Notes under the pieces: model-generated | The model's input: only the letters and a program-made list of their open reading frames with translations | The model's database searches: none | What the model was told of the DNA's origin: nothing | Program-made: the position numbers and the translations under genes | In this document: in pieces, positions 1 through 55,558 of the stretch | Layout of the letters: each line of letters begins with the position of its first letter | How positions within the stretch are numbered: the first letter of the stretch is position 1 | Origin: Candidatus Omnitrophota bacterium | GTDB lineage: Bacteria; Omnitrophota; Gorgyraeia; JABMRG01 | Direction: 5' to 3' | NCBI GenBank assembly: GCA_043823785.1 | Contig: JBDRAM010000132.1 | Span: 1-55,558 of the forward strand | DNA: 55,558 nt

Positions 1-1
1 T

Positions 2-658
2 ATGAAAAAAAAGATAGTTATATGGGGTGCTTCAGGGCATGCCCTGGTAGTGTCCGATATAATCCGCCTGCGGGGCGAATACGAGATAGCGGGGTTTCTG
101 GATAATTTAAATCCAGGGCGCCATAAGAGCGAATTCTGCGGCTCAACCATTTTAGGAGGGCCTGAAGAGCTGGATGATTTCAAAAAGAAGGGTATCAGCT
201 ATATTATATTCGGTTTTGGCGATAATAATGCGAGGATTAGGCTGTCCAGGGTTGCTAAAGAAAAAGGGATGAAACTTGCTGCCGCCATACACCCCAAAGC
301 GGTAATTGCCGGAGATGTTTTAATAGGATGCGGGTCTGTTGTGTGCGCCGGGACGGTTGTTAACCCGGGGTCTAGTATCGGTGAGAACACTATTATTAAT
401 ACATCTGCCAGTATTGACCACGAGTGCTCTATAGGCGAAGGTGCGCACATAGGCCCTGGGGTCTGCCTTGGAGGAAAGGTAAAGATAGGAAAGGCCGCAT
501 GGATCTGCATCGGGTCAACTGTAAAAGATGGCATAAGCGTCGGAGCGGGTTCTATGATCGGCGCAGGCTCTCTGGTGCTCGATGATATTCCTTCAGGAGT
601 GATCGCGTATGGAGCTCCTGCAAAGGTAGTAAAGGAGGTAGAAGCAGATGCCGATTAA
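2..658 (+). CDS. Hexapeptide-repeat sugar acetyltransferase (NeuD/PglD-like)
   Basis: 218-aa ORF. N-terminal Rossmann-like KIVIWGASGHALVV is followed by left-handed beta-helix hexapeptide repeats (IGCGSVV, IGENTII, IGEGAHIGPG, IGAGSLV). It overlaps the downstream aminotransferase gene by 11 nt. Confidence 0.8.
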   Translation: MKKKIVIWGASGHALVVSDIIRLRGEYEIAGFLDNLNPGRHKSEFCGSTILGGPEELDDFKKKGISYIIFGFGDNNARIRLSRVAKEKGMKLAAAIHPKAVIAGDVLIGCGSVVCAGTVVNPGSSIGENTIINTSASIDHECSIGEGAHIGPGVCLGGKVKIGKAAWICIGSTVKDGISVGAGSMIGAGSLVLDDIPSGVIAYGAPAKVVKEVEADAD

Positions 659-1859
659 AAATAGCTTGGGCGAGCTGGCTGTTTTCGGTGGAAACCCTAT
701 TTTTGAGAAAAAACTCTATGTCGGCTGCCCCAACATTGGTGACCGGAAACGTTTTTTAGAAAGGGTAGAAGATATCTTAGAGAAAAGGTTATTAACAAAC
801 AACGGCCCCTATGTTCAGGAACTCGAGCAACGGTTGGCAGGGTTGGCTGGGGTTAAGCATTGCATAGCAACATGCAATGGTACCATAGCTCTTGAGATAG
901 CTATAAGGGCGCTTGATCTTTCCGGAGAGGTGATAGTTCCTTCCATGACATTTATTGCCACTGCTCATGCCCTGGAGTGGCAGGGGATCACGCCTGTCTT
1001 TTGCGATATTGACAGAAATACCTATAACCTTGATCCGGAAAAAATAGGGGAGCTGATTAGCCCAAGTACCACAGGTATCCTGGGGGTTCATCTTTGGGGC
1101 CGGCCATGCAACATCGACGGCCTTTTAGAAATTGCAGAAGAGCGCGGCCTCAAGCTTCTGTTTGATGCGTCGCACGCGTTTGGCTGCACATATAAAGGCA
1201 GCGCGATCGGGATGTTTGGAGACGCGGAAGTCTTTAGTTTTCACGCTACCAAATTTGTTAATACGCTTGAAGGCGGCGCGATCGCAACTAACAGCGATGA
1301 ACTTGCTAAAAAAATCCGGTTGATGAAAAACTTTGGTTTTTCCGGTTATGATAACGTTATCTATATAGGAACAAACGGGAAAATGAATGAGATATCAGCG
1401 GCCATGGGGCTAACTTCCCTTGAGAAGTTAGAAGAGTTTGTCGCGGTAAATCGCCGGAATTATCAACTATATGAGAATGGCCTGAGAGATATTCCGGGGG
1501 TGAGGCTTATGAAGTACGATGAGAACGAGAGATCCAATTACCAGTATATAGTAACAAGTATAGATAAAAAAATAACTAATATCGGCAGAGATGAGATTGT
1601 CAAAGTCTTGTGGGGTGAGAACGTATTGGCGCGGCGCTATTTCTACCCCGGCTGCCATCGTATGGAACCCTATCGTTCGCAGAATAGAAACTCCGGATTA
1701 ATACTGGCTGCGACAGATGAGGCCGCGGCGAGCACGATGCAGCTGCCCACAGGCACCTCGGTTGTAGAGGGAGATATCTCAAAAATATGCCAGATAATAA
1801 GATTTACAATTGCTAACGGCCCGGACGTAAGCAGGATGCTAGCGAAGGCGCGGGAATGA
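648..1859 (+). CDS. DegT/DnrJ/EryC1/StrS-family PLP-dependent sugar aminotransferase
   Basis: 403-aa ORF with family-typical blocks CIATCNGTIALEIA and FDASHAFG, and the PLP-lysine block SFHATKFVNTLEGGAI. Confidence 0.85.
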   Translation: MPIKNSLGELAVFGGNPIFEKKLYVGCPNIGDRKRFLERVEDILEKRLLTNNGPYVQELEQRLAGLAGVKHCIATCNGTIALEIAIRALDLSGEVIVPSMTFIATAHALEWQGITPVFCDIDRNTYNLDPEKIGELISPSTTGILGVHLWGRPCNIDGLLEIAEERGLKLLFDASHAFGCTYKGSAIGMFGDAEVFSFHATKFVNTLEGGAIATNSDELAKKIRLMKNFGFSGYDNVIYIGTNGKMNEISAAMGLTSLEKLEEFVAVNRRNYQLYENGLRDIPGVRLMKYDENERSNYQYIVTSIDKKITNIGRDEIVKVLWGENVLARRYFYPGCHRMEPYRSQNRNSGLILAATDEAAASTMQLPTGTSVVEGDISKICQIIRFTIANGPDVSRMLAKARE

Positions 1860-1897
1860 TTTTTTTAATTGCCTCCGCCAGCGCTTAGGACAAATAT

Positions 1898-2905
1898 ATG
1901 GAAAAAACTCATGAGCCTTTAGTCAGCTTTGTAGTTCTATGCTATAACCATGCCCTTTATATAAGGGACTGCATAGGCAGTATTCTAGATCAGGAAGGTA
2001 GTTATGATTTCGAGATCGTTATAGTCGACGACGCTTCTACGGATGAGAGCGCTGAAATCATACGTTCGTATTCAGACCCCCGTATTCGTTTTATCCTGCA
2101 TGAGAAAAATCTTGGCCATGCCGCTACAGTCAATGACGCGATGGCCAATACCCGCGGAGCTTATATCGCTCGTATAGACGCGGATGACCGCTACCGCCCA
2201 TATTTTCTAAAAGAGACTATGAAAATTTTCAACATGTTTCCCGAAGTCGGGGTTGCCTACGGGGATGCCTCATTAATTAATAAAGAGGGAGAGTTTACAT
2301 GCCAGCGCTGCGACAAAGTCCACGGCGGGAAGGATTTTAAGGGGAATGAATTTGTAAAATTACTCGAATACAATTTTATATGCTCGCCCGCGGTTATTGC
2401 CCGCCGCCAGGCCTGGCGGAGAGCGCTCCCTGCTCCCGGGCACCTGGTATTCCATGACTGGTATTTTACCGTTATGATGGCTCGCAGGCATGAATTTTAT
2501 TATATCAATTCTGTTATAGCAGATTACCGTGTGCACCCTGCTAATCTCCACAGCAAGATAGAAAAAGATAAAAGCTGGGAAGCATCGGTCTTCTCGTTAC
2601 TCAATCTTATTTACAGCCAGGTAGAGGAAGAGGCCGAACTCGAAGAAGAAAAAAATAGGCAGAGGCGGCGTATATACAGCGCGCAGTATTTATCTTTAGC
2701 TGATAAATATTTTGGGGCAGGAATGGGCCCTGACGCGCGGCGCTGTTACCTGAGAGCTATATTGTACAGGCCAAGCTATATATTAAGAATGAGCGTGATT
2801 TGGAGGTTATTAGGCACTCTGATGGGACGAAAAAATTATGAGTCGGTCAAGGCGATGGCCAAAGGCCTGATAGGTGCCTTACGCACGAAAAGCAGGGCTG
2901 GGTAA
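1898..2905 (+). CDS. Glycosyltransferase family 2
   Basis: 335 aa. GT-A signature VSFVVLCYNHALYIRDCIGSILDQ, EIVIVDDASTDES, ARIDADD. Confidence 0.85.
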   Translation: MEKTHEPLVSFVVLCYNHALYIRDCIGSILDQEGSYDFEIVIVDDASTDESAEIIRSYSDPRIRFILHEKNLGHAATVNDAMANTRGAYIARIDADDRYRPYFLKETMKIFNMFPEVGVAYGDASLINKEGEFTCQRCDKVHGGKDFKGNEFVKLLEYNFICSPAVIARRQAWRRALPAPGHLVFHDWYFTVMMARRHEFYYINSVIADYRVHPANLHSKIEKDKSWEASVFSLLNLIYSQVEEEAELEEEKNRQRRRIYSAQYLSLADKYFGAGMGPDARRCYLRAILYRPSYILRMSVIWRLLGTLMGRKNYESVKAMAKGLIGALRTKSRAG

Positions 2906-4080
2906 TGAAGCAGTTGAAGATATATGTTTGCCTTATAAGCGAGGACCAAAATAACCTTTGGCACCAGCATCTTACCAAGACGCTGCTGAAGATGGGCCAT
3001 AAGGTTTTTACTCCTGGGGATGTAGGCCTTCTTGACGCGTGGCGGTTTATCGCCCAAGGCTTTAGCAACCGCCGCCACATGGAACGGACAACAGAAAATA
3101 TTTTAGCGGAGGCGAAGAAGATACACGCGAAAGAAGGGATAGACCTCTTCTTTGCCTATCTATACCCTTTTCAGTTCAGGCCGAGGTTATTTAAGGAGCT
3201 GACTAAATTGGGTATTCCCAGTGTTTACTTTTTCTGCGACAACTTTACCCATAAGGATGTGGCCAGAGAATACGCACCCTACGCGACATTGAACTGGGTG
3301 CCGGAGAGCGAGGCTATTCCACAGTTTAAATCTTCTGGAAGTAAGTACATCTACCTGCCGATGGCGGCAAACCCTGATATTTTTTACCCCGTCGATACGG
3401 AAGAGACAGTGGATATATCTTTTTTAGGCTCTAAGAATCCTTATAGGCGCTACATTTTAGGACGGGCATTGCATGCAGGCCTAAACCTTAGGGTTTATGG
3501 CGGCTTTTGGTGCCCCGATAGCTGCTGCCAGAGCTCTGAGGCGGAGCATAAGGCAAATATCATAGAGCGATGTTTTACGCATGTGAGATTTAAGAAAAAT
3601 TCCATATCCCGTTTTTTGCGTTATGGATTAGGCCCAGTACGGCGCAGCAGGTGGTATAATAGGCTTGGAGAGGAATATGATAAGGTGCTTCAGGGTGTAT
3701 CCAACAGAGAGCCTCTTGATATTGTACAAGCCAACAGCGTTTATAGCTTTAGCGCCGTCAGTATAGGCACTAATGACCTGTTCGATTCGCTGTTAGAAAG
3801 AAAGTTTATTTTTTACACAAAAATGCGTAACTTTGAGGCTGCAATGGCAGGAGCCTGTTTTTTGATGCAGGCTACGCCGGACGGACACGAACTTTTTCAG
3901 GACGGAGAAGAGGTTATGTTCTATTCAACGCCTGAAGAGCTTATCGATAAGGCTAACTTTTTGCTAAGAAACGAGTCAGTTAGAAAAACGCTTAGGCTGG
4001 CAGCGCGAAAGCGAGCTCTTTTGGAGCATACCTGGTCGTGCAGGTTCAAAAAAGTTTTTTCCGCGCTGGAGATTGGCTGA
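2905..4080 (+). CDS. CgeB-like glycosyltransferase (Glyco_trans_1_2-type C-terminal domain)
   Basis: 391 aa. The C-terminal block FEAAMAGACFLMQ...GEEVMFYSTPEELIDKANFLL resembles CgeB-type GT-B domains. TAATG stop/start overlap with the upstream gene. Confidence 0.5.
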   Translation: MKQLKIYVCLISEDQNNLWHQHLTKTLLKMGHKVFTPGDVGLLDAWRFIAQGFSNRRHMERTTENILAEAKKIHAKEGIDLFFAYLYPFQFRPRLFKELTKLGIPSVYFFCDNFTHKDVAREYAPYATLNWVPESEAIPQFKSSGSKYIYLPMAANPDIFYPVDTEETVDISFLGSKNPYRRYILGRALHAGLNLRVYGGFWCPDSCCQSSEAEHKANIIERCFTHVRFKKNSISRFLRYGLGPVRRSRWYNRLGEEYDKVLQGVSNREPLDIVQANSVYSFSAVSIGTNDLFDSLLERKFIFYTKMRNFEAAMAGACFLMQATPDGHELFQDGEEVMFYSTPEELIDKANFLLRNESVRKTLRLAARKRALLEHTWSCRFKKVFSALEIG

Positions 4081-5063
4081 TGAATATTAATCATGATAAG
4101 GGACAGAAGATTTTAGAAAACAGCTATATTAAACCTGACGAGATAATTAACTGCCCTGTCTGTTTTTGCGAGAGCTCTGTTTTGGTTGTTGTCCGCTTTG
4201 ATACCGGGCACATAGTCCGCTGTTTAGAGTGCGGACATATCTACCTTAATCCTACATTAAGCGACAAAGCATTGAAGTGTTATTACGATCAGTATTATCA
4301 GATAGGTGACGTAGGTTCCTTGATGGAGAGGGTAGATAGATGGGTGATGGACCAGGATGGTATTTATCAGTATGTTATTAGTATGATAAAGCGGGATAGC
4401 GGCTTCACCGGCATGAGGATTCTTGATGTAGGCTGTGGTTGCGGCCGCTTCCTGCATGAATGCCGCAAACTTGGCGCGTCTGTAGCCGGGATAGACAAAA
4501 GTCCCCAGGCAGGCTATCTGGCAAAAAAATATTTCGGGTTGGATATAATTACAAAAACTCTTGAAGAATCGGCTCCGGAATTAATCCTGTCGAAAATTCA
4601 GTTTGACGTAATTTCCGCTTTTGAGATTTTGGAACATGTAAAAGAACCTGGAAAATTTTTGGAAAATCTCTATAAACTGCTTAAGCCGGGCGGTTTACTC
4701 TTTTTGACAACCCCTAATTTCTATCTATTTTATCTTATGGGTATATCCGCGCCCGCGGTAAGAGAGTTCCCTGTGCACATAAGCTTTTTTGAACCGGCGA
4801 CGTTAGAAAGACTCCTTACGCGGAAAGGATTTGAAGTAATGAATGTGGTTACTTTAAAACCGATGGGACCAGGGGATAGAGTCAGGCAAAAATTTGCTAA
4901 ATATTTTGTTAATAAGAAGATCTGGCGAAATCGTTTTTTTCGTAGAATATATCTAATAAAGAATAATGTTTTTAATATTTTAAACATGTATAAAGACAAT
5001 GCTGATATTAAGAATTGGAGCGGAGAAGCGCTGATCGGGGTTGCCCGTAAGATAGAACGCTAA
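4080..5063 (+). CDS. Class I SAM-dependent methyltransferase with N-terminal zinc ribbon
   Basis: Start moved to ATG 4080 (overlaps the upstream TGA; the track ORF at 4038 runs inside the previous gene). It has a 4-Cys ribbon CPVCF...CLECG and SAM motif I ILDVGCGCGRFL. Confidence 0.8.
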   Translation: MNINHDKGQKILENSYIKPDEIINCPVCFCESSVLVVVRFDTGHIVRCLECGHIYLNPTLSDKALKCYYDQYYQIGDVGSLMERVDRWVMDQDGIYQYVISMIKRDSGFTGMRILDVGCGCGRFLHECRKLGASVAGIDKSPQAGYLAKKYFGLDIITKTLEESAPELILSKIQFDVISAFEILEHVKEPGKFLENLYKLLKPGGLLFLTTPNFYLFYLMGISAPAVREFPVHISFFEPATLERLLTRKGFEVMNVVTLKPMGPGDRVRQKFAKYFVNKKIWRNRFFRRIYLIKNNVFNILNMYKDNADIKNWSGEALIGVARKIER

Positions 5064-5078
5064 CCGTAACGTATTATT

Positions 5079-6383
5079 ATGAAGATCATTCAAATACCTT
5101 TCTGCTTCTATCCCGACCCCCCGGGCGGCACAGAAGTTTATGTAGAGGCGTTGTCGCGCGCCCTGCGGGATCAGGGCCTGGACATAGTGATCGCAGCTCC
5201 TGCCAAAGAAGAGAGAGTGTATACGTATAATAGATTAAAGGTTATAAGGTTTGCCGTATCAGATGAATTAAGATTAGACCAGCTATACGGTAAAGCAGAT
5301 CCAATGGCCCTGGAGGGGCTTAATAGAATCTTAGATAATGAGAATCCGGACATTCTCCACCTGCATGCGTTTACTCCTTCGACTTCTTCACAGCTCTTTT
5401 CATTAGCTAAGAAAAAAGGAATCAAGGCTTTTTTTACATACCACACGCCGACAGCCAGCTGCCAGCGCGGCACCCTGATGTATCTGGGTAAGGAGGTTTG
5501 CGACGGAAGGCTAAAGGCACGCAGATGCTCAAAATGTAAGCTTCAAGGTTTGGGGCTCAATCTTTTAACAGCTGCTATGATGGGAAGCATCCCGCATTTT
5601 GCGGCAAAGGCTTTAGCGGGTGCCGGTTTAACCGGAGGGGCCTGGACAGCCTTACGAATGAGTGAGCTTGTAAGTTATAACCATGACGCATTTTATAGAT
5701 TATTATCCGAAGCGGACCAGATAGTTGCTGTCTGCGATTGGGCCAAAGCGCTTTTGATCCGTAACGGTGTCTCAAGGGACAAGGTTACGGTTATCAGGCA
5801 GGGGTTGTGCCACGATATACCGGAGAGGGTTAACCTGCCTGAACAAAAGAATTCTGTGCTGAACTTAGCATATTTTGGAAGAATACATCCTACCAAAGGA
5901 ATAGATATTATTATTACTGCGCTAAAGAGGATACCGAAACTTCCGGTAAGATTAGACCTGTATGGCATATTGCAAGGCGATGACGAATATTATAAAGGAT
6001 TATTAACGATGTCTGCGGATGAGCCCCGGATAACTTTTAAAGAGCCGGTTCCCGCAGAGAAGACTATAGAGATATTACAGAATTACGATTTTCTCATAGT
6101 TCCGTCCCAATGGATGGAAACAGGCCCAATGGTTATCTTAGAGGCCTTTGCCGCGGGAGTTCCTGTGATAGCTTCAAGGCTTGGAGGCATAGCTGAGATA
6201 GTATCTGATGAAATTAATGGTATTCTCATTGAGCCCCGCGATTTAAACGCCTGGGCCGGCGCGATAGAACGATGTTTTAATGACAGAACATTACGCAAAA
6301 AGCTGCAGAGAGGTATAGAGAAACCGAAGCCCATGGATTATGTCGCGTCAGAGATGAAGAAGTTATACCTACCCGCTGCCTAA
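5079..6383 (+). CDS. Glycosyltransferase family 4 (GT-B)
   Basis: 434 aa. C-terminal GT4 signature ETGPMVILEAFAAGVPVIASRLGGIAEIVSDEINGIL. Confidence 0.85.
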   Translation: MKIIQIPFCFYPDPPGGTEVYVEALSRALRDQGLDIVIAAPAKEERVYTYNRLKVIRFAVSDELRLDQLYGKADPMALEGLNRILDNENPDILHLHAFTPSTSSQLFSLAKKKGIKAFFTYHTPTASCQRGTLMYLGKEVCDGRLKARRCSKCKLQGLGLNLLTAAMMGSIPHFAAKALAGAGLTGGAWTALRMSELVSYNHDAFYRLLSEADQIVAVCDWAKALLIRNGVSRDKVTVIRQGLCHDIPERVNLPEQKNSVLNLAYFGRIHPTKGIDIIITALKRIPKLPVRLDLYGILQGDDEYYKGLLTMSADEPRITFKEPVPAEKTIEILQNYDFLIVPSQWMETGPMVILEAFAAGVPVIASRLGGIAEIVSDEINGILIEPRDLNAWAGAIERCFNDRTLRKKLQRGIEKPKPMDYVASEMKKLYLPAA

Positions 6384-6399
6384 CGGAGTATATATTATT

Positions 6400-7173
6400 A
6401 TGAAGCTTAGAAAAACCGCTCTGATTGTAAATTTTTTTAGGCCTGCGTACACTGTTTTTTTAAATCTGGCCTTCCCGCGCGGCGTAAAAAGAGTTATAAA
6501 CGGTACTGACGAGGTAATAGTTTCTCCGGAATACAGAAACATGTCGGAGGTATTTGAGGCGGCGGTATGGAGCAGAATAATGGATAAGGCGCGCGAGGGA
6601 GATGTGGTCATTGATGTAGGCGCTTTTATAGGCCTGTATACAGTCTCATTAGCAAAAAAAGTTGGAAATGCCGGCAGGGTTTATGCCTTTGAAATGGACA
6701 AAACAAACCTTGCGGCACTGCAGAAGCATATCAGGCTAAATGGCCTTGGCAATGCGGTGACAATATATGCTGCTGCCGGAGATACGAATAGTTTGTCAGT
6801 ATCTTATGAACCGCATGGCGAAGAATCATATATTGTTTCTTCTGAAATGGCCTGTGAAACAAAGTATAAAAAAATTCAAACCAAAAGTTTGGATAAGACT
6901 TTTTCCGATATTAAAATAGATATCATAAAAATAGATGTCGAGGGATACGAAGAAAAGGTCCTTTTAGGCGCAAGGAGCCTGCTGAGCAGAAAAGATGGCT
7001 ATCCCCGCGCGATCTTTATCGAGACTCATCCTTACATGTGGCATTTTCACAATACCTCCGCCGATAAGATACTGCGCTTACTGGGTGAAGCTGGTTATAG
7101 AGTTGAAGATATAAGAGGGGAACCTGTTGACGATATAAAAAATTATAGTGAAATTATCGCATTGAAGGATTGA
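6400..7173 (+). CDS. FkbM-family methyltransferase
   Basis: 257 aa. SAM motif VVIDVGAFIGLYT and the FkbM block IIKIDVEGYEEKVL. Confidence 0.85.
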   Translation: MKLRKTALIVNFFRPAYTVFLNLAFPRGVKRVINGTDEVIVSPEYRNMSEVFEAAVWSRIMDKAREGDVVIDVGAFIGLYTVSLAKKVGNAGRVYAFEMDKTNLAALQKHIRLNGLGNAVTIYAAAGDTNSLSVSYEPHGEESYIVSSEMACETKYKKIQTKSLDKTFSDIKIDIIKIDVEGYEEKVLLGARSLLSRKDGYPRAIFIETHPYMWHFHNTSADKILRLLGEAGYRVEDIRGEPVDDIKNYSEIIALKD

Positions 7174-7180
7174 AGTAATC

Positions 7181-8356
7181 GTGAGAAAAGATACGAAAAA
7201 AAGAATAGTCTATATCCAATATACCAACCCTACATGTTACCCTCCGCTGGAGCGCAGTTCCAGGATACTAGCAAGTGACGGGTGGGAGGTAGTTTTTCTC
7301 GCGACCAAGGCCTTTGCCGCGAATAACATTAGTTTTTCTTATCACCCGGGGATAAGAATAGAGTATATGAGTTTTTGTAAACCCGGGCCCTGGCAAAAAT
7401 TCCATTATATGAAGTATTGGCTCTGGGTGCTTACAAAGGCTTTGTTGTTAAGGCCCGAATATATATACGCATCTGATATCTGGTCGTGTCCTATCGCGGT
7501 GTCTCTTAGTTTTATGTTCAAAACGAAAATTATTTACCACGAACACGATTCTCCAGCCGATAGCAGAGAAAATATATTTCAGAGATTCTTCTTATTTATG
7601 AGAAAAATCACGGGAAAACGTGCCATCTTTTGTATTTTTCCTAATGCTGGACGGATGGTGAATTTCATGAAGATAGCGAATAGGCACAGCGGCTGCTATT
7701 GTGTATGGAATTGCCCTGGCAGAAAAGAGGTGATGCCCCCAAAGGCAGCAGGAACTACAGGTAAGATAACGTTGCATTATCACGGTAACCTTAGCAGCAG
7801 CAGGTTCCCCTTAGCCGCCATAGAGGCCTTGGCAAGTTTACCGGAATCTGTTTATCTTACGGTTGCAGGTTATGAGACAATAGGCAGCACAGGCTATATA
7901 AACTACATAAAGCAGGTAGCAGAGAGGCTGGATGTGGCTAAGAGGGTCAAATTTTTCGATGCTATGAGCAGAAGCCCGCTTTATGAGTTATGCCATGCCG
8001 CGGATATTGGGTTGTTGGCTGTGCCGGCAGACAGCTCATGCATTAATGAACAGATGCTTATAGGCGCTTCAAATAAAGTTTTTGATTATCTCGCGTGCGG
8101 GCTGGCATTGCTGGTTCCTGATGACCCGGACTGGCGCAAGATGTATATAGAGCCCGGTTATGGCTTAGCTTGCGACACAGAGAATGCGTTGAGCATAGCC
8201 TCTGCCTTACGCTGGTTTTCGGAGCATCCCGAAGAAACGCGGAATATGGGCGAAAAAGGCAGGCAGAAGATTTTAAAAGAGTGGAATTATGAGGAGCAGT
8301 TTGAGCCAGCCAGGAGAATAATAGAAAGAGGCGGAGATGATACCTGTTCAGCTTAA
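7181..8356 (+). CDS. GT-B fold glycosyltransferase (GT4-like)
   Basis: 391 aa with a GTG start. It has a two-Rossmann layout and the C-terminal block NKVFDYLACGLALLVPD. Support is weaker than for the other GT4 calls. Confidence 0.55.
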   Translation: MRKDTKKRIVYIQYTNPTCYPPLERSSRILASDGWEVVFLATKAFAANNISFSYHPGIRIEYMSFCKPGPWQKFHYMKYWLWVLTKALLLRPEYIYASDIWSCPIAVSLSFMFKTKIIYHEHDSPADSRENIFQRFFLFMRKITGKRAIFCIFPNAGRMVNFMKIANRHSGCYCVWNCPGRKEVMPPKAAGTTGKITLHYHGNLSSSRFPLAAIEALASLPESVYLTVAGYETIGSTGYINYIKQVAERLDVAKRVKFFDAMSRSPLYELCHAADIGLLAVPADSSCINEQMLIGASNKVFDYLACGLALLVPDDPDWRKMYIEPGYGLACDTENALSIASALRWFSEHPEETRNMGEKGRQKILKEWNYEEQFEPARRIIERGGDDTCSA

Positions 8357-9206
8357 ACTAAGGCTTTGGACGCAAATTTTTAGAAAACTTCCCAACTTTA
8401 AAGGCAAGACAAGGTTAGCGAATATAATGCTGGGCGGTGAAAGAGATATAAGCGATGTACAGGTAAAAGCATTCGATGGTTCATATTATTTAATACCTTC
8501 ATTGGGAGAATTTCTCGGGCTTAGCCTTTTTGCAACAGGCTGTTATGAAAAAGAGGAAGTAACTTTTATTTTAGATAGGCTGAGGAGCAAGGACGGTTTT
8601 TTTCTTGATATCGGGGCGAACATAGGGCTTTATTCCATTACGGCAGCAAAGGCACTGGCAGAAAACTCCAAGATAGTTGCTGTTGAGGCTTCACCGCGCA
8701 TATTTACTTATCTGGCGCACAATGCTGAGCTGAACAGGTCAAAGGGTGTAAGATTATTGCAGTGCGCTGTTACAGATGAGGACAACTCATGTATCTGTTT
8801 TACAGAACCTCCCGCAACCAGTTTCGCTATGGGTTCTATAACAGATCGTTTTGGCAAAGGTGATAAGGTTTCCGTAGGCACAAAGACCATAGATACGATT
8901 ATAGAGGAAGAGCGCGTGGGCGAGGTCAGCGCTGTCAAAATCGATATCGAAGGATATGAGGCAGCGGCGTTTAAGGGTGCAAAGAAACTCTTGTCCGGAA
9001 AAAACGCGCCTTTGATCTTATTTGAATTTCTTGATTGGGCAGAAAATAACGCGAAAGACACGACTGCGGGAGACGCGCAGAGAATACTAAGAGACGCGGG
9101 CTACGATATATGGAAGTTTAAAGATTATATAGATGGTAAAAAACCTTTAAGCGCAATAGTTAAAGAGGGGAGTTTAAACCTGGTGGCTGTTAAGAATGGA
9201 AACTAA
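8337..9206 (+). CDS. FkbM-family methyltransferase
   Basis: 289 aa. Blocks FFLDIGANIGLYS and AVKIDIEGYEAAAFKGA. Confidence 0.85.
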   Translation: MIPVQLKLRLWTQIFRKLPNFKGKTRLANIMLGGERDISDVQVKAFDGSYYLIPSLGEFLGLSLFATGCYEKEEVTFILDRLRSKDGFFLDIGANIGLYSITAAKALAENSKIVAVEASPRIFTYLAHNAELNRSKGVRLLQCAVTDEDNSCICFTEPPATSFAMGSITDRFGKGDKVSVGTKTIDTIIEEERVGEVSAVKIDIEGYEAAAFKGAKKLLSGKNAPLILFEFLDWAENNAKDTTAGDAQRILRDAGYDIWKFKDYIDGKKPLSAIVKEGSLNLVAVKNGN

Positions 9207-10284
9207 AAGAACAAAAATAGATTCTCCGTTTTTCTCAGTATGTATACCCCAATACAACAGGACTCACTTTTTAATTGAGGCCTGCAAAGTTTTGTCACAG
9301 CAGACCTTTAAGGATTTTGAGGTCTGCATAGCAGACGATAGATCTACAGATAAAAGGGAGCGGGAGCTGATCGATTATCTTGAGGGATCCGGCCTCTCTT
9401 TCTGGTATAAGAAGAACAGGGAAAATCTTAGATATGACGGTAACCTTCGCGCGAGCATATCTATGGCAAGCGGGAAATTCTGTTTTTTGCACGGAAACGA
9501 TGATTGCCTGGCATCGTCCAGTATGCTTGAGGAGCTATCCGAGGCTCTTAAAGGATATGAGGCGGCAGGGGTTGTGATAACAAACTACGAAGACTACAGG
9601 AGCGGTGCTAAGGCCCGCCGCGTGCAGAAAACGCGCCTTGTTGGATCCGGGCCGGAAGTTGCAGCCTCCCATTTTAGAAATCTGTCTTTTGTCAGCGGGG
9701 TTTTGATCGATAGGCCAAAAGCGCAGGCGTATTCTACGGATAGATGGGACGGTTCAGAGATGTACCAGATGTACATGGCCAGCAGGATAGTGGCAGGTGG
9801 CAGCAATCTATTAGAACTTGATATATATACGATCCTAAAAGATATACAGATCCCGAACGAGGCCGTCGATAGCTATGCTACCAAACCAAAGATCAAGGGA
9901 TTTAGTATCGCTGAGAGAAAGATCCCCCTTTCTATGATATGCAGGCTCGTTGCAGACGCCATTAACCCTTATCTTAGAAAAAGAACCGGGCGCAGAATAT
10001 TAGAGTGGGTGGTTTTACAGATCTATCTTTTTACATATCCTTTTTGGATAATAGAATACCGGCGGGTCCAGTCGTGGCCCTATGCCTTAGGCATCTGCAT
10101 AGGAATGAGGCCGGAAAATGTATTTTTGGGCCTGAATATAGGATTATTAAGCACTATAAGGCTTTATTGCCTGTATCTATCTGTTACAATAACAGGGCTT
10201 GTCATGCCTATATCTTTTTTTAAGGCTTTACAATCCAGGCTACATTATATAGCAAAGTCTATGGGCTCAAGGGGTGATAAATAA
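9196..10284 (+). CDS. Glycosyltransferase family 2 with hydrophobic C-terminus
   Basis: 362 aa. GT-A N-terminus FSVCIPQYNRTHFLIEACKVLSQQ...EVCIADDRSTD, with hydrophobic segments near the C-terminus. Confidence 0.7.
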   Translation: METKRTKIDSPFFSVCIPQYNRTHFLIEACKVLSQQTFKDFEVCIADDRSTDKRERELIDYLEGSGLSFWYKKNRENLRYDGNLRASISMASGKFCFLHGNDDCLASSSMLEELSEALKGYEAAGVVITNYEDYRSGAKARRVQKTRLVGSGPEVAASHFRNLSFVSGVLIDRPKAQAYSTDRWDGSEMYQMYMASRIVAGGSNLLELDIYTILKDIQIPNEAVDSYATKPKIKGFSIAERKIPLSMICRLVADAINPYLRKRTGRRILEWVVLQIYLFTYPFWIIEYRRVQSWPYALGICIGMRPENVFLGLNIGLLSTIRLYCLYLSVTITGLVMPISFFKALQSRLHYIAKSMGSRGDK

Positions 10285-10285
10285 T

Positions 10286-11287
10286 ATGCAGTTGCTTATT
10301 GTGGGCGGACGCGGCGGTACAAATATAGGCGATTCTTTTTTCAGGGCTGCTGAAAAGATAGGGCTGAATCCGTTTTTGATAAATATCCAAGACGCCTTTA
10401 AGTCCACGAGATTGGTAAGATATATAAACTGGTATCTGATGGGAAAAAGGCCTCCGAAGATAGGTTGTTTCAGCTCTCGGGTTGTTGAAAAGTGCGCGGG
10501 CAACAGGCCAAAATGGCTGCTTGTGACGGGTATGGCACCTGTTGATAAAGATGCGTTGCGCGAGGCAGGCAAACTTAATATATTAAGGATTAATTACCTT
10601 ACTGATGACCCGTGGAATAGGGCGCACTTCTCCAGCTGGTTTTTAAAGGCCTTGCCCTATTATGACATAGTATATTCTACAAGAAAGGCTAATCTCCCCG
10701 ATCTGTCTGACGCGGGCTGCAAAAGGGCCGAATATCTGCCTTTTGGCTATGACCACGAGTTATTCTATCCTGAAACATTGACTGAAGAGGAAAACGAAAA
10801 ATATTCTTCAGATATTATTTTTGTCGGAGGCGCGGACAGGGACAGGATAAAATATATCGATGCCATAATTAAAACAGGCCTCAGGCTTGCTCTCTACGGC
10901 AGTTACTGGGAGCGGTATGCGCAGGCAAGAGATCATACTTTGGGCCAGGCCGGCTTTCAAGAAGTACGAAAAGCTACGCGCGCAGCTAAAGTAGCACTGT
11001 GCCTTGTAAGAAAGGCGAACCGTGACGGCCATTCTATGCGTTCTTTTGAGATACCTGCTACAGGAACATGCATGCTAACGGAGGATACACAGGAACATAG
11101 GCTTTTTTTTGGCGAAGAAGGTAAATCAGTTATTTATTTTAGCGATCCCGCAGAGATGGCTGAAAAGCTCAGATGGCTCACCCGGCATGAATCTGAAAGA
11201 AGGCGGCTTGCGGAGGCAAGCCGCCGGCTGATAGTAAACGGCTCCAATACCTACGCGGATCGCCTTAATCTTATTTTAGGGGTATAG
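10286..11287 (+). CDS. CgeB-like glycosyltransferase (second copy)
   Basis: Start set at ATG 10286 (the track ORF starts at GTG 10274). The C-terminal block SFEIPATGTCMLTEDTQEHRLFFGEEGKSVIYFSDPAEMAEKLRWL matches the CgeB/Glyco_trans_1_2 domain. Confidence 0.5.
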   Translation: MQLLIVGGRGGTNIGDSFFRAAEKIGLNPFLINIQDAFKSTRLVRYINWYLMGKRPPKIGCFSSRVVEKCAGNRPKWLLVTGMAPVDKDALREAGKLNILRINYLTDDPWNRAHFSSWFLKALPYYDIVYSTRKANLPDLSDAGCKRAEYLPFGYDHELFYPETLTEEENEKYSSDIIFVGGADRDRIKYIDAIIKTGLRLALYGSYWERYAQARDHTLGQAGFQEVRKATRAAKVALCLVRKANRDGHSMRSFEIPATGTCMLTEDTQEHRLFFGEEGKSVIYFSDPAEMAEKLRWLTRHESERRRLAEASRRLIVNGSNTYADRLNLILGV

Positions 11288-11289
11288 AG

Positions 11290-12909
11290 ATGTGCGGCAT
11301 TTTAGGGATAGTTACGAGAGATAGCAGAGATAATTTAGGCGAGATTAATATCAGCGCCTTAAAGAATAGAGGGCCGGATGGCAGCGGCAGCTACGTCGAT
11401 GGCGGTGTCGGGCTTTATCATGCCAGGCTTGCGGTAGTTGACAAGAATATTATGGCTAAGCAGCCGATAATAAGCCCTTCCGGCAGCCTCGTCTTAATAT
11501 GCAACGGGGAGGTCTATAACTACCGTGAGATAAAAAAGGTATACAATTATGATTACCAGACCACCTCAGATTGCGAAGTTATTTTAGCCTGCTATAAGGC
11601 TGACGGCTTGCGCGGATTTAGTAAACTCAAAGGCATGTTCTCCTTTGCCATTTACGATAAAGGTGAGAAAAAGGTCATTATATACCGTGATGCCGTCGGT
11701 AAGAAACCGCTGTTCTATTATGAGCAGAAGGAGAGATTTATCTTTTCTTCATCAGTCTCCGCCATAAAAGATAATATATCGGCTGCCTTAAGGATAGACA
11801 AAGATGCCCTCTTGTATTATTTGAAAGAAGGGTATGTAAGGCCGGACATAAGTTTTTATGAAGGAATAATACCTGTCTTACCGGGAGAGTTAATAGAAAT
11901 CAATATCTCTAGTATTACAAAAACGGTCCAGCGCGTCGTTCCTGAGTCAACTGCTTACGATTCCTTTAATTATACGCATGAAGATATTATGGATGAGTCA
12001 AGGCGGCTTTTGACAAAGAGCTTAGAAGCGCGCCTTTATAATGTTAGTATGCCCGTTCTTCTGTTTTCAGGAGGTATAGACTCCACGCTTTTAGCAAAAA
12101 AGATCTCAGCTATAACGAAAAAAAAGATAGCTTGCGTATCCTTAAGGCCTTTTCTACCTTATACATATGATGAGCCCTACGGCAGATTTGCGGTGAAAAA
12201 GCTGGGTTTAAATTTTATTCCAGTGAAGCTTGAAAAAAGAGGCCTTATTGAAAATATAGAACAGGCTATTTATTTGCTAGACCAACCCCTCTCTCTTTAT
12301 GCCTACTACCTGCTTACCTACCTTACCCGCAAGGCAAGAGAGTTTGGGAATATTCTTTTTCTCGGCGATGGTGGTGACGAGGTATTTTATGGATATTCCA
12401 ATATACGCGATTGGTTTGCTGATAATGAGCAAGATATCCCAGCAAGCCCTTACGAGGTTGGCCCTTCTCCGAAACCTAAGCTTAGCGCCTGGGGCCAGAG
12501 GCAGATGACCGTAGATATGCTGGGCCATTCGTTTGTGAAGGTCGATAAGGCGGCATCAGAACAGCAGATGGAGGCACGGTGCCCGTATCTCGACTGGGAT
12601 CTTATGCATTTCATCCGCAGCATACCCTCGGACTATTTTATTAAGTCAAACACGACAAAAATAATATTAAAAGAGATGCTGGAAGAATTCCCCGGCTGGT
12701 TTATTAACAGAAAAAAGATAGGCTTTGAGTTCAATTTTCGCTATCTTATGTTCCCGTCTTACAGGTATATATTTAATGAGATCGATTTTAACATGACAGG
12801 CTCTCTTGAGGCAGAGACAAGAAAACGCAGGTTCTCATACAAGATGATGTTTGATAATTTCGATTATTTTTGGAAAAGGTATATCTTGACAAAGTTTCTT
12901 AAGCATTAA
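11290..12909 (+). CDS. Asparagine synthase-like glutamine amidotransferase (divergent)
   Basis: 539 aa. N-terminal nucleophile MCGILG (Ntn amidotransferase) and PP-loop LFSGGIDST. Confidence 0.85.
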   Translation: MCGILGIVTRDSRDNLGEINISALKNRGPDGSGSYVDGGVGLYHARLAVVDKNIMAKQPIISPSGSLVLICNGEVYNYREIKKVYNYDYQTTSDCEVILACYKADGLRGFSKLKGMFSFAIYDKGEKKVIIYRDAVGKKPLFYYEQKERFIFSSSVSAIKDNISAALRIDKDALLYYLKEGYVRPDISFYEGIIPVLPGELIEINISSITKTVQRVVPESTAYDSFNYTHEDIMDESRRLLTKSLEARLYNVSMPVLLFSGGIDSTLLAKKISAITKKKIACVSLRPFLPYTYDEPYGRFAVKKLGLNFIPVKLEKRGLIENIEQAIYLLDQPLSLYAYYLLTYLTRKAREFGNILFLGDGGDEVFYGYSNIRDWFADNEQDIPASPYEVGPSPKPKLSAWGQRQMTVDMLGHSFVKVDKAASEQQMEARCPYLDWDLMHFIRSIPSDYFIKSNTTKIILKEMLEEFPGWFINRKKIGFEFNFRYLMFPSYRYIFNEIDFNMTGSLEAETRKRRFSYKMMFDNFDYFWKRYILTKFLKH

Positions 12910-12926
12910 TTAACGAAAGATCAGCG

Positions 12927-14135
12927 ATGAAGATAGCTATTGTTGTACATGGAAGATTCCATGCCTTTGACCTGGCGCGCGAATTGATTAATCTCGGGCA
13001 TGATGTTACCTTATTTACAAATTATCCAAAATATATTGTAAAGAAATGGGGCATACCGGCAAAGAATGTGGAATCTTTTTTAATCCATGGTATAGTAAGC
13101 AAGGCCGCGTCCTGGTTGAATGAAAAATTAAAATTTCCTTACCCGGAACCGTTCTTGCATAAATGGTTTTCAACCTGGGCGCGCAAAGGAATTTTAAAAA
13201 AAGATTATGATGTGGTAAGGGTGTTCAGCGGCGTCGCGGAGGAAATTTTTAAAGCGCTTGTTAATAAAAAAGCCCTGAAGATATTGACGAGAGGTTCCGC
13301 GCACATACTATTTCAGCATAAGCTGCTGCTGGAGGAAGAGGAGAGGGCAGGGGTATTTATAGACAAGCCCAAAAGATGGGGGATCAATAGAGAGTTGAGA
13401 GAGTATGAATTGGCGGATTCTATCCAGGTGCTGTCCACTTTTGCACAAAAATCTTTTTTGATGCATGGCATTGCGAAAGACAGGCTAAGCCTGCTTCTTT
13501 CAAGCACGCAGGTTGAAAGATTCCGCCCCGATAAAAAGGTTATTGATGAAAGATGCGGAAGAATCCTTTCGGGAAAACCTTTGCGCATTCTGATGGTAGG
13601 CACATTTTCTTTCAGGAAGGGGATCCTGGATTTTTGTAAAATAGTCTCTTTGACTGGCGAAGCTTTTAGGTTTAGATTTGTAGGCCGCATAAGCAAGGAG
13701 GCCTATGGAGCAGCCCGCGGATATAAAGATAAGATTGAATTTATTCCGCGTAAGTTCGAATTTGAACTGCCCAAATTTTATAATTGGGCAGATATATTTA
13801 TATTTCCTACTATTGAAGACAGCTTCCCGGTTGTCTTAGCCCAGGCGCAGGCAGCCGGGCTCCCGATAGCCAGCTCTGCCAATTGTTGCGCGCCTGATAT
13901 AATAGAAGAGGGAAGATCCGGCTGGGTGCTGCCTATACGCTCTCCCGGCGCTTTTGCCGAGCGGCTTGCATGGTGCGATGCGCACAGGAGCGCTTTATCT
14001 AAAATGGCGCTTAGTATTTATGAGAATTTTAAACCAAGGGGCTGGCCTGAAGTTGCCAAGGATTTTATAGATATGACTAATGAGATTTTGAATAAACACA
14101 CAAGGGCCAACGGCTCCCAGGGAAGGGGCTTGTGA
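12927..14135 (+). CDS. Glycosyltransferase family 4/1 (GT-B)
   Basis: 402 aa. Block EDSFPVVLAQAQAAGLPIASSANCCAPDIIEEGRSGWVL. Confidence 0.75.
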   Translation: MKIAIVVHGRFHAFDLARELINLGHDVTLFTNYPKYIVKKWGIPAKNVESFLIHGIVSKAASWLNEKLKFPYPEPFLHKWFSTWARKGILKKDYDVVRVFSGVAEEIFKALVNKKALKILTRGSAHILFQHKLLLEEEERAGVFIDKPKRWGINRELREYELADSIQVLSTFAQKSFLMHGIAKDRLSLLLSSTQVERFRPDKKVIDERCGRILSGKPLRILMVGTFSFRKGILDFCKIVSLTGEAFRFRFVGRISKEAYGAARGYKDKIEFIPRKFEFELPKFYNWADIFIFPTIEDSFPVVLAQAQAAGLPIASSANCCAPDIIEEGRSGWVLPIRSPGAFAERLAWCDAHRSALSKMALSIYENFKPRGWPEVAKDFIDMTNEILNKHTRANGSQGRGL

Positions 14136-15538
14136 TGAGATATTCTACCAGGTTAAATTTTAACAGCGCTAGCGCCACATTTGTCGCCTTGCTGCACTTG
14201 GCAGTAGCCAATTTCTTTTATTTCAGGGGCGTGCTCAACGAGGTTTATTATTGGGCCGCACTATTTATATTTATCGCGCTTCCTGTATATCTAATAGCTG
14301 CTTTAAGAAACAGGTTTATAATCTATGAGGCGGTCTTTCTAATCTTATTCGGGTTTACGGTTAATTATACCGCAGTCCTTTTCTGGAACCCCGATACTAT
14401 CAACAGCTATGATCACGAAGGAGTAGTCTCTGTTATGAAGTTATTGATAGGCGGAACGCTATTTTTTCTTGTAGGGTATTACATTAAGGCCGGCAAGATC
14501 TTAGCGGCGAAATTACCCATAAGGAATCTTCTGATTTCGAGAGAGCAAATTCTGAGGTTTTCATTAAAATTTTATTTTGTGGGGTGGTTTTTACGTATCG
14601 TGTTTCAGATCCTCGGTGTTCCTCTCTTTGAAGGATGGAGGATACTGAGTACGGTTATGGGCGGTTCTGTGCATACGGCGCTAATGATAGATGCATTTGT
14701 TTATTTTTCTTCCGCGGAATTCAGCATGCCGGCTTCACAAAAGAAAAGAATTCTTGCCAGGCTCATGTTCTTTCTTGTGCTGGAGGTGGTATATGCTATT
14801 ATATATACCGGCATGAGAGAGCTGGTCATTCTGCCTTTTATCCTGATCTTCGTTGTTTACATAAAAGCGAAAAAGAAAATTCCCTATATACTTATTATTA
14901 CCTTTATAATTTTTGCGGTAACATTCGTGATGCCTTTTATAGCAGCCTTCCGTTCTAAGCACTGGTTTGGCGGAACCGCTACGGAATCTTTCAAGCATGC
15001 CTTTGCTACGATATCGGATAAGGAAGAAAGCATTAAAGGAAACGAGGCAGCCCTTAAAAGGCTGTCTAGTTCGCTCTACCTCGCTGTGGTTTGCATAGAA
15101 AAGAAAAAGGAGGGGTTGAGCGTACAAACGTATGAAAATCCCATGGATTATGTTTCGCGTTTTATACCGAGGTTTTTATGGCCAACCAAGCCATATGTAG
15201 ATTATAACCTTATAGGTAAAAAGCTTGGGATTATTGGTGAAGGAGATGTTTCGACCTCGGTCGGCTTGCCCCTCATGGCCTCGATGATCCTCAATAATGG
15301 ACCCGTGGGCGCTATTCTTACATTCTTTATAATAGGAATAATCGGGAGGATATTATGGGAATGGCTCATTGTCCGGACCGGAGCAAACCTGCTGGCCTTC
15401 ATTGTCTATTTTAATACCATATATTTATGGATGAGAGATGAGGAATTTTATGTTTCATTACACAGCACGCTCTCATTTATAATTTATATTTATATCTTTT
15501 TTGGATTTGTTTCGCGAAGCAAACTTTTTAACAGGTAG
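14135..15538 (+). CDS. Polytopic membrane protein, Wzy-type polymerase/O-antigen-ligase-like
   Basis: Start set at ATG 14135 (TGATG overlap). It has about ten hydrophobic helices and one larger loop, and no secure catalytic motif. The call rests on topology and operon context. Confidence 0.4.
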   Translation: MRYSTRLNFNSASATFVALLHLAVANFFYFRGVLNEVYYWAALFIFIALPVYLIAALRNRFIIYEAVFLILFGFTVNYTAVLFWNPDTINSYDHEGVVSVMKLLIGGTLFFLVGYYIKAGKILAAKLPIRNLLISREQILRFSLKFYFVGWFLRIVFQILGVPLFEGWRILSTVMGGSVHTALMIDAFVYFSSAEFSMPASQKKRILARLMFFLVLEVVYAIIYTGMRELVILPFILIFVVYIKAKKKIPYILIITFIIFAVTFVMPFIAAFRSKHWFGGTATESFKHAFATISDKEESIKGNEAALKRLSSSLYLAVVCIEKKKEGLSVQTYENPMDYVSRFIPRFLWPTKPYVDYNLIGKKLGIIGEGDVSTSVGLPLMASMILNNGPVGAILTFFIIGIIGRILWEWLIVRTGANLLAFIVYFNTIYLWMRDEEFYVSLHSTLSFIIYIYIFFGFVSRSKLFNR

Positions 15539-15550
15539 GATATCGCAAAG

Positions 15551-16453
15551 ATGATATATTGCGCCGCAGAACTAGTAAAGCATGCCGGATTAGGAGTACG
15601 CCTTCTACCTTGGGCAAGGTGCCGCATTTTTTCGCACATAAATAAAATACCTATGCTTTCTTCTTGTTGGGCGCAGCTCAGAATAGGCCCCATATTGAGG
15701 AGGGAGCCTGATTTGCAGATTTATCATAATCTGTTTAAAAAAAGAGCAGGGGATATCGGCGGCATACCGAAAATATGGGCTAAATGCAGAGCGGTTAAAA
15801 TCCCGGAGCCCAGCCATTTTACATTCGATGCCAAAAAAGCCCTCCATAGAGATGGAATTGTGATATTTAAAGGCGTGGGTGATAAATTTCGCCCGCTAAA
15901 CGGCTGGAATGAGTTTTTGTATAATGAGATCCTTAGCATAACTAAAGAATGCTGGCAGGAGGAAGCGGAGAGGGCAGAGGGTATCCCAATAGGTATAAAT
16001 ATACGCAAGACAGGCTTTAGGCAGGCGGAAAGATATGAAGATTTTTTTACAACAGGAGGGCTTATAACGCCCTTGAGCTGGTTTGTAGAAAGTTTAAAGA
16101 TTATCCGAAAGGCTGTTGGTTTTTCTGTTAAGGCCTTTGTCTGCTCTGATGCAAAGAAGGAGGAGTTGGATGATGTTCTAAGCATGGAGAATATCGTATT
16201 TATTAAAGGGAGCACGGCTATCAGCGACCTGCTGGCTTTGTCAAAGGCAAAGGTATTGATAGGGTCGGGAGGCAGCAATTTCAGCGCATGGGCGTCTTTC
16301 TTGGGCCAGATGCCCACAATCTCGCATCCGGGCCAGTCCCTTAAGTGGTTTAATGTAGAAAATAAAAGAGGGTTTTATATTGGTGAATTTGATACAGAGC
16401 ACCCGGAAGAGGAGTTCATAAAGCAAGTCAGGTCTATTATAAGCCCTGATTAG
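15551..16453 (+). CDS. Hypothetical protein, possibly GT11-like (fucosyltransferase-fold) glycosyltransferase
   Basis: 300 aa. N-terminal AGLGVRLLPWARC and C-terminal STAISDLLALSKAKVLIGSGGSNFSAWASFLG loosely resemble GT11 motifs I and IV. This is a weak call. Confidence 0.3.
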   Translation: MIYCAAELVKHAGLGVRLLPWARCRIFSHINKIPMLSSCWAQLRIGPILRREPDLQIYHNLFKKRAGDIGGIPKIWAKCRAVKIPEPSHFTFDAKKALHRDGIVIFKGVGDKFRPLNGWNEFLYNEILSITKECWQEEAERAEGIPIGINIRKTGFRQAERYEDFFTTGGLITPLSWFVESLKIIRKAVGFSVKAFVCSDAKKEELDDVLSMENIVFIKGSTAISDLLALSKAKVLIGSGGSNFSAWASFLGQMPTISHPGQSLKWFNVENKRGFYIGEFDTEHPEEEFIKQVRSIISPD

Positions 16454-16485
16454 GCATATTATACATGGAATGAGGCTTATTAAAA

Positions 16486-18345
16486 ATGTGCGGGATCTGC
16501 GGAACAGTAGGTTTTGAGAAAGACGATTTTGTTAAAAAAATGACTCGCGAAATGGTTCATCGCGGGCCGGATGATTCAGGCATATGGCACCATAACCATG
16601 TAGGCCTAGGCCATACCAGGCTTTCGATAATAGATACATCGGATGCCGGGCATCAGCCAATGTCCAACGAAGATGATACAGTATGGATTACCTTTAACGG
16701 TGAAATATATAATTTTATGGAATTAAGAGACAGCCTTCAAAAAAAAGGCCATCTTTTTAGGTCTAGGACTGATACGGAAATTATACTGCACCTTTATGAG
16801 GAATGCGGAGAAAGCTGCCTCGATCAATTAAGAGGTATGTTTGCCTTTGCTATTTGGGATAAAAAGAAAGAGAGGCTTTTTGCCGCGAGAGACCGCTTCG
16901 GGATCAAGCCCTTTTTCTATCACTCCATTGGAAATAAGTTTGTATTCTCCTCAGAGTTGAGGGCGATAATCAAATCCGGCCTGGTAGGTAAGGATATCGA
17001 TGAGGAGGCGATAAGAGATTATTTTATGTATGGTTCAGTTGGGGCTCCCCGCACAATTATAAAGGGCGTATCCCAGCTTCTTCCCGCGCACTATCTTGTT
17101 TTTGAGGGTTCGCGTTTAAGTATAAAAAAATACTGGGATCTTGATTTCAGGCCGAAGGTATCGGGAGCAGTGTTGGGGGAAAGAGAGTATGCCTGTGAAA
17201 TAAGAACCATTTTGGAAGAGGCGGTAAGGATCAGAATGGTAAGCGATGTGCCGCTCGGCGCTTTTTTAAGCGGGGGCGTGGATTCAAGCACAATAGTGGC
17301 GCTGATGCAAAAGCACTCTCCCCTTCCTGTAAGCACATTCTCGATTGTTTTCGAGGAAACGGCATATAGCGAGAGAAGACATTCTGAAAAAGTAGCAAGC
17401 AGATTCGGCACGAACCACAGAGAGATCCTGCTTAGGGGAGAGGATATACTAAGAGATATGCCGTCTATATTAGATTCTATGGATCAGCCCAGCATAGATG
17501 GTTTTAATACGTTTGTTATCTCCAGGGCTGTCAGGGATGCGGGGCTTACCGTAGCCCTATCAGGGCTGGGAGGAGATGAGCTTTTTGGAGGATATTCTTT
17601 ATTTGAGACTTTGCCGCGGCTTTTTAAAGCGGCCAGGGCCATGAAGTTTTTTCCGGGGTTTATTAAGAGGGGTACAGCCGGATTTCTAAAAAATTTTATT
17701 AGGACCAGGCAGGGCCAAAAACTGCTCTTTTCTTTCTTAGATTGCGGCAGTCTTGATGAATTATATTTCTTAAAGCGGTCCGTCTTCCATAAAACGGATA
17801 TTAATAGTATTTTAACAATTGCAGGCACGGAAACAAGCCCTTTTGTTCGGGATACGCAAGGCATCGGACAGACAGATTTGATCAACAGGCTTTCTTTTTT
17901 AGAAATAACCAATTATCTGCAAAATACGCTGCTTCAGGATACCGACCGCATGAGCATGGCTAACTCCCTTGAGGTCCGTGTCCCTTTTCTGGACCATATT
18001 CTTGTGGAGAAAATATTTGAAATACCAGGATACTTGAAGGTTGGCAAAGATTACCCAAAGAGATTGCTTGTAATGTCGGTAAAGGACCTGTTGCCCGAGT
18101 CTATTTATACCCGCCCAAAAAAAGGATTTGTTTTTCCATTTGAGCAGTGGTTTAAGGGAAGGCTAAAAGACTACTGCGCTGAAAAATTTTCAACAAGCAG
18201 CTTAAAGAAGATCCCATTTTTAGATTATACCAAGACGCAAAGCATATGGCGAGATTTTCAGAATGGTTCGGGATTATACAACTATTCATCTATATTATCG
18301 GTTATATCTTTTGTAAATTGGTATGAACAAAACATATTGAAATGA
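16486..18345 (+). CDS. asnB: Asparagine synthase (glutamine-hydrolysing) family amidotransferase
   Basis: 619 aa. MCGICG nucleophile, FLSGGVDSS PP-loop and full-length AsnB architecture. Confidence 0.9.
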   Translation: MCGICGTVGFEKDDFVKKMTREMVHRGPDDSGIWHHNHVGLGHTRLSIIDTSDAGHQPMSNEDDTVWITFNGEIYNFMELRDSLQKKGHLFRSRTDTEIILHLYEECGESCLDQLRGMFAFAIWDKKKERLFAARDRFGIKPFFYHSIGNKFVFSSELRAIIKSGLVGKDIDEEAIRDYFMYGSVGAPRTIIKGVSQLLPAHYLVFEGSRLSIKKYWDLDFRPKVSGAVLGEREYACEIRTILEEAVRIRMVSDVPLGAFLSGGVDSSTIVALMQKHSPLPVSTFSIVFEETAYSERRHSEKVASRFGTNHREILLRGEDILRDMPSILDSMDQPSIDGFNTFVISRAVRDAGLTVALSGLGGDELFGGYSLFETLPRLFKAARAMKFFPGFIKRGTAGFLKNFIRTRQGQKLLFSFLDCGSLDELYFLKRSVFHKTDINSILTIAGTETSPFVRDTQGIGQTDLINRLSFLEITNYLQNTLLQDTDRMSMANSLEVRVPFLDHILVEKIFEIPGYLKVGKDYPKRLLVMSVKDLLPESIYTRPKKGFVFPFEQWFKGRLKDYCAEKFSTSSLKKIPFLDYTKTQSIWRDFQNGSGLYNYSSILSVISFVNWYEQNILK

Positions 18346-19499
18346 AAAAATACACGGAAGGAATAGCCTTAGGAGTAGTAAAGTCGTTTTACGCAATCTC
18401 AAATGGGCTAATAGGCCTATTCCGAAATATGCTTTTTGCACGGGGGGCAATGCCCGGGGACGCGAAAAATATCCTTATCTACAGGGTAGGAAACATCGGA
18501 GACATAATTTGTGCCGTAGCTTCAATGCGTGCCGTGCGAAAAAAATTTAACAAGGCAAAGATATCTTTACTCTCTTCTCCAGGCACGCCCGGGGCAGTAG
18601 GAGCAAGCGAACTTCTCACGGGAGCGGAATTCCTGGATGATATAATAATTTATCATAGAAAAGATATCAAGGGCTTAAAGGGAAAGCTTAGGTTTATTAA
18701 TAGTCTTAGGATGAAAAAGTTCGACATTTTTATAGAATTACCCATGGATCTTACTAATATATTTGTCGAGCTAAGAAACTTATTTTTCGCAAAGATCATA
18801 GGCGCGCGAAAAGCTTTTGGTTTTCATATAAGCACTATTAGGGTTTTTACAAGGGTGCAGTCAAAATATTTGAAATTCTGTAATGAGACTGAAAGGCTGC
18901 TTGAGATACTAAAAAAAGAAGGCCTTGATGTAAAAGATATAGAATCTGAGCTGACAAGGAGCCCTGAGGATAAGAAAGTAATAGATAATTTTTTAAGTAG
19001 TTTAAAGGGTAAGAGGCTGGTTGTATTTAATCCAAACGCGAAGAGAAAAGCAAACTTATGGCCCATGGACAGGTTTGCTGAGGTAGGCAGGTGGTTGATT
19101 AAAAGTTGTGATGCTCAGATATTGATTATCGGCGGAACGCATGACTATGATAGGGCAGAGGGCCTGAAGGAGTCTATAGGTGAAGGAGCGACTAATGCGG
19201 CTGGCGGATTTACTATTTTACAGACGCTTGAGATAATAAAGCGGTCACAGCTCTTAATCAGTAACGACACGGGTGCGGTGCATATGGCCGCATCAGTCGG
19301 TACGCCCGTTATCGGCATATACGCGGCTTGGCAGATCAGGGGCAAGTGGTTTCCGGAAGGCTCCGATAATATTATTTTAAGAGAAGAGCCGAGGTGCCAC
19401 GCCTGCTATTGCGTAGAATGCAGCCATCGCATTTGTTTAGAAGCCATTGGCGCGGAAAAAGTATGCGCGGCCGCAGAGGAGATCTTTCGCAGGATATGA
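18342..19499 (+). CDS. Glycosyltransferase family 9 (heptosyltransferase-like)
   Basis: 385 aa. The block LISNDTGAVHMAASVGTPVIGIY is typical of GT9. ATGA overlaps at both ends. Confidence 0.8.
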   Translation: MKKYTEGIALGVVKSFYAISNGLIGLFRNMLFARGAMPGDAKNILIYRVGNIGDIICAVASMRAVRKKFNKAKISLLSSPGTPGAVGASELLTGAEFLDDIIIYHRKDIKGLKGKLRFINSLRMKKFDIFIELPMDLTNIFVELRNLFFAKIIGARKAFGFHISTIRVFTRVQSKYLKFCNETERLLEILKKEGLDVKDIESELTRSPEDKKVIDNFLSSLKGKRLVVFNPNAKRKANLWPMDRFAEVGRWLIKSCDAQILIIGGTHDYDRAEGLKESIGEGATNAAGGFTILQTLEIIKRSQLLISNDTGAVHMAASVGTPVIGIYAAWQIRGKWFPEGSDNIILREEPRCHACYCVECSHRICLEAIGAEKVCAAAEEIFRRI

Positions 19500-20680
19500 A
19501 AGTTTTGCATGTAATACCAAGCTATATACCCGCATATCGTTACGGCGGCCCGGTAAAAGGTGTACATGAGCTCTGTAAGGCGCTCGTGAGGCGCGGAATA
19601 GATTTACGTGTTTTCACCACAGATGCCGATATTGAGAAAAGATTAAACGTGCCGCTTAATACAGAGCAGGAAGTAGACGGAGTAAGAGTTATTTATCATC
19701 CTGTTGAATTCTTTAAATCTTATTATTATTCCAGCGGCCTTGCCGCGAGAATAAAATCCGAGGTTTCAAAATTTGATATTGTCCATATTCATTCAGTCTT
19801 TCTTTACCCCACATATATAACAGCTTACTGGTGCCGCGTGAAGGGCATACCTTATATTATAAATCCCTTTGGCGCGCTCGACCCGGAGATGATAAAGCTA
19901 AAGAGCGCGATCATTAAAACCCTGTATATAAGAATTATAGAGAAAAAAAATATCGAGAAAGCAGCCACCCTCCACGTCGCTTCGGAGTATGAGAAAGGAC
20001 AGTTTCTCTCTCTGGGGCTTGAGTCATCTGTAACGGTTATCCCGCGCGGGATCGATCTTGATGATTATAAACCCCCTCATCCAGCAAAAGATTTCAGGCA
20101 GCGCCATCCGCAGCTCAAGGGTAAGGAGATAATACTTTCTCTGGGCCGGATACATTTTAAGAAAGGTTTTGATATGCTCGCGGCGGCATTTAAGGAGATT
20201 GTCGCAAAGAGAGAAAAGACACAGCTGGTCATAGCAGGGCCCGATGAAAGAGGTTATGCTGAAAAGGTGAAAGCGCTCTTTGGTAAGCTAAAGCTTCAGG
20301 ATAACGTTCTTTTTACCGGCATGCTGCTGGGAGAAGACAAATTAGCGGCATTTTACGCAAGCGATCTCTTTGTACTGCCTTCTTATGGTGAGAACTTCGG
20401 CATAACGGTATTAGAGGCCATGGCATGCGGAATACCGGTTGTTATAACTAAGAAGGTAGGACTTTCTCCGGATATAGAAAGATATAAGGCAGGTATGGTT
20501 GTGGATTGCGTAAAAGGTCAGATATCCGATGCTATATTGACGCTGCTTGAGAAAAAAGATCTGAGAAGGTCTATGGGAGACAACGGCAGAAGGCTGGTTG
20601 AAGAGAAGTTTACCCGGGATAAGATAGCCGATGAGACAATAAAACTTTACGACTCTATTTTAAAGAAGCGCGTAGTTTAA
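19496..20680 (+). CDS. Glycosyltransferase family 4
   Basis: Start set at ATG 19496 (ATGA overlap; the track ORF from 19394 runs inside the GT9 gene). Blocks MKVLHVIPSYIPAYRYGGP and GENFGITVLEAMACGIPVV. Confidence 0.85.
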   Translation: MKVLHVIPSYIPAYRYGGPVKGVHELCKALVRRGIDLRVFTTDADIEKRLNVPLNTEQEVDGVRVIYHPVEFFKSYYYSSGLAARIKSEVSKFDIVHIHSVFLYPTYITAYWCRVKGIPYIINPFGALDPEMIKLKSAIIKTLYIRIIEKKNIEKAATLHVASEYEKGQFLSLGLESSVTVIPRGIDLDDYKPPHPAKDFRQRHPQLKGKEIILSLGRIHFKKGFDMLAAAFKEIVAKREKTQLVIAGPDERGYAEKVKALFGKLKLQDNVLFTGMLLGEDKLAAFYASDLFVLPSYGENFGITVLEAMACGIPVVITKKVGLSPDIERYKAGMVVDCVKGQISDAILTLLEKKDLRRSMGDNGRRLVEEKFTRDKIADETIKLYDSILKKRVV

Positions 20681-20704
20681 CAATTTTAGTAAATAAGGAA
20701 GAAG

Positions 20705-21550
20705 ATGCGGGACAATATACCTATATCTGTAATAATTATAACCAAAGATGAAGAGCAGAACATAAAAGAATGCCTTGAGAGTGTTAAGTGGGCTGATGAG
20801 ATATTTATCGTAGATTCAGGCAGTATTGATAAGACCTTAGAGATCGCAAAAAGTTATACAGAAAAAATATCTTATCACAGGTTTGAGAATTTTGCGCAAC
20901 AGAGAAACTGGGCGCAGGATAAGCTCCCTATAAAAAATGAGTGGGTCTTTCACCTTGACGCGGATGAAAGGGCAAGCGATGAACTGAAAGATGAATTGAA
21001 GAAGGCCTTTTCTCATTCTCCCGACGCGGATGGCTTTATGATGTCAAGAAGGACTATGTTCCGAGGCAGATGGATAAGGCACGGAGGCCATTACCCCGTA
21101 TATCATCTGAGAATATTTAAAAAGGATAAGGGAAGGTCTGAGCAGAGGCTGTATGATCAAAACTATATAGTAAGCGGCAGAGTCTCTATAATTAGCGCGG
21201 ATATAATAAATATAATCAACCCTGACCTTGAATCCTGGAAGCAGCGGCACAAGAGGTGGTCGGTACTTGAGGCGGAGGAGGTCCTGCTTAATAAGGAGAG
21301 GGTTATGAATATCGGGCTTGAAGGCAGCCCCATAGAAAAAAGGAACTGGTTCAGATACAGGATCTATTATAAGATGCCGCTTTTTATACGGAGTTTTGTC
21401 TATTTCTTTTATCGCTATATACTTAAGATGGGTTTTCTCGACGGCAGGGAAGGGCTCACCTTCCATTTTTGGCAGGGGTTATGGTATCGATTGTTAGTGG
21501 ACATAAAGATATATGAATTTATGAGGCGTTCCGATGAGAATACGAAATAA
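20705..21550 (+). CDS. Glycosyltransferase family 2
   Basis: 281 aa. Block ISVIIITKDEEQNIKECLESV...IFIVDSGSIDKT. Confidence 0.8.
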   Translation: MRDNIPISVIIITKDEEQNIKECLESVKWADEIFIVDSGSIDKTLEIAKSYTEKISYHRFENFAQQRNWAQDKLPIKNEWVFHLDADERASDELKDELKKAFSHSPDADGFMMSRRTMFRGRWIRHGGHYPVYHLRIFKKDKGRSEQRLYDQNYIVSGRVSIISADIINIINPDLESWKQRHKRWSVLEAEEVLLNKERVMNIGLEGSPIEKRNWFRYRIYYKMPLFIRSFVYFFYRYILKMGFLDGREGLTFHFWQGLWYRLLVDIKIYEFMRRSDENTK

Positions 21551-22649
21551 CCTAAAGCGGGCATTTAATTTTCTGGGCAAGCGCCACAGGGAGATCCTTA
21601 CAAGAGAATTTTGGATGACTATAGCAAGGGTTTATAGCCGGCGCCTTAGGTATCACGATAGGGTATCAACCCCTGAATTCCTGTGGAATCTCAAGCAGAT
21701 TGAGATAAGGCCCTGGAATCTGCACATAGAGGCCACTAATATATGTAATGCAAACTGCATCTTCTGCGCCTATCAGTTCCAGGCTCGCGAGAGGAAGGTT
21801 ATGGATGATGCTCTATACTCCAAAGCGCTTATGGATTATTGCGCAATGGGCGGCGGCGAACTCAGGATTGAATCATGTGTCGGTGACCCTCTCGTTGACC
21901 CGCATTTTCTGGCGCGCGTGAAAGAAGCGCGTTCACATCCTGAGATTAAGCAGATAGTTACGCTGACAAACGGAATAAATCTTGACAGGATAGGTATAGA
22001 GGATTTATTAAGATCAGGCATAAATAGGATCAGAATAAGCACGGGCCCGTGGGATGAAAAACTGTATAGCCTGGCATACCGCAGCCTCTCTTATCAGAGA
22101 ATGCGCGATAACGTTACAGAGCTCATAAGGAAGAATGCAGAGCTGGGTGAGCCTGTAGAAATCGAGGTTCTGTTCCGTTCTAACCTTTCAATGAAAAAGA
22201 CACTGCAGCTTTCTGATTATCAGGCTATACGAAACTTACCCCACAAGGTAGAATTTAATACGGATTTTGATACCTGGTTGGATAATATACACCAGGATGA
22301 TCTGTTAAGCGGCATGCATATAAGGCCTTTATGCGATATGGAAAAAGAGCCATGCTATCTGCTTTACGATGGGCCTACGGTATTCGTAGATGGTAAGATA
22401 GGGCTATGCGGTTGCCGTGATTTCAACGCCAATAGCGAACTTATTATAGGTAATATACATGAGGCGTCTTTGTCGGATCTATGGCAGTCAGAGGCCACGC
22501 GCGGCCTGCGTGAGCGCTTTTTCAGAGGAGATTTTCCGAGCATCTGTAGAAAATGCAGGGGCTACGCCAATTTAGATTACTATCGCTCCAGAGAAGGCTC
22601 TTTAAGGGCCAGGCTTATAAAAGAATGGCTGGGCAAGGTTAAGCAATAG
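21534..22649 (+). CDS. Radical SAM protein with Cys-rich (SPASM/twitch-like) C-terminus
   Basis: 371 aa. CX3CX2C motif NICNANCIFCAY, with C-terminal cysteines CGCRDF...CRKCRGY. Confidence 0.75.
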   Translation: MRIRNNLKRAFNFLGKRHREILTREFWMTIARVYSRRLRYHDRVSTPEFLWNLKQIEIRPWNLHIEATNICNANCIFCAYQFQARERKVMDDALYSKALMDYCAMGGGELRIESCVGDPLVDPHFLARVKEARSHPEIKQIVTLTNGINLDRIGIEDLLRSGINRIRISTGPWDEKLYSLAYRSLSYQRMRDNVTELIRKNAELGEPVEIEVLFRSNLSMKKTLQLSDYQAIRNLPHKVEFNTDFDTWLDNIHQDDLLSGMHIRPLCDMEKEPCYLLYDGPTVFVDGKIGLCGCRDFNANSELIIGNIHEASLSDLWQSEATRGLRERFFRGDFPSICRKCRGYANLDYYRSREGSLRARLIKEWLGKVKQ

Positions 22650-22668
22650 TATAAAACCAGGGAAAGAT

Positions 22669-24402
22669 ATGATAATTTTGGGAGTAAATTCTTATCATCC
22701 GGATTCCTCGGCAGCCGTAGTTATAGACGGAAGACTTATAGCGGCCTGCGAAGAAGAGAGATTTTGCCGCGTTAAACACTTTTCAGGCCTGCCCTTAAAA
22801 GCCATAACATACTGCCTGAAAGAAGCAGGCGTATCGATTGAAGATGTAGATTATATAGCAGTCCCAAGGGATACAAAGGCAAGGGCCTTTAATAAGATTC
22901 TTTACGGCATAAAGATGCCTTCCATGGCCAGGCGCAGAATACTCGCATGGGGTAAAACCTTTGGAATAAAAGAGTCTTTAGCCAAAGCCTTTGATATAGA
23001 CAAGAGTAAGATCAGAGCAGAAATAAAAAAGATAGAGCATCACAGGGCCCACCTGGCGTCAACCTTTTTTGTGTCCGGATTTGATAAGGCCTTTCTTTTC
23101 TCCGCGGATGCGCTTGGAGACTTTGGTTCAACCGCTTGGGGCATAGGAGAGGGGAATAGTATAAAGATTTTAGGGGAGGTTGCTTTTCCGCATTCCTTAG
23201 GTTTTTATTACACGGCAATAACACAATATTTAGGATTTATGAATTTTGGGGATGAATATAAGGTTATGGGCCTGGCGCCATATGGCAGGCCGGCATACGA
23301 AGATGAATTCAAGAAAATATTAAAGGCAGCAAACGGCAGGTTTAGGCTTGGCCTGGAATACTTCCTGCATCACAAAAAATACATAGATATGAATTTCGAA
23401 AACTGCTATCCACGCGTGGATCCAATCTATTCTCCTTACCTAGAGGCCAGGATAGGAAAAGCAAGAGGCCGCGGAGAGCCGCTTGAGAAAAGGCATAAGG
23501 ATGTAGCCTTTTGCCTGCAGAAAAGGCTGGAGGAAGTTATATTTTATCTTTTATCTTTTTTGCCCAAGGAAAAACTTTCTAACCTTTGCCTCTCAGGCGG
23601 AGTAGCGCACAACTGCGTTGTGAATGGTAAACTGCCGGATAATACAACCTTCAGCAATATCTACGTTCCTCCAGCTCCGGGCGATGCCGGGCTTGCCATC
23701 GGAGCAGCTATGTATTTATGGAATCATATTTTTAAGCAGCCAGTGAGATTTAAAATTGACCACGCGTTCTGGGGGCCATCGTATAATAATGAAGAGATCA
23801 AGACAGAGTCGGACGAGTTGATTAAAAGAGGCTGCGTGGCGGAAAGGATAGAGGATGAGGATAAGCTATGTGAAAGAGTAGCTTCTGAGATAGCGGCCGG
23901 GAAGATCATAGGGTGGTTTCAGGGGAGGATGGAGTTTGGGCCCAGGGCGCTGGGGGCAAGGAGCATTCTTGCCGATCCGAGAAAAGAAGGCATGAAGGAT
24001 ATATTAAACGCGATGGTTAAGCGCAGAGAAGAATTCAGGCCGTTTGCGCCCTCGATCCTCGAAGAATACACAGGTGAATATTTTACACATTCCCATCCCT
24101 CGCCTTTTATGAGTTTTGCGTATAATATAAGGGATGAAAAAAGAAAGGCCATCCCTGCCGTCTGTCATGTAGATGGCACAGCCCGCCTACAGACAGTAAA
24201 TAAGAACGCTAATAGATTATACTGGAAGTTGATAGACAGGTTCAGGGGCATCACGGGCATTCCGGTGCTGCTGAACACGTCTTTTAACGAAAATGAACCG
24301 ATAATATTGTCTCCAAAAGAGGCGGCAGACTGTTTTTTGAGAAACAAGATGGATCTTTTAGTAATGGGTAGTATTTTGATTAAACGCGCGGGCGTAATAT
24401 GA
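22669..24402 (+). CDS. Carbamoyltransferase (NodU/CmcH family)
   Basis: 577 aa. The N-terminus ILGVNSYHPDSSAAVVIDGRLIAACEEERF and the overall length are typical of NodU/CmcH O-carbamoyltransferases. Confidence 0.85.
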   Translation: MIILGVNSYHPDSSAAVVIDGRLIAACEEERFCRVKHFSGLPLKAITYCLKEAGVSIEDVDYIAVPRDTKARAFNKILYGIKMPSMARRRILAWGKTFGIKESLAKAFDIDKSKIRAEIKKIEHHRAHLASTFFVSGFDKAFLFSADALGDFGSTAWGIGEGNSIKILGEVAFPHSLGFYYTAITQYLGFMNFGDEYKVMGLAPYGRPAYEDEFKKILKAANGRFRLGLEYFLHHKKYIDMNFENCYPRVDPIYSPYLEARIGKARGRGEPLEKRHKDVAFCLQKRLEEVIFYLLSFLPKEKLSNLCLSGGVAHNCVVNGKLPDNTTFSNIYVPPAPGDAGLAIGAAMYLWNHIFKQPVRFKIDHAFWGPSYNNEEIKTESDELIKRGCVAERIEDEDKLCERVASEIAAGKIIGWFQGRMEFGPRALGARSILADPRKEGMKDILNAMVKRREEFRPFAPSILEEYTGEYFTHSHPSPFMSFAYNIRDEKRKAIPAVCHVDGTARLQTVNKNANRLYWKLIDRFRGITGIPVLLNTSFNENEPIILSPKEAADCFLRNKMDLLVMGSILIKRAGVI

Positions 24403-25163
24403 GAATATTTGATCTCGAGAAAGACCGCAGATTCTACGACGAGGAACACAAGCCACCAGGCCATTACCGTAAAGACGCTTTAGATTTGTGGAGATTTGGC
24501 CTATTGCGAGGCTTGTTGAGGAAAATATTTAAAAGAGACGAGCCGTTTAAGGACAGGCATGTACTGAACGTTGCCGGAGGATGGGGCAGGGAAGCTCATT
24601 TGATCCTAGGAGAGGGAGCCAGGCACCTTACGTTTTGTGATTATTCTCACACTCAGGCCTTGTATGCCGAAGGATATCTTGAAGGTTTTTATAACAAGAC
24701 AATAATATGCGGTGACGGAGAAAGGCTTCCCTTCAAGGATAAGAGTGTGGATATATGCGTTATCGCGGAAGGGCTTCACCACTTCTCGGATCCTGTCGCG
24801 GGAGCGAAGGAGATGTTGAGGGTAGCGAGAAGCGCTGTGATTTTCGATGAACCTGCAGGTGGAATTTTCAGATACGCCATAAACAGGCTTTTTATAGCCT
24901 TGGGCATGAAGGAGATGCTTGAACGGGGATATCTGCAAGAGTATAGGATGAGCAGTGAAACCTTGCGTGAACTACGAGGACTCTATGCCGGTGCTCTCTA
25001 TTTTCCATACTTTATCTATTATTTCGGTTGGTATAAAAGCACAAAGAACATGCTTTTAAGAAAGATATACCAGGTGGCCTTAAGCGTATTTAATATTTTT
25101 TTTCACTCGTTTGGCAACAGGGTGATTGTTGTATTGAGCTTGGCGAAGAGAGAGCATATATAA
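24399..25163 (+). CDS. Class I SAM-dependent methyltransferase
   Basis: 254 aa. The start overlaps the upstream stop. SAM motif VLNVAGGWGREA. Confidence 0.6.
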   Translation: MRIFDLEKDRRFYDEEHKPPGHYRKDALDLWRFGLLRGLLRKIFKRDEPFKDRHVLNVAGGWGREAHLILGEGARHLTFCDYSHTQALYAEGYLEGFYNKTIICGDGERLPFKDKSVDICVIAEGLHHFSDPVAGAKEMLRVARSAVIFDEPAGGIFRYAINRLFIALGMKEMLERGYLQEYRMSSETLRELRGLYAGALYFPYFIYYFGWYKSTKNMLLRKIYQVALSVFNIFFHSFGNRVIVVLSLAKREHI

Positions 25164-25187
25164 GTTTTAAAAAGGAGGGATGTATAG

Positions 25188-26144
25188 ATGAATAAGGTTT
25201 TGGTAACGGGCGCGGGAGGTTTTATAGGGCATCATCTCGTAAAATTCCTTAAGGGTAAGGATTACTGGGTAAGGGGCGTTGACATAAAAGACCCTGAATT
25301 TGAGGAGACAGCTGCTGATGATTTTCAGCTATTGGACCTGCGGGAATTCCAGAACTGCATCAAGGCCTGTGATGGCATGGATGAGGTTTATCAGCTTGCG
25401 GCGGATATGGGAGGCATAGGCTATATAACTGTTTACCACGCTGATATACTAAGAAATAATTCTCTTATAAATTTGAATATGCTTGAGGCGGCACGAAAGA
25501 ACAAAGTAAAAAATTACCTTTATACAAGTTCCGCGTGTGTTTATCCTCATTATCTGCAGAAAAGCACAGAGGCAAAATTTTTAAAGGAAGAAGACGCCTA
25601 CCCGGCAGACGCGGAGCCTGGCTATGGGTGGGAGAAGCTGTTTGCGGAGCTGGCCTGTCAATACTACCGGCAAGATCATGGCTTAAATACCCATATTGTG
25701 CGTTTCCACAGCATGTATGGGCCCTTAGGGACCTATAAAGGCGGAAAAGAGAAGTCTCCGGCAGCCATATGCCGCAAGGTAGCTCTTGCTAAAAAAGAAG
25801 ATGATATAGAGGTTTGGGGCGATGGCAAGCAGACAAGGTCCTACTGTTTTATTGATGATTGCGTTGAGGGTATACACAGATTGATGCGGTCAGATTTCCC
25901 CGGGCCCATAAACTTAGGCCAGGACAGGCTTGTTACTGTAGATGAGCTTGTAGATCTTGTCGCAAAAATAGCCGGAAAAAATATTACTAAACGCCATGAC
26001 CTATCTAAGCCGCAGGGCGTAAGAGGAAGAAACGCGGATATATCACTTGCAAAAAAGGTATTAGGATGGGAGCCGAAAGTATCTCTTGAAGAAGGCCTGG
26101 AAAAGACATATAATTGGATATATTCCTTATTGCATAAGGCCTAG
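25188..26144 (+). CDS. NAD-dependent sugar epimerase, GDP-mannose 3,5-epimerase-like
   Basis: 318 aa. It has the GAGGFIG NAD motif and the YGWEK Tyr-x3-Lys motif. The blocks LAADMGGIGYI, SSACVYP, GGKEKSPAAICRK, WGDGKQTRSY.FIDDCVEG and GVRGRN are ones I recognise as shared with plant GDP-mannose 3,5-epimerase. Confidence 0.7.
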   Translation: MNKVLVTGAGGFIGHHLVKFLKGKDYWVRGVDIKDPEFEETAADDFQLLDLREFQNCIKACDGMDEVYQLAADMGGIGYITVYHADILRNNSLINLNMLEAARKNKVKNYLYTSSACVYPHYLQKSTEAKFLKEEDAYPADAEPGYGWEKLFAELACQYYRQDHGLNTHIVRFHSMYGPLGTYKGGKEKSPAAICRKVALAKKEDDIEVWGDGKQTRSYCFIDDCVEGIHRLMRSDFPGPINLGQDRLVTVDELVDLVAKIAGKNITKRHDLSKPQGVRGRNADISLAKKVLGWEPKVSLEEGLEKTYNWIYSLLHKA

Positions 26145-26167
26145 AAAATAACAGGGAGACTTTTTAG

Positions 26168-26923
26168 TTGAAGATATCTATAATAACTGTTGTATATAAT
26201 AACGCAGAGCATATAGGGGATTGTCTCAAGAGCGTGACATCCCAGCTATATAATGATATAGAATACATAGTTATAGATAACGAATCGAGAGACGGGACTC
26301 AGGATGTTATAAATTTATACAAGGATAAAATTACCAGGTTAGTATCTGAAAAAGACAAAGGCCATATATATGCTATGAATAAAGGTATTGAAATGGCTAC
26401 AGGAGATGTTGTAGGGTTTCTGCATTCAGATGATATATATATGAATGAAAATATCATAGGGTTAGTAGCAGATACATTTAAGAACAGCTCTACCGATAGC
26501 CTGTATGGAGATCTCGTATATGTAAAAAAGGATAATATAGACAAGACAGTACGGTTCTGGAGAGCCGGCAGCTATAGCCCTGATAGCATAAAGCAGGGAT
26601 GGATGCCGCCGCACCCTACATTTTTTGTAAAGAGAGAAGTCTATAAGAAATATGGGTTATTGGATACAGGTTTTAAGATCTCAATGGATTATGAGATAAT
26701 ATTAAGGTTTCTTTATAAGCAGAAGATATCAGTCTTATACCTGCCAAGCGTTCTTGTAAAGATGCGAAGCGGAGGGGTCAGCAACAGAAGCATTAAGAAC
26801 ATACTAGTAAAAACAATGGAAGACTACCGTGCGGCAAAATCTTACGGGCTGGGAGTCTCAGCCGTAATTATGAAGAATATAGGAAAGATACCGCAGTGTT
26901 TTTGCAGAACGATCTATATATAG
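26168..26923 (+). CDS. Glycosyltransferase family 2
   Basis: 251 aa with a TTG start. Block ISIITVVYNNAEHIGDCLKSV...YIVIDNESRDGT...HSDD. Confidence 0.8.
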   Translation: MKISIITVVYNNAEHIGDCLKSVTSQLYNDIEYIVIDNESRDGTQDVINLYKDKITRLVSEKDKGHIYAMNKGIEMATGDVVGFLHSDDIYMNENIIGLVADTFKNSSTDSLYGDLVYVKKDNIDKTVRFWRAGSYSPDSIKQGWMPPHPTFFVKREVYKKYGLLDTGFKISMDYEIILRFLYKQKISVLYLPSVLVKMRSGGVSNRSIKNILVKTMEDYRAAKSYGLGVSAVIMKNIGKIPQCFCRTIYI

Positions 26924-26960
26924 AATATAAGAGGCATGGCGAAGCCGCGAGGATGCAAAG

Positions 26961-28046
26961 ATGATCTTAGCAGTTATTTTTTGCGGGATATTCAGTTTCA
27001 TAGTCTCTTATGCGTTGTCTCAATGGCTTCTTAAAAATGCCGGCATATTCAGCAAGGGGCGGCGCGTTTTTGCTGAAAGAGTAAGATTGCATAAGAAGGG
27101 TGTGCCTAGGCTGGGAGGCATAGCCATATTCGGCTCTTTCTATGCTACGCTTCTGCTTATTTTTATCTTTAAGAGGGACCTTTTTTATAACCGCGAAATA
27201 AAACTAGTCGGTGTCTTTCTGGCGTCTGCAATCATAGTAGCTACAGGGATTTATGATGACTTGATAAAACGGCTTGGCTACAAGGTAAAATTTGCTCTGC
27301 AGATCCTCGCTGTTATTGTTGTAATTATCTTTGGGTATAATATAAAGATCATTACAAACCCTTTGGGCGGAGAGATATATGTCGGCTTCCTCGGCCCGAT
27401 TTTTGTCTTACTTTGGATGCTCGCGGTTATAAATGCTATAAATTTAATAGATGGGCTTGATGGATTGGCGTGCGGGATAGCAACAGTGGCATGCGCCAGT
27501 TTTTTTATAATTGCCCTAAGCCAGAACAATATTTTCCTGGCGCTTATCATAATATCTATTATAGGCGCAAACCTTGCTTTCCTAAGGTATAATTTTTATC
27601 CGGCCAAGCTCTTCCTGGGAGATTCAGGAAGTTTTTTTCTGGGTTTTATGCTAGCGGTCTTAGTAATGGAGAGCTATATAAAAAGGTCTGCGGTCATTTC
27701 ACTGTCTGTTCCATTTTTAACATTATTTATTCCTATGGGCAGCGTGGTTTTTACTTTTTCAAGAAGAATAGCTGCCGCTAGAAATCCTTTTAGGCCTGAT
27801 AGGATGCACCTGCATTATAGATTTCTTCGGGCGGGAGTTTCTCATAGAAATACGGTATTGATATATTTGTGTATAACTTTAATATACGCGACTCTCGGCA
27901 CGTTCTGCTTTTTTCTGCCAAAAAAATTTGAACTTACGATTATTGTCTTCGCGGGCGTGACAATCTGGTGTTTTTATATGTGGGTCTCGCACTTTATGAG
28001 TACCAGGCAAAAATTTAAAAAGCGGGCTTCTAAGCAATATAGCTAA
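26961..28046 (+). CDS. MraY/WecA-family polyprenyl-phosphate HexNAc-1-phosphate transferase
   Basis: 361 aa with about 10 TM helices. Motifs NAINLIDGLDGLA and FLGDSGS. Confidence 0.85.
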   Translation: MILAVIFCGIFSFIVSYALSQWLLKNAGIFSKGRRVFAERVRLHKKGVPRLGGIAIFGSFYATLLLIFIFKRDLFYNREIKLVGVFLASAIIVATGIYDDLIKRLGYKVKFALQILAVIVVIIFGYNIKIITNPLGGEIYVGFLGPIFVLLWMLAVINAINLIDGLDGLACGIATVACASFFIIALSQNNIFLALIIISIIGANLAFLRYNFYPAKLFLGDSGSFFLGFMLAVLVMESYIKRSAVISLSVPFLTLFIPMGSVVFTFSRRIAAARNPFRPDRMHLHYRFLRAGVSHRNTVLIYLCITLIYATLGTFCFFLPKKFELTIIVFAGVTIWCFYMWVSHFMSTRQKFKKRASKQYS

Positions 28047-28747
28047 ATTCCCTTAGCTGCGAGCACCACAAGAAGACAGCGGTATATAATCCAAATATCA
28101 AACAATAGCAGCTCCACCGCGGATGCCCTTAAATATCTCTGAAAATAGAGCCTTTCTGTGACTTCCAAGGATTTATCTTTCGAGAAGTGCTTTAGAGCCA
28201 TGCGCTTAAACACCTCCTGCATCTTAGGATTCTTTTTTGAGGCCTGAACTAGCCCCAGGATCCCGCCTTTTATATACTTGGCAGAAGTTATGCCTTCTTT
28301 TATATCGTTGTTATAATGTTCTATAATATGGGGGCGTGGCCCTACCATGCTCATGTCTCCTTTGAGCACATTATAAAGCTGAGGAAGCTCATCAAAATAT
28401 ATCTTGTCCAAAAATGCTCCTACCGGCGTAAGATATTCTTTGTTATTAGCGGAACAGATAAATTCGGTAATACTCCTTCGCATCTTGTCTTTCTCTAAAA
28501 ACAGGTAGGTATCGTAGTTAACGGTTCTGAATTTGTACATAGTAAATTCTTTTCCTCTGGATATCCTGATAGATTTGAAGAAAACAGGCCCTTTAAAAAA
28601 GGGGTTTATCAGGCCTTCCAGCTTTAGCAGCAGCGCAAAGGCCAAGAAAAGGGGAGATAGCAGAAGCAGAAAAAAGGCAGAGACAACTATGTCAAAAATG
28701 CGTTTTAATATACGTTCTTTTACTATTGTATCCTCGTGTTCTTTCAT
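28043..28747 (-). CDS. Bacterial sugar transferase (PglC/WbaP-C-terminal-type phosphoglycosyl transferase)
   Basis: Start set at ATG 28747 (the track ORF extends to 28846). It has the re-entrant helix KRIFDIVVSAFFLLLLSPLFL and the MSMVGPRP motif. Its stop overlaps the stop of the convergent WecA-like gene. Confidence 0.85.
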   Translation of the reverse strand: MKEHEDTIVKERILKRIFDIVVSAFFLLLLSPLFLAFALLLKLEGLINPFFKGPVFFKSIRISRGKEFTMYKFRTVNYDTYLFLEKDKMRRSITEFICSANNKEYLTPVGAFLDKIYFDELPQLYNVLKGDMSMVGPRPHIIEHYNNDIKEGITSAKYIKGGILGLVQASKKNPKMQEVFKRMALKHFSKDKSLEVTERLYFQRYLRASAVELLLFDIWIIYRCLLVVLAAKGI

Positions 28748-28947
28748 GTCTAGGCCTTTTTGATGACCGTTTCCCGCGCAACATATGCAGTAATAGCCTG
28801 CATTAACATATATTGTAGCAAAGGCATCAGTGTTAGGCAAGGGCAAAATAATCGCTACCCGCCTTTTTAGTAGTTTGTTTTTTTTGTGACATGTGATAAA
28901 ATATAATAAAACAATTTAGCAAATGTTATACTATAGCAAAACAGAAC

Positions 28948-29724
28948 ATGATCAGAAAATTAAAAGAAAAGATAAGGCAGTGCTTACCGCATCGGGCGCT
29001 TGAATCCTACCGCTTTTTGCAGAGATTACATTTTGAACTTAATAGGTCCCAAATTTACCGTGGTTCTGAAATAAGAAAGATTGTAAAAGAAAATTGGAAG
29101 AATTATAAGTATGAATTGTACCCGAAAGACCGCAGAATGAGCGTTATCCGCGAGAAACAGATAGAAGGTATGTGCACAGAAAATATAAGTTTTATGATTA
29201 ATGAGATAGTCAGAAGGTTCGCTAAGGCAGGAGTATACTTAGAGGTCGGCAGCTACAAGGGCTATAGCCTTATAAGCGCCGCCTTATTTAACCAGTCTAC
29301 CCGCTGTATAGGGATAGATAATTTTTCTGAATTTGATGAAAAGCATAAGAATAAAAGCATACTCATGGAAAACTTAAAGAAATTTGATGTAATTAAAAAT
29401 GTAGAGTTCTATAACTGCGATTACATAGAGGCCTTTAGGGCCATAAGCCAGAGAGAACCCGGCTTTAAAATCAATGTCTATTATTACGACGGAGGCCACT
29501 CATACGAAGAACAGGTTAAGGGGCTGGACCTGGCCTTGCCCTTTTTGTCAAAAAGATGTGTTATAATAGTTGATGATCTGAACATCAGCCCGCAGGTTGA
29601 AGGTGCCAATAGGCATTTTATAAGTAAAAACCCAGGCTTTAAGTCAGTATTTAGAATAAAGACCACGGGGCCATTCACACCGGAGTGGCTGGACGGCTTT
29701 GAGATTATAACAAGGGGCGTATAG
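28948..29724 (+). CDS. Class I SAM-dependent methyltransferase (TylF/Methyltransf_24-like)
   Basis: 258 aa. Blocks GVYLEVGSYKGYS and YYYDGGHSYEE...CVIIVDD. Confidence 0.55.
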   Translation: MIRKLKEKIRQCLPHRALESYRFLQRLHFELNRSQIYRGSEIRKIVKENWKNYKYELYPKDRRMSVIREKQIEGMCTENISFMINEIVRRFAKAGVYLEVGSYKGYSLISAALFNQSTRCIGIDNFSEFDEKHKNKSILMENLKKFDVIKNVEFYNCDYIEAFRAISQREPGFKINVYYYDGGHSYEEQVKGLDLALPFLSKRCVIIVDDLNISPQVEGANRHFISKNPGFKSVFRIKTTGPFTPEWLDGFEIITRGV

Positions 29725-29749
29725 GGGTAGTAGAAATAGGCGATGCAGA

Positions 29750-30451
29750 TTATTTGTATAGGGTGTTATTTGCCGCCAGCCATCTGTTGTGTATACTCGG
29801 CCTTTGCTCCGGTATAAATAATCTCCACCACGCGTTAGGTATAACCTTTGTAGTAAAGCCCGCCTTATTTAATATCGATATACAGTCCTCTTCAAGTGTT
29901 TTTGAATGAGTTTCTATGATAAACCTGATGTCGCCAAGCTTTAAAAAATCTCCCGCGCCCTTTAATATATCAACCTCTGTCCCGTCCGTATCGATCTTCA
30001 ATAAGCACGGCGTAAGAACGCGGCTTATGATCGAATCCAGAGTAATAGAATTATCACTACTGGATGAAGACAGCATCTTGGAGTAGAGGAGGATCTTGCC
30101 GCTTTCTATATCGCTAACGCCAAGATTGTTAGTCAGGAGCCTTCTCTTGGATTCATTGGGTTCAAAGGAAAAAACTTTTTTCGCGGAAGTCTTTTTAAGG
30201 AAATAGATAGTATATTCTCCTTCCCCTGCGCCCACGTCGATAGCGGCGTTGATACCCTTAGCAAATTTGCTAACCCATTTATATGTTTCCCGCTCAAATA
30301 ATCCAAGAAAAAGCTGTGCCTGGTATGTCAGGTCAATGTTCATGACCAGGCCTTTGAATATGCCGCTTCTGATTTTACGCGCGCGCCGGTGTTTTTTAAC
30401 AAAAAAAGTTTTTACAATCGACAAAGGCTTGAAGTTTGTCATAATAGTCAT
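29750..30451 (-). CDS. FkbM-family methyltransferase
   Basis: 233 aa. Blocks AIDVGAGEGEYT and LLKIDTDGTEVDILKGA. Confidence 0.75.
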   Translation of the reverse strand: MTIMTNFKPLSIVKTFFVKKHRRARKIRSGIFKGLVMNIDLTYQAQLFLGLFERETYKWVSKFAKGINAAIDVGAGEGEYTIYFLKKTSAKKVFSFEPNESKRRLLTNNLGVSDIESGKILLYSKMLSSSSSDNSITLDSIISRVLTPCLLKIDTDGTEVDILKGAGDFLKLGDIRFIIETHSKTLEEDCISILNKAGFTTKVIPNAWWRLFIPEQRPSIHNRWLAANNTLYK

Positions 30452-30452
30452 G

Positions 30453-31790
30453 CTATTTTCCCGTGTTTTTTAATCTTTTGTCCATAGCCCAAACAGCATA
30501 CTGGATTGTAGGTATAGCTATCGGTATAACGTGGCGCATATAAACAGAAGCAACTATATACGGGAGGCTGTAAAATAATATAAAACTCAAGTAAAGGGAC
30601 GCTATTATAGACTCCTCGTTTCTGCAAAATATATTTTTAAAACCGCCGCGGAATAACACGGCCAAGGCATGGAAAATAGATGCCCATAGAATTAGGCGGA
30701 ACAATAACATATACGATGTTCCGGCATATTCTATGGTTTTTGCAAAAGGCAGCTTTCCCGGACTATTTATACGGTTGTTTATTTGGATAAAAAACGCGTA
30801 GAACCTTGCCGCGAATAACTTTAAAGCCGTTAAAGGGTTATTTGTTATAAATTCTATAGCTTTATCCGTATAATATTTATTGTAAGCCCACTCGTCCGGT
30901 AATTCCACGGGACAGTATATTTTATCTACAAGTACATCCAGGGTTTCGAAGTCCGGATCGGCATAAACAGACAGGCTGGATTCATTGTTTCCGGCATAAA
31001 AAGTAAAGCCGCTATATGAGGAGAATATTGTGAATTTTCCCGAACTGTGGAGATTAAACAGGCCCCATGAAAGAAAGGCCAGCGCTAAGCTGCATATGAA
31101 TACGTATAAAATTTTACGATTTCTGGTTATTATGTAATAAAAGAAACAGAAAAGTATGCATAGGGGGATCATGCTGGTTTTTGCCAGAAACAAAAGAGCG
31201 TTTGCGATCGAGAGCCATATAAAGAGCTGTTTATTCACGATCTTTTTGCTTAACAGCAAGCAATTAAATAATAGCGAAACCAAAGGTATCAGGTAGGCTT
31301 CCTCTGTGTATAAAGTAAAATTCTGCAATATAAAATGCGGGAAGGAGAGGATAAAGATATATGCGCCCACGACTAAATATTTTCTATCCTTATATTGCCG
31401 CAGCATGCTATATATACATATCCATATCAAAGAAGATAAAATCAGGTTTTTTGCTATGGAGACAAACAGTACGTTGTTATATACGAAGGCCAGAGCCGCT
31501 AAAAAGAACGGGACAAACGGCATTCTGTGCCCGCTGAAACAAAGATTCTGGCCCGGATGCTGGAGATATTGCACCCCGCACACCCTATAGGCCCCTTCCT
31601 TAACTATGCTTTTTACAAGAGGCCCAAACCCGTAACTTATATCAAATATGCCTATACCTTGGCCGCGGAACTGGTATGAGTAGATAACCAGACTGCATAC
31701 TATTGTATAAAAGATAAAGGCGGCGAAAAAAAGGATCTTAAATTTTTTCGAAGACAAGAAAGCCTGATAAGATTCTTGTGGTTTAGGCAT
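30453..31790 (-). CDS. Polytopic membrane protein (GT-C/ArnT-like glycosyltransferase or ligase-like)
   Basis: 445 aa with at least 10 hydrophobic helices and no secure motif. The call rests on topology and context only. Confidence 0.35.
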   Translation of the reverse strand: MPKPQESYQAFLSSKKFKILFFAAFIFYTIVCSLVIYSYQFRGQGIGIFDISYGFGPLVKSIVKEGAYRVCGVQYLQHPGQNLCFSGHRMPFVPFFLAALAFVYNNVLFVSIAKNLILSSLIWICIYSMLRQYKDRKYLVVGAYIFILSFPHFILQNFTLYTEEAYLIPLVSLLFNCLLLSKKIVNKQLFIWLSIANALLFLAKTSMIPLCILFCFFYYIITRNRKILYVFICSLALAFLSWGLFNLHSSGKFTIFSSYSGFTFYAGNNESSLSVYADPDFETLDVLVDKIYCPVELPDEWAYNKYYTDKAIEFITNNPLTALKLFAARFYAFFIQINNRINSPGKLPFAKTIEYAGTSYMLLFRLILWASIFHALAVLFRGGFKNIFCRNEESIIASLYLSFILFYSLPYIVASVYMRHVIPIAIPTIQYAVWAMDKRLKNTGK

Positions 31791-31834
31791 GTTATGGTGG
31801 CACCTTTCCTATAATTGTAATCGTTTCCGCTGTG

Positions 31835-32911
31835 TTAGTAAAGCTTCATTTTTTTAAGTAACTGTATAAAACCATCTAAGTCGACTATGTTATCATAGTA
31901 TTTTTTATCACGTATTTTGCATATAAGAAGGCCATAATTAAATCCAAATATCCTGGATATGCAAAAGTAGCTTGGGCTGTCATAATCTTTCGGAAATAAC
32001 TCGACAATAGATATATTATTGGAAAAAAGGATGTTGGTTAAACCCGCGCCATGGGGGGCGATAACAATCTCGGCACTTGAGAACAAACGGGCCTGCTGGG
32101 TGAAACTCATATCTTCTAACATATAGGAAACAAAGCCCATAGGCCTTAGCAGTTCCATTAGTTTTGCCTCGTTTAAGATTCTTCGAGCAGGAGCCTTGCG
32201 CCGGGAAACGAAGATGCGCCTGGAATAATTTTCTGCCTCACTTTCTGCCGGAAGGTTACTCAGTATCTTATGGCGAAACCACTTACAAGCTGATGGCGAG
32301 ATGCAGTGGTGTGTCAGGTCTTTTTGTTCGGAGTATCGCCGCACCGAGGGGATTACCAGCCGCTTTACCCGGGCCCGGGTAAATTTCCACTCTACGCAAT
32401 CTTTAAGTTCATACCCCATTACTTTCAGAGATTCGACATGCCATGGCATAAGATGACTCGGCACTATAAGCAGAGGTTTACGTTTAGTGAGCTTAGAATA
32501 GTGCTCAACGCCCTCCAGCAGCATTAATCGCTCTGTTACCCAATGGTAATAACTGGCATTCATTACACCCCAGGCTATTAGAGAAACCGCTGTTCCCAGT
32601 TCCACCTGAGGCGGCAGTAGGTTATCTATAGGAAGCAGGGGAGGTTGTTTGCGATATACCAATGTTTCGTAAATAAGTTCATTTTTAGCGGTATAGCCGA
32701 TCGCTTCCCGGCCCAACAACTTGGCATCAGATACCTCACAGACAAAGGGCCTTTCTAAGATGTGCGGGTTTAGGGCGGTTTTAATACGGATAGGAAGACG
32801 TTCGTCTATTGTTATCGGCCTTTGATGGCTGAAATATTCTTCAGAGCCGAAAAAATAAACATGCTCCGGCTCCAGGCTGGCAAGAAGGTCTTTTCTGAAT
32901 AGGCTCTTCAT
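31835..32911 (-). CDS. Glycosyltransferase family 61 / DUF563
   Basis: 358 aa. The block IVIAPHGAGLTNILF is characteristic of DUF563/GT61. Confidence 0.7.
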   Translation of the reverse strand: MKSLFRKDLLASLEPEHVYFFGSEEYFSHQRPITIDERLPIRIKTALNPHILERPFVCEVSDAKLLGREAIGYTAKNELIYETLVYRKQPPLLPIDNLLPPQVELGTAVSLIAWGVMNASYYHWVTERLMLLEGVEHYSKLTKRKPLLIVPSHLMPWHVESLKVMGYELKDCVEWKFTRARVKRLVIPSVRRYSEQKDLTHHCISPSACKWFRHKILSNLPAESEAENYSRRIFVSRRKAPARRILNEAKLMELLRPMGFVSYMLEDMSFTQQARLFSSAEIVIAPHGAGLTNILFSNNISIVELFPKDYDSPSYFCISRIFGFNYGLLICKIRDKKYYDNIVDLDGFIQLLKKMKLY

Positions 32912-33086
32912 TTAGATTATAGAAATAATTATCATATTATAATAATTGTACTTTGTACTAAACATAATAATATATTAATACGCGGCAGATAGAATGTCAA
33001 GGTTTTGAAACTTAAACTATGTATTTTTTATAAAATACTTGAATTTTTGTGGATAGTATGTTATTTTATTTCATCACTTAGAATGT

Positions 33087-33162
33087 GCCGAGGTAGCTCA
33101 GTTGGTAGAGCGAGGGCCTGAAAAGCCCTGCGTCACCAGTTCGATTCTGGTCTTCGGCACCA
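33087..33162 (+). tRNA. tRNA-Phe (GAA)
   Basis: 76-nt cloverleaf read by hand: acceptor GCCGAGG/CTTCGGC, D arm GCTC-AGTTGGTA-GAGC, anticodon arm AGGGC-CTGAAAA-GCCCT, T arm ACCAG-TTCGATT-CTGGT, discriminator A and an encoded CCA. Confidence 0.9.
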
Positions 33163-33206
33163 TTCTTTATATCCCCAAATAATAGTAGCTGCCCCGGAGT
33201 TCAGCG

Positions 33207-34475
33207 ATGAGAATAGTCTTAATAATTCCTCCTAATCCTTTTTTAGGCGATCAGAAAAGAAACTGCCCTTTGGGCATACTATACATAGCAGGCGTATTGG
33301 AAAAGGAAGGGTATCATACTGAGGCAGTCGACCTGCGCTGCCTGGAAGAAGATAAATGGCTTGAGAAGATACCTCAGGCAGATATATATGGCATTACGAC
33401 AAGCACGCCGGAATACCTTATCGCGTGCAGGGTCGCTAAGCTGGTAAAGAACAAATACAGCAACGCATGCATAGTGGTTGGCGGAGTCCATCCTACGGTT
33501 CTTCCGGATAGAATAGACCCTGTCTTTGATAAGGTCGTAGTAGGAGAAGGGGAGAGGGCTATACTTGATGTGGTCAACGATTGCAAGAATGGGGTTGAAA
33601 AAAGATTCTACCAAAGTCCTGTCATAGAGAACCTGGACGACATCCCTTTGCCCGCAAGGCACCTTTTACCTCCGGATTCTGTTATAAGCGATAAGCTTGT
33701 TGTGCCCGGAATCCCCGCAACAACTATAGTCACCTCAAGAGGATGCCCGTTCAACTGCTCTTTCTGTTCAAGCCCAAGGATGTGGGGAAGGCGTGTAAGG
33801 TTCAGAAGCGCGGATAGCGTAGTAGCGGAGATAGAGAAGATTAAAAAGGATTACGGGATAACACATTTCAGGTTCCAGGATGATGTTATGGGCGCGAACA
33901 AGAAGATATTTTTAGAAATGTTTGAAAAGATGCAGCCTCTGGGAATAAGGTGGAGGGCAAACCTGCATGTAAACGTATCAACCACAGAGCTATTAGAAGC
34001 TATGAAAAAAGCCGGGTGCTTTGAGATACACTATGGCGTAGAGACTATCTCACAGGATGTATTAGATAAAAATAACAGGGGAATGAAACTCGACGTAATA
34101 TATAAGGCAGTTGAAAATACAAAAAAGCTTGGCTTACGGGTCAGGCTGTTCTTCATAATAGGCCTTCCCTTCGAGGAGCAAGGCATAGCAGACAGGACCA
34201 TAGAATTTATCAAGAAAGTCGGGCCGGACGGAGTTGATTTATCTACCTTTATACCTTTCCCAGGCTCTGATGTATTTAATAACCCGTCTAAATACGGTAT
34301 AGAGATACTCTCCAAGGATTTTGATGATTATTATATGAGCATTGGCTTGTATATGGGTGAGAGTGAGAAAGATTTTATATGTAAGCATTCAAACTTAAGC
34401 AACGATGAGCTTAAGTTTGAGAGAAAAAAATTACTCGATTTTATAGAAAAATACAATTTAGCACTGAATAAGTAG
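33207..34475 (+). CDS. B12-binding-domain radical SAM protein
   Basis: 422 aa. N-terminal cobalamin-binding-like Rossmann (IVVGGVHPT) and radical SAM motif TSRGCPFNCSFCS. Confidence 0.85.
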   Translation: MRIVLIIPPNPFLGDQKRNCPLGILYIAGVLEKEGYHTEAVDLRCLEEDKWLEKIPQADIYGITTSTPEYLIACRVAKLVKNKYSNACIVVGGVHPTVLPDRIDPVFDKVVVGEGERAILDVVNDCKNGVEKRFYQSPVIENLDDIPLPARHLLPPDSVISDKLVVPGIPATTIVTSRGCPFNCSFCSSPRMWGRRVRFRSADSVVAEIEKIKKDYGITHFRFQDDVMGANKKIFLEMFEKMQPLGIRWRANLHVNVSTTELLEAMKKAGCFEIHYGVETISQDVLDKNNRGMKLDVIYKAVENTKKLGLRVRLFFIIGLPFEEQGIADRTIEFIKKVGPDGVDLSTFIPFPGSDVFNNPSKYGIEILSKDFDDYYMSIGLYMGESEKDFICKHSNLSNDELKFERKKLLDFIEKYNLALNK

Positions 34476-34488
34476 TATATATAAAAAG

Positions 34489-34969
34489 GCTGGCGTGGCT
34501 TCCTCCTTCGCACTTACTACTGGTTTGCAACTGTAGTGCTACGGAGGACGGGACGCCACGCCGTAAAAGATGAAGCGAGCTGGCGTGGCTTAAATGAGCA
34601 CATAACTTAGCGAGCAAAGCGAAGCTAAGTTATAAGTGCGAATTTATCCTGAGGACACAAAGTGTCCGAAGGATCTTTGATAGGTGCCTGTAATAACAAT
34701 TGATAACTAGAGACACTTCGGTTGCTAAAATGCTCCCAAGGGTTGCATTTTTGACGCAACCTCAGTGTCAAATTTGCACACAAATTTGAGCTGGCGTGGC
34801 TTCCTCCTTCGCACTTACTGCTGGTTTGCAACTGTAGTGCTGCGGCGGACGGGACGCCACGCCGTAAAAGATGAAGCGAGCTGGCGTGGCTTCCTCCTTC
34901 GCACTTACTACTGGTTTGCAACTGTAGTGCTGCGGAGGACGGGACGCCACGCCGTAAAAGATGAAGCGA
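34489..34969 (+). repeat. 90-bp tandem array; each unit starts with nt 1-12 of tRNA-Thr
   Basis: Full units lie at 34489-34578, 34790-34879 and 34880-34969, with 1-3 substitutions between copies. A bare 12-mer GCTGGCGTGGCT lies at 34579-34590. The array is interrupted by a 199-bp insert and runs straight into the intact tRNA at 34970. Confidence 0.9.
34591..34789 (+). other. 199-bp hairpin-rich insert inside the tandem array
   Basis: It is flanked on both sides by the 12-mer GCTGGCGTGGCT. It contains hairpins at 34598-34639 (ATAACTTAGC/GCTAAGTTAT), 34646-34674 (ATCCT-GA-GGACAC-AAA-GTGTCC-GA-AGGAT) and GGTTGC/GCAACC, plus twin palindromes CAAATTTG. Confidence 0.7.
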
Positions 34970-35044
34970 GCTGGCGTGGCTCAACGGTAGAGCAGCGCAT
35001 TCGTAATGCGCAGGTTGGTGGTTCGATTCCACTCGCCAGCTCCA
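34970..35044 (+). tRNA. tRNA-Thr (CGT)
   Basis: 75-nt cloverleaf: acceptor GCTGGCG/CGCCAGC, D arm GCTC-AACGGTA-GAGC, anticodon arm GCGCA-TTCGTAA-TGCGC, variable AGGTT, T arm GGTGG-TTCGATT-CCACT, discriminator T and an encoded CCA. Confidence 0.9.
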
Positions 35045-35178
35045 TCCGCCTTCGCCCTTGTTACTCGGATGCCACTGTAGGGCTTCTGCGGATAAGTCCT
35101 CCGAAGCATTACAGTAGTTTACCAGTATAAAATGCGAAGGAGGACAGGTTGGTGGTTCGATTCCACTCGCCAGCTCCA
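35045..35178 (+). repeat. 100-nt TIR-bounded hairpin element followed by an exact 34-nt orphan copy of the tRNA-Thr 3' end
   Basis: 35145-35178 is identical to 35011-35044 (CAGGTTGGTGGTTCGATTCCACTCGCCAGCTCCA). The element at 35045-35144 is closed by TCCGCCTTCGC/GCGAAGGAGGA. An inner hairpin lies at 35074-35115. Confidence 0.85.
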
Positions 35179-35300
35179 TGTTCAGTTCATCTGTTCAACG
35201 GTTCGTCGGTTCGGTGGTTTATAATTTTGACTGTTGAACGCGTAGTACAAGGCGGATTTTTTAACAGATGAACAGACGAACAGCAGAACTATTTTTTATT

Positions 35301-36578
35301 ATGTCAAAACTAAGAGCAGTTCTAAAAGAGCCGAATTTTTTTCTTCTCTGGCTGGGCCAGCTCATATCCCAGTTTGGCGATAAGTTTACCCAGATGGCAC
35401 TGGTAGGCCTTGTTTATAAAAAAGCGCCGGGTTCTACTCTTGAATTAGCAAAGCTATTTATATTTGTCATTGTCCCGGTTTTTATAGTAGGCCCTTTGGC
35501 AGGAGCCTATTCAGATAGGTGGAGCAGGAAATATACTATGATAGTTTCCGATGCTATCAGGGGCGGCCTTGTTCTTTTGATAGTGCTATACTGGGCTTTT
35601 GTGCCTACGCTTCAGCCTATATTTCCTATATATATAATTGTCTTTATAATTTTTTCTGTTACACGCTTTTATGTACCGTCTAAAATGTCTATAATACCTG
35701 ACATGGTTGATCCTGACAAACTGCTTGAAGCAAACTCATTAATACACACAACCGGTATGGTAGCGGCGGCCCTTGGTTTTGGCATAGGAGGCATTATAAT
35801 ATCATTGCCGTCCATAGGCGTTAAAGGCGGCCTTCTTATAGATGCTGCCACCTTTTTTGTATCTGCCCTGCTGCTTATCTTCATAAGGGTAAGGAAACGG
35901 GAACCAAAGATAACAGAGGCCATATCAGTACTGGGCAAGCGCCTAAAGGAGGTCATGGCGAAGTCGGTTTTTGGTGAGATAAAAGATGGCCTGATGTATC
36001 TCTTTTCTCACAGGAAGATGCATTTTGTAATAGCGCTTCTATTTCTTTTATGGAGTGGTGTAGGGGCGAGCCACGTGGTTATAATAGTTTTTATACAGCA
36101 GGCCTTAGCAAGCATAACCAGAGACCTTGGCCTTCTTATAATGTTTTTTTCTATCGGACTTTTCTGCGGGTCCATAGTTTACGGCAAGTTTGGCCAAAGG
36201 TTATCCAAGGCAAGGGCAATATTTTTAAGCCTTATCCTGGGAGGGTTTTTATTAATAGGGTTTGTGGTCATCTTAAACATGCATGCTAATTTTCATTCAG
36301 CGTCTATGATAACCTTTCTTTTTGGCTGCTCGCTGTCTCCTATAATGATATCCTCTAATACGATTGTCCATGAGCTTATACCGGCCGAGCTGAGGGGGAG
36401 GGTATTTTCTTCTCTTGAGGCTGTTATGCATCTGGCATACCTGATATTTATGGTAGCTTCCGCCATGTTAGCGGAAGTGATAAATAATTTTTATATACTG
36501 CTTGCGATAGGAATAATATTTATATGCTCAGGTATATTTGGTATTAAAAAGATACCTTCGGCAAGGAGCTATTCATAA
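35301..36578 (+). CDS. MFS transporter
   Basis: About 425 aa from ATG 35301 (the track ORF starts at 35268), with about 12 TM helices. The N-terminus LWLGQLISQFGDKFTQMALV is typical of MFS efflux/EntS-like proteins. Confidence 0.8.
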   Translation: MSKLRAVLKEPNFFLLWLGQLISQFGDKFTQMALVGLVYKKAPGSTLELAKLFIFVIVPVFIVGPLAGAYSDRWSRKYTMIVSDAIRGGLVLLIVLYWAFVPTLQPIFPIYIIVFIIFSVTRFYVPSKMSIIPDMVDPDKLLEANSLIHTTGMVAAALGFGIGGIIISLPSIGVKGGLLIDAATFFVSALLLIFIRVRKREPKITEAISVLGKRLKEVMAKSVFGEIKDGLMYLFSHRKMHFVIALLFLLWSGVGASHVVIIVFIQQALASITRDLGLLIMFFSIGLFCGSIVYGKFGQRLSKARAIFLSLILGGFLLIGFVVILNMHANFHSASMITFLFGCSLSPIMISSNTIVHELIPAELRGRVFSSLEAVMHLAYLIFMVASAMLAEVINNFYILLAIGIIFICSGIFGIKKIPSARSYS

Positions 36579-36594
36579 TGATGAGGGAACCTTT

Positions 36595-37935
36595 ATGAGT
36601 AAAAAGACTTTTAAGGGAGGCATACACCCCCTTTATTTTAAGGAGTTGAGCAAGGCTTCACCCATACGCAGGCTAAACCCTCCGTCTGAAGTTGCCATAC
36701 CTTTGATCCAGCACACCGGAGCTCCCTGCCTTCCAAAAGTAAATAAAGGAGATGAAGTAAAGGCAGGGACTTGTATAGGTGAAAGCGATAAGTTTATATC
36801 ATCTCCCATACATTCTTCATTATCCGGCAAAGTCAAAACCATAAAGAGAGTACCGCACCCGGTATTAGGCAGTTGCGATGCCGTAGTAATAGAATCTGAT
36901 GGAAAAGATGAGAAAGAGAGCAGCTTAAATGGGTCATTGAAGGATGCGGAACAATTAAGCGCTGATGAGATAATCAGGTTTGTAAAAGACGCAGGTATAG
37001 TGGGTTTAGGCGGTGCTGCTTTTCCTACCCATGTGAAACTTAAGCCTCCCGCGGAGAAGAGCATAGACACCTTTATATTAAATGGCGCGGAATGTGAACC
37101 GTATCTTACGTGCGATGAAAGGGTCATGATAGAGAAGCCGGATGAGGTTATAAAGGGCGCGGTTCTTATGATGAAGGCGTTGGGTTTAAAAAGGGGCATA
37201 ATAGCTATAGAAGATAACAAGCCCGAAGCTATAAAGGCTATACGTAAAGCCCTAAACGACATACGACATGCGAAATGCGATATGCGAACCGTAGTTTTGC
37301 ATACAAAATATCCTCAAGGAGGAGAGAAGCAACTCATAAAAGCTCTCCTTAATAGAGAGGTTCCCCATGGCGGACTGCCATTTGATGTTGGCTGCATAGT
37401 AGATAATATACAGACAGCATATGCGGTATATGAAGCAATATACCAGGGAAAGCCTTTATATGAGAGAGTTATTACTGTCACAGGGGACGCTGTCAGCAAT
37501 CCATCCAATCTTTTGGTAAGAATAGGCACCCCGCTCTCTTACATTATAGATAACTGCGGTGGATTTAAAAGTGATCCATCCAAGATTATAATGGGAGGGC
37601 CGATGATGGGGTTGGCGCAGTTTAGCAATGATACCCCGGTTATAAAGGGCACTTCAGGCGTGCTTATATTAAGTGAAAAACAGGCGCGGCAGAGAATGTC
37701 GCAATATTGCATAAGGTGCGGAAAATGTATTGAGGCCTGCCCCCTGAACCTCGTGCCTACGGATATAGCAAGGGCTGCCGAATATGAAAATTTTGATATG
37801 GCAAATGAACTTTATGCCAAAGACTGCATGGAGTGCGGCGCGTGCGCATATTCCTGCCCCTCAAATATAGAATTAGTGCAGTTGATTAAACACGCGAAAA
37901 ACATCCTATTAAGGAGAGAAAGGAAGGATGTTTGA
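36595..37935 (+). CDS. rnfC: Rnf electron-transport complex subunit C
   Basis: Start set at ATG 36595, preceded by GAGGGA. It has the N-terminus TFKGGIHP and two 4Fe-4S motifs, CIRCGKCIEACP and CMECGACAYSCP. It heads an rnfCDGEAB gene order. Confidence 0.9.
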   Translation: MSKKTFKGGIHPLYFKELSKASPIRRLNPPSEVAIPLIQHTGAPCLPKVNKGDEVKAGTCIGESDKFISSPIHSSLSGKVKTIKRVPHPVLGSCDAVVIESDGKDEKESSLNGSLKDAEQLSADEIIRFVKDAGIVGLGGAAFPTHVKLKPPAEKSIDTFILNGAECEPYLTCDERVMIEKPDEVIKGAVLMMKALGLKRGIIAIEDNKPEAIKAIRKALNDIRHAKCDMRTVVLHTKYPQGGEKQLIKALLNREVPHGGLPFDVGCIVDNIQTAYAVYEAIYQGKPLYERVITVTGDAVSNPSNLLVRIGTPLSYIIDNCGGFKSDPSKIIMGGPMMGLAQFSNDTPVIKGTSGVLILSEKQARQRMSQYCIRCGKCIEACPLNLVPTDIARAAEYENFDMANELYAKDCMECGACAYSCPSNIELVQLIKHAKNILLRRERKDV

Positions 37936-37940
37936 TTCCA

Positions 37941-38333
37941 ATGATTAAAAAAAAGATTACAGAGATTAAAGAAAGAGATTCTTTGACTGAAAAAATAATA
38001 GGCTGTTCCTATAAAGTGCATAGCGAGCTAGGGCCAGGTTTTAATGAAGGCATATATCACAATGCTTTAAAGATAGTATTGCAAGAGCAAGGGTTAAAAT
38101 ACCAAAGCGAAAAAAGTTTTGATGTTAGGTATCAAGACAAAGATGTCGGTAGGTTTAGAGTAGATTTAATTATAGAAAACAATGTTATAGTCGAGGTAAA
38201 GGCAATAGCAGGGAATATGCCTATTGTATTTGAAAAGCAGGTCTTGTCATATCTGAAAGCATCAGGATATAAGACAGGACTCTTAATAAATTTTGGTAAT
38301 AAAAGTTGTCAAGTAAGGAGATTAATGTTTTAA
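37941..38333 (+). CDS. GxxExxY protein (PD-(D/E)XK nuclease-fold, PDDEXK_3-like)
   Basis: About 130 aa. It has the eponymous motif GFNEGIY, then D...VEVK (RVDLIIENNVIVEVKA) and a C-terminal GLLINFG. It is inserted between rnfC and rnfD. Confidence 0.8.
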   Translation: MIKKKITEIKERDSLTEKIIGCSYKVHSELGPGFNEGIYHNALKIVLQEQGLKYQSEKSFDVRYQDKDVGRFRVDLIIENNVIVEVKAIAGNMPIVFEKQVLSYLKASGYKTGLLINFGNKSCQVRRLMF

Positions 38334-38398
38334 TCTCAGTAATCTAAATTAATCTGTGTAATCAGGTATAATTTTTAATTATGCTTAATAATTATACC
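38331..38398 (+). repeat. AATCT/GTAATC box module, copy A (two boxes plus hairpin)
   Basis: TAATCTCAGTAATCTAAATTAATCTGTGTAATCA is followed directly by the hairpin GGTATAATT(38365-38373)/AATTATACC(38390-38398). The box part is near-identical to copy B. Confidence 0.85.
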
Positions 38399-38412
38399 AG
38401 GAGTATAATAAG

Positions 38413-39357
38413 ATGACAGATCTAATGCAGGTGAGCTCATCGCCACATATACATTCAGGTAAGTCTGTGAAAAGAATAATGTGGGCTGTATTTTTGGCCC
38501 TGGTACCATCTGGCGCATGGGGCGTATACTGCTATGGCCTAAGCGCGCTTTATATTATTATCGCCTCTGTTATCACATGCGTGCTGACCGAAGCCTTGAT
38601 ATTAAAACTAAGAAAAAGGCCCGTTACCATAATTGACGGAAGCGCGGCTCTTACAGGGCTTCTCTTGGCTTATAATGTATCTCCGATTGTTCCCGTATGG
38701 ATGGTATGCGTAGGCGCTGTCTTTGCTATTGCTGTTGTAAAACAGGCATTCGGCGGATTGGGCAGGAATATATTTAACCCCGCATTGGCAGGCAGGGCAT
38801 TTCTTATGGCATCATGGACCAGATATATGGTTGCTTTCAAGAACCCGCGCTGGCAGATAGACGCGGTAACCTCCGCAACGCCGCTTGATATTATTAAACA
38901 TAATTTTGAATATCCTATTCCTTCCTATCTCGATCTTTTTATAGGAAATAGAGGGGGCTGTATAGGCGAGGTATGTATAGCAGCGCTTCTGGTAGGGGCC
39001 TGTTTTCTTTTGTATAAAAAATATATAAAGTGGCATATACCATTTATATATGTAGGCACCGTAGGCTTATTAAGCTGGGCTTTTACGGGAGAGGGATTAT
39101 TCGCTGGTGACTGGCTATTTCAGATTCTAAGCGGAGGCTTAGTGTTGGGGGCCTTCTTTATGGCCACAGACTATGTGACTTCTCCTGTAACCAAAAAGGG
39201 TAAGATAATATTTGCTATACTTTGCGGCGTGATCACTTTTTCCATAAGGAAGTGGGGAGGATACCCGGAAGGTGTAAGTTATTCTATATTGATAATGAAT
39301 GCGGCCGTACCTATTATCGACAGGCATACAAAGCCGAAAAGGTTTGGAGGTAGATGA
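38413..39357 (+). CDS. rnfD: Rnf complex subunit D
   Basis: 314 aa polytopic membrane protein with family blocks SSPHIHS, GGLGRNIFNPAL and MATDYVTSP. Confidence 0.9.
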   Translation: MTDLMQVSSSPHIHSGKSVKRIMWAVFLALVPSGAWGVYCYGLSALYIIIASVITCVLTEALILKLRKRPVTIIDGSAALTGLLLAYNVSPIVPVWMVCVGAVFAIAVVKQAFGGLGRNIFNPALAGRAFLMASWTRYMVAFKNPRWQIDAVTSATPLDIIKHNFEYPIPSYLDLFIGNRGGCIGEVCIAALLVGACFLLYKKYIKWHIPFIYVGTVGLLSWAFTGEGLFAGDWLFQILSGGLVLGAFFMATDYVTSPVTKKGKIIFAILCGVITFSIRKWGGYPEGVSYSILIMNAAVPIIDRHTKPKRFGGR

Positions 39358-39358
39358 T

Positions 39359-39886
39359 ATGACAAGATTTGTAATTGTCCTTACGCTTGTATGTGTTGTA
39401 GCCGCGCTGGTTTTAGGTTTAACTTATAATGTTACAAAACCTTTAATCGCGGCTCAGGAAGAGAAAACAAAGAAAGAGGCGCTTGCAAGGGTTTTGCCTG
39501 GAGCAAATGATTATAGGCAGAAGATGCTGGATGAAAAAGAATATTATGAAGGATATAAAGGTGGTGAATTTATAGGTTATGCTATCTATGCCTTAGGCAA
39601 AGGTTATGCCGGCGATATAAATATGCTCGTCGGAATAGATAAGGATGGCAGGATATTAGGGGTTGAAATATTGTCGCAGCAGGAGACCCCTGGCCTGGGC
39701 GCGCGATGCGTCGAGAATAAGCGCGGCGAAGAGGAGCCCTGGTTTTTAAAGCAATTTAACGGAAAGGAAGCATCAGGCTTGAGCTTAAAGAGTGTGGAAG
39801 TAATAACGGGAGCGACCATAACTACAGACTCTATTGTAAAGGCTATCAAGAAGGAAGCAGAGGTCTTTTTAGAAAACATTAAGTAG
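39359..39886 (+). CDS. rnfG: Rnf complex subunit G (FMN-binding)
   Basis: Start set at ATG 39359 (MTRFVIVLTL signal-anchor). FMN_bind-type C-terminus ITGATITTDSIV. Confidence 0.85.
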   Translation: MTRFVIVLTLVCVVAALVLGLTYNVTKPLIAAQEEKTKKEALARVLPGANDYRQKMLDEKEYYEGYKGGEFIGYAIYALGKGYAGDINMLVGIDKDGRILGVEILSQQETPGLGARCVENKRGEEEPWFLKQFNGKEASGLSLKSVEVITGATITTDSIVKAIKKEAEVFLENIK

Positions 39887-39945
39887 TAGGAGCCGCCTCC
39901 CCCGGACCATTCGCTTTGCTCAGGTACGGGGCAAGCCGGCGGCGG
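39885..39945 (+). repeat. GC-rich stop-abutting palindromic element (TAGTAGGAGC family), copy 1, with a nested hairpin
   Basis: AGTAGGAGCCGCCTCCC starts inside the rnfG stop codon. The outer stem is GCCGCC(39892-97)/GGCGGC(39938-43). The nested hairpin is CCCCGGACC/GGTACGGGG with the loop ATTCGCTTTGCTCA. Confidence 0.8.
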
Positions 39946-39957
39946 ATAATATAATTT

Positions 39958-40548
39958 ATGAAAAGCTTATTTGGTGAATTTAGGAAAGGTATTATATCGG
40001 AGAATCCCATATTCGGTTTGCTGCTGGGGCTCTGTCCCGCGCTTGCGGTCTCATCGAGCGTAAGAGACGGCATCGGCATGGGGCTGGCCGCTACTTTTGT
40101 GTTATGCTGTTCAAATATTATTATATCGAGCATACGCAATTTTATACCGGACAAGATACGCATCCCCTGTTATATAGTAATAATAGCGGCATTTGTTACA
40201 ATAGTTGAGCTTTTACTTAAGGCATACCTGCCGGCTTTAAGCAGATCGCTGGGTATTTATGTCCCATTAATAGTTGTAAACTGCATAATACTCGGAAGGG
40301 CTGAAGCCTTCGCGTCAAAAAACAACATATTGAAATCACTGTTTGACGGCATCGGCATGGGGTGTGGGTTTACGCTGGCCCTTGTAATTATTTCAGCTAT
40401 AAGAGAACTTTTGGGAGCGGGTAAGGTCTTTGGATTCGCGCTATCACAGAATTTTCAACCTGCTGCCATAATGATATTGGCACCCGGCGCCCTGCTGACG
40501 CTAGGGCTGTTAATAGGCCTGTTAAATTGGTTAAAAGAAGAAAAATAA
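39958..40548 (+). CDS. rnfE: Rnf complex subunit E
   Basis: 196 aa. RnfA/E-family blocks NPIFGLLLGLCPALAV and VPLIVVNCIILGRAE. Confidence 0.9.
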   Translation: MKSLFGEFRKGIISENPIFGLLLGLCPALAVSSSVRDGIGMGLAATFVLCCSNIIISSIRNFIPDKIRIPCYIVIIAAFVTIVELLLKAYLPALSRSLGIYVPLIVVNCIILGRAEAFASKNNILKSLFDGIGMGCGFTLALVIISAIRELLGAGKVFGFALSQNFQPAAIMILAPGALLTLGLLIGLLNWLKEEK

Positions 40549-40552
40549 AATT

Positions 40553-40577
40553 CGCCGCCGGGAGGCGGCTCCTACTG
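40553..40577 (-). repeat. GC-rich palindromic element, copy 2 (inverted, minimal form)
   Basis: CGCCGCCGGGAGGCGGCTCCTACTG is the reverse complement of copy 1 without the nested hairpin. It forms the hairpin GCCGCC-GGGA-GGCGGC. Confidence 0.8.
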
Positions 40578-40621
40578 CAGGTTAAAAGAATATGGCAAAT
40601 AAAATAATGATAAAATCGAAA

Positions 40622-40663
40622 CCCTGCACCCTGCAACCTACATGCTACAAGCTACAGGCTATA
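40622..40663 (+). repeat. Six tandem heptamers NNCTRCA
   Basis: CCCTGCA CCCTGCA ACCTACA TGCTACA AGCTACA GGCTATA ends 2 nt before the rnfA ATG. Confidence 0.8.
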
Positions 40664-40665
40664 AT

Positions 40666-41274
40666 ATGAACTTCTCTGAATTCATGACAATAGTAATAAG
40701 CGCGATATTTATTCACAATTTTATTCTCGCGCGGTTTCTCGGATTATGTCCTTTCATAGGCGTCTCAAAGCAGACAAAGTCAGCTTTGGGCATGGGTGCC
40801 GCTGTAATATTTGTCATGAGCTTATCCGCGCTGATAACATGGTTCGTATATAGATTTTTACTTATTCCTTTTAATTTAGAATATCTTAGAACAGTTTCAT
40901 TTATCCTGGTCATAGCCGTGTTTGTGCAGTTTGTCGAGATGGCTATAGCGAAGATAGCGCCGCCTCTTCATAGGGCCATGGGTATATATATACCTTTGAT
41001 CACAACAAACTGCGCTGTTCTTGGCGTGACGGTTCTTAATATAAATATGTTTTTTAAAGGCAAGGAAGCAGCGGCCTTTTCTCTCGGGACTTCCATGATA
41101 CAGGCATTTTGCGCAGGCATAGGTTTTTCCCTGGCCATGTTCTTGATGTCAGGGATAAGAGAGAGGCTTGAGTTAACAGATATACCAAAGTCTTTTGTGG
41201 GCGTGCCGATAGCTTTTATTGTGGCATCTTTGATGTCTATGGCGTTTTTAGGTTTTAGCGGGTTTAAGTTTTAG
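40666..41274 (+). CDS. rnfA: Rnf complex subunit A
   Basis: Start set at ATG 40666 (alignment by eye with the E. coli RnfA N-terminus). Blocks FLGLCPFIGVSK and IPLITTNCAVLGV. Confidence 0.9.
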   Translation: MNFSEFMTIVISAIFIHNFILARFLGLCPFIGVSKQTKSALGMGAAVIFVMSLSALITWFVYRFLLIPFNLEYLRTVSFILVIAVFVQFVEMAIAKIAPPLHRAMGIYIPLITTNCAVLGVTVLNINMFFKGKEAAAFSLGTSMIQAFCAGIGFSLAMFLMSGIRERLELTDIPKSFVGVPIAFIVASLMSMAFLGFSGFKF

Positions 41275-41381
41275 GTTAGCGGGTGCTCCAGTTGGCGGGT
41301 TAGCGTGTCGACCCGTCAACCCGTAAACTCGCTAACAGGCTAACTATAGACAGTAACACCTGTAAGAAAGCAGTACAAACT

Positions 41382-42191
41382 ATGCACATACTTTTACCGG
41401 TTATTATATTAGGCTCATTAGGAGCTATCTTTGGCATATGGCTTACATTTGCCCAGAAGATATTTTTTGTCGAAAAGGATCCACGCGTCGAACATATATT
41501 TTCTCTTTTGCCAGGAGTTAATTGCGGCGCATGCGGAAAAGCCGGATGTTTTGGCCTGGCAGAGGCATTGGGCAGGGGTGAAGTCGAGTCTATAAATTGC
41601 CCTGTGGCAGATAGCTCTGTCAGAAAACTCATTTCAGAGGCAGCGGGCATTAAGCTTGATGAAAGCTCAAATCAGATAGCTGCTTTAATATGTAACGGCG
41701 GCGGCGAATGTAAAGATAAGTTTAAATATAACGGCCCGAAGGATTGCAATATAGCGAATCTTATCTTTGGCGGGCATAAGGCATGTAATTTTGCCTGTAT
41801 AGGTTTCGGGAGCTGCGTCAAGGCCTGCCCTTTTGATGCGATAAATATGGGTGAAGACGGCCTGCCTATCATAGATTCTGAAAAATGTACTGCTTGCGGA
41901 AAATGCGTCAAGGCCTGCCCTAAGGATGTGCTGGTTCTTGTGCCCAAAACAAGCCAATACCACATACAATGCAATTCAAAAGATAAAGCAGCTGAATTTA
42001 TAAAGGCCTGCAAGGCGGGCTGTATAGCCTGCGGAAAATGCGTAAAGATATGCCCGGTATCCGCGATAAGCATAACCGAGAACCTTGCTTTAATAGATTA
42101 TATAAAATGCACAAATTGCGGTGAGTGTGTAAAAGTATGCCCTACTAAGGCGATAACAAAAGCAGCGATAATTGAGGATCGGGTCAGGTAG
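41382..42191 (+). CDS. rnfB: Rnf complex subunit B (polyferredoxin)
   Basis: 269 aa. It has an N-terminal TM helix, CGACGKAGC, and several CxxCxxCxxxCP 4Fe-4S motifs. Confidence 0.85.
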   Translation: MHILLPVIILGSLGAIFGIWLTFAQKIFFVEKDPRVEHIFSLLPGVNCGACGKAGCFGLAEALGRGEVESINCPVADSSVRKLISEAAGIKLDESSNQIAALICNGGGECKDKFKYNGPKDCNIANLIFGGHKACNFACIGFGSCVKACPFDAINMGEDGLPIIDSEKCTACGKCVKACPKDVLVLVPKTSQYHIQCNSKDKAAEFIKACKAGCIACGKCVKICPVSAISITENLALIDYIKCTNCGECVKVCPTKAITKAAIIEDRVR

Positions 42192-42336
42192 ATTAGGTTA
42201 GGGTCAGGATGCCAGTTTGGAAAATTAGGTAAAGTAGTTGGTATTTTCCCTGACCACCTAACCTAGCTACCATACCGGCTTCTTGACCTTTACCCAACAA
42301 CCTAACCAGGTACGTTAACATGGAGGTGATTAAAAT

Positions 42337-42669
42337 ATGTCAAAGAACATAATTGAAGTTACTGAGCCTGCATTTGACAGCGAAGTAAGGAATGTAAAGG
42401 GCGTGGTGCTTGTTGATTTCTGGGCCTCATGGTGCGCGCCATGCAACATGCTTGCGCCTGTGCTGGAAAGGATAGCTGATAGTTTAAGTGGTGAGCTTAA
42501 GTTCTGCAAGCTAAACGTCGATGACAATCCAAGCATAGCTTCTGAGTTTGGCGTCATGAGCATACCTACTCTTATAATATTCAAGGACGGAAAAGAGCAG
42601 GGCAGGATGACAGGTTTTCCCGGAGAGGGCGAGCTTACGAAAAAAATAAAGGAATATCTTGCAGTATAG
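42337..42669 (+). CDS. trxA: Thioredoxin
   Basis: 110 aa. The active site is VDFWASWCAPCNM (WCAPC instead of the canonical WCGPC). Strong SD GGAGGTGA upstream. Confidence 0.9.
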   Translation: MSKNIIEVTEPAFDSEVRNVKGVVLVDFWASWCAPCNMLAPVLERIADSLSGELKFCKLNVDDNPSIASEFGVMSIPTLIIFKDGKEQGRMTGFPGEGELTKKIKEYLAV

Positions 42670-42724
42670 GAAAGTATAAACTTAGATACTGCAAGGAACC
42701 AGTCAGGTTAGAGGTTCATGGAGG

Positions 42725-43930
42725 GTGTTTGGTTTCTTGACTAAATATATCTTATTAATTGATATAGGGACTACAACGATATCAGGCGCTATTTTTGATA
42801 AAGAAAAAGGGCGCGTACTATCCTCAGATTTTATTTTAAATGAGCAGATAAGATATGGAGATGACGTTATATCAAGAATAGATCATGCTCTTAGGAAAAT
42901 CGCGAACGCGGCATCTCTCCAGAGAGCAGTAGTCTTATCTATAAATAAGTTGTCCGGGAAGCTTTTTTCGCAGGCTAAAAAAAGTCACAAAGACATCGGT
43001 TCGGCCTTCTGCGTATGCAATACCGCCATACACCATCTTTTTTTAGGAATAGATACGGCCCCGCTTATTACCCCGCCATACAAGCCGTCTCAAAAATCAG
43101 AGATCACTATATATGCTGACAGAATAGGCCTTAAGCTTGAGAAAGATTGCCCGGTGACTCTACTGCCTAACGTAGAAGGTTTTGTAGGCTCTGACGCTCT
43201 TGCGGTTATTATAGCAAGCGGTATCTATAAATCAAGAGCAGTAAAGCTGGCCATAGACATGGGAACAAACGGTGAAGTAGTCTTGGGAAGCGCGGGGAGA
43301 ATATTTGCAGCGTCTGCCGCGGCAGGGCCCGCGTTTGAGGGAAGGCATATAAGCTGCGGCATGCCGGCTATAAAAGGGGCGATAAAATCAATAGAGATGA
43401 AAGGCGGCTCTTTTAAAATCGATGTTATAGGAGGAGGAGCCCCTAAGGGAATATGCGGCAGCGCCTTGATAGACGCGGCTTCATGTATGCTTAAAAATGG
43501 GTTGATGAACAGCTCAGGCAGGATGAATGAGCCTGAATTTGTATTTTATAAAAAAGGAAGAACCAAGATTTCGGTGACGCAACAGGATATAAGAAAGCTG
43601 CAGCTTGCCAAGGCCGCTATATACGCCGCGGTAAAAATACTTTTAAGAAAATCACGCATAAGCAAAGAAGAGATAACCGAGGTACTCTTTACAGGCTCTT
43701 TTGGCAGCGTAGTGAACACTGATAGCATAGCGGCAATAGGGCTTGTGCCTAAAATAGATAAGAGAAGAATAAGATTCCTTGAAAAAGGCGCGCTTGAAGG
43801 GCTTAAGATTTATGCAGGCAGTCTGTCTTTACAGAAAAAGATCACATCTATATTAAGCAGCATAAAACATATACCGCTTCTTGGCAAGGGTTTTAGCGAA
43901 GAGTTTACCTCGTCTATGTTTTTGGGGTGA
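42725..43930 (+). CDS. ASKHA-fold DUF4445 protein (RACo C-terminal-domain-like), lacking the Fe-S N-terminal domain
   Basis: 401 aa; the GTG start is uncertain. Blocks LLIDIGTTTISGAIFD, AIDMGTNGEVVLG and AAGPAFEGRHISCGM are as I recall for corrinoid-activase-type ASKHA domains. Confidence 0.6.
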   Translation: MFGFLTKYILLIDIGTTTISGAIFDKEKGRVLSSDFILNEQIRYGDDVISRIDHALRKIANAASLQRAVVLSINKLSGKLFSQAKKSHKDIGSAFCVCNTAIHHLFLGIDTAPLITPPYKPSQKSEITIYADRIGLKLEKDCPVTLLPNVEGFVGSDALAVIIASGIYKSRAVKLAIDMGTNGEVVLGSAGRIFAASAAAGPAFEGRHISCGMPAIKGAIKSIEMKGGSFKIDVIGGGAPKGICGSALIDAASCMLKNGLMNSSGRMNEPEFVFYKKGRTKISVTQQDIRKLQLAKAAIYAAVKILLRKSRISKEEITEVLFTGSFGSVVNTDSIAAIGLVPKIDKRRIRFLEKGALEGLKIYAGSLSLQKKITSILSSIKHIPLLGKGFSEEFTSSMFLG

Positions 43931-43936
43931 TCTTAG

Positions 43937-44007
43937 AATCTCTGTAATCTAAATTAATCTTTGTAATCAAGAGATTGTCCTGTGTTTTCATTTTTGAGAC
44001 AATCTCT
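43937..44007 (+). repeat. AATCT/GTAATC box module, copy B
   Basis: AATCTCTGTAATCTAAATTAATCTTTGTAATCA is followed by the hairpin AGAGATTGTC(43970-79)/GACAATCTCT(43998-44007). Confidence 0.85.
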
Positions 44008-44017
44008 CTATTTATAG

Positions 44018-44046
44018 TTGACATGCCGCAGCCCGGGTGCTAAACT
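44018..44046 (+). promoter_or_regulatory. Sigma70-type promoter upstream of purN
   Basis: TTGACA (44018-23), a 17-nt spacer and TAAACT (44041-46). The -35 lies exactly 10 nt after the module-B hairpin. Confidence 0.6.
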
Positions 44047-44052
44047 TAAAAT

Positions 44053-44180
44053 TAGGGGCAGAATAAAGTATGAACCCCGTACCTCAAGTATAAACAGAGG
44101 TTAAGGGTTAAAATATCTAAAATCAGCAGCGTAGTGGTTATACATAGCCTACTTTTTCTTTAATGTAGAGGTACGGGGTG
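44053..44180 (+). promoter_or_regulatory. Structured purN leader with SD/start-codon sequestering helix
   Basis: ACCCCGTACCTC (44074-85) is perfectly complementary to GAGGTACGGGGT (44168-79), which covers the SD GAGG and 2 nt of the GTG start. GGGG at 44055-58 could compete for the CCCC. Confidence 0.45.
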
Positions 44181-45323
44181 AATATAGCAGTTTTATGTTC
44201 GGGCAATGGCTCTAATTTTCAGGCTATAGTAGATGCTAAAAAAAAAGGTATTTTCAAGCCTGAAATCGCCCTTATGGTCTGTGACAATCCGGATGCTTAC
44301 GCTGTAAAGAGAGCGGAAAAAGAAGGCATAAAGACATTTATAGCGGAGAGAAAAAATTTTCCATCCAAGATTGAATTTGAGCAAAGCATTATAGCCAAGC
44401 TCAAGGAACATGACATAGGGCTTATTTGCCTTGCGGGGTATATGAGGCTTCTCTCCGGCGATTTTATAGCAAAGTATAAAAATAAGATATTAAATATACA
44501 CCCCGCGCTTTTGCCGTCTTTTAAAGGCGCGCACGCTATAAAGGATGCCCTGGATCATGGCGTAAAGATAACAGGCGTTACCGTGCATTTTGTAACAGAG
44601 GATATGGACGCGGGCCCAATAATATTGCAGGAGCCTGTAAATGTCCAGGAGAACGATACGGAGGATACGCTGGCTGATAGAATACATAAAGTAGAGCATA
44701 GGCTTTATCCTGAAGCTATTAAGCTCTTTACCGGCAAAAGGCTCAGCACCATAGGAAGAAAAATAAAGATCCTGGCTGCTGTAACCATATTCTTATCTGT
44801 TTTCAGCTTTGAATCAAAAGCCATGTATGGCAGCGATTTAATTTTTTCTCCTGTTCTTACTAAGGTTACGGTACCTGTCTATTTAAAGGAAGAACTAAGG
44901 CCTATCACGGGCCTTGACATAAAAGCATTAAAAGAAAAAGACGTTATAAAAAAGCCCGTTGCGCAAGACCCAAAAATATATAATAAATTAGAGCTTCTTT
45001 CCTTTAAGCTATATGATATAGAAGAGATCATATATTCTGATTCAGGCAGTTCTAAATCATATGATCCCAGCATAGACGCGGAGCAGCTTATTACAAAAGA
45101 AGAGATAGAGAATATGCGGATAAAGAGCTCAGTGAAGGCCGCGCATACGCTTGCTGAGGTAATGGATTCGGTGAATTTTAAATTAGCGTACAGCGGCATA
45201 AATAATCTGGTTGAGACGGCAAAGAATCTGATAAAGTTCAGGGAGTATGTAGGAGAAAAATACCACCTCCACTTTAAAGTAGATAAGGACGAGGCACTTT
45301 TTAGGTACAAGAAGCGTTTTTAA
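44178..45323 (+). CDS. purN: Phosphoribosylglycinamide formyltransferase with a ~180-aa C-terminal extension
   Basis: 381 aa with a GTG start. The PurN domain spans aa 1-198 (VLCSGNGSNFQAI, NIHPALLPSFKG, TVHFVTEDMDAGPII). It is followed in frame by a signal/anchor-like segment RKIKILAAVTIFLSVFSFESKA and an uncharacterised domain. Confidence 0.8.
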   Translation: MNIAVLCSGNGSNFQAIVDAKKKGIFKPEIALMVCDNPDAYAVKRAEKEGIKTFIAERKNFPSKIEFEQSIIAKLKEHDIGLICLAGYMRLLSGDFIAKYKNKILNIHPALLPSFKGAHAIKDALDHGVKITGVTVHFVTEDMDAGPIILQEPVNVQENDTEDTLADRIHKVEHRLYPEAIKLFTGKRLSTIGRKIKILAAVTIFLSVFSFESKAMYGSDLIFSPVLTKVTVPVYLKEELRPITGLDIKALKEKDVIKKPVAQDPKIYNKLELLSFKLYDIEEIIYSDSGSSKSYDPSIDAEQLITKEEIENMRIKSSVKAAHTLAEVMDSVNFKLAYSGINNLVETAKNLIKFREYVGEKYHLHFKVDKDEALFRYKKRF

Positions 45324-45337
45324 TCCCCCCTAATATT

Positions 45338-46774
45338 ATGACAAAAATAAAATTCGGAACATCAGGATGGCGTGCTGTTATTAGCGATGAGTTTACCTTT
45401 GAAAATGTAAGGCTGGTCACTCAAGCTATATCTGACTATATAAAGAAAGTTTATAGTCTACAGTCTATAGTTTATAGAAAAAGACGAAAAACTAAAACTG
45501 TTGTTGTTGGATATGATACTAGGTTTTTGTCGAAGGAGTTTGCGCAGGAGGCGGCAAAGGTCTTATCTTCTAACGGGATAAAGGTCTTATTGTCTGACCG
45601 GGATGTCCCCACTCCTGTTATATCCTATCATATTATAAAGAAGAAGTGCGCTGGCGGAATAAACTTTACCGCAAGCCACAACCCGCCTCAGTACAATGGT
45701 ATAAAATTTTCTCCCGAAACAGGCGGGCCAGCCCAGCCTGAGGTAACCAAGGCCATAGAGAGGAATATAGAAAAACTTCAAAAGAAAAAGTCTATGCCAG
45801 GCTACACCGCGAAGGAATCCCTTATAACTGTTTTCAACCCCCGTCCCGCTTATCTAAGGCAGATAGAGAGATTAATAGATTTTAAGGCTATAAAAAAAGC
45901 CAAGCTTAAAGTAGCTGTTGATTGCCTCTACGGTACATCGCGTGGTTATCTGGACCTTATTCTTAGAAAGTACGGCTATAAGCCTATTGTGCTGCATGAC
46001 TATCTTAATCCGTATTTTGACGGTAAGCGCCCGGAACCTGCGCCTGAGAATATACTGGAGCTCATCTCTCTGGTCAAGAAGAAAAGGTTAGACCTGGGGC
46101 TTTCAGCTGACGGAGATGCGGACCGTTTTGGAATAATAGATTCAGACGGAACATATATTACCCCGAATCAGGTGGTCACGCTCTTGTTCTATCATCTATT
46201 AAGCACAAGAAAAAAGTCAAAACATGTGGTAGCCCGCACTGTCGCGACTACACATATGATAGACGCTATAGCAAAAGCCTACAATATAGAGGTCATAGAG
46301 ACCCCTGTAGGTTTTAAGTATTTTGTGGATATTATCAATAAGGGAGACTGTGTTATTGCCGGAGAAGAGTCTGGCGGGCTTTCTATGTCAGGCCATCTTC
46401 CGGAGAAAGACGGGATACTGGCCTGCCTCCTTATTACGGAGATGGTCGCAAAGCGTAAAAAACCCATAAGGGAGATACTGAAGCATTTATATGATATCTA
46501 CGGAAGGTTCTATACGCATAGGATAGATTTTAATCTTACGCAATCCGCGAAAGAAAGATTGATGAAAAAGGTGAGGTCCCCGAAATTCAGTTCTTTTTCG
46601 GGAATAAAGATATATAGACGCGATTTTAAGGATGGATGTAAGTTTTATACGAAAGACGGAAGCTGGGTATTATTCAGGCCCTCCGGTACAGAACCCATCG
46701 TAAGGGTATATTTTGAGTCAAACTCAAAGAAAATCCTCGCCCGGCTCATAGAGGCTGGAGAAAAACTCATATGA
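45338..46774 (+). CDS. Phosphoglucomutase/phosphomannomutase family protein
   Basis: 478 aa. Active-site TASHNPPQYNGIKF, metal loop GLSADGDADRFGIID and sugar loop GEESGG. Confidence 0.9.
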   Translation: MTKIKFGTSGWRAVISDEFTFENVRLVTQAISDYIKKVYSLQSIVYRKRRKTKTVVVGYDTRFLSKEFAQEAAKVLSSNGIKVLLSDRDVPTPVISYHIIKKKCAGGINFTASHNPPQYNGIKFSPETGGPAQPEVTKAIERNIEKLQKKKSMPGYTAKESLITVFNPRPAYLRQIERLIDFKAIKKAKLKVAVDCLYGTSRGYLDLILRKYGYKPIVLHDYLNPYFDGKRPEPAPENILELISLVKKKRLDLGLSADGDADRFGIIDSDGTYITPNQVVTLLFYHLLSTRKKSKHVVARTVATTHMIDAIAKAYNIEVIETPVGFKYFVDIINKGDCVIAGEESGGLSMSGHLPEKDGILACLLITEMVAKRKKPIREILKHLYDIYGRFYTHRIDFNLTQSAKERLMKKVRSPKFSSFSGIKIYRRDFKDGCKFYTKDGSWVLFRPSGTEPIVRVYFESNSKKILARLIEAGEKLI

Positions 46775-46783
46775 TAACATGCG

Positions 46784-48189
<1,406 letters not shown>

Positions 48190-48198
48190 TCTATACAT

Positions 48199-48477
48199 AT
48201 GTCGAAGAAGAAATTTATTCTTCTTGGCATTTTTGTTGCGCTTATAATATTCCTTCCGGGATATTCCAAGCTTCAGGAACTAAAAGAAAAAAACAAATTT
48301 TTGCTGAAAGAGATAGATAGCCTAAAAAATGATAATAAGGATCTCAGCCAGGAGATAGAGAAGCTGGAAAACGACCCCTTTTATATCGAGAAGAAAGCAA
48401 GAGACAGGATGGGCATAGGGAAAAAGGGTGAGATAAGATATAAGGTTATAAATGACAGCGAAGAAACTAATGAGTGA
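48199..48477 (+). CDS. ftsB: Septum formation initiator (FtsB/DivIC family)
   Basis: 92 aa. It has an N-terminal TM helix, a coiled coil and the block DPFYIEKKARDRMGIGKKGE. Its position after eno is a commonly conserved neighbourhood. Confidence 0.7.
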   Translation: MSKKKFILLGIFVALIIFLPGYSKLQELKEKNKFLLKEIDSLKNDNKDLSQEIEKLENDPFYIEKKARDRMGIGKKGEIRYKVINDSEETNE

Positions 48478-48796
48478 GTTACAGCAGACAAGATTAAGAG
48501 TCGGAGATACGGTAGAGGCAGAGGTATTTAAGATCACAAGTTTCGGAGCCTTTGTTAAACTTTCTGATGGGAAAAGAGCGCTTATACATATATCGCAGGT
48601 AGCGGATAATTTTGTCAAGAATATAAATGACTACCTTAAGTTGGGCGATGTAGTAAAGGCACGTATTTTAAATATAGAAGCGGATAAGATAGACCTTACT
48701 CTTAAGAAGCCAAAAGATGAGACGGTCTCTTATCCTAAGGGCAAAGAATTCAAGTCTACTTTTGAAGATAAGCTGGAAGGTTTTTTGAACGAATAG
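48452..48796 (+). CDS. S1 RNA-binding domain protein
   Basis: 114 aa (an alternative start at ATG 48470 overlaps the ftsB stop). S1 fold block GDTVEAEVFKITSFGAFVKLSDGKRALIHISQV. Confidence 0.8.
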   Translation: MTAKKLMSELQQTRLRVGDTVEAEVFKITSFGAFVKLSDGKRALIHISQVADNFVKNINDYLKLGDVVKARILNIEADKIDLTLKKPKDETVSYPKGKEFKSTFEDKLEGFLNE

Positions 48797-48904
48797 TAGG
48801 AGCGGCCTCTCCCTAGCTGTGCTCGCCTCGCGCCGAACGGCGCTCGGCGCCGGAGGCGGGACCTCTCACCGAGGGATCCCGAACGAACGTGAGGGGCTGG
48901 CCGC
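48795..48904 (+). repeat. GC-rich stop-abutting palindromic element, copy 3, with large nested structure
   Basis: AGTAGGAGCGGCCTCTCCC starts in the stop codon of the S1 gene. The outer stem is GCGGCC(48802-07)/GGCCGC(48899-904). Nested hairpins are CGCCTC[GCGCC-GAAC-GGCGC]GAGGCG and CCTCTCAC/GTGAGGGG. Confidence 0.75.
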
Positions 48905-48980
48905 GAATTAGAACTTAAGCATTGATGTTTGACATGCAACATACGACGCGGGGTGGAGCAGCCCGGTAGCTCGCAAGGCT

Positions 48981-49621
48981 CAATGGATACAAAGCTCAAA
49001 GCGGATATTGCAGAATCGTCTGTAGTAACTGAACTTCTAAAAAGAGGATTCAGTGTGCTAAGACCTGTTGGAGATCGGCTTTCTTATGATATAGGGATCG
49101 ATCTTAAGGGCAAATTTGTCCGTATTCAGGTCAAGAGCGCTTGGTTCAACGAAAGAGATAAATGCTACGTTGTAGATGCACGTAGAACCAAGACAAACAG
49201 ACGGCGCATGATCAGAAAGCGTTATAAGGCTGATGATTTCGATTTTGCAATTATCCATATAGCTGACTTAAATGTGTTCTATGTTATGCCTCTGACAGTA
49301 TTTTCTAATTATAGAAGCACTGTTACGCTAATAGAATCAAGCAAAAGGCAACGAAAACCTAAGTCAGCATGCTACAGAGAGCGATGGGATTTATTGTCCA
49401 AGGGCCCATTATCCGGTAACGGGTAATGAAAACCTGTCAAATTCGGTGAAACCCTCGATATAAAAATCAGGGCAATACCGAGCCAAGTCCGCACAGGCGG
49501 AAAGGTGTAGAGACTAGTTGGCAGGAATCCTAAGACATTAGGATTATGGTATAGTCCAGACTACGAACATGCGGTACTTTTATGCGCAGTGCAGCATGGC
49601 AGTGAAAACTGTAGTAGTAAG
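48981..49621 (+). mobile_element. Group I intron (IC3-like core) with a homing-endonuclease ORF
   Basis: The 5' exon ends in U and the intron ends in G. The core at 49430-49621 contains CCTGTCAAATTCGGTGAAACC, CCGAGCCAAG, GAAAGGTGTAGAGACTAG and CCTAAG, closely like the Azoarcus tRNA-Ile intron as I recall it. P3 is CCTGTC/GGCAGG and P7 is GACTA/TAGTC. Confidence 0.85.
48983..49426 (+). CDS. PD-(D/E)XK homing endonuclease (I-Ssp6803I-like)
   Basis: 147 aa from ATG 48983 (the track ORF 48929 reads through the tRNA exon). The block AESSVVTELLKRGFSVLRPVGDRLSYDIGIDLKGKFVRIQVKS gives a D...D...QVK nuclease core. It lies inside the tRNA-Met intron. Confidence 0.8.
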   Translation: MDTKLKADIAESSVVTELLKRGFSVLRPVGDRLSYDIGIDLKGKFVRIQVKSAWFNERDKCYVVDARRTKTNRRRMIRKRYKADDFDFAIIHIADLNVFYVMPLTVFSNYRSTVTLIESSKRQRKPKSACYRERWDLLSKGPLSGNG

Positions 49622-49674
49622 CATAACCTTGAGGTCAGAGGTTCAAATCCTCTCCCCGCTACCATTAGCGCTTC

Positions 49675-49755
49675 CGCAGTTACGGAACGAAGTGAACGTA
49701 ACTGCGAGAAACGACTTATGCCCCGTACCGGAGCGAAGCGACTGGTACGGGGCAT
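49675..49755 (+). repeat. Two consecutive hairpins with AGCRA-AGCRA-type loops
   Basis: The first is CGCAGTTACG-GAACGAAGTGAA-CGTAACTGCG (49675-49706). The second is ATGCCCCGTACCGG-AGCGAAGCGA-CTGGTACGGGGCAT (49718-49755). Confidence 0.85.
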
Positions 49756-49776
49756 GCTATTTGGAATACACCAAAA

Positions 49777-49808
49777 CCCTGAGCGCGAATACGTCTCGGG
49801 GTTTTTTG
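49777..49808 (+). terminator. Rho-independent terminator after tRNA-Met
   Basis: Stem CCCTGAG/CTCGGGG, loop CGCGAATACGT, then TTTTTT (49802-07). Confidence 0.7.
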
Positions 49809-49874
49809 TCAGAGGTTTCCCTCGGCCTTACAGGCCTCGGGACTACCTCGCCTAAGTAATATCAGGGCTCGGCA

Positions 49875-49896
49875 GCAAATCCTCTCCCTGCTATCA
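49875..49896 (+). repeat. Degenerate duplicate of the tRNA-Met 3' end
   Basis: GCAAATCCTCTCCCTGCTATCA compares with the tRNA 3' end TCAAATCCTCTCCCCGCTACCA (49643-49664), with 19 of 22 positions identical. Confidence 0.65.
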
Positions 49897-50049
49897 TAAA
49901 AAACCCCCCAAGCATGATAGCCCCTGAGGTTTTTATCTGCTATTTAAATTATTTACAATACTGGTAATTGTAATTGATTGTTATGATTAACTGATATAAA
50001 ATATACCTTAAGTGAGAATATTAAAATTTAGCATTTCTGAGGTAGCCAA

Positions 50050-50748
50050 ATGGCCTTAAGGCGGATTGATTTAGAATATATAAATGGGTGCATTTTTGAA
50101 ACCCTTGGTGAATTAAGCGGTAAGCATATGCTGGAATTGGGAAATCAGTATATAATAGAAGATTCCATACCTGAAAAAATAGGAAAGAAATATTTTAACA
50201 ATAGAGGCGTAAACCATGTTTCAGTTGATTTAAATGGGCTAGATGATGCTTTGAAGTTAGATCTATCTAAGCCCGAACAGTTTTTAATATGGCATAGTTA
50301 TTTTGATATAGTAACAAACTCTGGCACCAGCGAACATGTTGAGCCAAAATCCGGCCAATATAATTGCTTTCTTATTATCCACAATTGTCTTAAGGTAGGA
50401 GGCGTAGCCATCCATTTAATCCCTGATGCCAACGAACTTAAAGATAAAATGTGCTGGAAGGGGCATTGCAATAATTATTATTCTTGCGATTTCGTTAGAA
50501 TGCTGGCGAAAAACAATAACTACAAACTGATTTCATTAAAGATAATGGATGGATTAGTATGTTTTTGTCTGCAGAAGACGGAAGATGCGCCATTCATGGA
50601 AAATCGCAGGGAATTTCTAAAACATATAACAAGAAGAAGCGGAGGGGCAATTTATCCAGGGATTAATGACAGGGGGATATACGGGGTTAAGAGTTTTTTG
50701 GGTAAAATTAAAAGAAAGCTGATCCAGAAACCGATGAATGCAGGATAA
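50050..50748 (+). CDS. Putative class I SAM-dependent methyltransferase
   Basis: 232 aa. Motif-I-like HMLELGN, DIVTNSGTSEHV and LKVGGVAIHLIP. Confidence 0.45.
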   Translation: MALRRIDLEYINGCIFETLGELSGKHMLELGNQYIIEDSIPEKIGKKYFNNRGVNHVSVDLNGLDDALKLDLSKPEQFLIWHSYFDIVTNSGTSEHVEPKSGQYNCFLIIHNCLKVGGVAIHLIPDANELKDKMCWKGHCNNYYSCDFVRMLAKNNNYKLISLKIMDGLVCFCLQKTEDAPFMENRREFLKHITRRSGGAIYPGINDRGIYGVKSFLGKIKRKLIQKPMNAG

Positions 50749-50769
50749 GATGCGCACTTGCATAAAAAC

Positions 50770-51561
50770 CTACTTCAGCGAGATATTCTTACAGATAACT
50801 AGTTCGCCCGAGTATGACAAATCATACTTATATTGTGATAAGGTTTTGAAAAATACTTCTTTACATTGCTCGTCGTGTAGTTCTATGGCTATGTGTTTAA
50901 CTCGGCTAAGCCACCTGTCATAATTGTGTGAAAAAACTTCAAGCTCTGATCTTTCTATGTCAATCTTAAGTATATCAATACAGCCAAAACCGGACTTTTC
51001 CAATAAATCATATAAGTTAACAGCAGAAATATTTGGTTTCTCACCCTTTCGGCATTCGCGTACCTGCACTGCCCATTCGCCCCAATCTGTTTCATATGCT
51101 ACAAGGCCTGTTCTGTGAGACCATACAGCCGAGTGGATTAATGTTACTCGTTTTTTGTATGGCTTGAGATTTCTATGACATATTTTGAAGTTTTTACTGT
51201 GTGGCTCGATAGCGACTACATGGGCTTCTGGGTATTGATTAAGGAAGTAAATAGAAGAGCATCCTATATATGCGCCACAATCTATTATCAGCTGTGGATT
51301 TATTTTATTATCAAAACAAGATAATTCATCCTGATCTAAAACCTGCCGCAATGAGGCAGTATCCGACGAATCATATCTGTAGTAAATTCTATTTTTACAA
51401 CCTTCAGGATATTTATAAAAACACGGTTTAGGTGGGCAGAGCTTAAGTTTTTTTAATAATTTATAACTTAACACAACCAGACCTCTTAAAAGACCAAATT
51501 CTAGAAAAATATTATAGATTTTGTTCAATATCACAGTTTTCTTTGCGGGGTTAGCCAGCAT
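50770..51561 (-). CDS. FkbM-family methyltransferase
   Basis: 263 aa. Blocks IIDCGAYIGCSSIY and ILKIDIERSELEVF. Confidence 0.8.
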   Translation of the reverse strand: MLANPAKKTVILNKIYNIFLEFGLLRGLVVLSYKLLKKLKLCPPKPCFYKYPEGCKNRIYYRYDSSDTASLRQVLDQDELSCFDNKINPQLIIDCGAYIGCSSIYFLNQYPEAHVVAIEPHSKNFKICHRNLKPYKKRVTLIHSAVWSHRTGLVAYETDWGEWAVQVRECRKGEKPNISAVNLYDLLEKSGFGCIDILKIDIERSELEVFSHNYDRWLSRVKHIAIELHDEQCKEVFFKTLSQYKYDLSYSGELVICKNISLK

Positions 51562-51814
51562 ATATTTTTCTCCTTCGTAACAATAGTTTACCTTTTTAGT
51601 TTGCGTTATGCAAAGTTATTTTTTAAATTATGGGATTTTTTATTTTTAGTTCCCAGGGATACTTTATTAGATATAGTTATGAAGGTATAGATATTCTTCT
51701 TTACTAATATTATTTTTGGTTGTAAAATAAAAATATCGGCATTAAATGACGTTAAAAACATACCTATCCAATGAGTAGACTTAAGACAGAAGAGATACTT
51801 GTCCTCGTATACAC

Positions 51815-52624
51815 ATGAAAAAATACAGGGCTAGGACAAAGGCTATTTTGCAGACATGGGCAAAAAAAACACCCTGCACCTACTATGTAACAGATACAGA
51901 TTCGGGTGATTCTTATAATACGATTAATCTAGGGCCAAAAACGTATGAACAGCTACCAGAAAAGAGTTATTATATGTATAAATATATCAACGAAAAATTC
52001 ATCAATGAAAAAAAGTGGATAGTAAAGATTGACGACGATACTTATTTACGGTTAGACCGCCTGGCAAAGGTTTTATCAGGGTATGATTATAAGAAAGCCT
52101 GGTATCTGGGCGATTATAAGACCCTTAGCAAGGCGTTTAAAGTTGATATGCGCTGGCTATCTGGCAGCACGGTAGTTCTTAGCCAGAAGTGCGTTAAAGA
52201 ACTGATGGCATTTCTAGAGACAGATAAGGGAAAGGACCTATATTTTTCAATGGGTGCAGGCGAAGACATCTCGCTAGGTGAATGCCTGTCGCAATTAGAT
52301 ATTTTACCCACACATATGCCAGGAATTTTTTGCAAGCCCATAGAGAGAACTTTCAGAGACATGGAAAACCTTGTGTCTGTATCGACCTTACCTCCCCTGA
52401 GTCTTCTTATGCTGCATTCGGCATATATGATAGACAGAAAACTTGTCTATAAGGCCTTTACTTTTTTAGACAGGAAATATAGGAGGATATGGCATTATCT
52501 AGAGGTCAGAAGCCCGTTTTTGGAGGCTTTATATCTGGCATCAACAGCTTTTATTATTAATCCAATTCTCTACGCCTGCCTTTGCATCATGGAGAATTTC
52601 CGCAGGAAAGAGTCCCAGGGATAA
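51815..52624 (+). CDS. GT31/Fringe-like glycosyltransferase, apparently N-terminally frameshifted
   Basis: 269 aa. It has KKYRARTKAILQTW (the R..TW block) and WIVKIDDDTYL (the DDD motif). The expected first beta-strand (EEILVLVYT) is encoded just upstream in another frame (mini-ORF 51771-51818). Confidence 0.65.
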   Translation: MKKYRARTKAILQTWAKKTPCTYYVTDTDSGDSYNTINLGPKTYEQLPEKSYYMYKYINEKFINEKKWIVKIDDDTYLRLDRLAKVLSGYDYKKAWYLGDYKTLSKAFKVDMRWLSGSTVVLSQKCVKELMAFLETDKGKDLYFSMGAGEDISLGECLSQLDILPTHMPGIFCKPIERTFRDMENLVSVSTLPPLSLLMLHSAYMIDRKLVYKAFTFLDRKYRRIWHYLEVRSPFLEALYLASTAFIINPILYACLCIMENFRRKESQG

Positions 52625-52756
52625 TTGCAAGAATAGAAAACAGGATTTTTCGCTCCAAAATTATAAATAGTTCAGCAACTTTTTATCACTATGGACCGAT
52701 AATATTTACCATCTTATCTATCCCCGCGCCCTAAAGCACAAGGATTTTTATGGTAT

Positions 52757-52787
52757 GGAAATCCAAAAAGCAAAGCAATGGATTTCC
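52757..52787 (+). repeat. Hairpin with AGCAA-AGCAA loop
   Basis: GGAAATCCA-AAAAGCAAAGCAA-TGGATTTCC. A second GC hairpin, GCCCCC-TC-GGGGGC, lies at 52807-52820. Confidence 0.8.
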
Positions 52788-52907
52788 TAACCGCTGTCCA
52801 CAGGACGCCCCCTCGGGGGCTGAAAATCGCAGCAGAGGTGTTACTAAAAGCAATCTTCTTGAGGATTTAGCTTGTCATAACGACTCTATAGTCGTAGAAT
52901 AGTGCGT

Positions 52908-53585
52908 ATGAAAAAACTTATCATTACTCTATTAAAGGCCTTGCTGATAGTTCTTTTAACTTTGGGCGGGTATCTCCTCTATCTAAAATACGCGAATGAG
53001 AACAAAGTATTAAAACAGATGATATCAAGGCTTGAGGCCGATTCAAGAATAGCCGAAGTCCTTGTCACCGCGGTGAAATATGATGAGTTAAAGAACAAGA
53101 GATTTACAACAATAAAGTTTCTTGAATTTGACGCGAGCAGCTCTCCCATGGACCCCAGGTATTTCACTTTTTCAGGTAATATTATACAGTTTCAGTCCCT
53201 TGTTATGCGTTTTGATGATATGCATATAAGGCATGCTGATAAATTTAGAGGAAAAAGCGCTTATATATTTTTAAAAGTATTTATGCTTGACGGTAAAAAC
53301 ACCCAGGAATATGAAATAACAGGGGCTGATCAGGTCCCCGATGGATATAGGATATCTTACGCGAAGAATGAGTTTGAAGAGCAGCTTTGGCAGGAGTTTT
53401 GGAAATACGCGCTTGATCCTGAAAAGGCAAAAAGTAAAGGCATAAAGAACGCGCAGATAGAGGCCCCCGGCACGATGTTTATTCCGGGAATGCTTTATAC
53501 AATAAAGATAGAGCATGATGGCGGTATCAGGATAGACGCTTCCCAGCTGCCCGAGATCCTTAAGGGTGAGCATATTCCAATCTAA
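52908..53585 (+). CDS. Hypothetical membrane-anchored protein
   Basis: About 225 aa from ATG 52908. It has one N-terminal TM helix (LIITLLKALLIVLLTLGGYLLYL) and no recognisable domain. Confidence 0.4.
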   Translation: MKKLIITLLKALLIVLLTLGGYLLYLKYANENKVLKQMISRLEADSRIAEVLVTAVKYDELKNKRFTTIKFLEFDASSSPMDPRYFTFSGNIIQFQSLVMRFDDMHIRHADKFRGKSAYIFLKVFMLDGKNTQEYEITGADQVPDGYRISYAKNEFEEQLWQEFWKYALDPEKAKSKGIKNAQIEAPGTMFIPGMLYTIKIEHDGGIRIDASQLPEILKGEHIPI

Positions 53586-53607
53586 TATATAGCTGAAAGA
53601 GATAGGT

Positions 53608-54594
53608 ATGAATATACTATTTACTAATTATTGTAACTTAAAATGTGATTATTGTTTTGCTAAGGGCACATTGGGCGGAAGTGAATATACGAAAAAGTCA
53701 TACATAAGCCTTGATAATTTAAAAATTGCCCTGAATTTTTTGAAAAATTCTAAGCAGACGAGAGTCGGAGTTATAGGCGGAGAGCCGACGCTGCATCCTG
53801 AGTTTGAAAAGGCGTTTAAGACAATACTGGATAAGGGGCATGAGATATTATTATATTCTAACGGTATGATAAGAAAGAGTGTGCTGGCATATTTGTCAAA
53901 GATTAAAAAAGAAAAATGGGGCATGCTTCTCAATGTTAATATTCCCCAATCTTACAGTAAAAAGGAGTGGTCTATAATTAACGAAACCATGGATACCCTA
54001 TCAGATAAGATAGGGTTAGGCCACACTATTTGCAGGCCTGATTTCCGCGGAGATTTTATTATAAAGCTTATAAAAAAGTATAGATTAATAAAATGCGTCA
54101 GGTTAGGTATGGCGGCTCCTATATGCGGACACAAAAATTTATATCTTTCCTTTAACGGCCACAAGAAAGCCGCTTCCAGGGTAGTAAAATTTGCGCAAAA
54201 ATGTAACCTTTTAGACATATATATTAGCTTTGACTGCGGTTTTCTGCTGTGCAGCTTTACTGAAAAAGAGATCGGCCGGTTATTTTACTACAACGTACCA
54301 TTAACGTGCACATGCACACCGGTTATAGATGTAGGCCCGGATTTAATGATATGGCGCTGTTTTGCCACATCTATGATTTGGCAAAAAAACCTCAAGGATT
54401 TTAAAAACTTAGAAGAGATTTACAGCTTTTACGTAAATAAATTTAAGCCTTTTAAAAAATCAGGTATATTAAAAAAATGTTTTAGGTGTAAATATTTACA
54501 AAGAGGACAATGCGTTGGTGGCTGCCTGGGCCATACGCTAAAATCATTTAATGTGGAAAAAACAAACTTGCTCAGAAGGCCTGATTTTTCTTGA
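53608..54594 (+). CDS. Radical SAM/SPASM-like protein
   Basis: 328 aa. CX3CX2C motif NYCNLKCDYCFA, with a C-terminal Cys cluster CFRCKYLQRGQCVGGC. Confidence 0.75.
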   Translation: MNILFTNYCNLKCDYCFAKGTLGGSEYTKKSYISLDNLKIALNFLKNSKQTRVGVIGGEPTLHPEFEKAFKTILDKGHEILLYSNGMIRKSVLAYLSKIKKEKWGMLLNVNIPQSYSKKEWSIINETMDTLSDKIGLGHTICRPDFRGDFIIKLIKKYRLIKCVRLGMAAPICGHKNLYLSFNGHKKAASRVVKFAQKCNLLDIYISFDCGFLLCSFTEKEIGRLFYYNVPLTCTCTPVIDVGPDLMIWRCFATSMIWQKNLKDFKNLEEIYSFYVNKFKPFKKSGILKKCFRCKYLQRGQCVGGCLGHTLKSFNVEKTNLLRRPDFS

Positions 54595-54645
54595 ATAGAC
54601 ATTTTAACAGGAGTAAAATATACAAAAAGAGAAAGGAGAGGTTAG

Positions 54646-55212
54646 ATGCGAAAAGATATTTTTAAGGTAGTGTGCCTGTTTTGCATACCAGCGCTTATAG
54701 CTGGTTTTGCGGGATTGGCGTTGGCCCCACAGGCGCTTGCGGCGACAGCAAAAGAGATAGACGCTTCAGTCGATTCATCCCTGGGTCTTTTTAAAGATGT
54801 CAAGGGCGCGGAGGGCCTTATTAAAAAAGCGGCAGGTGTTTTGGTATTTCCAAAGGTCTATAAGGCCGGCATAGGAATAGGCGGCGAGTACGGAGAAGGC
54901 GCTTTGAGAATAAATGGCAAGACCGTAGATTACTATAATACAGCTTCCGCGTCTATCGGATTCCAGCTTGGCGGACAGAAAAAGACAATCATTATCCTTT
55001 TTATGCAAAAGGATTCACTTGATAAGTTTCGCGCAAGCTCAGGCTGGAAAGCGGGAATAGACGCCTCAGTCGCGGTTATCGCTATAGGCACGGGCGGCGC
55101 TATAGATACGGCAAAGATCAATGAGCCGATAATAGCGTTTATACTTGACCAGAAAGGCCTTATGTATAACCTTACGCTTGAAGGTTCTAAGATCACCAAG
55201 ATAGGGAAATAG
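54646..55212 (+). CDS. Secreted SYLF (Ysc84/DUF500) lipid-binding domain protein
   Basis: 188 aa. It has a signal peptide ending ALAATA and the blocks VLVFPKVYKAGIGIGGEYGEGAL and KAGIDASVAVIAIGTGGA. Confidence 0.7.
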   Translation: MRKDIFKVVCLFCIPALIAGFAGLALAPQALAATAKEIDASVDSSLGLFKDVKGAEGLIKKAAGVLVFPKVYKAGIGIGGEYGEGALRINGKTVDYYNTASASIGFQLGGQKKTIIILFMQKDSLDKFRASSGWKAGIDASVAVIAIGTGGAIDTAKINEPIIAFILDQKGLMYNLTLEGSKITKIGK

Positions 55213-55232
55213 TAGGTTTTTAAAATTATTTT

Positions 55233-55312
55233 GTAACAGTTCAGCATTTAACAGAATCCCTGCCCTACGGCCTTGAGGAACTTCTGCAGAAAGCTGAACT
55301 GTTACTTTTTTT
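55233..55312 (+). terminator. Terminator-like long-loop hairpin plus T-tract
   Basis: GTAACAGTTCAGC (55233-45) pairs with GCTGAACTGTTAC (55293-305) and is followed by TTTTTTT. The 47-nt loop is atypical for an intrinsic terminator. Confidence 0.4.
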
Positions 55313-55453
55313 GTGGTATAACGAAGTATGAAACACCACTAAAAATCTATTAGAGGTTATAGCTAAGTGATTTTTTTGTTTGCTATTTACTAATTCTAAG
55401 CTATAATATAAGCATAACATATATAGGCTGTCGCGAAACTAATTTTAGCCTAT

Positions 55454-55549
55454 GATTACAATGATTTTTAAAAGATTACAGCGATTACCTAGTCGATAAA
55501 CAATCTCCGTAATCTGTCATTTAGTAATCTTTGTAATCAAGGGCGGCAC
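55454..55549. repeat. AATCT/GTAATC box module, copy D (inverted pair of box sets)
   Basis: Reverse-orientation boxes are GATTACAATGATT...GATTACAGCGATTAC (55454-55488). Forward boxes are AATCTCCGTAATCT...AATCTTTGTAATCA (55502-55539). Then AGGGCGGCAC is the presumed 5' hairpin arm, and the window ends. Confidence 0.75.
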
Positions 55550-55558
55550 TTTTGTGAC

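Follow-up and report, generated by a model that had tools for sequence, protein, structure and literature searches.

The tRNA-Thr(CGT) gene of the 55,558-nt stretch of DNA analysed here (hereafter the window) is flanked on both sides by duplicated pieces of itself, and these pieces alternate with short inserts, several of which hold a hairpin module that we call M. The layout of tRNA fragment, insert and intact gene recurs at three different tRNAs (Thr, Val and Phe), M is a family associated with tRNA genes, and its hairpin is maintained by compensatory changes. Because the layout is found at three tRNAs, the distribution is patchy and the hairpin is conserved, we favour, at roughly even confidence, the reading of M as a small non-autonomous, hairpin-forming insertional element of tRNA gene ends in an Omnitrophota clade, whose insertion would duplicate the flanking tRNA segment and whose products would then be stacked or amplified. 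The recurrence at three tRNAs is the key result for this reading.

Repeats and inserts at the tRNA-Thr locus

The gene order in the window is a ~33-kb glycan-biosynthesis cluster, tRNA-Phe, a B12 radical-SAM gene, the array with tRNA-Thr, an MFS gene and an rnf operon. Homologues of the MFS transporter downstream of the array are named Candidatus Omnitrophota, and an exact-protein lookup of the window's radical-SAM gene returned no record. The intact tRNA-Thr(CGT) gene, with a gene-encoded CCA, was located at 34970..35044 on the + strand by ARAGORN and by Rfam (RF00005, 68.9 bits). Its nt 1-12, GCTGGCGTGGCT, are present in exactly five copies, starting at 34489, 34579, 34790, 34880 and 34970. 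No sixth site was found in the 55.5 kb with one mismatch tolerated, and shuffled sequence gave a mean of 0.14 matches, with five reached in 0/100 shuffles. The exact search, together with ARAGORN and Rfam, bears out the original prediction, according to which the 12-mer occurs five times, once as a bare copy at 34579-34590 and for the fifth time as the opening of the tRNA itself.

All elements of the array lie on the + strand and each 12-mer is an exact match. Direct repeat 1 (34489..34500), which starts 13 nt past the radical-SAM stop codon, is followed by insert A1 (34501..34578); direct repeat 2, the bare 12-mer (34579..34590), by insert B (34591..34789); direct repeat 3 (34790..34801) by insert A2 (34802..34879); and direct repeat 4 (34880..34891) by insert A3 (34892..34969), which abuts the intact tRNA on its 5' side. 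The four inserts bounded by 12-mers are thus 78, 199, 78 and 78 nt long. Past the intact tRNA, the layout continues with insert C (35045..35144) and a further copy of tRNA nt 42-75.

Three 90-bp units can be drawn in this layout (34489-34578, 34790-34879 and 34880-34969), with one substitution between A1 and A3, two between A2 and A3 and three between A1 and A2. The units, their coordinates and the 1-3 substitutions between them had been described beforehand and all hold, and Tandem Repeats Finder reported a period of 90 bp with 98% matches at 34788-34981. The A units fold as long hairpins of -39.8 to -45.0 kcal/mol (z -2.9 to -4.9 versus shuffles), and in the predicted fold of each of them the tRNA-derived GGCGTGGC is paired with GCCACGCC, in agreement with the hairpin with a tRNA-derived arm that had been drawn on paper. 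As for the description of the locus as a tandem array of tRNA-headed units, the anatomy supports it, but the view of a self-contained unit, from which RNase P might release RNAs of ~90 nt, proved too narrow: the 12-mers bound inserts, B is no 90-bp unit, and the 3' side repeats the same logic. The locus is better described as direct repeat, insert and direct repeat, and the choice of where a unit starts is arbitrary.

The core of each A unit is M, with a length of ~49-50 nt. In A1, M (34501-34549) is followed by GGGACGCCACGCC, which is predicted to pair with tRNA nt 4-12 of the preceding direct repeat, and then by a 16-nt tail, GTAAAAGATGAAGCGA; A2 and A3 also consist of M (34802-34850 and 34892-34940, respectively) and a tail. 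When scored with R1, a covariance model built from an alignment of ten M copies, A1 reached 68.8 bits (fold -39.8 kcal/mol, z -4.05), A2 62.3 bits (-40.6 kcal/mol) and A3 68.3 bits (-45.0 kcal/mol, z -4.87). Both substitutions of A2 relative to A3 weaken the hairpin. An inverted-repeat search further indicated that GCCACGCC of every A unit is able to pair with the upstream or the downstream 12-mer.

Insert B is highly structured (-65.9 kcal/mol, z -5.85) and lacks a canonical M. Its nt 1-19 (TAAATGAGCACATAACTTA) are identical to L021 2049-2067, directly 3' of the CCA end of a tRNA-Val in a related locus (19/19, BLAST E 1.5e-4), and B therefore opens with another tRNA-abutting palindrome. In addition, 10 nt of B match the left arm of M exactly in inverted orientation (TAAGTGCGAA / TTCGCACTTA).

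On the 3' side, insert C is fused directly to the CCA end of tRNA-Thr and folds as a 100-nt hairpin (-41.5 kcal/mol, z -4.82). R1 and the fold resolve it into M (35045-35096, + strand) and an inverted M (35093-35144, - strand), and these halves score 58.4 and 61.2 bits with R1; complementarity between the C arm and the three A cores is 78-82%. A direct-repeat search showed that tRNA nt 42-75, including CCA, and the following T are repeated exactly at 35145..35179 on the + strand, 100 nt past the gene. This 3' fragment is preceded by the complementary GCGAAGGAGGA. The 3' repeat, insert C and the inverted M copies had all been missed in the earlier description of the locus.

ORFs in the array were taken from the outset as by-products of its period, and indeed neither these ORFs nor six-frame translations of A, B and C, joined into one artificial protein in a search aimed at mis-called ORFs over similar arrays elsewhere, had relatives in a set of 5.8 billion proteins. 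The earlier remark that the design belongs to no known RNA class likewise agreed with the searches. Rfam 15 over the locus detected tRNA only, the other matches at E<=10 being weak microRNA-type chance matches, and BLAST of the whole locus against phages and plasmids yielded tRNA matches only.

Module M is a family associated with tRNA genes

In M, a 6-bp outer stem (TCCKCC/GGMGGA) is followed inwards by a conserved internal loop with TTC opposite TTC; the inner stem begins and finishes GC...GC, and the apex is variable. RNAalifold analysis of the ten-copy alignment gave 11 pairs, with compensatory changes in 5 of them. With R1, 14 M copies were matched at E<=5e-4 in ~270 kb, which comprise the window and related Omnitrophota loci, and 13 of the 14 lie within ~200 nt of a tRNA gene; in the 55.5-kb window, R1 found no M away from the tRNA-Thr locus. 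In the 14-copy alignment, 97.4% of pair cells are paired, a value somewhat inflated by the fitting of this alignment to R1, and 24 cells are changed on both sides; 0/500 shuffles reached the observed values, and only 39-54% of cells were paired in a control with the partner slid by 1-3 columns. The pair cells include 8 T-G wobbles and zero A-C. The original prediction had looked to relatives for compensatory changes, and these are present in the covarying stems of the M family, but the substitutions among A1-A3 weaken the hairpin.

Ten of the 14 copies are in tRNA sense and four are antisense. On inspection, 9/10 sense copies have tRNA-derived sequence immediately before the 5' end of M. This sequence is either a CCA end or a short 5' fragment (12 nt of tRNA-Thr, 17 nt of tRNA-Val, or 8 nt of tRNA-Phe preceded by 5 nt of leader), and every 5' fragment fused to M recurs at the intact gene downstream. 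Doublets of M and inverted M are found in insert C of the window, in L018 (245-358) and in L026 (1023-1121). The junctions coincide with RNA ends: M joins either the CCA terminus of the mature tRNA or the 3' end of a short 5' piece that stops at nt 8, 12 or 17. The 5' segments that are duplicated start at the mature 5' end or a few nt before it, a position that could be the start of the primary transcript.

At tRNA-Thr, the layout was also found in a distant relative, L008/L009 (MFS 65% identical), two independent assemblies in which the same 12-mer leads into TCCTCCTTCGC...GGAGGAC-AGGGCGCCACACC, after which come a tail and an intact tRNA-Thr; the hairpin there has a different apex and folds at -53.7 kcal/mol (z -6.7). 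Upstream in L008, a TCCGCC...GGCGGA hairpin, which the model did not score, comes after another 5' fragment, GCCCATGTAGCTCAGTT. At tRNA-Val, four assemblies (L010, L011, L014 and L016) carry tRNA-Val nt 1-17 followed by M, with the repeat 104 nt downstream at the intact gene; this repeat reaches 7 nt further upstream with one mismatch, which extends it from 17 to 24. At tRNA-Phe, an M doublet in L026 is preceded by 5 nt of leader and tRNA-Phe nt 1-8, which occur a second time at the intact gene, and an M-like hairpin at 1364-1408 of the same locus is followed by a T run (TTTTTTATTTT). Direct fusion of M to a CCA end was observed at tRNA-Thr in L002 and at tRNA-Phe in L018, the latter with two tandem 57-nt units and an inverted copy. 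The downstream region of L002 was also considered as a homologue of the whole of C and was rejected (z 0.08 overall), only its first 52 nt being an M copy.

This recurrence at other tRNAs largely refutes slippage as the sole explanation of the array. In that scenario, which had been named beforehand as the refuting one, the array arose around an existing palindrome by neutral replication slippage or by unequal crossing-over, with neither an insertion mechanism nor a function. Long hairpins promote misalignment, and slippage can explain A2 and A3, which are adjacent, 98% identical and spaced with a 90-bp period, as well as the similar tandem pair of 57-nt units in L018. However, it requires a starting arrangement of 12-mer, A and 12-mer and does not create that structure, and it leaves unexplained the position of B between two 12-mers, the 3' repeat flanking C, and the layout of fragment, M and intact gene at tRNA-Val and tRNA-Phe of other genomes. 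We regard slippage as very improbable.

The same loci bear on the quality of the assembly. A 90-bp repeat can be misplaced by short-read assemblers, and the relative L023 has a scaffold gap at tRNA-Val, but each of the three A copies in the window carries distinct substitutions, and homologous layouts were assembled identically in independent samples (L008 and L009; L010, L011, L014 and L016). It is thus extremely unlikely that the array is an artefact, i.e., a mis-joined or inflated repeat in a metagenome contig, and the copy number of A alone is really at risk from assembly error.

Exact and degenerate DNA scans for the M core found no match in species-representative genomes, viral contigs and JGI metagenomes, and a tRNA-Thr pattern had no match in the representative genomes and, among the metagenomes, matched only L008/L009; the relatives sampled are therefore few. 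A loose M-end pattern in viral contigs returned >120 mostly random matches, and a covariance-model screen of these pointed to mini-hairpins in L104, L029 and L035, which were not counted as M since they are not beside tRNAs and were pre-selected by pattern. An origin of M from the tRNA D arm was also rejected: the string concerned, GGTAGAGC, is common to the M of L018, and such a match is within chance given the number of comparisons. The idea that the sequence after M is a decayed tRNA 3' part, so that each unit would be a tRNA with its core replaced by M, was likewise rejected as unsupported, since the alignment scores are no better than those of shuffles (p 0.2-0.7); in this test only the exact 3' repeat of the window scored.

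The covarying stems and the sequence-conserved internal loop, with TTC facing TTC, are also what a functional RNA could show. M could be an RNA module co-transcribed with tRNAs, whether as a leader or trailer hairpin in processing, 3'-end protection or termination or as a tRNA-linked small RNA, and the arrays could be duplications of this module. The 12-mer may then supply one strand of the stem and an alternative partner for the real tRNA 5' end, and GCCACGCC can pair with either flanking 12-mer. The 10/14 copies in tRNA sense, several of them beginning exactly at a CCA end, point the same way, as does the intrinsic-terminator-like M-like hairpin with its T run at L026 1364-1408; moreover, 8 T-G wobble cells without any A-C suggest pairing in one single strand. 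However, the T-G wobbles track the element's own orientation and not that of the transcript, four copies being antisense, and M is absent at the orthologous sites of the closest relatives and is hence dispensable. Its position shifts among tRNAs and genomes, the substitutions among A1-A3 weaken the hairpin with no compensation, and Rfam has no match. The window copies of M lack a T run, and no terminator-like site combining a GC-rich hairpin and a T run was called at A1-A3 or C; a promoter scan found no convincing promoter within the array. A pure RNA role would, in addition, leave the exact duplications of tRNA fragments unexplained, and we consider this reading unlikely.

The array as an insertion

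In the closest relative (83% amino acid identity in radical SAM and 87% in MFS), A and B units are absent, and an intact tRNA-Thr lies 19 nt past the orthologous radical-SAM stop codon (L001). The locus of this relative consists of two Logan unitigs from one sample (L001 and L002), the join of which rests on a 30-nt overlap. A and B units are also absent from L006/L007, L018, L019 and L021-L028, and several more distant relatives have a plain tRNA-Thr; in L006/L007, the flank GTATAATATAAAG before GCTGGCG resembles the GTATATATAAAAAG before GCTGGCG of the window. The 481-bp array is therefore an insertion relative to the nearest relative, and since relatives carry a plain tRNA-Thr, the first 12-mer corresponds to the 5' end of the ancestral gene, with 481 bp added after nt 12.

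As for how these 481 bp arose, an insertional element is the source that we favour. M would insert at the 3' end of a tRNA gene or within its first 8-17 bp, as a single module with or without a short tail or as an inverted doublet, and would duplicate the stretch from the insertion point to the gene end. The product would be a tRNA fragment, the insert, and the same fragment running into the intact tRNA. Because the flanking tRNA segment is duplicated, the gene would be preserved, and because the target would be regenerated beside each insert, further insertions, unequal crossing-over or both could stack inserts. In the window, such stacking would have produced the series A1-B-A2-A3 with its 12-bp repeats on the upstream side and C with its 34-35-bp repeat on the downstream side, while unequal crossing-over would have yielded the near-identical A2-A3 pair and the tandem pair of L018. 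The repeats would thus be target duplications made at insertion, and the three A copies would derive from re-insertion or unequal recombination. The patchy distribution of M suggests that it is mobile. In favour of this reading, the tRNA cluster is also a hot-spot of plasticity, where relatives carry classical integrase islands. The array itself probably has no function beyond its carriage in the tRNA leader.

Several observations count against an insertional element. The repeats are variable in length (12, 13, 17, or 24 with one mismatch, and 34-35 bp), unlike those of ordinary transposases, and the insert lacks symmetry, as M occupies its left end and a non-palindromic tail its right end. 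B is without a canonical M, yet it has the same 12-bp repeats. The copy number is low, with no dispersed copies seen, and no pair of empty and filled sites was found within one population. Finally, Pfam scans (1-55 kb) detected no integrase, transposase (including Y1 transposase), reverse transcriptase or Cas1 among the 46 window ORFs scanned.

Integration targeted to tRNA genes classically leaves direct repeats of tRNA end segments beside an intact tRNA (reviewed in PMC9897764, which cites Williams 2002). The inserts could in that case be scars of tyrosine-integrase elements with att cores at both ends of tRNA-Thr, reduced after tandem integration by internal deletion to ~80-200 nt, with M as a conserved element end. 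The 34-nt 3' repeat is typical in size for such sites, A and B are different inserts with the same 12-bp repeat, as for accumulation at one att site, and relatives have classical integrase islands in the same tRNA cluster, e.g., with a 17-nt tRNA-Asp 3' repeat in L021. However, the genuine island of L021 has no M at its borders, no integrase was found among the window ORFs scanned, and a 12-bp core with 78-nt inserts, three of them near-identical, fits an amplified tiny unit better than decayed islands. Furthermore, att cores at the 5' end are unusual among tRNA-targeted integrase elements, and Thr, Val and Phe would each need an att-matched element, all decayed to the same M remnant. Integrase scars are thus quite unlikely in our view.

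The tRNA/M junctions might also have been made on RNA or cDNA and copied into the genome, either by DNA synthesis primed from the 3'-OH of a tRNA or tRNA fragment or by template switching of a reverse transcriptase; alternatively, M units might be tRNA-linked small RNAs released by tRNA-processing enzymes. We hold this to be distinctly improbable.

Comparison with known elements and implications

Like tRNA-targeted integrative elements (tyrosine-integrase islands, prophages and integrative conjugative elements), the locus has direct repeats of a tRNA end flanking an insert, with an intact tRNA kept, and a site that is reusable, so that tandem accumulation is possible. Unlike them, the window has inserts of only 78-199 nt, which are non-coding and without a recombinase, and a conserved hairpin is fused directly to the repeat. 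Most repeats at M loci, moreover, come from the tRNA 5' end (8-17 nt) and differ in length between tRNAs: the repeat of insert C stems from the tRNA 3' part, whereas those of A1, B, A2, A3 and the Val and Phe loci stem from the 5' part.

In form, M resembles miniature palindromic repeats such as MITEs, REP/REPIN, Correia and Rickettsia palindromic elements, as it is short, hairpin-forming, non-coding and patchy and occurs in single copies and in REPIN-like inverted doublets. Unlike these, it is found almost strictly at tRNA gene ends and at very low copy number, and its flanking duplications are long and variable, whereas theirs are typically 2-9 bp and are absent in REPs. No partner transposase or parent element for M was seen. 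With respect to MITEs, the ends of the M hairpin are paired, but the whole insert of M and tail has no terminal inverted repeat; the duplications of 12, 13, 17-24 and 34-35 bp are not of one fixed short length; and instead of many dispersed copies with an autonomous relative, the R1 copies in the window lie only at the tRNA-Thr locus. With respect to REP/REPIN, the imperfect palindrome does occur in inverted doublets (C, L018 and L026), but instead of a high extragenic copy number together with a RAYT, 14 copies were found in ~270 kb, 13 of them by tRNA genes, with no Y1 transposase in the scanned ORFs.

According to PMC5137440, the casposon of A. boonei has a 15-bp target duplication adjoining the 3' end of tRNA-Pro, and casposons, as elements bounded by terminal inverted repeats, insert at a reconstituted site. 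Long target duplications and an array of repeat, insert and repeat would liken the present locus to integration of the casposon or CRISPR Cas1 type, by way of analogy only. It differs in that no cas1 or casposon genes were seen in the window ORFs, the duplication length is not fixed, and the inserts are hairpins of 50-200 nt. While CRISPR arrays have repeats of 23-50 bp and unique spacers of similar size, the repeat here is 12 bp, and the 'spacers' are 78, 199, 78 and 78 nt long, three of them near-identical.

Split, permuted and intron-containing tRNA genes of archaea and red algae are comparable in that tRNA pieces adjoin complementary sequence, the 5' fragment being followed by TCCTCCTTCGC and the 3' fragment preceded by GCGAAGGAGGA. 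The present locus differs in that it keeps an intact tRNA-Thr; its pieces (nt 1-12 and 42-75) are without D and anticodon arms, and the tails after M are not tRNA-like (p 0.2-0.7). The organism is, moreover, a bacterium, and bacteria are not known to have a bulge-helix-bulge splicing system. None of the classes compared accounts for the locus in full: in logic it comes nearest to tRNA-targeted integrative elements and, by analogy, to integration of the Cas1 type, and in form to REP/REPIN-like and MITE-like palindromic repeats. The literature searched yielded no account of hairpin inserts that are specific to tRNA ends and come with 5' tRNA duplications.

For genome analysis, M units break short-read assemblies at tRNA loci and give rise to spurious ORFs and tRNA fragments in annotations. 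tRNA genes are the classical landing sites of large mobile elements, which rebuild the 3' end of the interrupted tRNA gene. M, with ~50 nt, appears to achieve the same without a gene of its own; three different tRNAs are concerned, mostly at their 5' end, and the repeats vary in length. A mobile M would be a minimal 'safe-haven' element and, in a phylum about which little is known, a handle for finding the enzyme that recognises the ends of tRNA genes. An M that acts as RNA would be a structured module of a new, tRNA-linked kind, and if its junctions were made on RNA or cDNA, or its units are released as small RNAs, it would represent a new bacterial coupling of a selfish or regulatory hairpin to tRNA genes.

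An intron-split tRNA-Met gene and hairpins with similar loops

An initiator-type tRNA-Met gene at 48946-49665, which was not called by ARAGORN, is interrupted by a group I intron of ~640 nt (Rfam RF00028 match at 49381-49574, 68.2 bits) with an ORF for a PD-(D/E)XK endonuclease inside it (Pfam PF11645, 4.6e-41). The 5' exon is CGCGGGGTGGAGCAGCCCGGTAGCTCGCAAGGCTCA, the 3' exon is ...TAACCTTGAGGTCAGAGGTTCAAATCCTCTCCCCGCTACCA, and the split tRNA carries a C1-U72 mismatch.

Several hairpins at 49666-49760 and at 34600-34640, the latter within insert B between the 90-bp A units upstream of tRNA-Thr(CGT), have varying stems and similar purine-rich loops holding GCGAAGC-like motifs (GAACGAAGTGAA, AGCGAAGCGA and GAGCAAAGCGAA). 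Two of these hairpins come immediately after the 3' end of tRNA-fMet, and GAAGCGA is also the end of the A-unit tail. The GCGAAGC-like motif is not enriched across the window as a whole.

Hairpins and repeats beside tRNA genes, in viral contigs and near the rnf operon

Besides M, the ~50-nt hairpin module at tRNA gene ends, a second hairpin family starting with TGTACCACTC adjoins the CCA end of different tRNAs in different genomes, namely tRNA-Val (locus L010, 1869-1900), the tRNA-Asp att repeat (L021, 9641-9655) and tRNA-Phe (L026, 1224-1290). This family is a further modular tRNA trailer. An imperfect ACAG-rich hairpin (GTTCATCTGTTCAAC...AACAGATGAACAGAC; -31 kcal/mol, z -2.8) is located at 35180-35300 of the window, after the 3' tRNA repeat and before the start codon of the MFS gene, and L010 and L021 have comparable GTTAACAG or GACAG-rich stretches 3' of tRNA genes.

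Mini-hairpins of the form TCCKCC-TTC-GCC..GGC-TWC-GGMGGAC-AAG also occur in IMG/VR viral contigs (L104, 4277-4359; L029, 1143-1200), where they are intergenic in phage-like contigs with no adjoining tRNAs, some having tandemly repeated 5' arms. As these were retrieved by a pattern derived from the ends of M, their likeness to M may be a product of pattern-based selection.

An AT-rich 40-nt repeat, ATGTTTTAATCTCAGTAATCTAAATTAATCTGTGTAATCA, has two copies with 88% identity. The first, at 38325-38364, lies between the genes for RnfC and RnfD; the second, at 43930-43969, is downstream of the rnf operon and ~210 nt upstream of a formyltransferase gene (44178). A related inverted repeat of the GATTACAA type lies at the window end (55448-55544).

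Plasticity of the tRNA-Phe/Thr locus

In a public Omnitrophota assembly (GCA_964523875.1, locus L023), a scaffold gap at 9454-9553 has tRNA-Val nt 1-53 on either side. Repeated tRNA segments of this sort would cause the assembly of a tRNA locus to break in such a way.

Upstream of tRNA-Phe, the window carries a glycan-biosynthesis cluster of ~33 kb, whereas the corresponding place in relatives is taken by a V-type ATPase operon, with tRNA-Val and tRNA-Asp after it. Integrase islands are found there in relatives L019-L022, and L021 contains a 17-nt tRNA-Asp 3' repeat at 9624-9640. A comparison of window positions 1-32900 with L021, L023 and L027 marks the locus of tRNA-Phe and tRNA-Thr as a hot-spot of plasticity.

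Follow-up and report, generated by a model that had tools for sequence, protein, structure and literature searches.

A tRNA-Thr gene flanked by partial copies of itself and by hairpin modules of a family found at Omnitrophota tRNA genes

Organization of the tRNA-Thr locus

The window, by which we mean the whole 55,558-nt stretch of Omnitrophota DNA that was analysed, carries a polysaccharide-biosynthesis cluster together with rSAM, MFS, rnf, RACo, enolase and similar housekeeping genes, as assigned by Pfam. Between the rSAM and MFS genes lies an intact tRNA-Thr(CGT) gene, which is bracketed by orphan fragments of its own two ends and by copies of a 49-nt hairpin module that we term M (Table 1). 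Reading from the rSAM stop codon, 13 nt are followed by 12-mer–M1–tail, 12-mer–199 nt, 12-mer–M2–tail, 12-mer–M3–tail and the tRNA-Thr gene. On the 3′ side of the gene the order is M′–TAA–M4 (inverted), 34-mer and a spacer of 122 nt between the orphan 3′ fragment and the MFS gene, which starts at 35301.

Table 1 Features of the tRNA-Thr locus, with positions given in the window
Feature	Position	Strand	Evidence or remark
Orphan 12-mer copy 1 (tRNA-Thr positions 1–12)	34489..34500	+	13 nt past rSAM stop
M1, 49-nt hairpin module of unit 1	34501..34549	+	Covariance model R1, 65.2 bits; fold
Unit 1 tail, CGGGACGCCACGCCGTAAAAGATGAAGCGA	34550..34578	+	Repeat analysis; fold
Orphan 12-mer copy 2, then unrelated sequence in place of M	34579..34590	+	
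199-nt unique hairpin-rich segment breaking up the array	34591..34789	+	Without homologue
90-bp unit 2 (12-mer, M2 at 34802–34850, tail)	34790..34879	+	
90-bp unit 3 (12-mer, M3 at 34892–34940, tail)	34880..34969	+	
tRNA-Thr(CGT), intact	34970..35044	+	ARAGORN; Rfam, 68.9 bits
Repeat copy 1, within tRNA-Thr	35011..35045	+	100% identical to copy 2
M′ (M5), abutting the tRNA-Thr CCA	35045..35093	+	R1, 58.6 bits; 73% to M
M4, inverted module copy	35096..35144	−	R1, 62.3 bits; 82% to M1 and M3
Repeat copy 2, orphan tRNA-Thr 3′ fragment	35145..35179	+	35/35 identical to copy 1
Inverted repeat, 17–19-nt arms, 84–88% complementary	35182..35281	+	In the spacer before MFS

Each 90-bp unit of the upstream array opens with positions 1–12 of tRNA-Thr, GCTGGCGTGGCT, a feature that the first-pass annotation of this DNA did not contain. 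The 12-mer is present five times in the window, against 0.14 copies expected by chance, once in the tRNA-Thr gene itself and four times at the orphan positions upstream of it (Table 1). The units are 94–98% identical throughout and each folds as a hairpin of −40 to −45 kcal/mol, which in unit 1 is lengthened by GCCACGCC, a stretch of the tail that is complementary to tRNA positions 4–11. Homology searches with the 199-nt segment that breaks up the array, and with the spacer after the 34-mer, gave no match.

Several conventional identities for the array were considered and rejected. It is not a CRISPR array, because the units are uniform throughout and have no variable spacers. With respect to coding, 90 bp correspond to 30 codons and one frame of the unit is open, ORFs at 34765–35130 (+) and 34625–35179 (−) cross the tRNA-Thr gene, and a small ORF, MKRAGVASSFALTTGLQL, spans each junction of tail and 12-mer without a credible ribosome-binding site. 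A precursor peptide for a modified-peptide product of the adjacent B12-rSAM was rejected, since a relative keeps the rSAM gene and has no units. A split or permuted tRNA was likewise rejected: the 12-mer and the 34-mer (from position 42) together lack most of the D arm and the whole anticodon arm. The intact tRNA-Thr stands between the orphan 12-mers and the orphan 34-mer.

On the 3′ side, the last 34 nt of tRNA-Thr had been reported to recur exactly at 35145–35178. The duplication is confirmed, and identity runs one base further, to 35 nt, so that the repeat comprises the last base of the anticodon stem, the variable loop, the T arm, the 3′ acceptor strand, CCA and one T. A 25-nt core of the repeat is found twice in the window and in none of 100 shuffles; the tRNA-Thr repeat is real and beyond chance.

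The copies of this repeat enclose 100 nt (35045–35144) that open with TCCGCCTTCGC and close with GCGAAGGAGGA. These tips had been described as an 11-bp terminal inverted repeat and do match at 10 of 11 positions; they are merely the outer end of an imperfect palindrome that extends over the full length of the piece. The 100 nt fold as a single hairpin of −41.5 kcal/mol (z = −4.8; 0 of 200 shuffles were as stable). An inner hairpin that had been assigned to 35074–35115 is present as pairing, but it is the apical part of the 100-nt hairpin and not a separate structure.

The first ~48 nt of the piece had also been held to be homologous to the body of the 90-bp units, and the two agree at 36 of 49 positions (73%). 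The second half (35096–35144), about which the first-pass annotation was silent, is the reverse complement of the unit body (82%). The 100 nt are thus not one element bounded by 11-bp inverted repeats but two inverted copies of M, M′ and M4, which pair with each other to form the hairpin and whose arms are 69% alike. The common origin that had been proposed for the upstream array and the 100-nt piece is borne out by repeat analysis, alignment and the covariance model, all of which place M in both. The hairpin is not followed by a U-tract (the next sequence is CAGGTTGG) and a terminator scan was empty there; for lack of a U-tract we rejected an intrinsic terminator. Farther into the spacer, the inverted repeat at 35182–35281 resembles, by eye only, the ACAG-rich trailers that follow tRNAs in two loci of relatives (L091 and L104).

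A family of hairpin modules at tRNA ends

A covariance model (R1) built on nine aligned copies of M matches 13 copies in five loci: the window and the loci of relatives L085, L099, L104 and L105. Five of these copies are in the window, all of them at tRNA-Thr, in 55 kb with about 50 intergenic regions, and R1 finds 0 copies in 595 kb of unrelated control loci.

RNAalifold applied to the nine copies gives two 5-bp stems round a symmetric internal loop, with compensatory changes. In the alignment of all 13 copies, which was fitted to R1 so that pair counts favour structure, 95% of the cells are standard pairs, and both partners vary in four of the pairs. Covariation scores 0.42, a value that none of 500 shuffles attains (0.15 for shuffles), and slid controls score 0.10 or less. 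Ten of the 13 copies contain a GTAG motif.

The 5′ end of M joins a tRNA or tRNA fragment without a gap in 11 of 13 copies. Its neighbours are 5′ pieces of tRNA-Thr, tRNA-Phe or tRNA-Val, or an intact 3′ end. The sequence 3′ of M is conserved within a genome only and is lineage-specific, and copies inside L099 are more alike than copies from different genomes.

L099 (Omnitrophota MAG contig JABMQS010000021) was found by a scan with the tRNA 3′ 28-mer, and its tRNA-Thr is identical to that of the window over all 75 nt. On the 5′ side of tRNA-Thr it carries two units of ~125 nt, each consisting of the 11-mer GCTGGCGTGGC and M, and on the 5′ side of tRNA-Phe one unit made of the first 11 nt of tRNA-Phe itself and M. 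On the 3′ side, tRNA-Thr and tRNA-Phe are followed by homologous inserts of ~148 nt and then by orphan copies of their 3′ ends, which run from the T loop and measure 20 nt for Thr and 45 nt for Phe. No homology was found between these 3′-side inserts and the window.

Related arrangements are present at other genes. L104 has M joined to a 17-nt 5′ piece of tRNA-Val, on the 5′ side of an intact tRNA-Val. In L105, the CCA of tRNA-Phe leads straight into M, a second copy comes next in tandem, and one inverted copy ends 16 nt before tRNA-Thr; here M follows an intact tRNA and has no flanking repeat. L109 holds an orphan 20-mer of the tRNA-Thr 3′ end, and the tRNA-fMet of the window has a 22-nt copy of its 3′ end (20 of 22 identical) 232 nt past the tRNA-fMet start. 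M is absent from L089, L090, L091, L102 and L106. An apparent 30-nt tRNA-Val repeat in L103 was left out, because it borders a run of N.

As a bare duplication of a tRNA 3′ end, the 34-nt repeat is an ordinary kind of scar. The modules round it belong to an undescribed family of conserved hairpins fused to tRNA-gene ends in Omnitrophota. Since M is also found fused to pieces of different tRNAs elsewhere among the genomes, what has to be explained is this family of tRNA-associated hairpin modules.

Closest relative and ancestral arrangement

Homologues of the MFS gene beside the tRNA assign the DNA to Candidatus Omnitrophota. The gene order in relatives is tRNA-Phe, about 120 nt, tRNA-Thr(CGT), MFS and rnfC onward, as seen in L089, L090, L091, L102–L104 and L106. 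The closest relative of the window is represented by L098 and L085, contigs of one Logan sample that were joined through a 30-nt overlap of their ends. At the end of L098, the rSAM stop codon is followed by 19 nt and by GCTGGCGTGGCTCAACGG...CAGGT; L085 starts with GGTAGAGC..., the two sharing the 30-nt overlap. The rSAM of L098 is 83% and the MFS of L085 85% identical to its counterpart in the window, and the tRNA-Thr sequence is identical.

The joined contigs read rSAM, tRNA-Thr, one M-like trailer (67% to M′) and MFS. They hold a single 12-mer and a single 34-mer, with no 90-bp array and no second 34-mer. The comparison with an empty site that the first-pass annotation had advised accordingly returns one 34-mer only, but an M-like hairpin still lies directly 3′ of the tRNA. 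Because the site in the relative keeps this hairpin, not all of the 100 nt in the window are insert.

The leftmost 12-mer of the window stands at the ancestral start of the tRNA. It follows from this placement that sequence entered the gene and that positions 1–12 were resupplied on the right; a tandem duplication of an upstream M does not account for it. Both duplications are particular to the lineage of the window, or have been lost in the relative. The rSAM gene was rejected as cargo of an insert, because it also adjoins the tRNA in L098.

One detail of the relative bears on the age of the 3′ event. L085 carries a 16-nt sequence, GTCCTGCGTAGCTCCA, 72 nt past its tRNA, which matches the start of M4rc at 10 of 12 positions and then reads TCCA. 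This is the expected residue of a deletion between two AGC triplets of the arrangement M4rc plus 34-mer. As a lead only, this possible vestige suggests that the 3′ duplication may be older than the split between the window and L085. Neighbouring non-coding DNA has diverged by about 30%, and the 35-nt repeats are identical at 35 of 35 positions, whereas likeness falls to 69% between the M arms that they enclose and to 67% for the relative's M-like trailer. If the 3′ event is old, the 35/35 identity could have been kept up by gene conversion, with the tRNA at a distance of 134 nt as donor, by recurrent recombination between the copies or by selection.

Search for mobility genes and known families

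No integrase had been noticed in the window, and Pfam bears this out: ORFs of at least 120 amino acids, including rnfC, rnfD and 35 others, gave housekeeping families or none. The same search of ORFs of at least 120 amino acids across the 55-kb window returned no excisionase, recombinase, transposase, Y1/RAYT or reverse transcriptase, and no recombinase-type genes were seen beside the M copies in the fetched loci.

Rfam, run at gathering thresholds and at permissive E-values over 34400–35350, found tRNA only. A corrected pattern for M had 0 matches in genome and viral collections and four in metagenomes, all of which are chance matches inside coding sequence. The motif GGTAGGGCTTCGRAGGA matched twice on viral contigs, and R1 classes both matches as noise. 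Searches of phages and plasmids by blastn gave tRNA similarity only, and the tRNA 3′ 28-mer is absent from viral contigs, so that it yields no candidate phage attachment site. Within these limited searches, no full-length element bearing M was found. Integron attC sites were rejected as a match for M, because its outer stem TCCTCC/GGAGGA has no GTT/AAC cores (RYYYAAC ... GTTRRRY).

Two loci of relatives carry inserted genes. In L091, an island with HTH_17 and a tyrosine integrase ends in an orphan tRNA-Asp 3′ fragment just 5′ of tRNA-Phe, and in L087 a DUF3800 gene is inserted between tRNA-Thr and MFS. Contig breaks within the tRNA in Logan contigs (L085, L087 and L095–L097) were not taken as evidence, because a conserved tRNA that co-occurring species share breaks assembly graphs anyway.

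Proposed remnants of insertions at tRNA attachment sites

Our preferred reading, to which we assign a probability of roughly 45%, is that the pieces in the window derive from site-specific insertions at tRNA genes, as miniature remnants flanked by repeats or as satellites without an integrase, with the array arising by repeated insertion or unequal crossover and with M proximal to the element end. For the recombinase mechanism, the role of M and the growth of the array, we infer the following course. A small non-coding insertion would have entered tRNA-Thr, and the segment from the entry point to the end of the gene would have been supplied again. The intact tRNA would thereby have survived the insertion, with the second 34-mer as its orphaned 3′ segment, and the four orphan upstream 12-mers would have arisen by the same process on the 5′ side. 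The putative origin is site-specific recombination of the tyrosine-integrase type at tRNA attachment sites, yielding attL/attR partial tRNAs. The inserted DNA would be built round M, which is attached to the tRNA-derived block through the same end in every case. M would form the stretch of the element adjoining the attachment site, where it may insulate or terminate transcription or serve as a hairpin bound by a protein. The inverted pair of modules constitutes the 100-nt hairpin between the tRNA and the MFS–rnf genes, and the units of the 5′ array may have accumulated through successive insertions or through unequal crossover from one 12-mer to another.

The anatomy of the locus agrees with scars of this kind in several respects. 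As in attL/attR partial-tRNA repeats, both direct repeats are terminal segments of one tRNA, of which one gene is kept intact. The leftmost 12-mer is 13 nt past the rSAM stop, and in the nearest relative, which has no array and only one 12-mer and one 34-mer, the tRNA itself is 19 nt past the stop. The same architecture recurs in L099, in L104, in L109 and at the tRNA-fMet of the window.

Serial orphan copies at one locus and an occupancy that differs among close relatives (L089, L090, L091, L102 and L106 have no M) are also features of tandem integrative elements, tycheposons and CIMEs, the last being cis-mobilizable elements that are integrated and keep their attachment sites but have lost the integrase. 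That integrase elements do insert at this tRNA cluster in relatives is shown by the island of L091, which ends in an orphan tRNA fragment. Site-specific integration at a tRNA attachment site is the established route to an intact gene with orphan terminal fragments, and serial integration followed by decay leaves several partial tRNAs and remnants. Identity of the 34-mers at 35 of 35 positions, set against the diverged M arms, is expected of recent or repeated recombination between copies. Partial-tRNA attachment sites, tandem elements parted by partial tRNAs and degenerate remnants have all been documented (bioRxiv 10.1101/2020.12.28.424599; PMC9897764).

The preferred reading has to contend with several observations. 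Neither the 55-kb window nor the surroundings of the M copies hold an integrase, excisionase, transposase or reverse transcriptase, and only 100 nt separate the 34-mers. The at least nine independent inserts are all tiny (78–148 nt), a uniformity hardly to be expected of large islands decaying at random. Integrases usually have a single target and a single crossover point, whereas one M module is common to the Thr, Phe and Val inserts and its breakpoints differ among these three tRNAs (after position 11–12, 17 or 76, and reversed at 41/42). The 5′ part of a tRNA gene is an atypical attachment site, yet it is used here besides the 3′ end. M also stands without a flanking repeat, after intact tRNAs and in tandem (L105), circles of 90–134 bp are poor recombination substrates, and limited searches turned up no full-length element carrying M. 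The gutted integrative element, with attL and attR, that the first-pass annotation had offered as one explanation is retained in part: an orphan tRNA 3′ end does lie beside a non-coding insert, but the locus is not a single gutted island.

Alternative origins

It is possible, if rather unlikely, that the M modules are undescribed non-autonomous mobile elements that enter tRNA genes and whose enzyme is encoded elsewhere. The M hairpin would join by a fixed end to the tRNA that it entered (Thr, Phe or Val, at the 5′ or 3′ side), and the gene would be regenerated by copying of its terminal segment, either as a target duplication of variable length or as a target-derived block carried by the element. 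This would entail new transposition or recombination chemistry, or a target-derived ‘address’ within the element, and the outer fragments, together with the inverted M arms, would incidentally form a tRNA-like processing stalk round the gene.

Such elements would account for the fixed 5′ end of M at variable breakpoints in tRNA-Thr, tRNA-Phe and tRNA-Val in three genomes, for inserts that are all small and non-coding, and for the presence of M in some relatives and its absence from others. The copies of L099, which are closest to one another, suggest spread within a genome, and covarying stems are expected of a hairpin that is recognised. However, no candidate enzyme was seen, and the duplications of 11–45 nt would always have to reach the gene end; we know of no transposase that makes duplications of this kind. 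The lineage-specific sequence after M leaves the other end of the element undefined, and the copies number only 13, all in one syntenic tRNA neighbourhood.

The more familiar form of this idea, a MITE, had been put forward as the alternative to a gutted element. The 100-nt piece is small and non-coding, has inverted-repeat ends and folds as a hairpin, as MITEs do. We set the MITE aside because the flanks are tRNA repeats of 12 and 34–35 nt and not a short fixed target duplication. In relatives the flanking repeats take yet other lengths (11, 17, 20 and 45 nt), the ‘terminal repeats’ turn out to be entire modules, only 69% alike, and, unlike for MITEs, neither dispersed copies nor a parent transposon were found.

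A second alternative, drawn from predicted folds and in our view distinctly unlikely, is that the locus serves mainly as functional RNA. Where it lies in the leader or trailer of a tRNA, M would then be a processing or termination signal, and the 12-mer plus M1 would pair with M4rc plus the 34-mer in a long-range stalk bearing an acceptor/T-arm minihelix and offering cleavage sites for RNase III and RNase P, in the manner of the processing stems of rRNA operons. The global fold of 34480–35300 does pair 34489–34549 with 35096–35172 and keeps the T-arm hairpin (z = −7.8), and the two pieces of the stalk are predicted to cofold at −88.4 kcal/mol. The resemblance to RNase III leader–trailer stems of rRNA and tRNA operons lies in the flanking inverted copies, which pair into a helix of ~49 bp round an RNA gene. 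The covarying stems, the placement of M at the very 3′ end of tRNAs in the window, L085 and L105, and an orphan 34-mer that has not drifted would all suit a function at the RNA level.

Differences from leader–trailer stems lie in a helix that is known here from predicted folds and that encloses extra repeat units, and in competing local hairpins (−39.8 and −41.5 kcal/mol) that are about as stable as the long-range pairing. Most relatives are without the helix and process the same tRNA without any M. The 100-nt hairpin has no U-tract after it, and a function in RNA leaves the origin of the tRNA fragments unexplained.

Nor does a REPIN-like origin fare well. It is improbable that M is a REP-like palindrome, with the 100-nt piece a REPIN-like doublet moved by RAYT and the tRNA repeats by-products of recombination or slippage at hairpins. 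M shares with REPs an imperfect palindrome with a conserved GTAG core (the motif of 10 of 13 copies) and extragenic placement in tandem and inverted clusters. Its inverted doublet, with a spacer of 2–3 nt, forms the long hairpin of ~100 nt expected of a REPIN, and the two tandem copies and one inverted copy between tRNA-Phe and tRNA-Thr in L105 resemble enterobacterial BIMEs.

Unlike REPs, the M copies are not dispersed: all five copies in the window (55 kb, about 50 intergenic regions) are at one tRNA, R1 finds none in 595 kb of other loci, and the family as a whole stands at tRNA genes or their fragments, with long flanking repeats derived from the tRNA. At 49 nt, M is longer than typical REPs, and no Y1 or RAYT gene was seen in the window. 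Transposition by Y1 enzymes makes, to our knowledge, no duplications. An origin of the array by tandem duplication is contradicted by the leftmost 12-mer at the ancestral tRNA start.

Very improbable is a decayed tandem tRNA-Thr array, with M as the ancestral spacer between genes and the fragments left by internal deletion: M does begin right after CCA and the unit tail does end right before tRNA position 1, but a microhomology deletion would keep CCA/ACCA, which 0 of the Thr, Phe and Val junctions do, deletions would have to stop precisely at the M boundary in three separate tRNAs, the 12/13 junction is also joined to unrelated sequence at 34591, and the relative has a single gene at the ancestral site. 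Both the sequences at the junctions and the ancestral arrangement in the relative speak against tandem duplication and microhomology deletion, which were rejected.

These readings are partly compatible, in that M could serve as an insulator or a processing hairpin whatever placed it at the tRNA genes.

Significance

Partial copies of tRNA genes are normally read as the footprints of large integrase-bearing islands. The footprints described here enclose inserts of 78–148 nt with one covarying hairpin, at both ends of several tRNAs, in an uncultivated phylum. For annotation, the orphan pieces should not be called tRNA genes or pseudogenes.

If M modules are themselves mobile, they would represent a compact means of entering essential genes without destroying them, and their mobility would explain why short-read assemblies frequently break at this tRNA cluster. 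If they are no more than remnants, as in the attachment-site reading that we prefer, M would mark an insertion hotspot that spans tRNA-Val, tRNA-Asp, tRNA-Phe and tRNA-Thr, and the R1 model would provide a searchable marker for the active elements.

Insertions at the tRNA-Phe/tRNA-Thr cluster

The distance between tRNA-Phe and tRNA-Thr is only some 120 nt in most relatives. The window has a gene for a B12-binding radical SAM protein between the two, and the closest relative (L098) also has this gene, preceded by a second, divergent B12-binding radical SAM gene in place of tRNA-Phe. The same tRNA cluster holds an integrase island in a relative without the 49-nt hairpin module M (L091), where an orphan tRNA-Asp 3′ fragment (CCCGTCGTCCCCGCCA) follows the island genes about 100 nt upstream of tRNA-Phe. 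A different insertion occupies the tRNA-Thr/MFS site in the L086–L088 lineage (MFS 73% identical), where the DUF3800 gene found in L087 is also present in L086 and L088. In L103, a further relative, the run of N between two tRNA-Val copies could represent either masked sequence or a gap in the scaffold, and may conceal a unit like that of the M-carrying locus L104; this pair was left out of the evidence.

A second family of inserts, about 148 nt long and lacking M, is found at tRNA 3′ flanks. Each carries near its left end an inverted copy of the T loop and 3′ T stem of its host tRNA, and this copy varies with the host, reading CCAGAATCG for tRNA-Phe and AGTGGAATCG for tRNA-Thr, and elsewhere CAGAGGAATTGAA (L089) and CAGAGGAATCGAA (L109). 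An orphan 3′ fragment with its start in the T loop comes after the insert in both L099 and L109.

Coordinates of insertions, repeats and the split tRNA gene
Feature	Position	Remarks
Inserts without M at tRNA 3′ flanks	L099 4408-4598 and 5014-5181; L109 77-249; L089 3875-3960	
B12-binding radical SAM gene	window 33087-34475	between tRNA-Phe and tRNA-Thr
Integrase island	L091 363-3650	HTH_17 (excisionase-like) gene, tyrosine integrase, 560-aa ORF
DUF3800 gene	L087 63-1018	260 aa; between tRNA-Thr and MFS
Two tRNA-Val copies	L103 4336-4476	run of N between them
199-nt unique segment	window 34591-34789	inside 90-bp array
34-nt GC-rich hairpin, ATGCCCCGTACC...GGTACGGGGCAT type	window 49719-49752 and 39900-39933	opposite orientation, 88% identity
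40-nt AT-rich intergenic repeat, ATCTCAGTAATCTAAATTAATCTGTGTAATCA type	window 38325-38364 and 43930-43969	88% identical
22-nt inverted matches related to the 40-nt repeat	window 37955 and 46796	
Split tRNA-fMet(CAU) gene	window 48948-49664	group I intron, about 630 nt
Rfam Intron_gpI core	window 49381-49574	68.2 bits
Intron ORF	window 48984 (ATG) to 49426	PF11645, 4.6e-41
tRNA-fMet 3′ end and its 22-nt copy	window 49644-49665 and 49876-49897	20/22 identical

Other short elements in the window

The unique segment within the array of 90-bp units upstream of tRNA-Thr forms three or four strong hairpins, one with the loop GAGCAAAGCGAA, and shares the 13-mer GCGAGCAAAGCGA with the L099 3′ inserts; a search for homologues of the segment found none. 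The GC-rich hairpin, which may be a separate REP-like repeat, occurs 3′ of tRNA-fMet and between rnf genes. Both copies of the AT-rich repeat follow a gene, the two genes being 5.6 kb apart.

A split tRNA-fMet gene with a duplicated 3′ end

The tRNA-fMet(CAU) gene, which was not called by ARAGORN, is interrupted by a group I intron, with CGCGGGGTGGAGCAGCCCGGTAGCTCGCAAGGCTCA as the 5′ exon and a 3′ exon terminating in ...CCCCGCTACCA. The ORF at the start of the intron matches a PD-(D/E)XK endonuclease and is likely to encode a homing endonuclease. The 3′ end of this tRNA is itself duplicated, from the T loop to CCA plus T, in a copy that starts 232 nt past the start of the original; the intervening 210 nt are rich in hairpins, one of them terminator-like. 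This copy is a second, older tRNA 3′-end duplication within the window.

Follow-up and report, generated by a model that had tools for sequence, protein, structure and literature searches.

Four intergenic loci in a 55,558-nucleotide stretch of DNA from a Candidatus Omnitrophota bacterium, referred to here as the window, carry short repeated boxes phased along the helix that lead directly into a hairpin. These loci, designated copies A to D, raise the question of whether the module is a signal that serves the adjacent host genes or a part of some larger entity. The original prediction, made without database searches, considered the boxes and the hairpin to be one selected unit with the possible function of a protein-binding array, a recombination site or a processing or termination signal. 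The analysis described here indicated that the module is not a stand-alone host signal but one end of an inserted cassette with a gene for a GxxExxY protein, or of a gene-less or half derivative of such a cassette. The four loci are probably the ends of a single family of small inserted elements, and the best reading, assigned a probability of roughly 0.6, is that the element is selfish, either REPIN/RAYT-like or MITE-like.

There were 11 matches to AATCTNNGTAATC (no more than one mismatch) in the window, compared to 1.67 ± 1.43 in dinucleotide-preserving shuffles, and none of the 100 shuffles reached this number. The hexamer GTAATC by itself was not enriched in the window (27 occurrences, 24.7 expected). 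In copies A, B and C, the box starts were 19-20 nt apart and were followed by one A, a perfect stem of 9-10 bp and a loop of 16-19 nt, with four AATC units at each element end spaced approximately 9, 10 and 9 nt apart. The coordinates confirmed the boxes, the spacing and the adjoining hairpin that had been proposed for these three copies. The phasing at about one helical turn also held, as the AATC units recur at 9-10 nt, as did the near identity of the box regions of A and B, which differ at only two positions, and the proximity to stop codons, which lie 0, 6 and 10 nt ahead of the first box in A-C. The same architecture had been ascribed to copy D, but this was incorrect; D is palindromic, with two reverse and two forward boxes. 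Moreover, the module as first described was only part of the full unit, since the left boxes and left hairpin of copy A had been overlooked.

The full unit consists of a hairpin, two reverse boxes, the GxxExxY gene or a spacer of about 15 nt, two forward boxes and a second hairpin (Table 1). Copy A (37899-38398) is a full cassette located between rnfC and rnfD. Its degenerate outer left box contains both the rnfC stop codon TGA (37933-37935) and the ATG of the GxxExxY open reading frame (37941), and is matched in position and content by GATTACAATGATT in L146 and L148, while the inner left box codes for the residues KITEIK of the same reading frame. Hairpins of the form AGACATCC...GGATGTCT, homologous to the left hairpin of copy A, were found at the left ends of other cassettes. 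Directly 3' of the right hairpin is the host Shine-Dalgarno sequence AGGAG (38399-38403), followed by the rnfD ATG at 38413. Copy D is palindromic and gene-less, and represents an internal-deletion derivative with a 15-nt spacer at the place of the gene. It is 78-80% identical to elements in L085 and L065 over 106-142 nt, and these two have the intact form of its right hairpin, AGGGCGGCACTTTTGTGACGCCCT, with a TTTT loop. Copies B and C are right halves, that is, half elements that lack the partner end.

Table 1. Positions of the boxes, hairpins and gene of copies A-D in the window
Feature	Position	Strand	Sequence or remarks
Copy A, left flanking hairpin	37899..37933	+	AAACATCCT / AGGATGTTT, 9 bp, 17-nt loop; RNAfold
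Copy A, outer left box, degenerate	37934..37946	-	GATTCCAATGATT
Copy A, GxxExxY gene (cargo), 130 aa	37941..38333	+	PF13366, TIGR04256
Copy A, inner left box	37955..37967	-	GATTACAGAGATT
Copy A, inner right box	38332..38344	+	AATCTCAGTAATC; overlaps ORF stop TAA
Copy A, outer right box	38351..38363	+	AATCTGTGTAATC
Copy A, right flanking hairpin	38365..38398	+	GGTATAATT / AATTATACC; covariance model 47.2 bits
Copy B, two forward boxes	43937-43949 and 43956-43968	+	right half, without left boxes
Copy B, hairpin	43970..44007	+	AGAGATTGTC / GACAATCTCT, 18-nt loop
Copy C, two forward boxes	46785-46797 and 46805-46817	+	right half
Copy C, hairpin	46819..46857	+	GAGGTTGCTG / CAGCAACCTC, 19-nt loop
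Copy D, left flanking hairpin	55423..55453	+	ATAGGCT / AGCCTAT; conserved in L085
Copy D, two reverse boxes	55454-55466 and 55474-55486	-	box scan
Copy D, two forward boxes, 11 nt apart	55502-55514 and 55526-55538	+	box scan
Copy D, right flanking hairpin, 5' part	55540..55558	+	AGGGCGGCACTTTTGTGAC..., GC-rich; window ends inside

Related genomes provided the corresponding empty sites. In four syntenic relatives (MFS-rnfCDGEAB), rnfC and rnfD overlap by 13 nt or abut, while the window has about 500 additional nucleotides at this position, which begin at about 37900 with the first base of the left hairpin and end at 38398 with the last base of the right one. The host sequence restarts at AGGAGTATAA, the counterpart of which is ACGGAGTATAC in L226. 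Since the additional segment spans both hairpins, they must have come in with the cassette. As a result of the insertion, rnfC now runs through the left hairpin and ends at the TGA in the outer box, and nine other host reading frames in the metagenome set terminate at the equivalent TGA. The one precise junction, GCGAAA/AACATCC ... TATACC/AGGAGT in copy A, showed no clear target-site duplication.

Copies B and C gave a similar result. Synteny between L231 and the window extends from rnfC to an S1-domain gene, and the RACo-purN spacer of L231 is 13 nt in length, compared to 247 nt in the window, where copy B is located. The PGM-eno spacers of L231 and L232 have neither the boxes nor the hairpin of copy C. 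The boxes and the hairpin are jointly missing from these syntenic relatives and consequently represent one inserted unit; to this extent, the idea that they are selected together was upheld. The window shares a conserved eno promoter, TTGACA-17-TATAAT-yCATTTCAy, with L231 and L232, indicating that the promoters that follow copies B and C belong to the host. A promoter was therefore rejected as a part of the module, as the eno promoter is conserved without it and only 9 of 271 element ends had a promoter downstream.

The 130-residue protein encoded by copy A matched TIGR04256 (E 2e-38) and PF13366, PDDEXK_3 (E 3e-36), and the active-site residues E36, D75, E85 and K87 were invariant in the alignment. 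The AlphaFold (AF2) model, which had a pLDDT of 81, matched the fold of Cas4, lambda exonuclease, MGME1 and Hjc-type nucleases, with the first ten residues, coded by the left boxes, disordered. On the basis of the modeled fold, the protein is a PD-(D/E)XK nuclease. A search of the PDB by sequence found no relative of the window protein, a search by fold gave only generic PD-(D/E)XK matches, and 0 families among the PADLOC defense-system models matched it. A lone 130-residue PD-(D/E)XK domain is not known to act as a transposase. Over 1000 close relatives of the protein were found, and the closest relatives of both RnfD and the GxxExxY protein (73-79% identity) were from Omnitrophota. The family annotation is limited to 'GxxExxY protein' and the sole survey that mentions the protein gives its function as unknown.

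The description of the module as dispersed was borne out well beyond the window. When two boxes 4-9 nt apart were required and one genome was taken per species, at least 119 more loci were found at gene boundaries in about 20 phylum-level lineages, including Omnitrophota, Planctomycetota, Desulfobacterota, Elusimicrobiota, Bacteroidota, Nitrospirota, Chloroflexota and Bacillota. Among the matches listed in this box-ascertained set, the most common map was < -21- < -28- > -21- >, the gene-less palindromic form, and gene-less copies outnumbered those with the gene. Some genomes had a variant with contiguous 9-mers. Few canonical copies were found in viral contigs, where 9-mer tandem arrays accounted for most of the matches, and an association with phage was rejected on these grounds.

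The link between the boxes and the gene was seen in a set of loci chosen only by similarity to the window protein. Among the best 80 metagenome loci ascertained in this way, there were reverse boxes on the 5' side in 60, forward boxes on the 3' side in 54 and both in 51. The conserved order on the 5' side was upstream host stop codon, hairpin, two reverse boxes and open reading frame, and on the 3' side, two forward boxes, A, hairpin, AGGAGG and the start codon of the host gene that follows, with the stop codon of the reading frame in or beside the first forward box. No recognizable cargo other than the GxxExxY gene was found between the boxes. GxxExxY relatives without these boxes had other inverted phased repeats at the same places, such as AATCGGTGAAATC, (ACGAAARC)n 8-mers and (CACAGAGRA)n 9-mers in distant subfamilies. 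The protein subfamily and the type of flanking repeat co-vary, so that the ends are specific for the protein, and the cassettes have spread across phyla. Several copies of the gene are pseudogenes with frameshifts or internal deletions, and centers of 130-180 nt in L066 still code for the C-terminal motif of the GxxExxY protein. In view of these remnants in centers of intermediate length, the gene-less copies are best interpreted as internal-deletion derivatives; the cassette decays into gene-less and, apparently, half copies.

The genomic context was assessed with 52 cassettes that had boxes on both sides. A host gene on the same strand, with its end at -15 to +32 nt relative to the first box, was located upstream of 39 of the 42 assessable cassettes, and a gene on the same strand began 1-46 nt past the last box in 32 of 47. 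The nuclease cassette, bounded by its repeats, inserts as a unit at cistron junctions and is co-oriented with the host operon. No match was found in Rfam 15 for the interval 37500-47200 at the gathering score or at E ≤ 1. None of the hairpins was called by terminator prediction, and there was no U tract or T run following the hairpins of A-C. An intrinsic terminator, one of the functions initially suggested, was consequently rejected, as the loops are 16-19 nt, the U tract is missing and no terminator was called. In contrast, a protein-binding array and a recombination site, two other functions put forward, are in accord with boxes that are conserved in sequence, phased and arranged as inverted pairs.

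The hairpins were examined with a strict definition that required a stem of at least 8 bp, no more than one internal mismatch and a start 0-3 nt outside of the outer box. When 278 distinct element ends from other genomes were inspected, 77 (about 28%) had such a hairpin, and there were 70 different 5' arms among these stems. The corresponding rates were 3.4% for shuffled sequences and 3.8% for random positions in the genomes. Since only about 28% of the ends have a strict hairpin, the structure is not obligatory. A covariance model comprising box, hairpin and Shine-Dalgarno sequence recovered 41 right ends with E ≤ 2e-4. In the resulting alignment, which was fitted to the model and is thus biased towards the structure, 91.9% of the cells were paired, seven of the eight pairs were altered on both sides and there were 41 double-change cells vs 8.5 ± 2.3 in shuffles. 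When the structure was slid by 1-3 columns, pairing was 29-53%.

The differences between the stems of A-D had been taken as covariation, but the hairpins of the four copies belong to different subfamilies, each with conserved members in other genomes, and the contrast between them is not in itself evidence of compensatory evolution. The copy A type was also found in L113, L022, L062 and L030, and the copy D type in L085 and L065. Within subfamilies, however, real compensatory changes maintain the pairing of the stems. For example, the homologous hairpins of copy C and L113 differ by a single compensatory exchange of T:A to C:G. In several Desulfobacterota, the cassette lies between rpsK and rpsD, and the 5' arm of the left hairpin is formed by the final codons of rpsK (RRV*). 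The 3' arm follows synonymous changes in these codons (AGACGCGTC/GACCGCGTCT vs AGACGTGTG/CACACGTCT). That the pairing persists with host coding sequence as one arm, at a site that is fixed and inherited vertically, suggests that the structure matters for expression in place, beyond any role in mobility. The mismatches in the stems, which bear on an RNA as opposed to a DNA role, were few (G:T, 9; A:C, 5). The flanking hairpins are conserved in structure and probably protect the expression of the flanking host genes.

The boxes behaved differently. Box positions 1-4 and 8-13 were conserved, while positions 5-7 varied freely and independently. In 83 complete box quartets, an inner left box resembled its inner right counterpart no more closely than it did the outer right box; the identity between the left and right boxes was better in register in 15 and better crossed in 10 (p = 0.42), so there was no signal of compensatory covariation between left and right boxes in this set, and the proposal that their pairing is maintained by compensation was rejected. 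The lack of covariation, together with the conserved positions, suggests that the boxes are protein-recognition sites rather than a compensated stem.

These observations bear on three other explanations. If the element were an RNA-level intervening sequence, the left and right boxes would pair, RNase III would cut the stem and the cassette would be released, leaving the hairpins as protective ends. In the minimum-free-energy structures predicted for copy A and for the D-like element of L085, the left boxes do pair with the right boxes between the two flanking hairpins, the cassettes appear to be co-transcribed with host operons, and the Coxiella intervening sequence is reported to be an open reading frame that has inverted repeats at its borders and undergoes processing by RNase III (PMC4990558). 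Nevertheless, the independent variation of box positions 5-7 and the lack of left-right compensation, the half elements that have no partner end, the tandem 9-mer variants that are unable to form such a stem locally and the absence of an adjacent rRNA at all 40 loci inspected make this explanation improbable. A host regulatory site, with the phased boxes ahead of the purN and eno promoters bound by a host transcription factor and the hairpin acting as a terminator or attenuator for the upstream gene, would explain why copies B and C lie approximately 50 nt upstream of strong TTGACA-17-TAnnnT promoters and why the boxes are phased at one helical turn. This is very improbable given that relatives without the module retain the eno promoter, few ends have a promoter downstream, copy A is within an operon immediately before a Shine-Dalgarno sequence, the boxes flank the nuclease gene in most of the best protein-ascertained loci, the 13-mer recurs across about 20 phyla and the hairpins, which lack a U tract, were not called as terminators.

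In the closest rival explanation, a free-standing homing endonuclease, the GxxExxY gene, parasitizes an independent palindromic repeat, so that the boxes are its target and not terminal repeats. The boxes and hairpins would then make up an older dispersed element without a gene, which either spreads by itself or serves the host, and the nuclease would cut the center of this element and be copied into it by repair. The position of the gene, always exactly at the center of the palindromic arrangement of boxes, is consistent with this explanation, as is the excess of gene-less over gene-bearing copies among the box-ascertained loci listed. PD-(D/E)XK homing endonucleases also exist, and one is found elsewhere in the window, within a tRNA intron. 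However, the decaying GxxExxY remnants in centers of intermediate length indicate that gene-less copies arise from gene-bearing ones, and copy A reached the empty rnfC/rnfD junction in one piece, ends included. The finding that each protein subfamily has its own repeat type is predicted by both models. Homing was on balance considered unlikely, and the selfish element with its own terminal repeats is the preferred reading.

A selfish element of this kind could operate as follows. The phased AATC-nnn-GTAATC boxes, with the four AATC units of each end on one face of the helix, would serve as recognition sites for a protein. By analogy with RAYT/REPIN and transposase/MITE pairs, that protein would most likely be the nuclease encoded by the element, which probably recognizes the boxes. 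Cutting or recombination by the nuclease, either at the ends or at the center of gene-less copies, may allow the element to spread. The GxxExxY gene appears to have no promoter of its own and would be expressed by read-through from the upstream host gene. The flanking stem-loops, selected only for pairing, may act as insulators in the polycistronic mRNA. The left stem-loop would serve as a cap for the 3' terminus of the upstream cistron, while the right one, located directly 5' of the downstream Shine-Dalgarno sequence, would stabilize or present it. Insulation of this type would make an insertion in an operon junction tolerable to the host. It is proposed, more tentatively and at slightly less than even odds, that the GxxExxY (PF13366) nucleases and their cognate phased-repeat ends constitute an unrecognized class of mobile or selfish elements across bacteria, which insert at cistron junctions, keep the split operon working by means of hairpins conserved only in structure and decay to gene-less palindromes.

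The logic is that of known repeat/transposase pairs. In the REP/REPIN and RAYT systems (PMC3116915, PMC3337134, PMC3733652), a gene also lies between inverted copies of a short motif, gene-less inverted doublets are dispersed in intergenic regions, the protein subfamily matches the repeat type and copies are located at the ends of genes. RAYTs, however, are HUH/Y1 (IS200/IS605-like) transposases, typically present in a single copy, and REP sequences are imperfect palindromes of 20-40 nt with a GTAG or CGTC tag. The gene described here encodes a 130-residue PD-(D/E)XK nuclease of the PF13366 family and is multi-copy, often decayed and horizontally spread, while the boxes, AATCnnnGTAATC, are non-palindromic phased direct repeats without a GTAG tag, outside of which are variable flanking hairpins. 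MITEs and other transposons with terminal inverted repeats share with the element the terminal inverted repeats, internal-deletion derivatives, empty-site polymorphism and multiple subterminal binding-site repeats of the kind seen at the ends of Tn7 or Mu. Unlike these, the element has no DDE, serine or tyrosine transposase, its sole open reading frame being the PD-(D/E)XK nuclease, and it has a strong preference for cistron junctions, where it is co-oriented with the host operon.

Other small elements offer partial parallels. The 23S rRNA intervening sequences with small open reading frames, such as that of Coxiella burnetii (PMC4990558), are also small selfish reading frames with bordering inverted repeats in a host transcript, tolerated because the flanking structure allows processing. 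They encode an S23p four-helix bundle rather than a GxxExxY protein, and are found in helices 25 or 45 of 23S rRNA rather than in protein-coding operons; the boxes of the present element also show no stem covariation. Free-standing homing endonuclease genes (phage seg and mob, and the PD-(D/E)XK enzyme I-Ssp6803I) are likewise small promoterless nuclease genes between conserved co-oriented genes; the present element, in addition, has repeated ends of its own, leaves gene-less copies and occurs at many unrelated junctions in a single genome. The protein class, the non-palindromic phased boxes, the targeting of junctions and the covarying, insulator-like hairpins distinguish the element from the known systems. 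No description of the boxes or of the variant repeats, nor of their link to GxxExxY, PF13366 or TIGR04256, was found in the open-access literature.

If the proposal is correct, a large protein family listed as 'unknown' would acquire a function. A cassette bounded by repeats, with empty sites, deletion derivatives and ends specific for the subfamily, leads to the testable claim that these nucleases act on their own flanking repeats. It would also explain the intergenic repeats that occur across phyla in uncultured Omnitrophota, Planctomycetota, Elusimicrobiota and Desulfobacterota. The flanking hairpins, which can pair even with host coding sequence, may represent a natural 'operon insulator' that could be used in synthetic operons. 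Annotation pipelines now turn these repeats into spurious peptides.

Inverted phased repeats of different sequence bordered other subfamilies of the GxxExxY (PF13366) nuclease at loci from other genomes and metagenomes (L194, L197, L199, L202, L210, L212, L213, L214, L216-L218, L220 and L223-L225). The repeats comprised arrays of the 8-mers ACGAAARC / GYTTTCGT, arrays of the 9-mers CACAGAGRA / TYCTCTGTG, and AATCGGTGAAATC boxes. Since these subfamilies carry inverted phased repeats of their own, such flanks are suggested to be characteristic of PF13366 genes in general.

Many of the pattern matches listed for the boxes were contiguous 9-mer arrays, (GTAATCTGY)n, found at L009, L015, L017, L021, L036, L041, L044, L066, L068, L070, L075, L102, L104, L110, L114, L115 and the viral loci L121-L145. 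Some of these arrays formed inverted blocks around 60-400 nt, and at L066 remnants of GxxExxY lay between inverted 9-mer blocks. Other matches were in giant-virus MAGs, where the arrays may be unrelated coding repeats. On a Gemmatimonadales contig (L011:4241-7000), about nine box-bounded units followed one another with centres of 128-142 nt, apparently gene-less elements arrayed in tandem.

In the Omnitrophota relative L232 (20320-20400), the PGM-eno spacer had a hairpin, GCCCTA...TAGGGC, at the same position as copy C in the window but without boxes. This hairpin may be what is left of an element, or it may belong to the host and be unrelated.

The purN leader of the window genome was approximately 130 nt long and lay 3' of a TTGACA/TAAACT promoter. 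Within it, CCCCGTACCTC (44075-44085) could pair with GAGGTACGGGG (44168-44178), and the predicted pairing would mask the purN GTG start. The spacer before purN in the syntenic relative L231 was just 13 nt. The leader region of the window had no Rfam match.

The table gives the features at two tRNA loci in the window. In the tRNA-Met gene as predicted, a 641-nt intron interrupts position 35, and the 3' part of this intron matched the Rfam group I intron; the intron ORF resembles an I-Ssp6803I-type homing endonuclease residing inside the tRNA intron. The tandem repeat extended into the 5' end of tRNA-Thr(CGT), and no Rfam family matched the repeat region. A 57-nt stretch just 5' of the repeat (34589-34644) shared 91% identity with L074, a locus in an Omnitrophota MAG.

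Features of the window around purN and the two tRNA genes
Feature	Position	Strand	Detail
tRNA-Met (CAT), interrupted	48947-49664	+	ARAGORN, long introns allowed
Group I intron match	49381-49574		RF00028, Rfam search
tRNA-Met intron ORF	within 48929-49426		PF11645 PDDEXK_5, E 5e-41
Tandem repeat	34788-34981	+	90-nt unit, 2.2 copies, 98% identity
tRNA-Thr(CGT)	34970-35044		
purN leader region	44047-44180	+

Follow-up and report, generated by a model that had tools for sequence, protein, structure and literature searches.

What interrupts the anticodon loop of a tRNA-Met gene in an Omnitrophota genome, and is the interrupting element a working mobile intron? The question is raised by a 55,558-nucleotide stretch of Omnitrophota DNA, analysed as a whole and referred to here as the window. 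Sequence comparisons indicate that a chromosomal tRNA-fMet(CAU) gene is very probably interrupted after U33 by a mobile group I intron of the type known from the Synechocystis tRNA-fMet/I-Ssp6803I system. In the following we weigh the identity of the tRNA, the structure of the intron, the nature of its open reading frame (ORF) and the signs of mobility.

The initial annotation had joined two segments of the window into a 77-nt tRNA with a CAT anticodon, C1xU72, A11:U24 and two of three anticodon-stem G-C pairs, and had described the anticodon loop of this initiator-type tRNA-Met as split after U33. ARAGORN reproduces the tRNA: 48947-48980 (34 nt) and 49622-49664 (43 nt) together form 77 nt and are called tRNA-Met(cat). 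In intron mode, the program recovers the gene as split by 641 nt of intron, which it places between nucleotides 34 and 35 of the tRNA sequence, i.e., after U33, and the related loci agree with this placement. Default ARAGORN and the Rfam tRNA model both missed the split gene in the window. The gene is organised as follows:

48947..48980, forward strand: tRNA-fMet exon 1 (acceptor 5' strand, D arm and anticodon-stem 5' strand, to U33), from ARAGORN intron mode.
48981..49621, forward strand: group I intron of 641 nt, running from CAAUGG... to ...GUAGUAAG, with omega-G at 49621, from Rfam and ARAGORN intron mode.
49622..49664, forward strand: tRNA-fMet exon 2 (CAU anticodon to the encoded CCA end), from ARAGORN intron mode.

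For comparison, 58 homologous introns were assembled from the window and 57 related loci; the comparison sequences all come from MAGs or metagenome contigs, and errors of binning or naming may affect some of their phylum labels. Splice sites in the homologous loci were placed by the rule that a U precedes the intron and a G ends it, which gives GGCT before the intron, G at its end and CATAACC after it in the loci resolved; a few of these additionally yield spurious alternative placements. The GGCT boundary of exon 1 is identical across all resolved related loci. At many homologous loci, ARAGORN intron mode returned tRNA-Leu, Ser, Thr or Pro labels, which were rejected as artefacts of intron placement.

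The window cloverleaf combines C1xU72 and A11:U24 with an anticodon stem of C27-G43, A28-U42, A29-U41, G30-C40 and G31-C39. A tRNA with these features might not be an initiator, but an elongator tRNA-Met or a tRNA-Ile2 with a lysidine-modified CAU anticodon, the kind of gene that hosts the Azoarcus intron. Position 72 is U, versus A in E. coli, and of the three G:C pairs by which initiators are defined, the stem has only two (A29:U41, G30:C40 and G31:C39 at 29:41, 30:40 and 31:39). However, besides the presence of the CAU anticodon, positions 1 and 72 are unpaired in 58/58 sequences, and 11:24 in the D stem is A-U in all 58. The deviating pair 29:41 alternates between G:C (19) and A:U (39) by compensatory change in orthologous loci at the same position, and au/GC/GC stems with A29:U41 are a documented natural variant of initiator tRNAs in alpha-proteobacteria and mycoplasmas (PMC5389676); for these two reasons, the tRNA is still filed as an initiator. 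For I-Ssp6803I, tRNA-fMet is the known target (PMC1995217). A non-initiator identity is thus regarded as highly improbable.

The intervening sequence had been proposed to be a group I intron, and this is borne out by the Rfam covariance model Intron_gpI (RF00028), which scores 68.2 bits at 49381-49574, above its gathering threshold of 50 (E=3e-15 when the whole window is searched, E=7.6e-17 in a local search), and by compensatory changes in the 58 sequences. A permissive Rfam search of 48700-50050 returned nothing besides the intron. The length of 641 nt, the start after U33 and the final G, all part of the original description, were recovered with ARAGORN; this omega-G (G49621) recurs in the resolved related loci, which end in G before CATAACC under the U/G splice-site option. 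At the 5' splice site, U33 (48980) forms a U.G wobble with G49403, and this pair and the flanking C-G are invariant in 58/58 sequences. The guide sequence first given as GGCC at 49403-06 is right, and is extended here by G49402 to GGGCC. Every helix of the P3-P9 core, including the P3/P7 pseudoknot, forms in the window:

48977..48981, forward strand: P1 5' strand, exon G30 G31 C32 U33 plus intron C+1, pairing with 49402-06.
49402..49406, forward strand: P1 3' strand, the internal guide sequence GGGCC, from pairing across 58 sequences.
49407..49428, forward strand: P2 hairpin of 9 bp with a GUAA tetraloop, encoding the endonuclease's last six codons and stop, from compensatory changes.
49433..49556, forward strand: catalytic core (P3-P8), from the Rfam alignment and pair counts.
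49433-38/49520-25, forward strand: P3, 99.7% paired.
49442-48/49476-82, forward strand: P4, 99% paired.
49452-59/49466-72, forward strand: P5, 68% paired, the weakest helix in the comparison.
49483-84/49504-05 plus 49488-92/49497-501, forward strand: P6, 98-100% paired.
49512-16/49552-56, forward strand: P7 pseudoknot, 100% paired.
49526-33/49538-45, forward strand: P8, 85% paired.
49560..49618, forward strand: P9 domain (three helices), from pairing and covariation.
49560-64/49614-18, forward strand: P9 closing helix ACUAC/GUAGU, covarying with ACCAC/GUGGU (UA:33, CG:15, UG:10).
49568-72/49594-98, forward strand: P9 variable hairpin, from pairing across 58 sequences.
49599-603/49608-12, forward strand: P9 hairpin with a GAAA tetraloop, from pairing across 58 sequences.

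Over the 58 introns, 92.7% of cells are paired, compared with 31-44% for slid controls, and none of 500 shuffles reached the observed value; changes on both sides occur at 49 of the 69 pairs. Compensatory base changes support P2 (at 9/9 pairs), P3 and P5-P9, while 99% of cells are paired in P1 and 90-95% in the P9-domain helices (helices 10-12), again with compensatory changes. The window P1 comprises 5 bp only, which was counted against the main explanation, and an inspection by eye of the bases just 5' of the guide sequence revealed no convincing P10 pairing with the 3' exon CAUAAC. Rfam sets its first helix on a local hairpin at 49385-49408; this placement was rejected, as the ORF-less introns show that P1 is formed with the end of the exon, which lies about 420 nt upstream. 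GNRA tetraloops cap P2 (GUAA) and the last P9 hairpin (GAAA), and all the core strings quoted earlier for the 3' part (CAAATTCGGTGAAACC, CCGAGCCAAG, AAGGTGTAGAGACTAG and CCTAAG) are present. Subgroup IC3, characterised by a core of the Azoarcus/Anabaena type and by a compact architecture that has GNRA loops on P2 and P9 but lacks large peripheral domains, is a tentative assignment from the resemblance to the Azoarcus sequence. None of the reproduced sequence-level features is a chance match.

The two halves of the tRNA have been maintained together. Its helices are 95% paired overall in the 58 sequences, and the intron-spanning anticodon stem is paired in 58/58 (100%), with compensatory changes at 27:43, 28:42 and 29:41; selection therefore acts on the spliced product. 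Introns of this type in tRNAs reportedly rely on exon anticodon-stem pairing (work cited in PMC3984707). The stem also bears on the idea that the gene is a dead pseudogene or its ribozyme inactive, the function being supplied by a second, intact tRNA-fMet elsewhere. With 55 kb of genome visible, a further copy is possible, and default tRNA finders leave the present one unreported; yet all its tRNA and ribozyme helices are intact, the ribozyme core is conserved and covarying, and compensatory maintenance of a stem across an intron would not occur in pseudogenes. We give this idea practically no weight. For the interrupted gene as read here, it is plausible that self-splicing is essential for tRNA function.

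The ORF within the intron corresponds to one feature:

48983..49426, forward strand: homing endonuclease gene of the I-Ssp6803I family, 147 aa, PD-(D/E)XK, stop TAA at 49424-26, from PDB and Pfam.

The ORF opens 2 nt into the intron, and its product contains GDRLSYDIGID...IQVK. The earlier assignment of a 147-aa ORF of the I-Ssp6803I PD-(D/E)XK type at this place is confirmed by the I-Ssp6803I structure (PDB 2OST, E=7.3e-46, residues 2-141) and by Pfam PF11645 (PDDEXK_5; E=3e-41, 141.1 bits against a gathering score of 26.1), where residues 1-137 correspond to profile positions 1-137 of 138. An alignment that includes I-Ssp6803I has 52 invariant columns, among them GDR..YD and QVK, with 49% identity over the aligned length; D31, D36, Q49, V50 and K51 are invariant, and the assignment of catalytic residues in the ORF is presumptive. 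In the window and at 57 related loci alike, the ORF lies inside the intron. The protein is already named "group I intron-associated PD-(D/E)XK endonuclease" at NCBI. Gene callers extend the ORF backwards through the tRNA exon.

Codon-position entropies of the ORF are 0.66, 0.46 and 1.42 for the first, second and third positions, and the periodicity is lost at 49400-49423, the ORF 3' end that lies over P1'/P2. The ORF was thought to sit in the P1 loop, and the comparison upholds this: ORF-less relatives have a P1 loop of 4-8 nt at exactly the same position, with the homologous UGGGC(U/G) motif 4-8 nt after the splice site (about 40 nt in the Nostoc locus L080). From the P1 loop, the ORF runs on through P1' and P2, which encode its last codons and stop. 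Among the 58 intron-borne copies, 56 are intact, and a few relatives carry stop codons.

The host had been judged not to be cyanobacterial, correctly so: the gene order eno-ftsB-(S1)-tRNA-fMet recurs at about 50 loci, which mostly come from MAGs with an Omnitrophota label, and identifies the host as a member of this group. The eno products of the loci sharing this order are 59-84% identical (61-75% in full-length matches). The expectation that tRNA group I introns with an intact endonuclease are rare did not hold in current databases, which yielded 1,138 clusters of homologous proteins and 126 confirmed genome matches at species level. The latter are mostly Omnitrophota, and a few come from six other phylum-level groups; non-Omnitrophota copies occur in Bacteroidota, Patescibacteria, Melainabacteria, Margulisiibacteriota and Myxococcota/'Deltaproteobacteria', with a few in each.

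The distribution of these copies bears on mobility. Lateral transfer, inferred at first for the window intron itself, is supported between phyla in general, since copies from other phyla are interspersed among Omnitrophota copies in the endonuclease tree. The window copy, however, belongs to a large clade resident in Omnitrophota, at a conserved chromosomal locus and apart from the clade that unites cyanobacterial and Bacteroidota copies; nothing points to a cyanobacterial donor. Nor does anything speak for a phage as vector, since relatives of the endonuclease were not found on viral contigs.

An element that stays in place could be a resident, essentially immobile passenger which splices, but whose endonuclease has no homing drive and either is decaying or serves another role, e.g., as a splicing helper or a host-domesticated nuclease. 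Its presence in dozens of Omnitrophota at one and the same syntenic position would fit, as would the stop codons in some relatives and the positive correlation of host (eno) and endonuclease distances, which is partial only (rho 0.35, 1 of 2000 permutations). The same applies to 14 related loci, the window not among them, at which the tRNA-fMet intron is ORF-less and the endonuclease gene is free-standing; in 13 of the 14 this gene follows the tRNA at a distance of 57-1,100 nt, in L073 it is on the opposite strand, and these loci are polyphyletic in the endonuclease tree. On the other hand, the ORF is under strong purifying selection, is intact in nearly all copies and has retained all I-Ssp6803I motif residues. 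Moreover, intronless target alleles with the same anticodon stem coexist at the same syntenic locus in eight metagenome contigs, the endonuclease and anticodon-stem type of the window cluster with loci other than its eno-nearest neighbours, and the interspersed phyla argue in the same direction. An immobile passenger is improbable on this evidence, and we retain the mobile intron as the preferred reading.

Among known systems, the closest is the tRNA-fMet intron of Synechocystis sp. PCC 6803. It shares with the window the host gene and the endonuclease family (49% identity; 2OST E=7e-46). The sizes are nearly identical: 655 nt with a 150-aa I-Ssp6803I ORF in Synechocystis (PMC1995217), and 641 nt with 147 aa in the window. 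The window differs in its Omnitrophota host and in a tRNA with A29:U41 and U72, while the cyanobacterial Nostoc locus L080 has the same core and the same insertion site between U33 and C34. The Azoarcus tRNA-Ile(CAU) intron, the structural model ribozyme of subgroup IC3, is similarly compact, lies in a tRNA anticodon loop and has a GNRA loop on P2. In its sequence, J3/4-P4 (GUCAAAUUCGG.GAAACC), the P4'-P6 junction (CCGAGCCAAG) and J6/7-P7-P3' (AAGGUGUAGAGACUAG..GGCA) are near-identical to the window. In contrast to the window, it is about 200 nt long, has no ORF, occupies a different tRNA and has a shorter 3' end, whereas the window P9 domain is extended to three helices. A free-standing endonuclease, F-CphI, beside the intron-containing cyanophage psbA is said to have been described by Zeng, Bonocora and Shub in 2009 as 'collaborative homing'. 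The 14 related loci resemble that arrangement in having the endonuclease gene outside the intron, near the target gene; unlike it, the window gene is inside the intron, and a single endonuclease family shows both arrangements at the same tRNA target. Finally, an ancient, widely inherited bacterial group I intron also resides in a tRNA anticodon loop and reportedly uses exon anticodon-stem pairing (work cited in PMC3984707), but it occupies another tRNA and position, lacks an endonuclease gene and is mostly inherited vertically.

These features suggest the following course of events. Transcription of the tRNA-fMet gene would produce a precursor of roughly 720 nt, in which the 3' 220 nt of the intron would fold into a compact ribozyme core from P2 to P9, with GNRA tetraloops on P2 and the last P9 hairpin. 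The guide GGGCC (49402-06) would pair with exon G30-U33 and intron C+1 to form P1, placing the U33.G wobble at the splice site and leaving a P1 loop of roughly 420 nt that carries the 147-aa endonuclease gene. An external guanosine would then attack after U33, omega-G49621 would take its place in the G site, and ligation of the exons would restore the CU-CAU-AA anticodon loop in a 77-nt tRNA with an encoded CCA end. The predicted spliced junction joins GGCU to CAUAACC (in cDNA, AAGGCU to CAUAACCUUG).

The only Shine-Dalgarno-like purines available to the endonuclease ORF (AAGG) are part of the tRNA anticodon stem. Given their position and the start codon 2 nt inside the intron, translation probably takes place on unspliced RNA and competes with P1 formation; alternatively, the nearly leaderless excised intron may serve as template. 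Its homology to I-Ssp6803I predicts that the endonuclease cleaves tRNA-fMet alleles without an intron, in the pseudo-palindromic DNA of their anticodon stem-loop. The predicted intronless target site is GCTCGCAAGGCT/CATAACCTTGAGG (candidate target sequence GGTAGCTCGCAAGGCTCATAACCTTGAGGTCAGAGG; stem variant TCGGG/CCCGA), and repair would then copy the intron into the cleaved allele.

A promoter and terminator consensus scan detected no convincing sigma-70-like promoter upstream of the tRNA. Downstream of the tRNA lies a tentative end of the transcription unit, which the scan missed, probably because it accepts loops of up to 8 nt and this one has 11 nt:

49773..49811, forward strand: terminator-like hairpin and T run (inverted repeat 49773-83/49795-805, then TTTTTT).

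Taken by itself, the window element is a well-preserved, ordinary representative of a class already known, and it is a real and probably functional mobile intron. [quoted passage not shown] A literature search found no paper describing a tRNA-fMet intron with a PD-(D/E)XK endonuclease outside cyanobacteria. As standard tRNA finders miss the split gene, genomes of this kind would appear to have no initiator tRNA.

Since intron-plus, intron-minus and free-standing-endonuclease forms occur at one locus, the Omnitrophota tRNA-fMet gene offers a convenient natural setting in which to follow the homing cycle and the way in which introns capture endonuclease genes. A further reading, rather doubtful at present, is that the locus preserves, as a natural archive, the steps by which a mobile group I intron comes together and remodels the gene that hosts it. 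It is suggested by three observations: the same endonuclease lineage is found free-standing (14 loci) and captured in the P1 loop (window and 57 loci), intron-minus alleles persist at the same locus, and the A29:U41 versus G29:C41 variant is tied more closely to the endonuclease lineage than to the host marker. If this stem-variant pattern were due to co-conversion of the exons during homing, a selfish element would be spreading a change in the '3GC' signature across the phylum.

The initial annotation had proposed that an initiator-like tRNA-Met gene at 48947-49664 is interrupted by a group I intron encoding an endonuclease of the I-Ssp6803I type, and this finding is real and correctly identified. 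When the exons 48947-48980 and 49622-49664 are joined, the resulting 77 nt fold into a tRNA-Met with a CAT anticodon in ARAGORN, and the intron mode of the same program reproduces this joining by recovering a 641-nt intron after U33 from the genomic sequence. Run with default settings, ARAGORN lists tRNA-Phe and tRNA-Thr as the only tRNAs of the window, as does the tRNA model of Rfam; both miss the split gene, which thus escapes routine annotation. The Rfam Intron_gpI model scores 68.2 bits over 49381-49574 (E=3e-15), above its gathering score of 50, in agreement with the group I assignment. A full secondary structure was derived for the window, and its pairs were then counted in an alignment of 58 introns that contain the ORF.

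Helices of the intron in the window (5' strand / 3' strand)
P1: 48977-81 / 49402-06
P2: 49407-15 / 49420-28, with a GUAA loop
P3: 49433-38 / 49520-25
P4: 49442-48 / 49476-82
P5: 49452-59 / 49466-72
P6: 49483-84 / 49504-05 and 49488-92 / 49497-501
P7: 49512-16 / 49552-56
P8: 49526-33 / 49538-45
P9: 49560-64 / 49614-18, closing a pair of hairpins of which the second has a GAAA loop

In this alignment 92.7% of the cells are paired, versus 31-44% when the partners are slid by 1-3 columns, changes on both sides occur in 49 of 69 pairs, and none of 500 shuffles matches the observed pairing values. Compensatory changes are abundant in P2, P6a, P8 and P9, P4, P6 and P7 are nearly invariant, and P5 is the weakest helix (68% paired). 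The core motifs presumably agree with those of the Azoarcus IC3 ribozyme, and this agreement serves as a lead, not as a test. In relatives whose intron lacks an ORF and measures 202-244 nt, P1 is directly visible, since the exon end GGCU and the intron CA pair with UGGGC(U/G), and the loop between them has 4-8 nt (about 40 nt in the Nostoc locus L080). Because the guide sequence of the window (GGGCC, 49402-06) instead lies approximately 420 nt downstream, the P1 loop is where the ORF lies, as had been supposed from the window alone.

The ORF itself (48983-49426, 147 aa) matches the solved structure of I-Ssp6803I, 2OST, over residues 2-141 (E=7.3e-46) and the Pfam family PF11645 (PDDEXK_5) from end to end (141 bits, cutoff 26), and an alignment of the ORF, eight relatives and I-Ssp6803I contains 52 invariant columns, including the GDR..YD and QVK motifs, which confirms the assigned endonuclease type. 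The stop codon (49424-26) falls in the 3' strand of P2. Codon periodicity disappears over the final 24 nt of the coding sequence (entropies 0.81, 0.83 and 0.84), in contrast to the remainder (codon-position entropies 0.66, 0.46 and 1.42), which argues that RNA-structure constraint dominates where ORF and ribozyme overlap and that purifying selection on the protein dominates elsewhere. Among the intron-borne copies, 56 of 58 have an intact ORF. Decaying copies with in-frame stop codons in the endonuclease frame were seen at five loci (L019, L027, L043, L050 and L055), and L019 and L027 have kept the intron although the frame has stops. The endonuclease start codon lies 2-4 nt inside the intron in Omnitrophota copies versus approximately 25-30 nt in the Bacteroidota copies L065, L072 and L077 (columns 37-62 of alignment A2), a contrast that fits the AGG purines of the exon serving as a Shine-Dalgarno element in the former and not in the latter. 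Shine-Dalgarno initiation is largely absent from Bacteroidota.

The cloverleaf of the window bears out the initiator hallmarks noted initially, C1xU72 and A11:U24 with two of three G-C pairs: its anticodon stem reads C-G, A-U, A-U, G-C, G-C and thus follows the three-G:C initiator rule by two-thirds, A29:U41 breaking it. An au/GC/GC anticodon stem is a natural initiator variant of alpha-proteobacteria and some mycoplasmas (PMC5389676). Across the same 58 sequences the tRNA helices are 95% paired. The anticodon stem is 100% paired despite the approximately 640 nt that separate its strands in the DNA, and its pairs 27:43, 28:42 and 29:41 show compensatory changes; all 58 have an unpaired 1:72 and A:U at 11:24. 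This pairing and covariation across the intron, together with the conserved hallmarks, are strong evidence that splicing yields a functional initiator tRNA in these lineages. Unusually G+C-rich, hairpin-forming stretches flank the tRNA (48797-48905, 49675-49706 and 49718-49755) in a genome otherwise of 40-45% G+C, with a near-palindrome GCGCCGAACG/CGCTCGGCGC upstream and perfect 10- and 12-bp inverted repeats with CGAAG within their loops downstream. They gave no Rfam match, even at E<=1, and may be REP-like elements or processing signals.

The supposed rarity of such introns does not hold and is an artefact of older knowledge: a large protein collection contains 1,138 homologous clusters, the best 70-83% identical, and 126 confirmed loci came from a scan in which each GTDB species was represented by one genome; 80 of these were kept. 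The top protein matches with a named source are nearly all Candidatus Omnitrophota MAGs, and several already carry the NCBI name 'group I intron-associated PD-(D/E)XK endonuclease'. Most loci likewise carry an Omnitrophota label, others being Bacteroidota (Saprospiraceae, Lewinellaceae, Emticicia, Cytophagales), Patescibacteria, Melainabacteria, Margulisiibacteriota, Myxococcales/'Deltaproteobacteria' and a single Nostoc. Of the 80 loci, 70 have a split tRNA in ARAGORN's intron mode, placed either around the endonuclease gene or shortly before it. When a U before the intron and a G at its end are required, the 69 loci analysed on the plus strand give the junction GGCT|C(or T)...G|CATAACC, besides a few spurious alternative placements; the tRNA-Leu, Ser, Thr and Pro labels given by ARAGORN at some loci were rejected as artefacts of ambiguous intron placement. 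The order eno-ftsB-(S1 domain)-tRNA-fMet is common to the window and about 50 loci, with enolase (eno) 59-84% identical to that of the window (61-75% in full-length matches), which identifies the window as part of an Omnitrophota chromosome, in line with the host having been judged non-cyanobacterial. In MAGs labelled 'uncultured Planctomycetia/Planctomycetales' (L002, L004, L013-L015, L020, L022 and others) and 'Deltaproteobacteria MAG210' (L030), the enolase beside the tRNA locus is mostly about 60-72% identical to that of the window and ftsB is present in many, and several of the Planctomycetia-labelled MAGs have the window's gene order; these labels are probably inaccurate and the hosts Omnitrophota. 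In L068, a related Omnitrophota contig, a c-di-GMP-I riboswitch (155-251, minus strand; 60.9 bits), unrelated to the intron, precedes the tRNA locus by about 1.8 kb.

The intron is polymorphic in Omnitrophota and not fixed. A metagenome scan found the intronless junction GCTCGCAAGGCTCATAACCTTGAGG at at least 120 loci, and among the matches listed, eight have Omnitrophota eno-ftsB synteny and no endonuclease gene, so intron-minus alleles exist at the same locus.

Intronless syntenic metagenome contigs
L090, L099, L113, L120, L132, L149, L164, L188

These eight contigs share the CAAGG/CCTTG anticodon stem of the window, have an eno 66-69% identical and carry no endonuclease gene nearby. Pairwise distances of enolase and endonuclease correlate moderately (Spearman 0.35, reached by 1 of 2000 permutations), and the loci nearest to the window by enolase (L039, L042, L036) are not those nearest by endonuclease (L001, L003, L004). 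In a neighbour-joining tree, the endonuclease of the window falls within a large Omnitrophota clade, sequences labelled as other phyla are interspersed among Omnitrophota, and the cyanobacterial I-Ssp6803I and Nostoc proteins cluster with Bacteroidota copies. No endonuclease relative was found in viral contigs. Taken together with the stop codons, these observations fit a classical homing cycle in which the element is gained, spreads, decays and is lost, with long residence in Omnitrophota and occasional transfer between phyla. The lateral transfer proposed initially thus appears sound in its general form, and a cyanobacterial donor for the copy of the window is not indicated by these data. 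A review finds little evidence for horizontal movement of group I introns among bacterial species and names tRNA and rRNA genes as their preferred bacterial sites (PMC3984707).

The endonuclease gene is not always borne by the intron. Fourteen loci (L008, L039, L043, L048, L055, L060, L066, L067, L068, L070, L071, L073, L074 and L080) have an ORF-less tRNA-fMet intron, of 202-325 nt where resolved and about 195 nt in L073. The orthologous PD-(D/E)XK gene stands free in 13 of the 14, at a distance of 57-1,100 nt downstream from the tRNA, whereas L073 carries it on the opposite strand. At the Rfam gathering threshold, 12 of the 14 have one group I match upstream of the endonuclease gene, and L055 and L067 have none. 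The fourteen, which include Nostoc, Bacteroidota and Margulisiibacteriota, are polyphyletic in the tree of the endonuclease, and their arrangement resembles the proposed pathway of a free-standing endonuclease followed by intron capture. Between the tRNA (1939-2216) and the endonuclease gene (from 2273) of L043 lie a terminator-like hairpin and a TATAAT-like box. In L008 two genes (1503-2449) stand between tRNA and endonuclease gene, encoding, as judged by eye, a small helix-turn-helix-like protein (68 aa) and a 233-aa protein with an HNH-like motif (CQEC...FDHIIPFSKGG...HKKCN), and the pair may be a small mobile-element gene island.

Anticodon stems (window 48974-48978 / 49625-49629; A2 columns 29-33) occur as CAAGG, TCAGG, TCGGG, TTGGG and other types. 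The window's endonuclease-nearest loci share its A29:U41 stem, and its enolase-nearest loci have three-G:C stems. The correlation of stem type with distance is stronger for the endonuclease (rho 0.29, 0 of 2000 permutations) than for enolase, a single host marker (rho 0.16, 4 of 2000), which suggests that the variants track the endonuclease lineage. Possible explanations are exon co-conversion during homing, co-evolution of enzyme and target, or noise from the single host marker.

Many database versions of the endonuclease are 155-213 aa long, and the product called in the window has 157 aa. Gene callers probably carry the reading frame back across tRNA exon 1; the upstream-extended ORF of the window (48929-49426, 165 aa) illustrates this. 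Because of this extension and the failure of default detection, automated annotation of these genomes would give an over-long 'endonuclease' and no initiator tRNA.

We take Candidatus Velamenicoccus archaeovorus to be a member of the Omnitrophota. A group I intron has been published in its 23S rRNA (PMC13153191). Synechocystis PCC 6803 has a 655-nt tRNA-fMet intron whose 150-aa ORF is I-Ssp6803I, the first PD-(D/E)XK homing endonuclease described (PMC1995217). As a tetramer, this enzyme recognises a pseudo-palindromic site of 23 bp, and its close homologues were described in 2012 as generally cyanobacterial (PMC3384342). In literature on group I introns, tRNA and initiator tRNA, and Omnitrophota/Patescibacteria, we found no description of the element outside cyanobacteria, and within this literature the host phylum is new for the element class. 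The copy in the window is a well-preserved, probably active member of this known class; more novel than this copy is the comparative picture, in which endonuclease genes occur both free-standing and borne by the intron, intronless alleles coexist with them, and variants of the anticodon stem appear to track the endonuclease.
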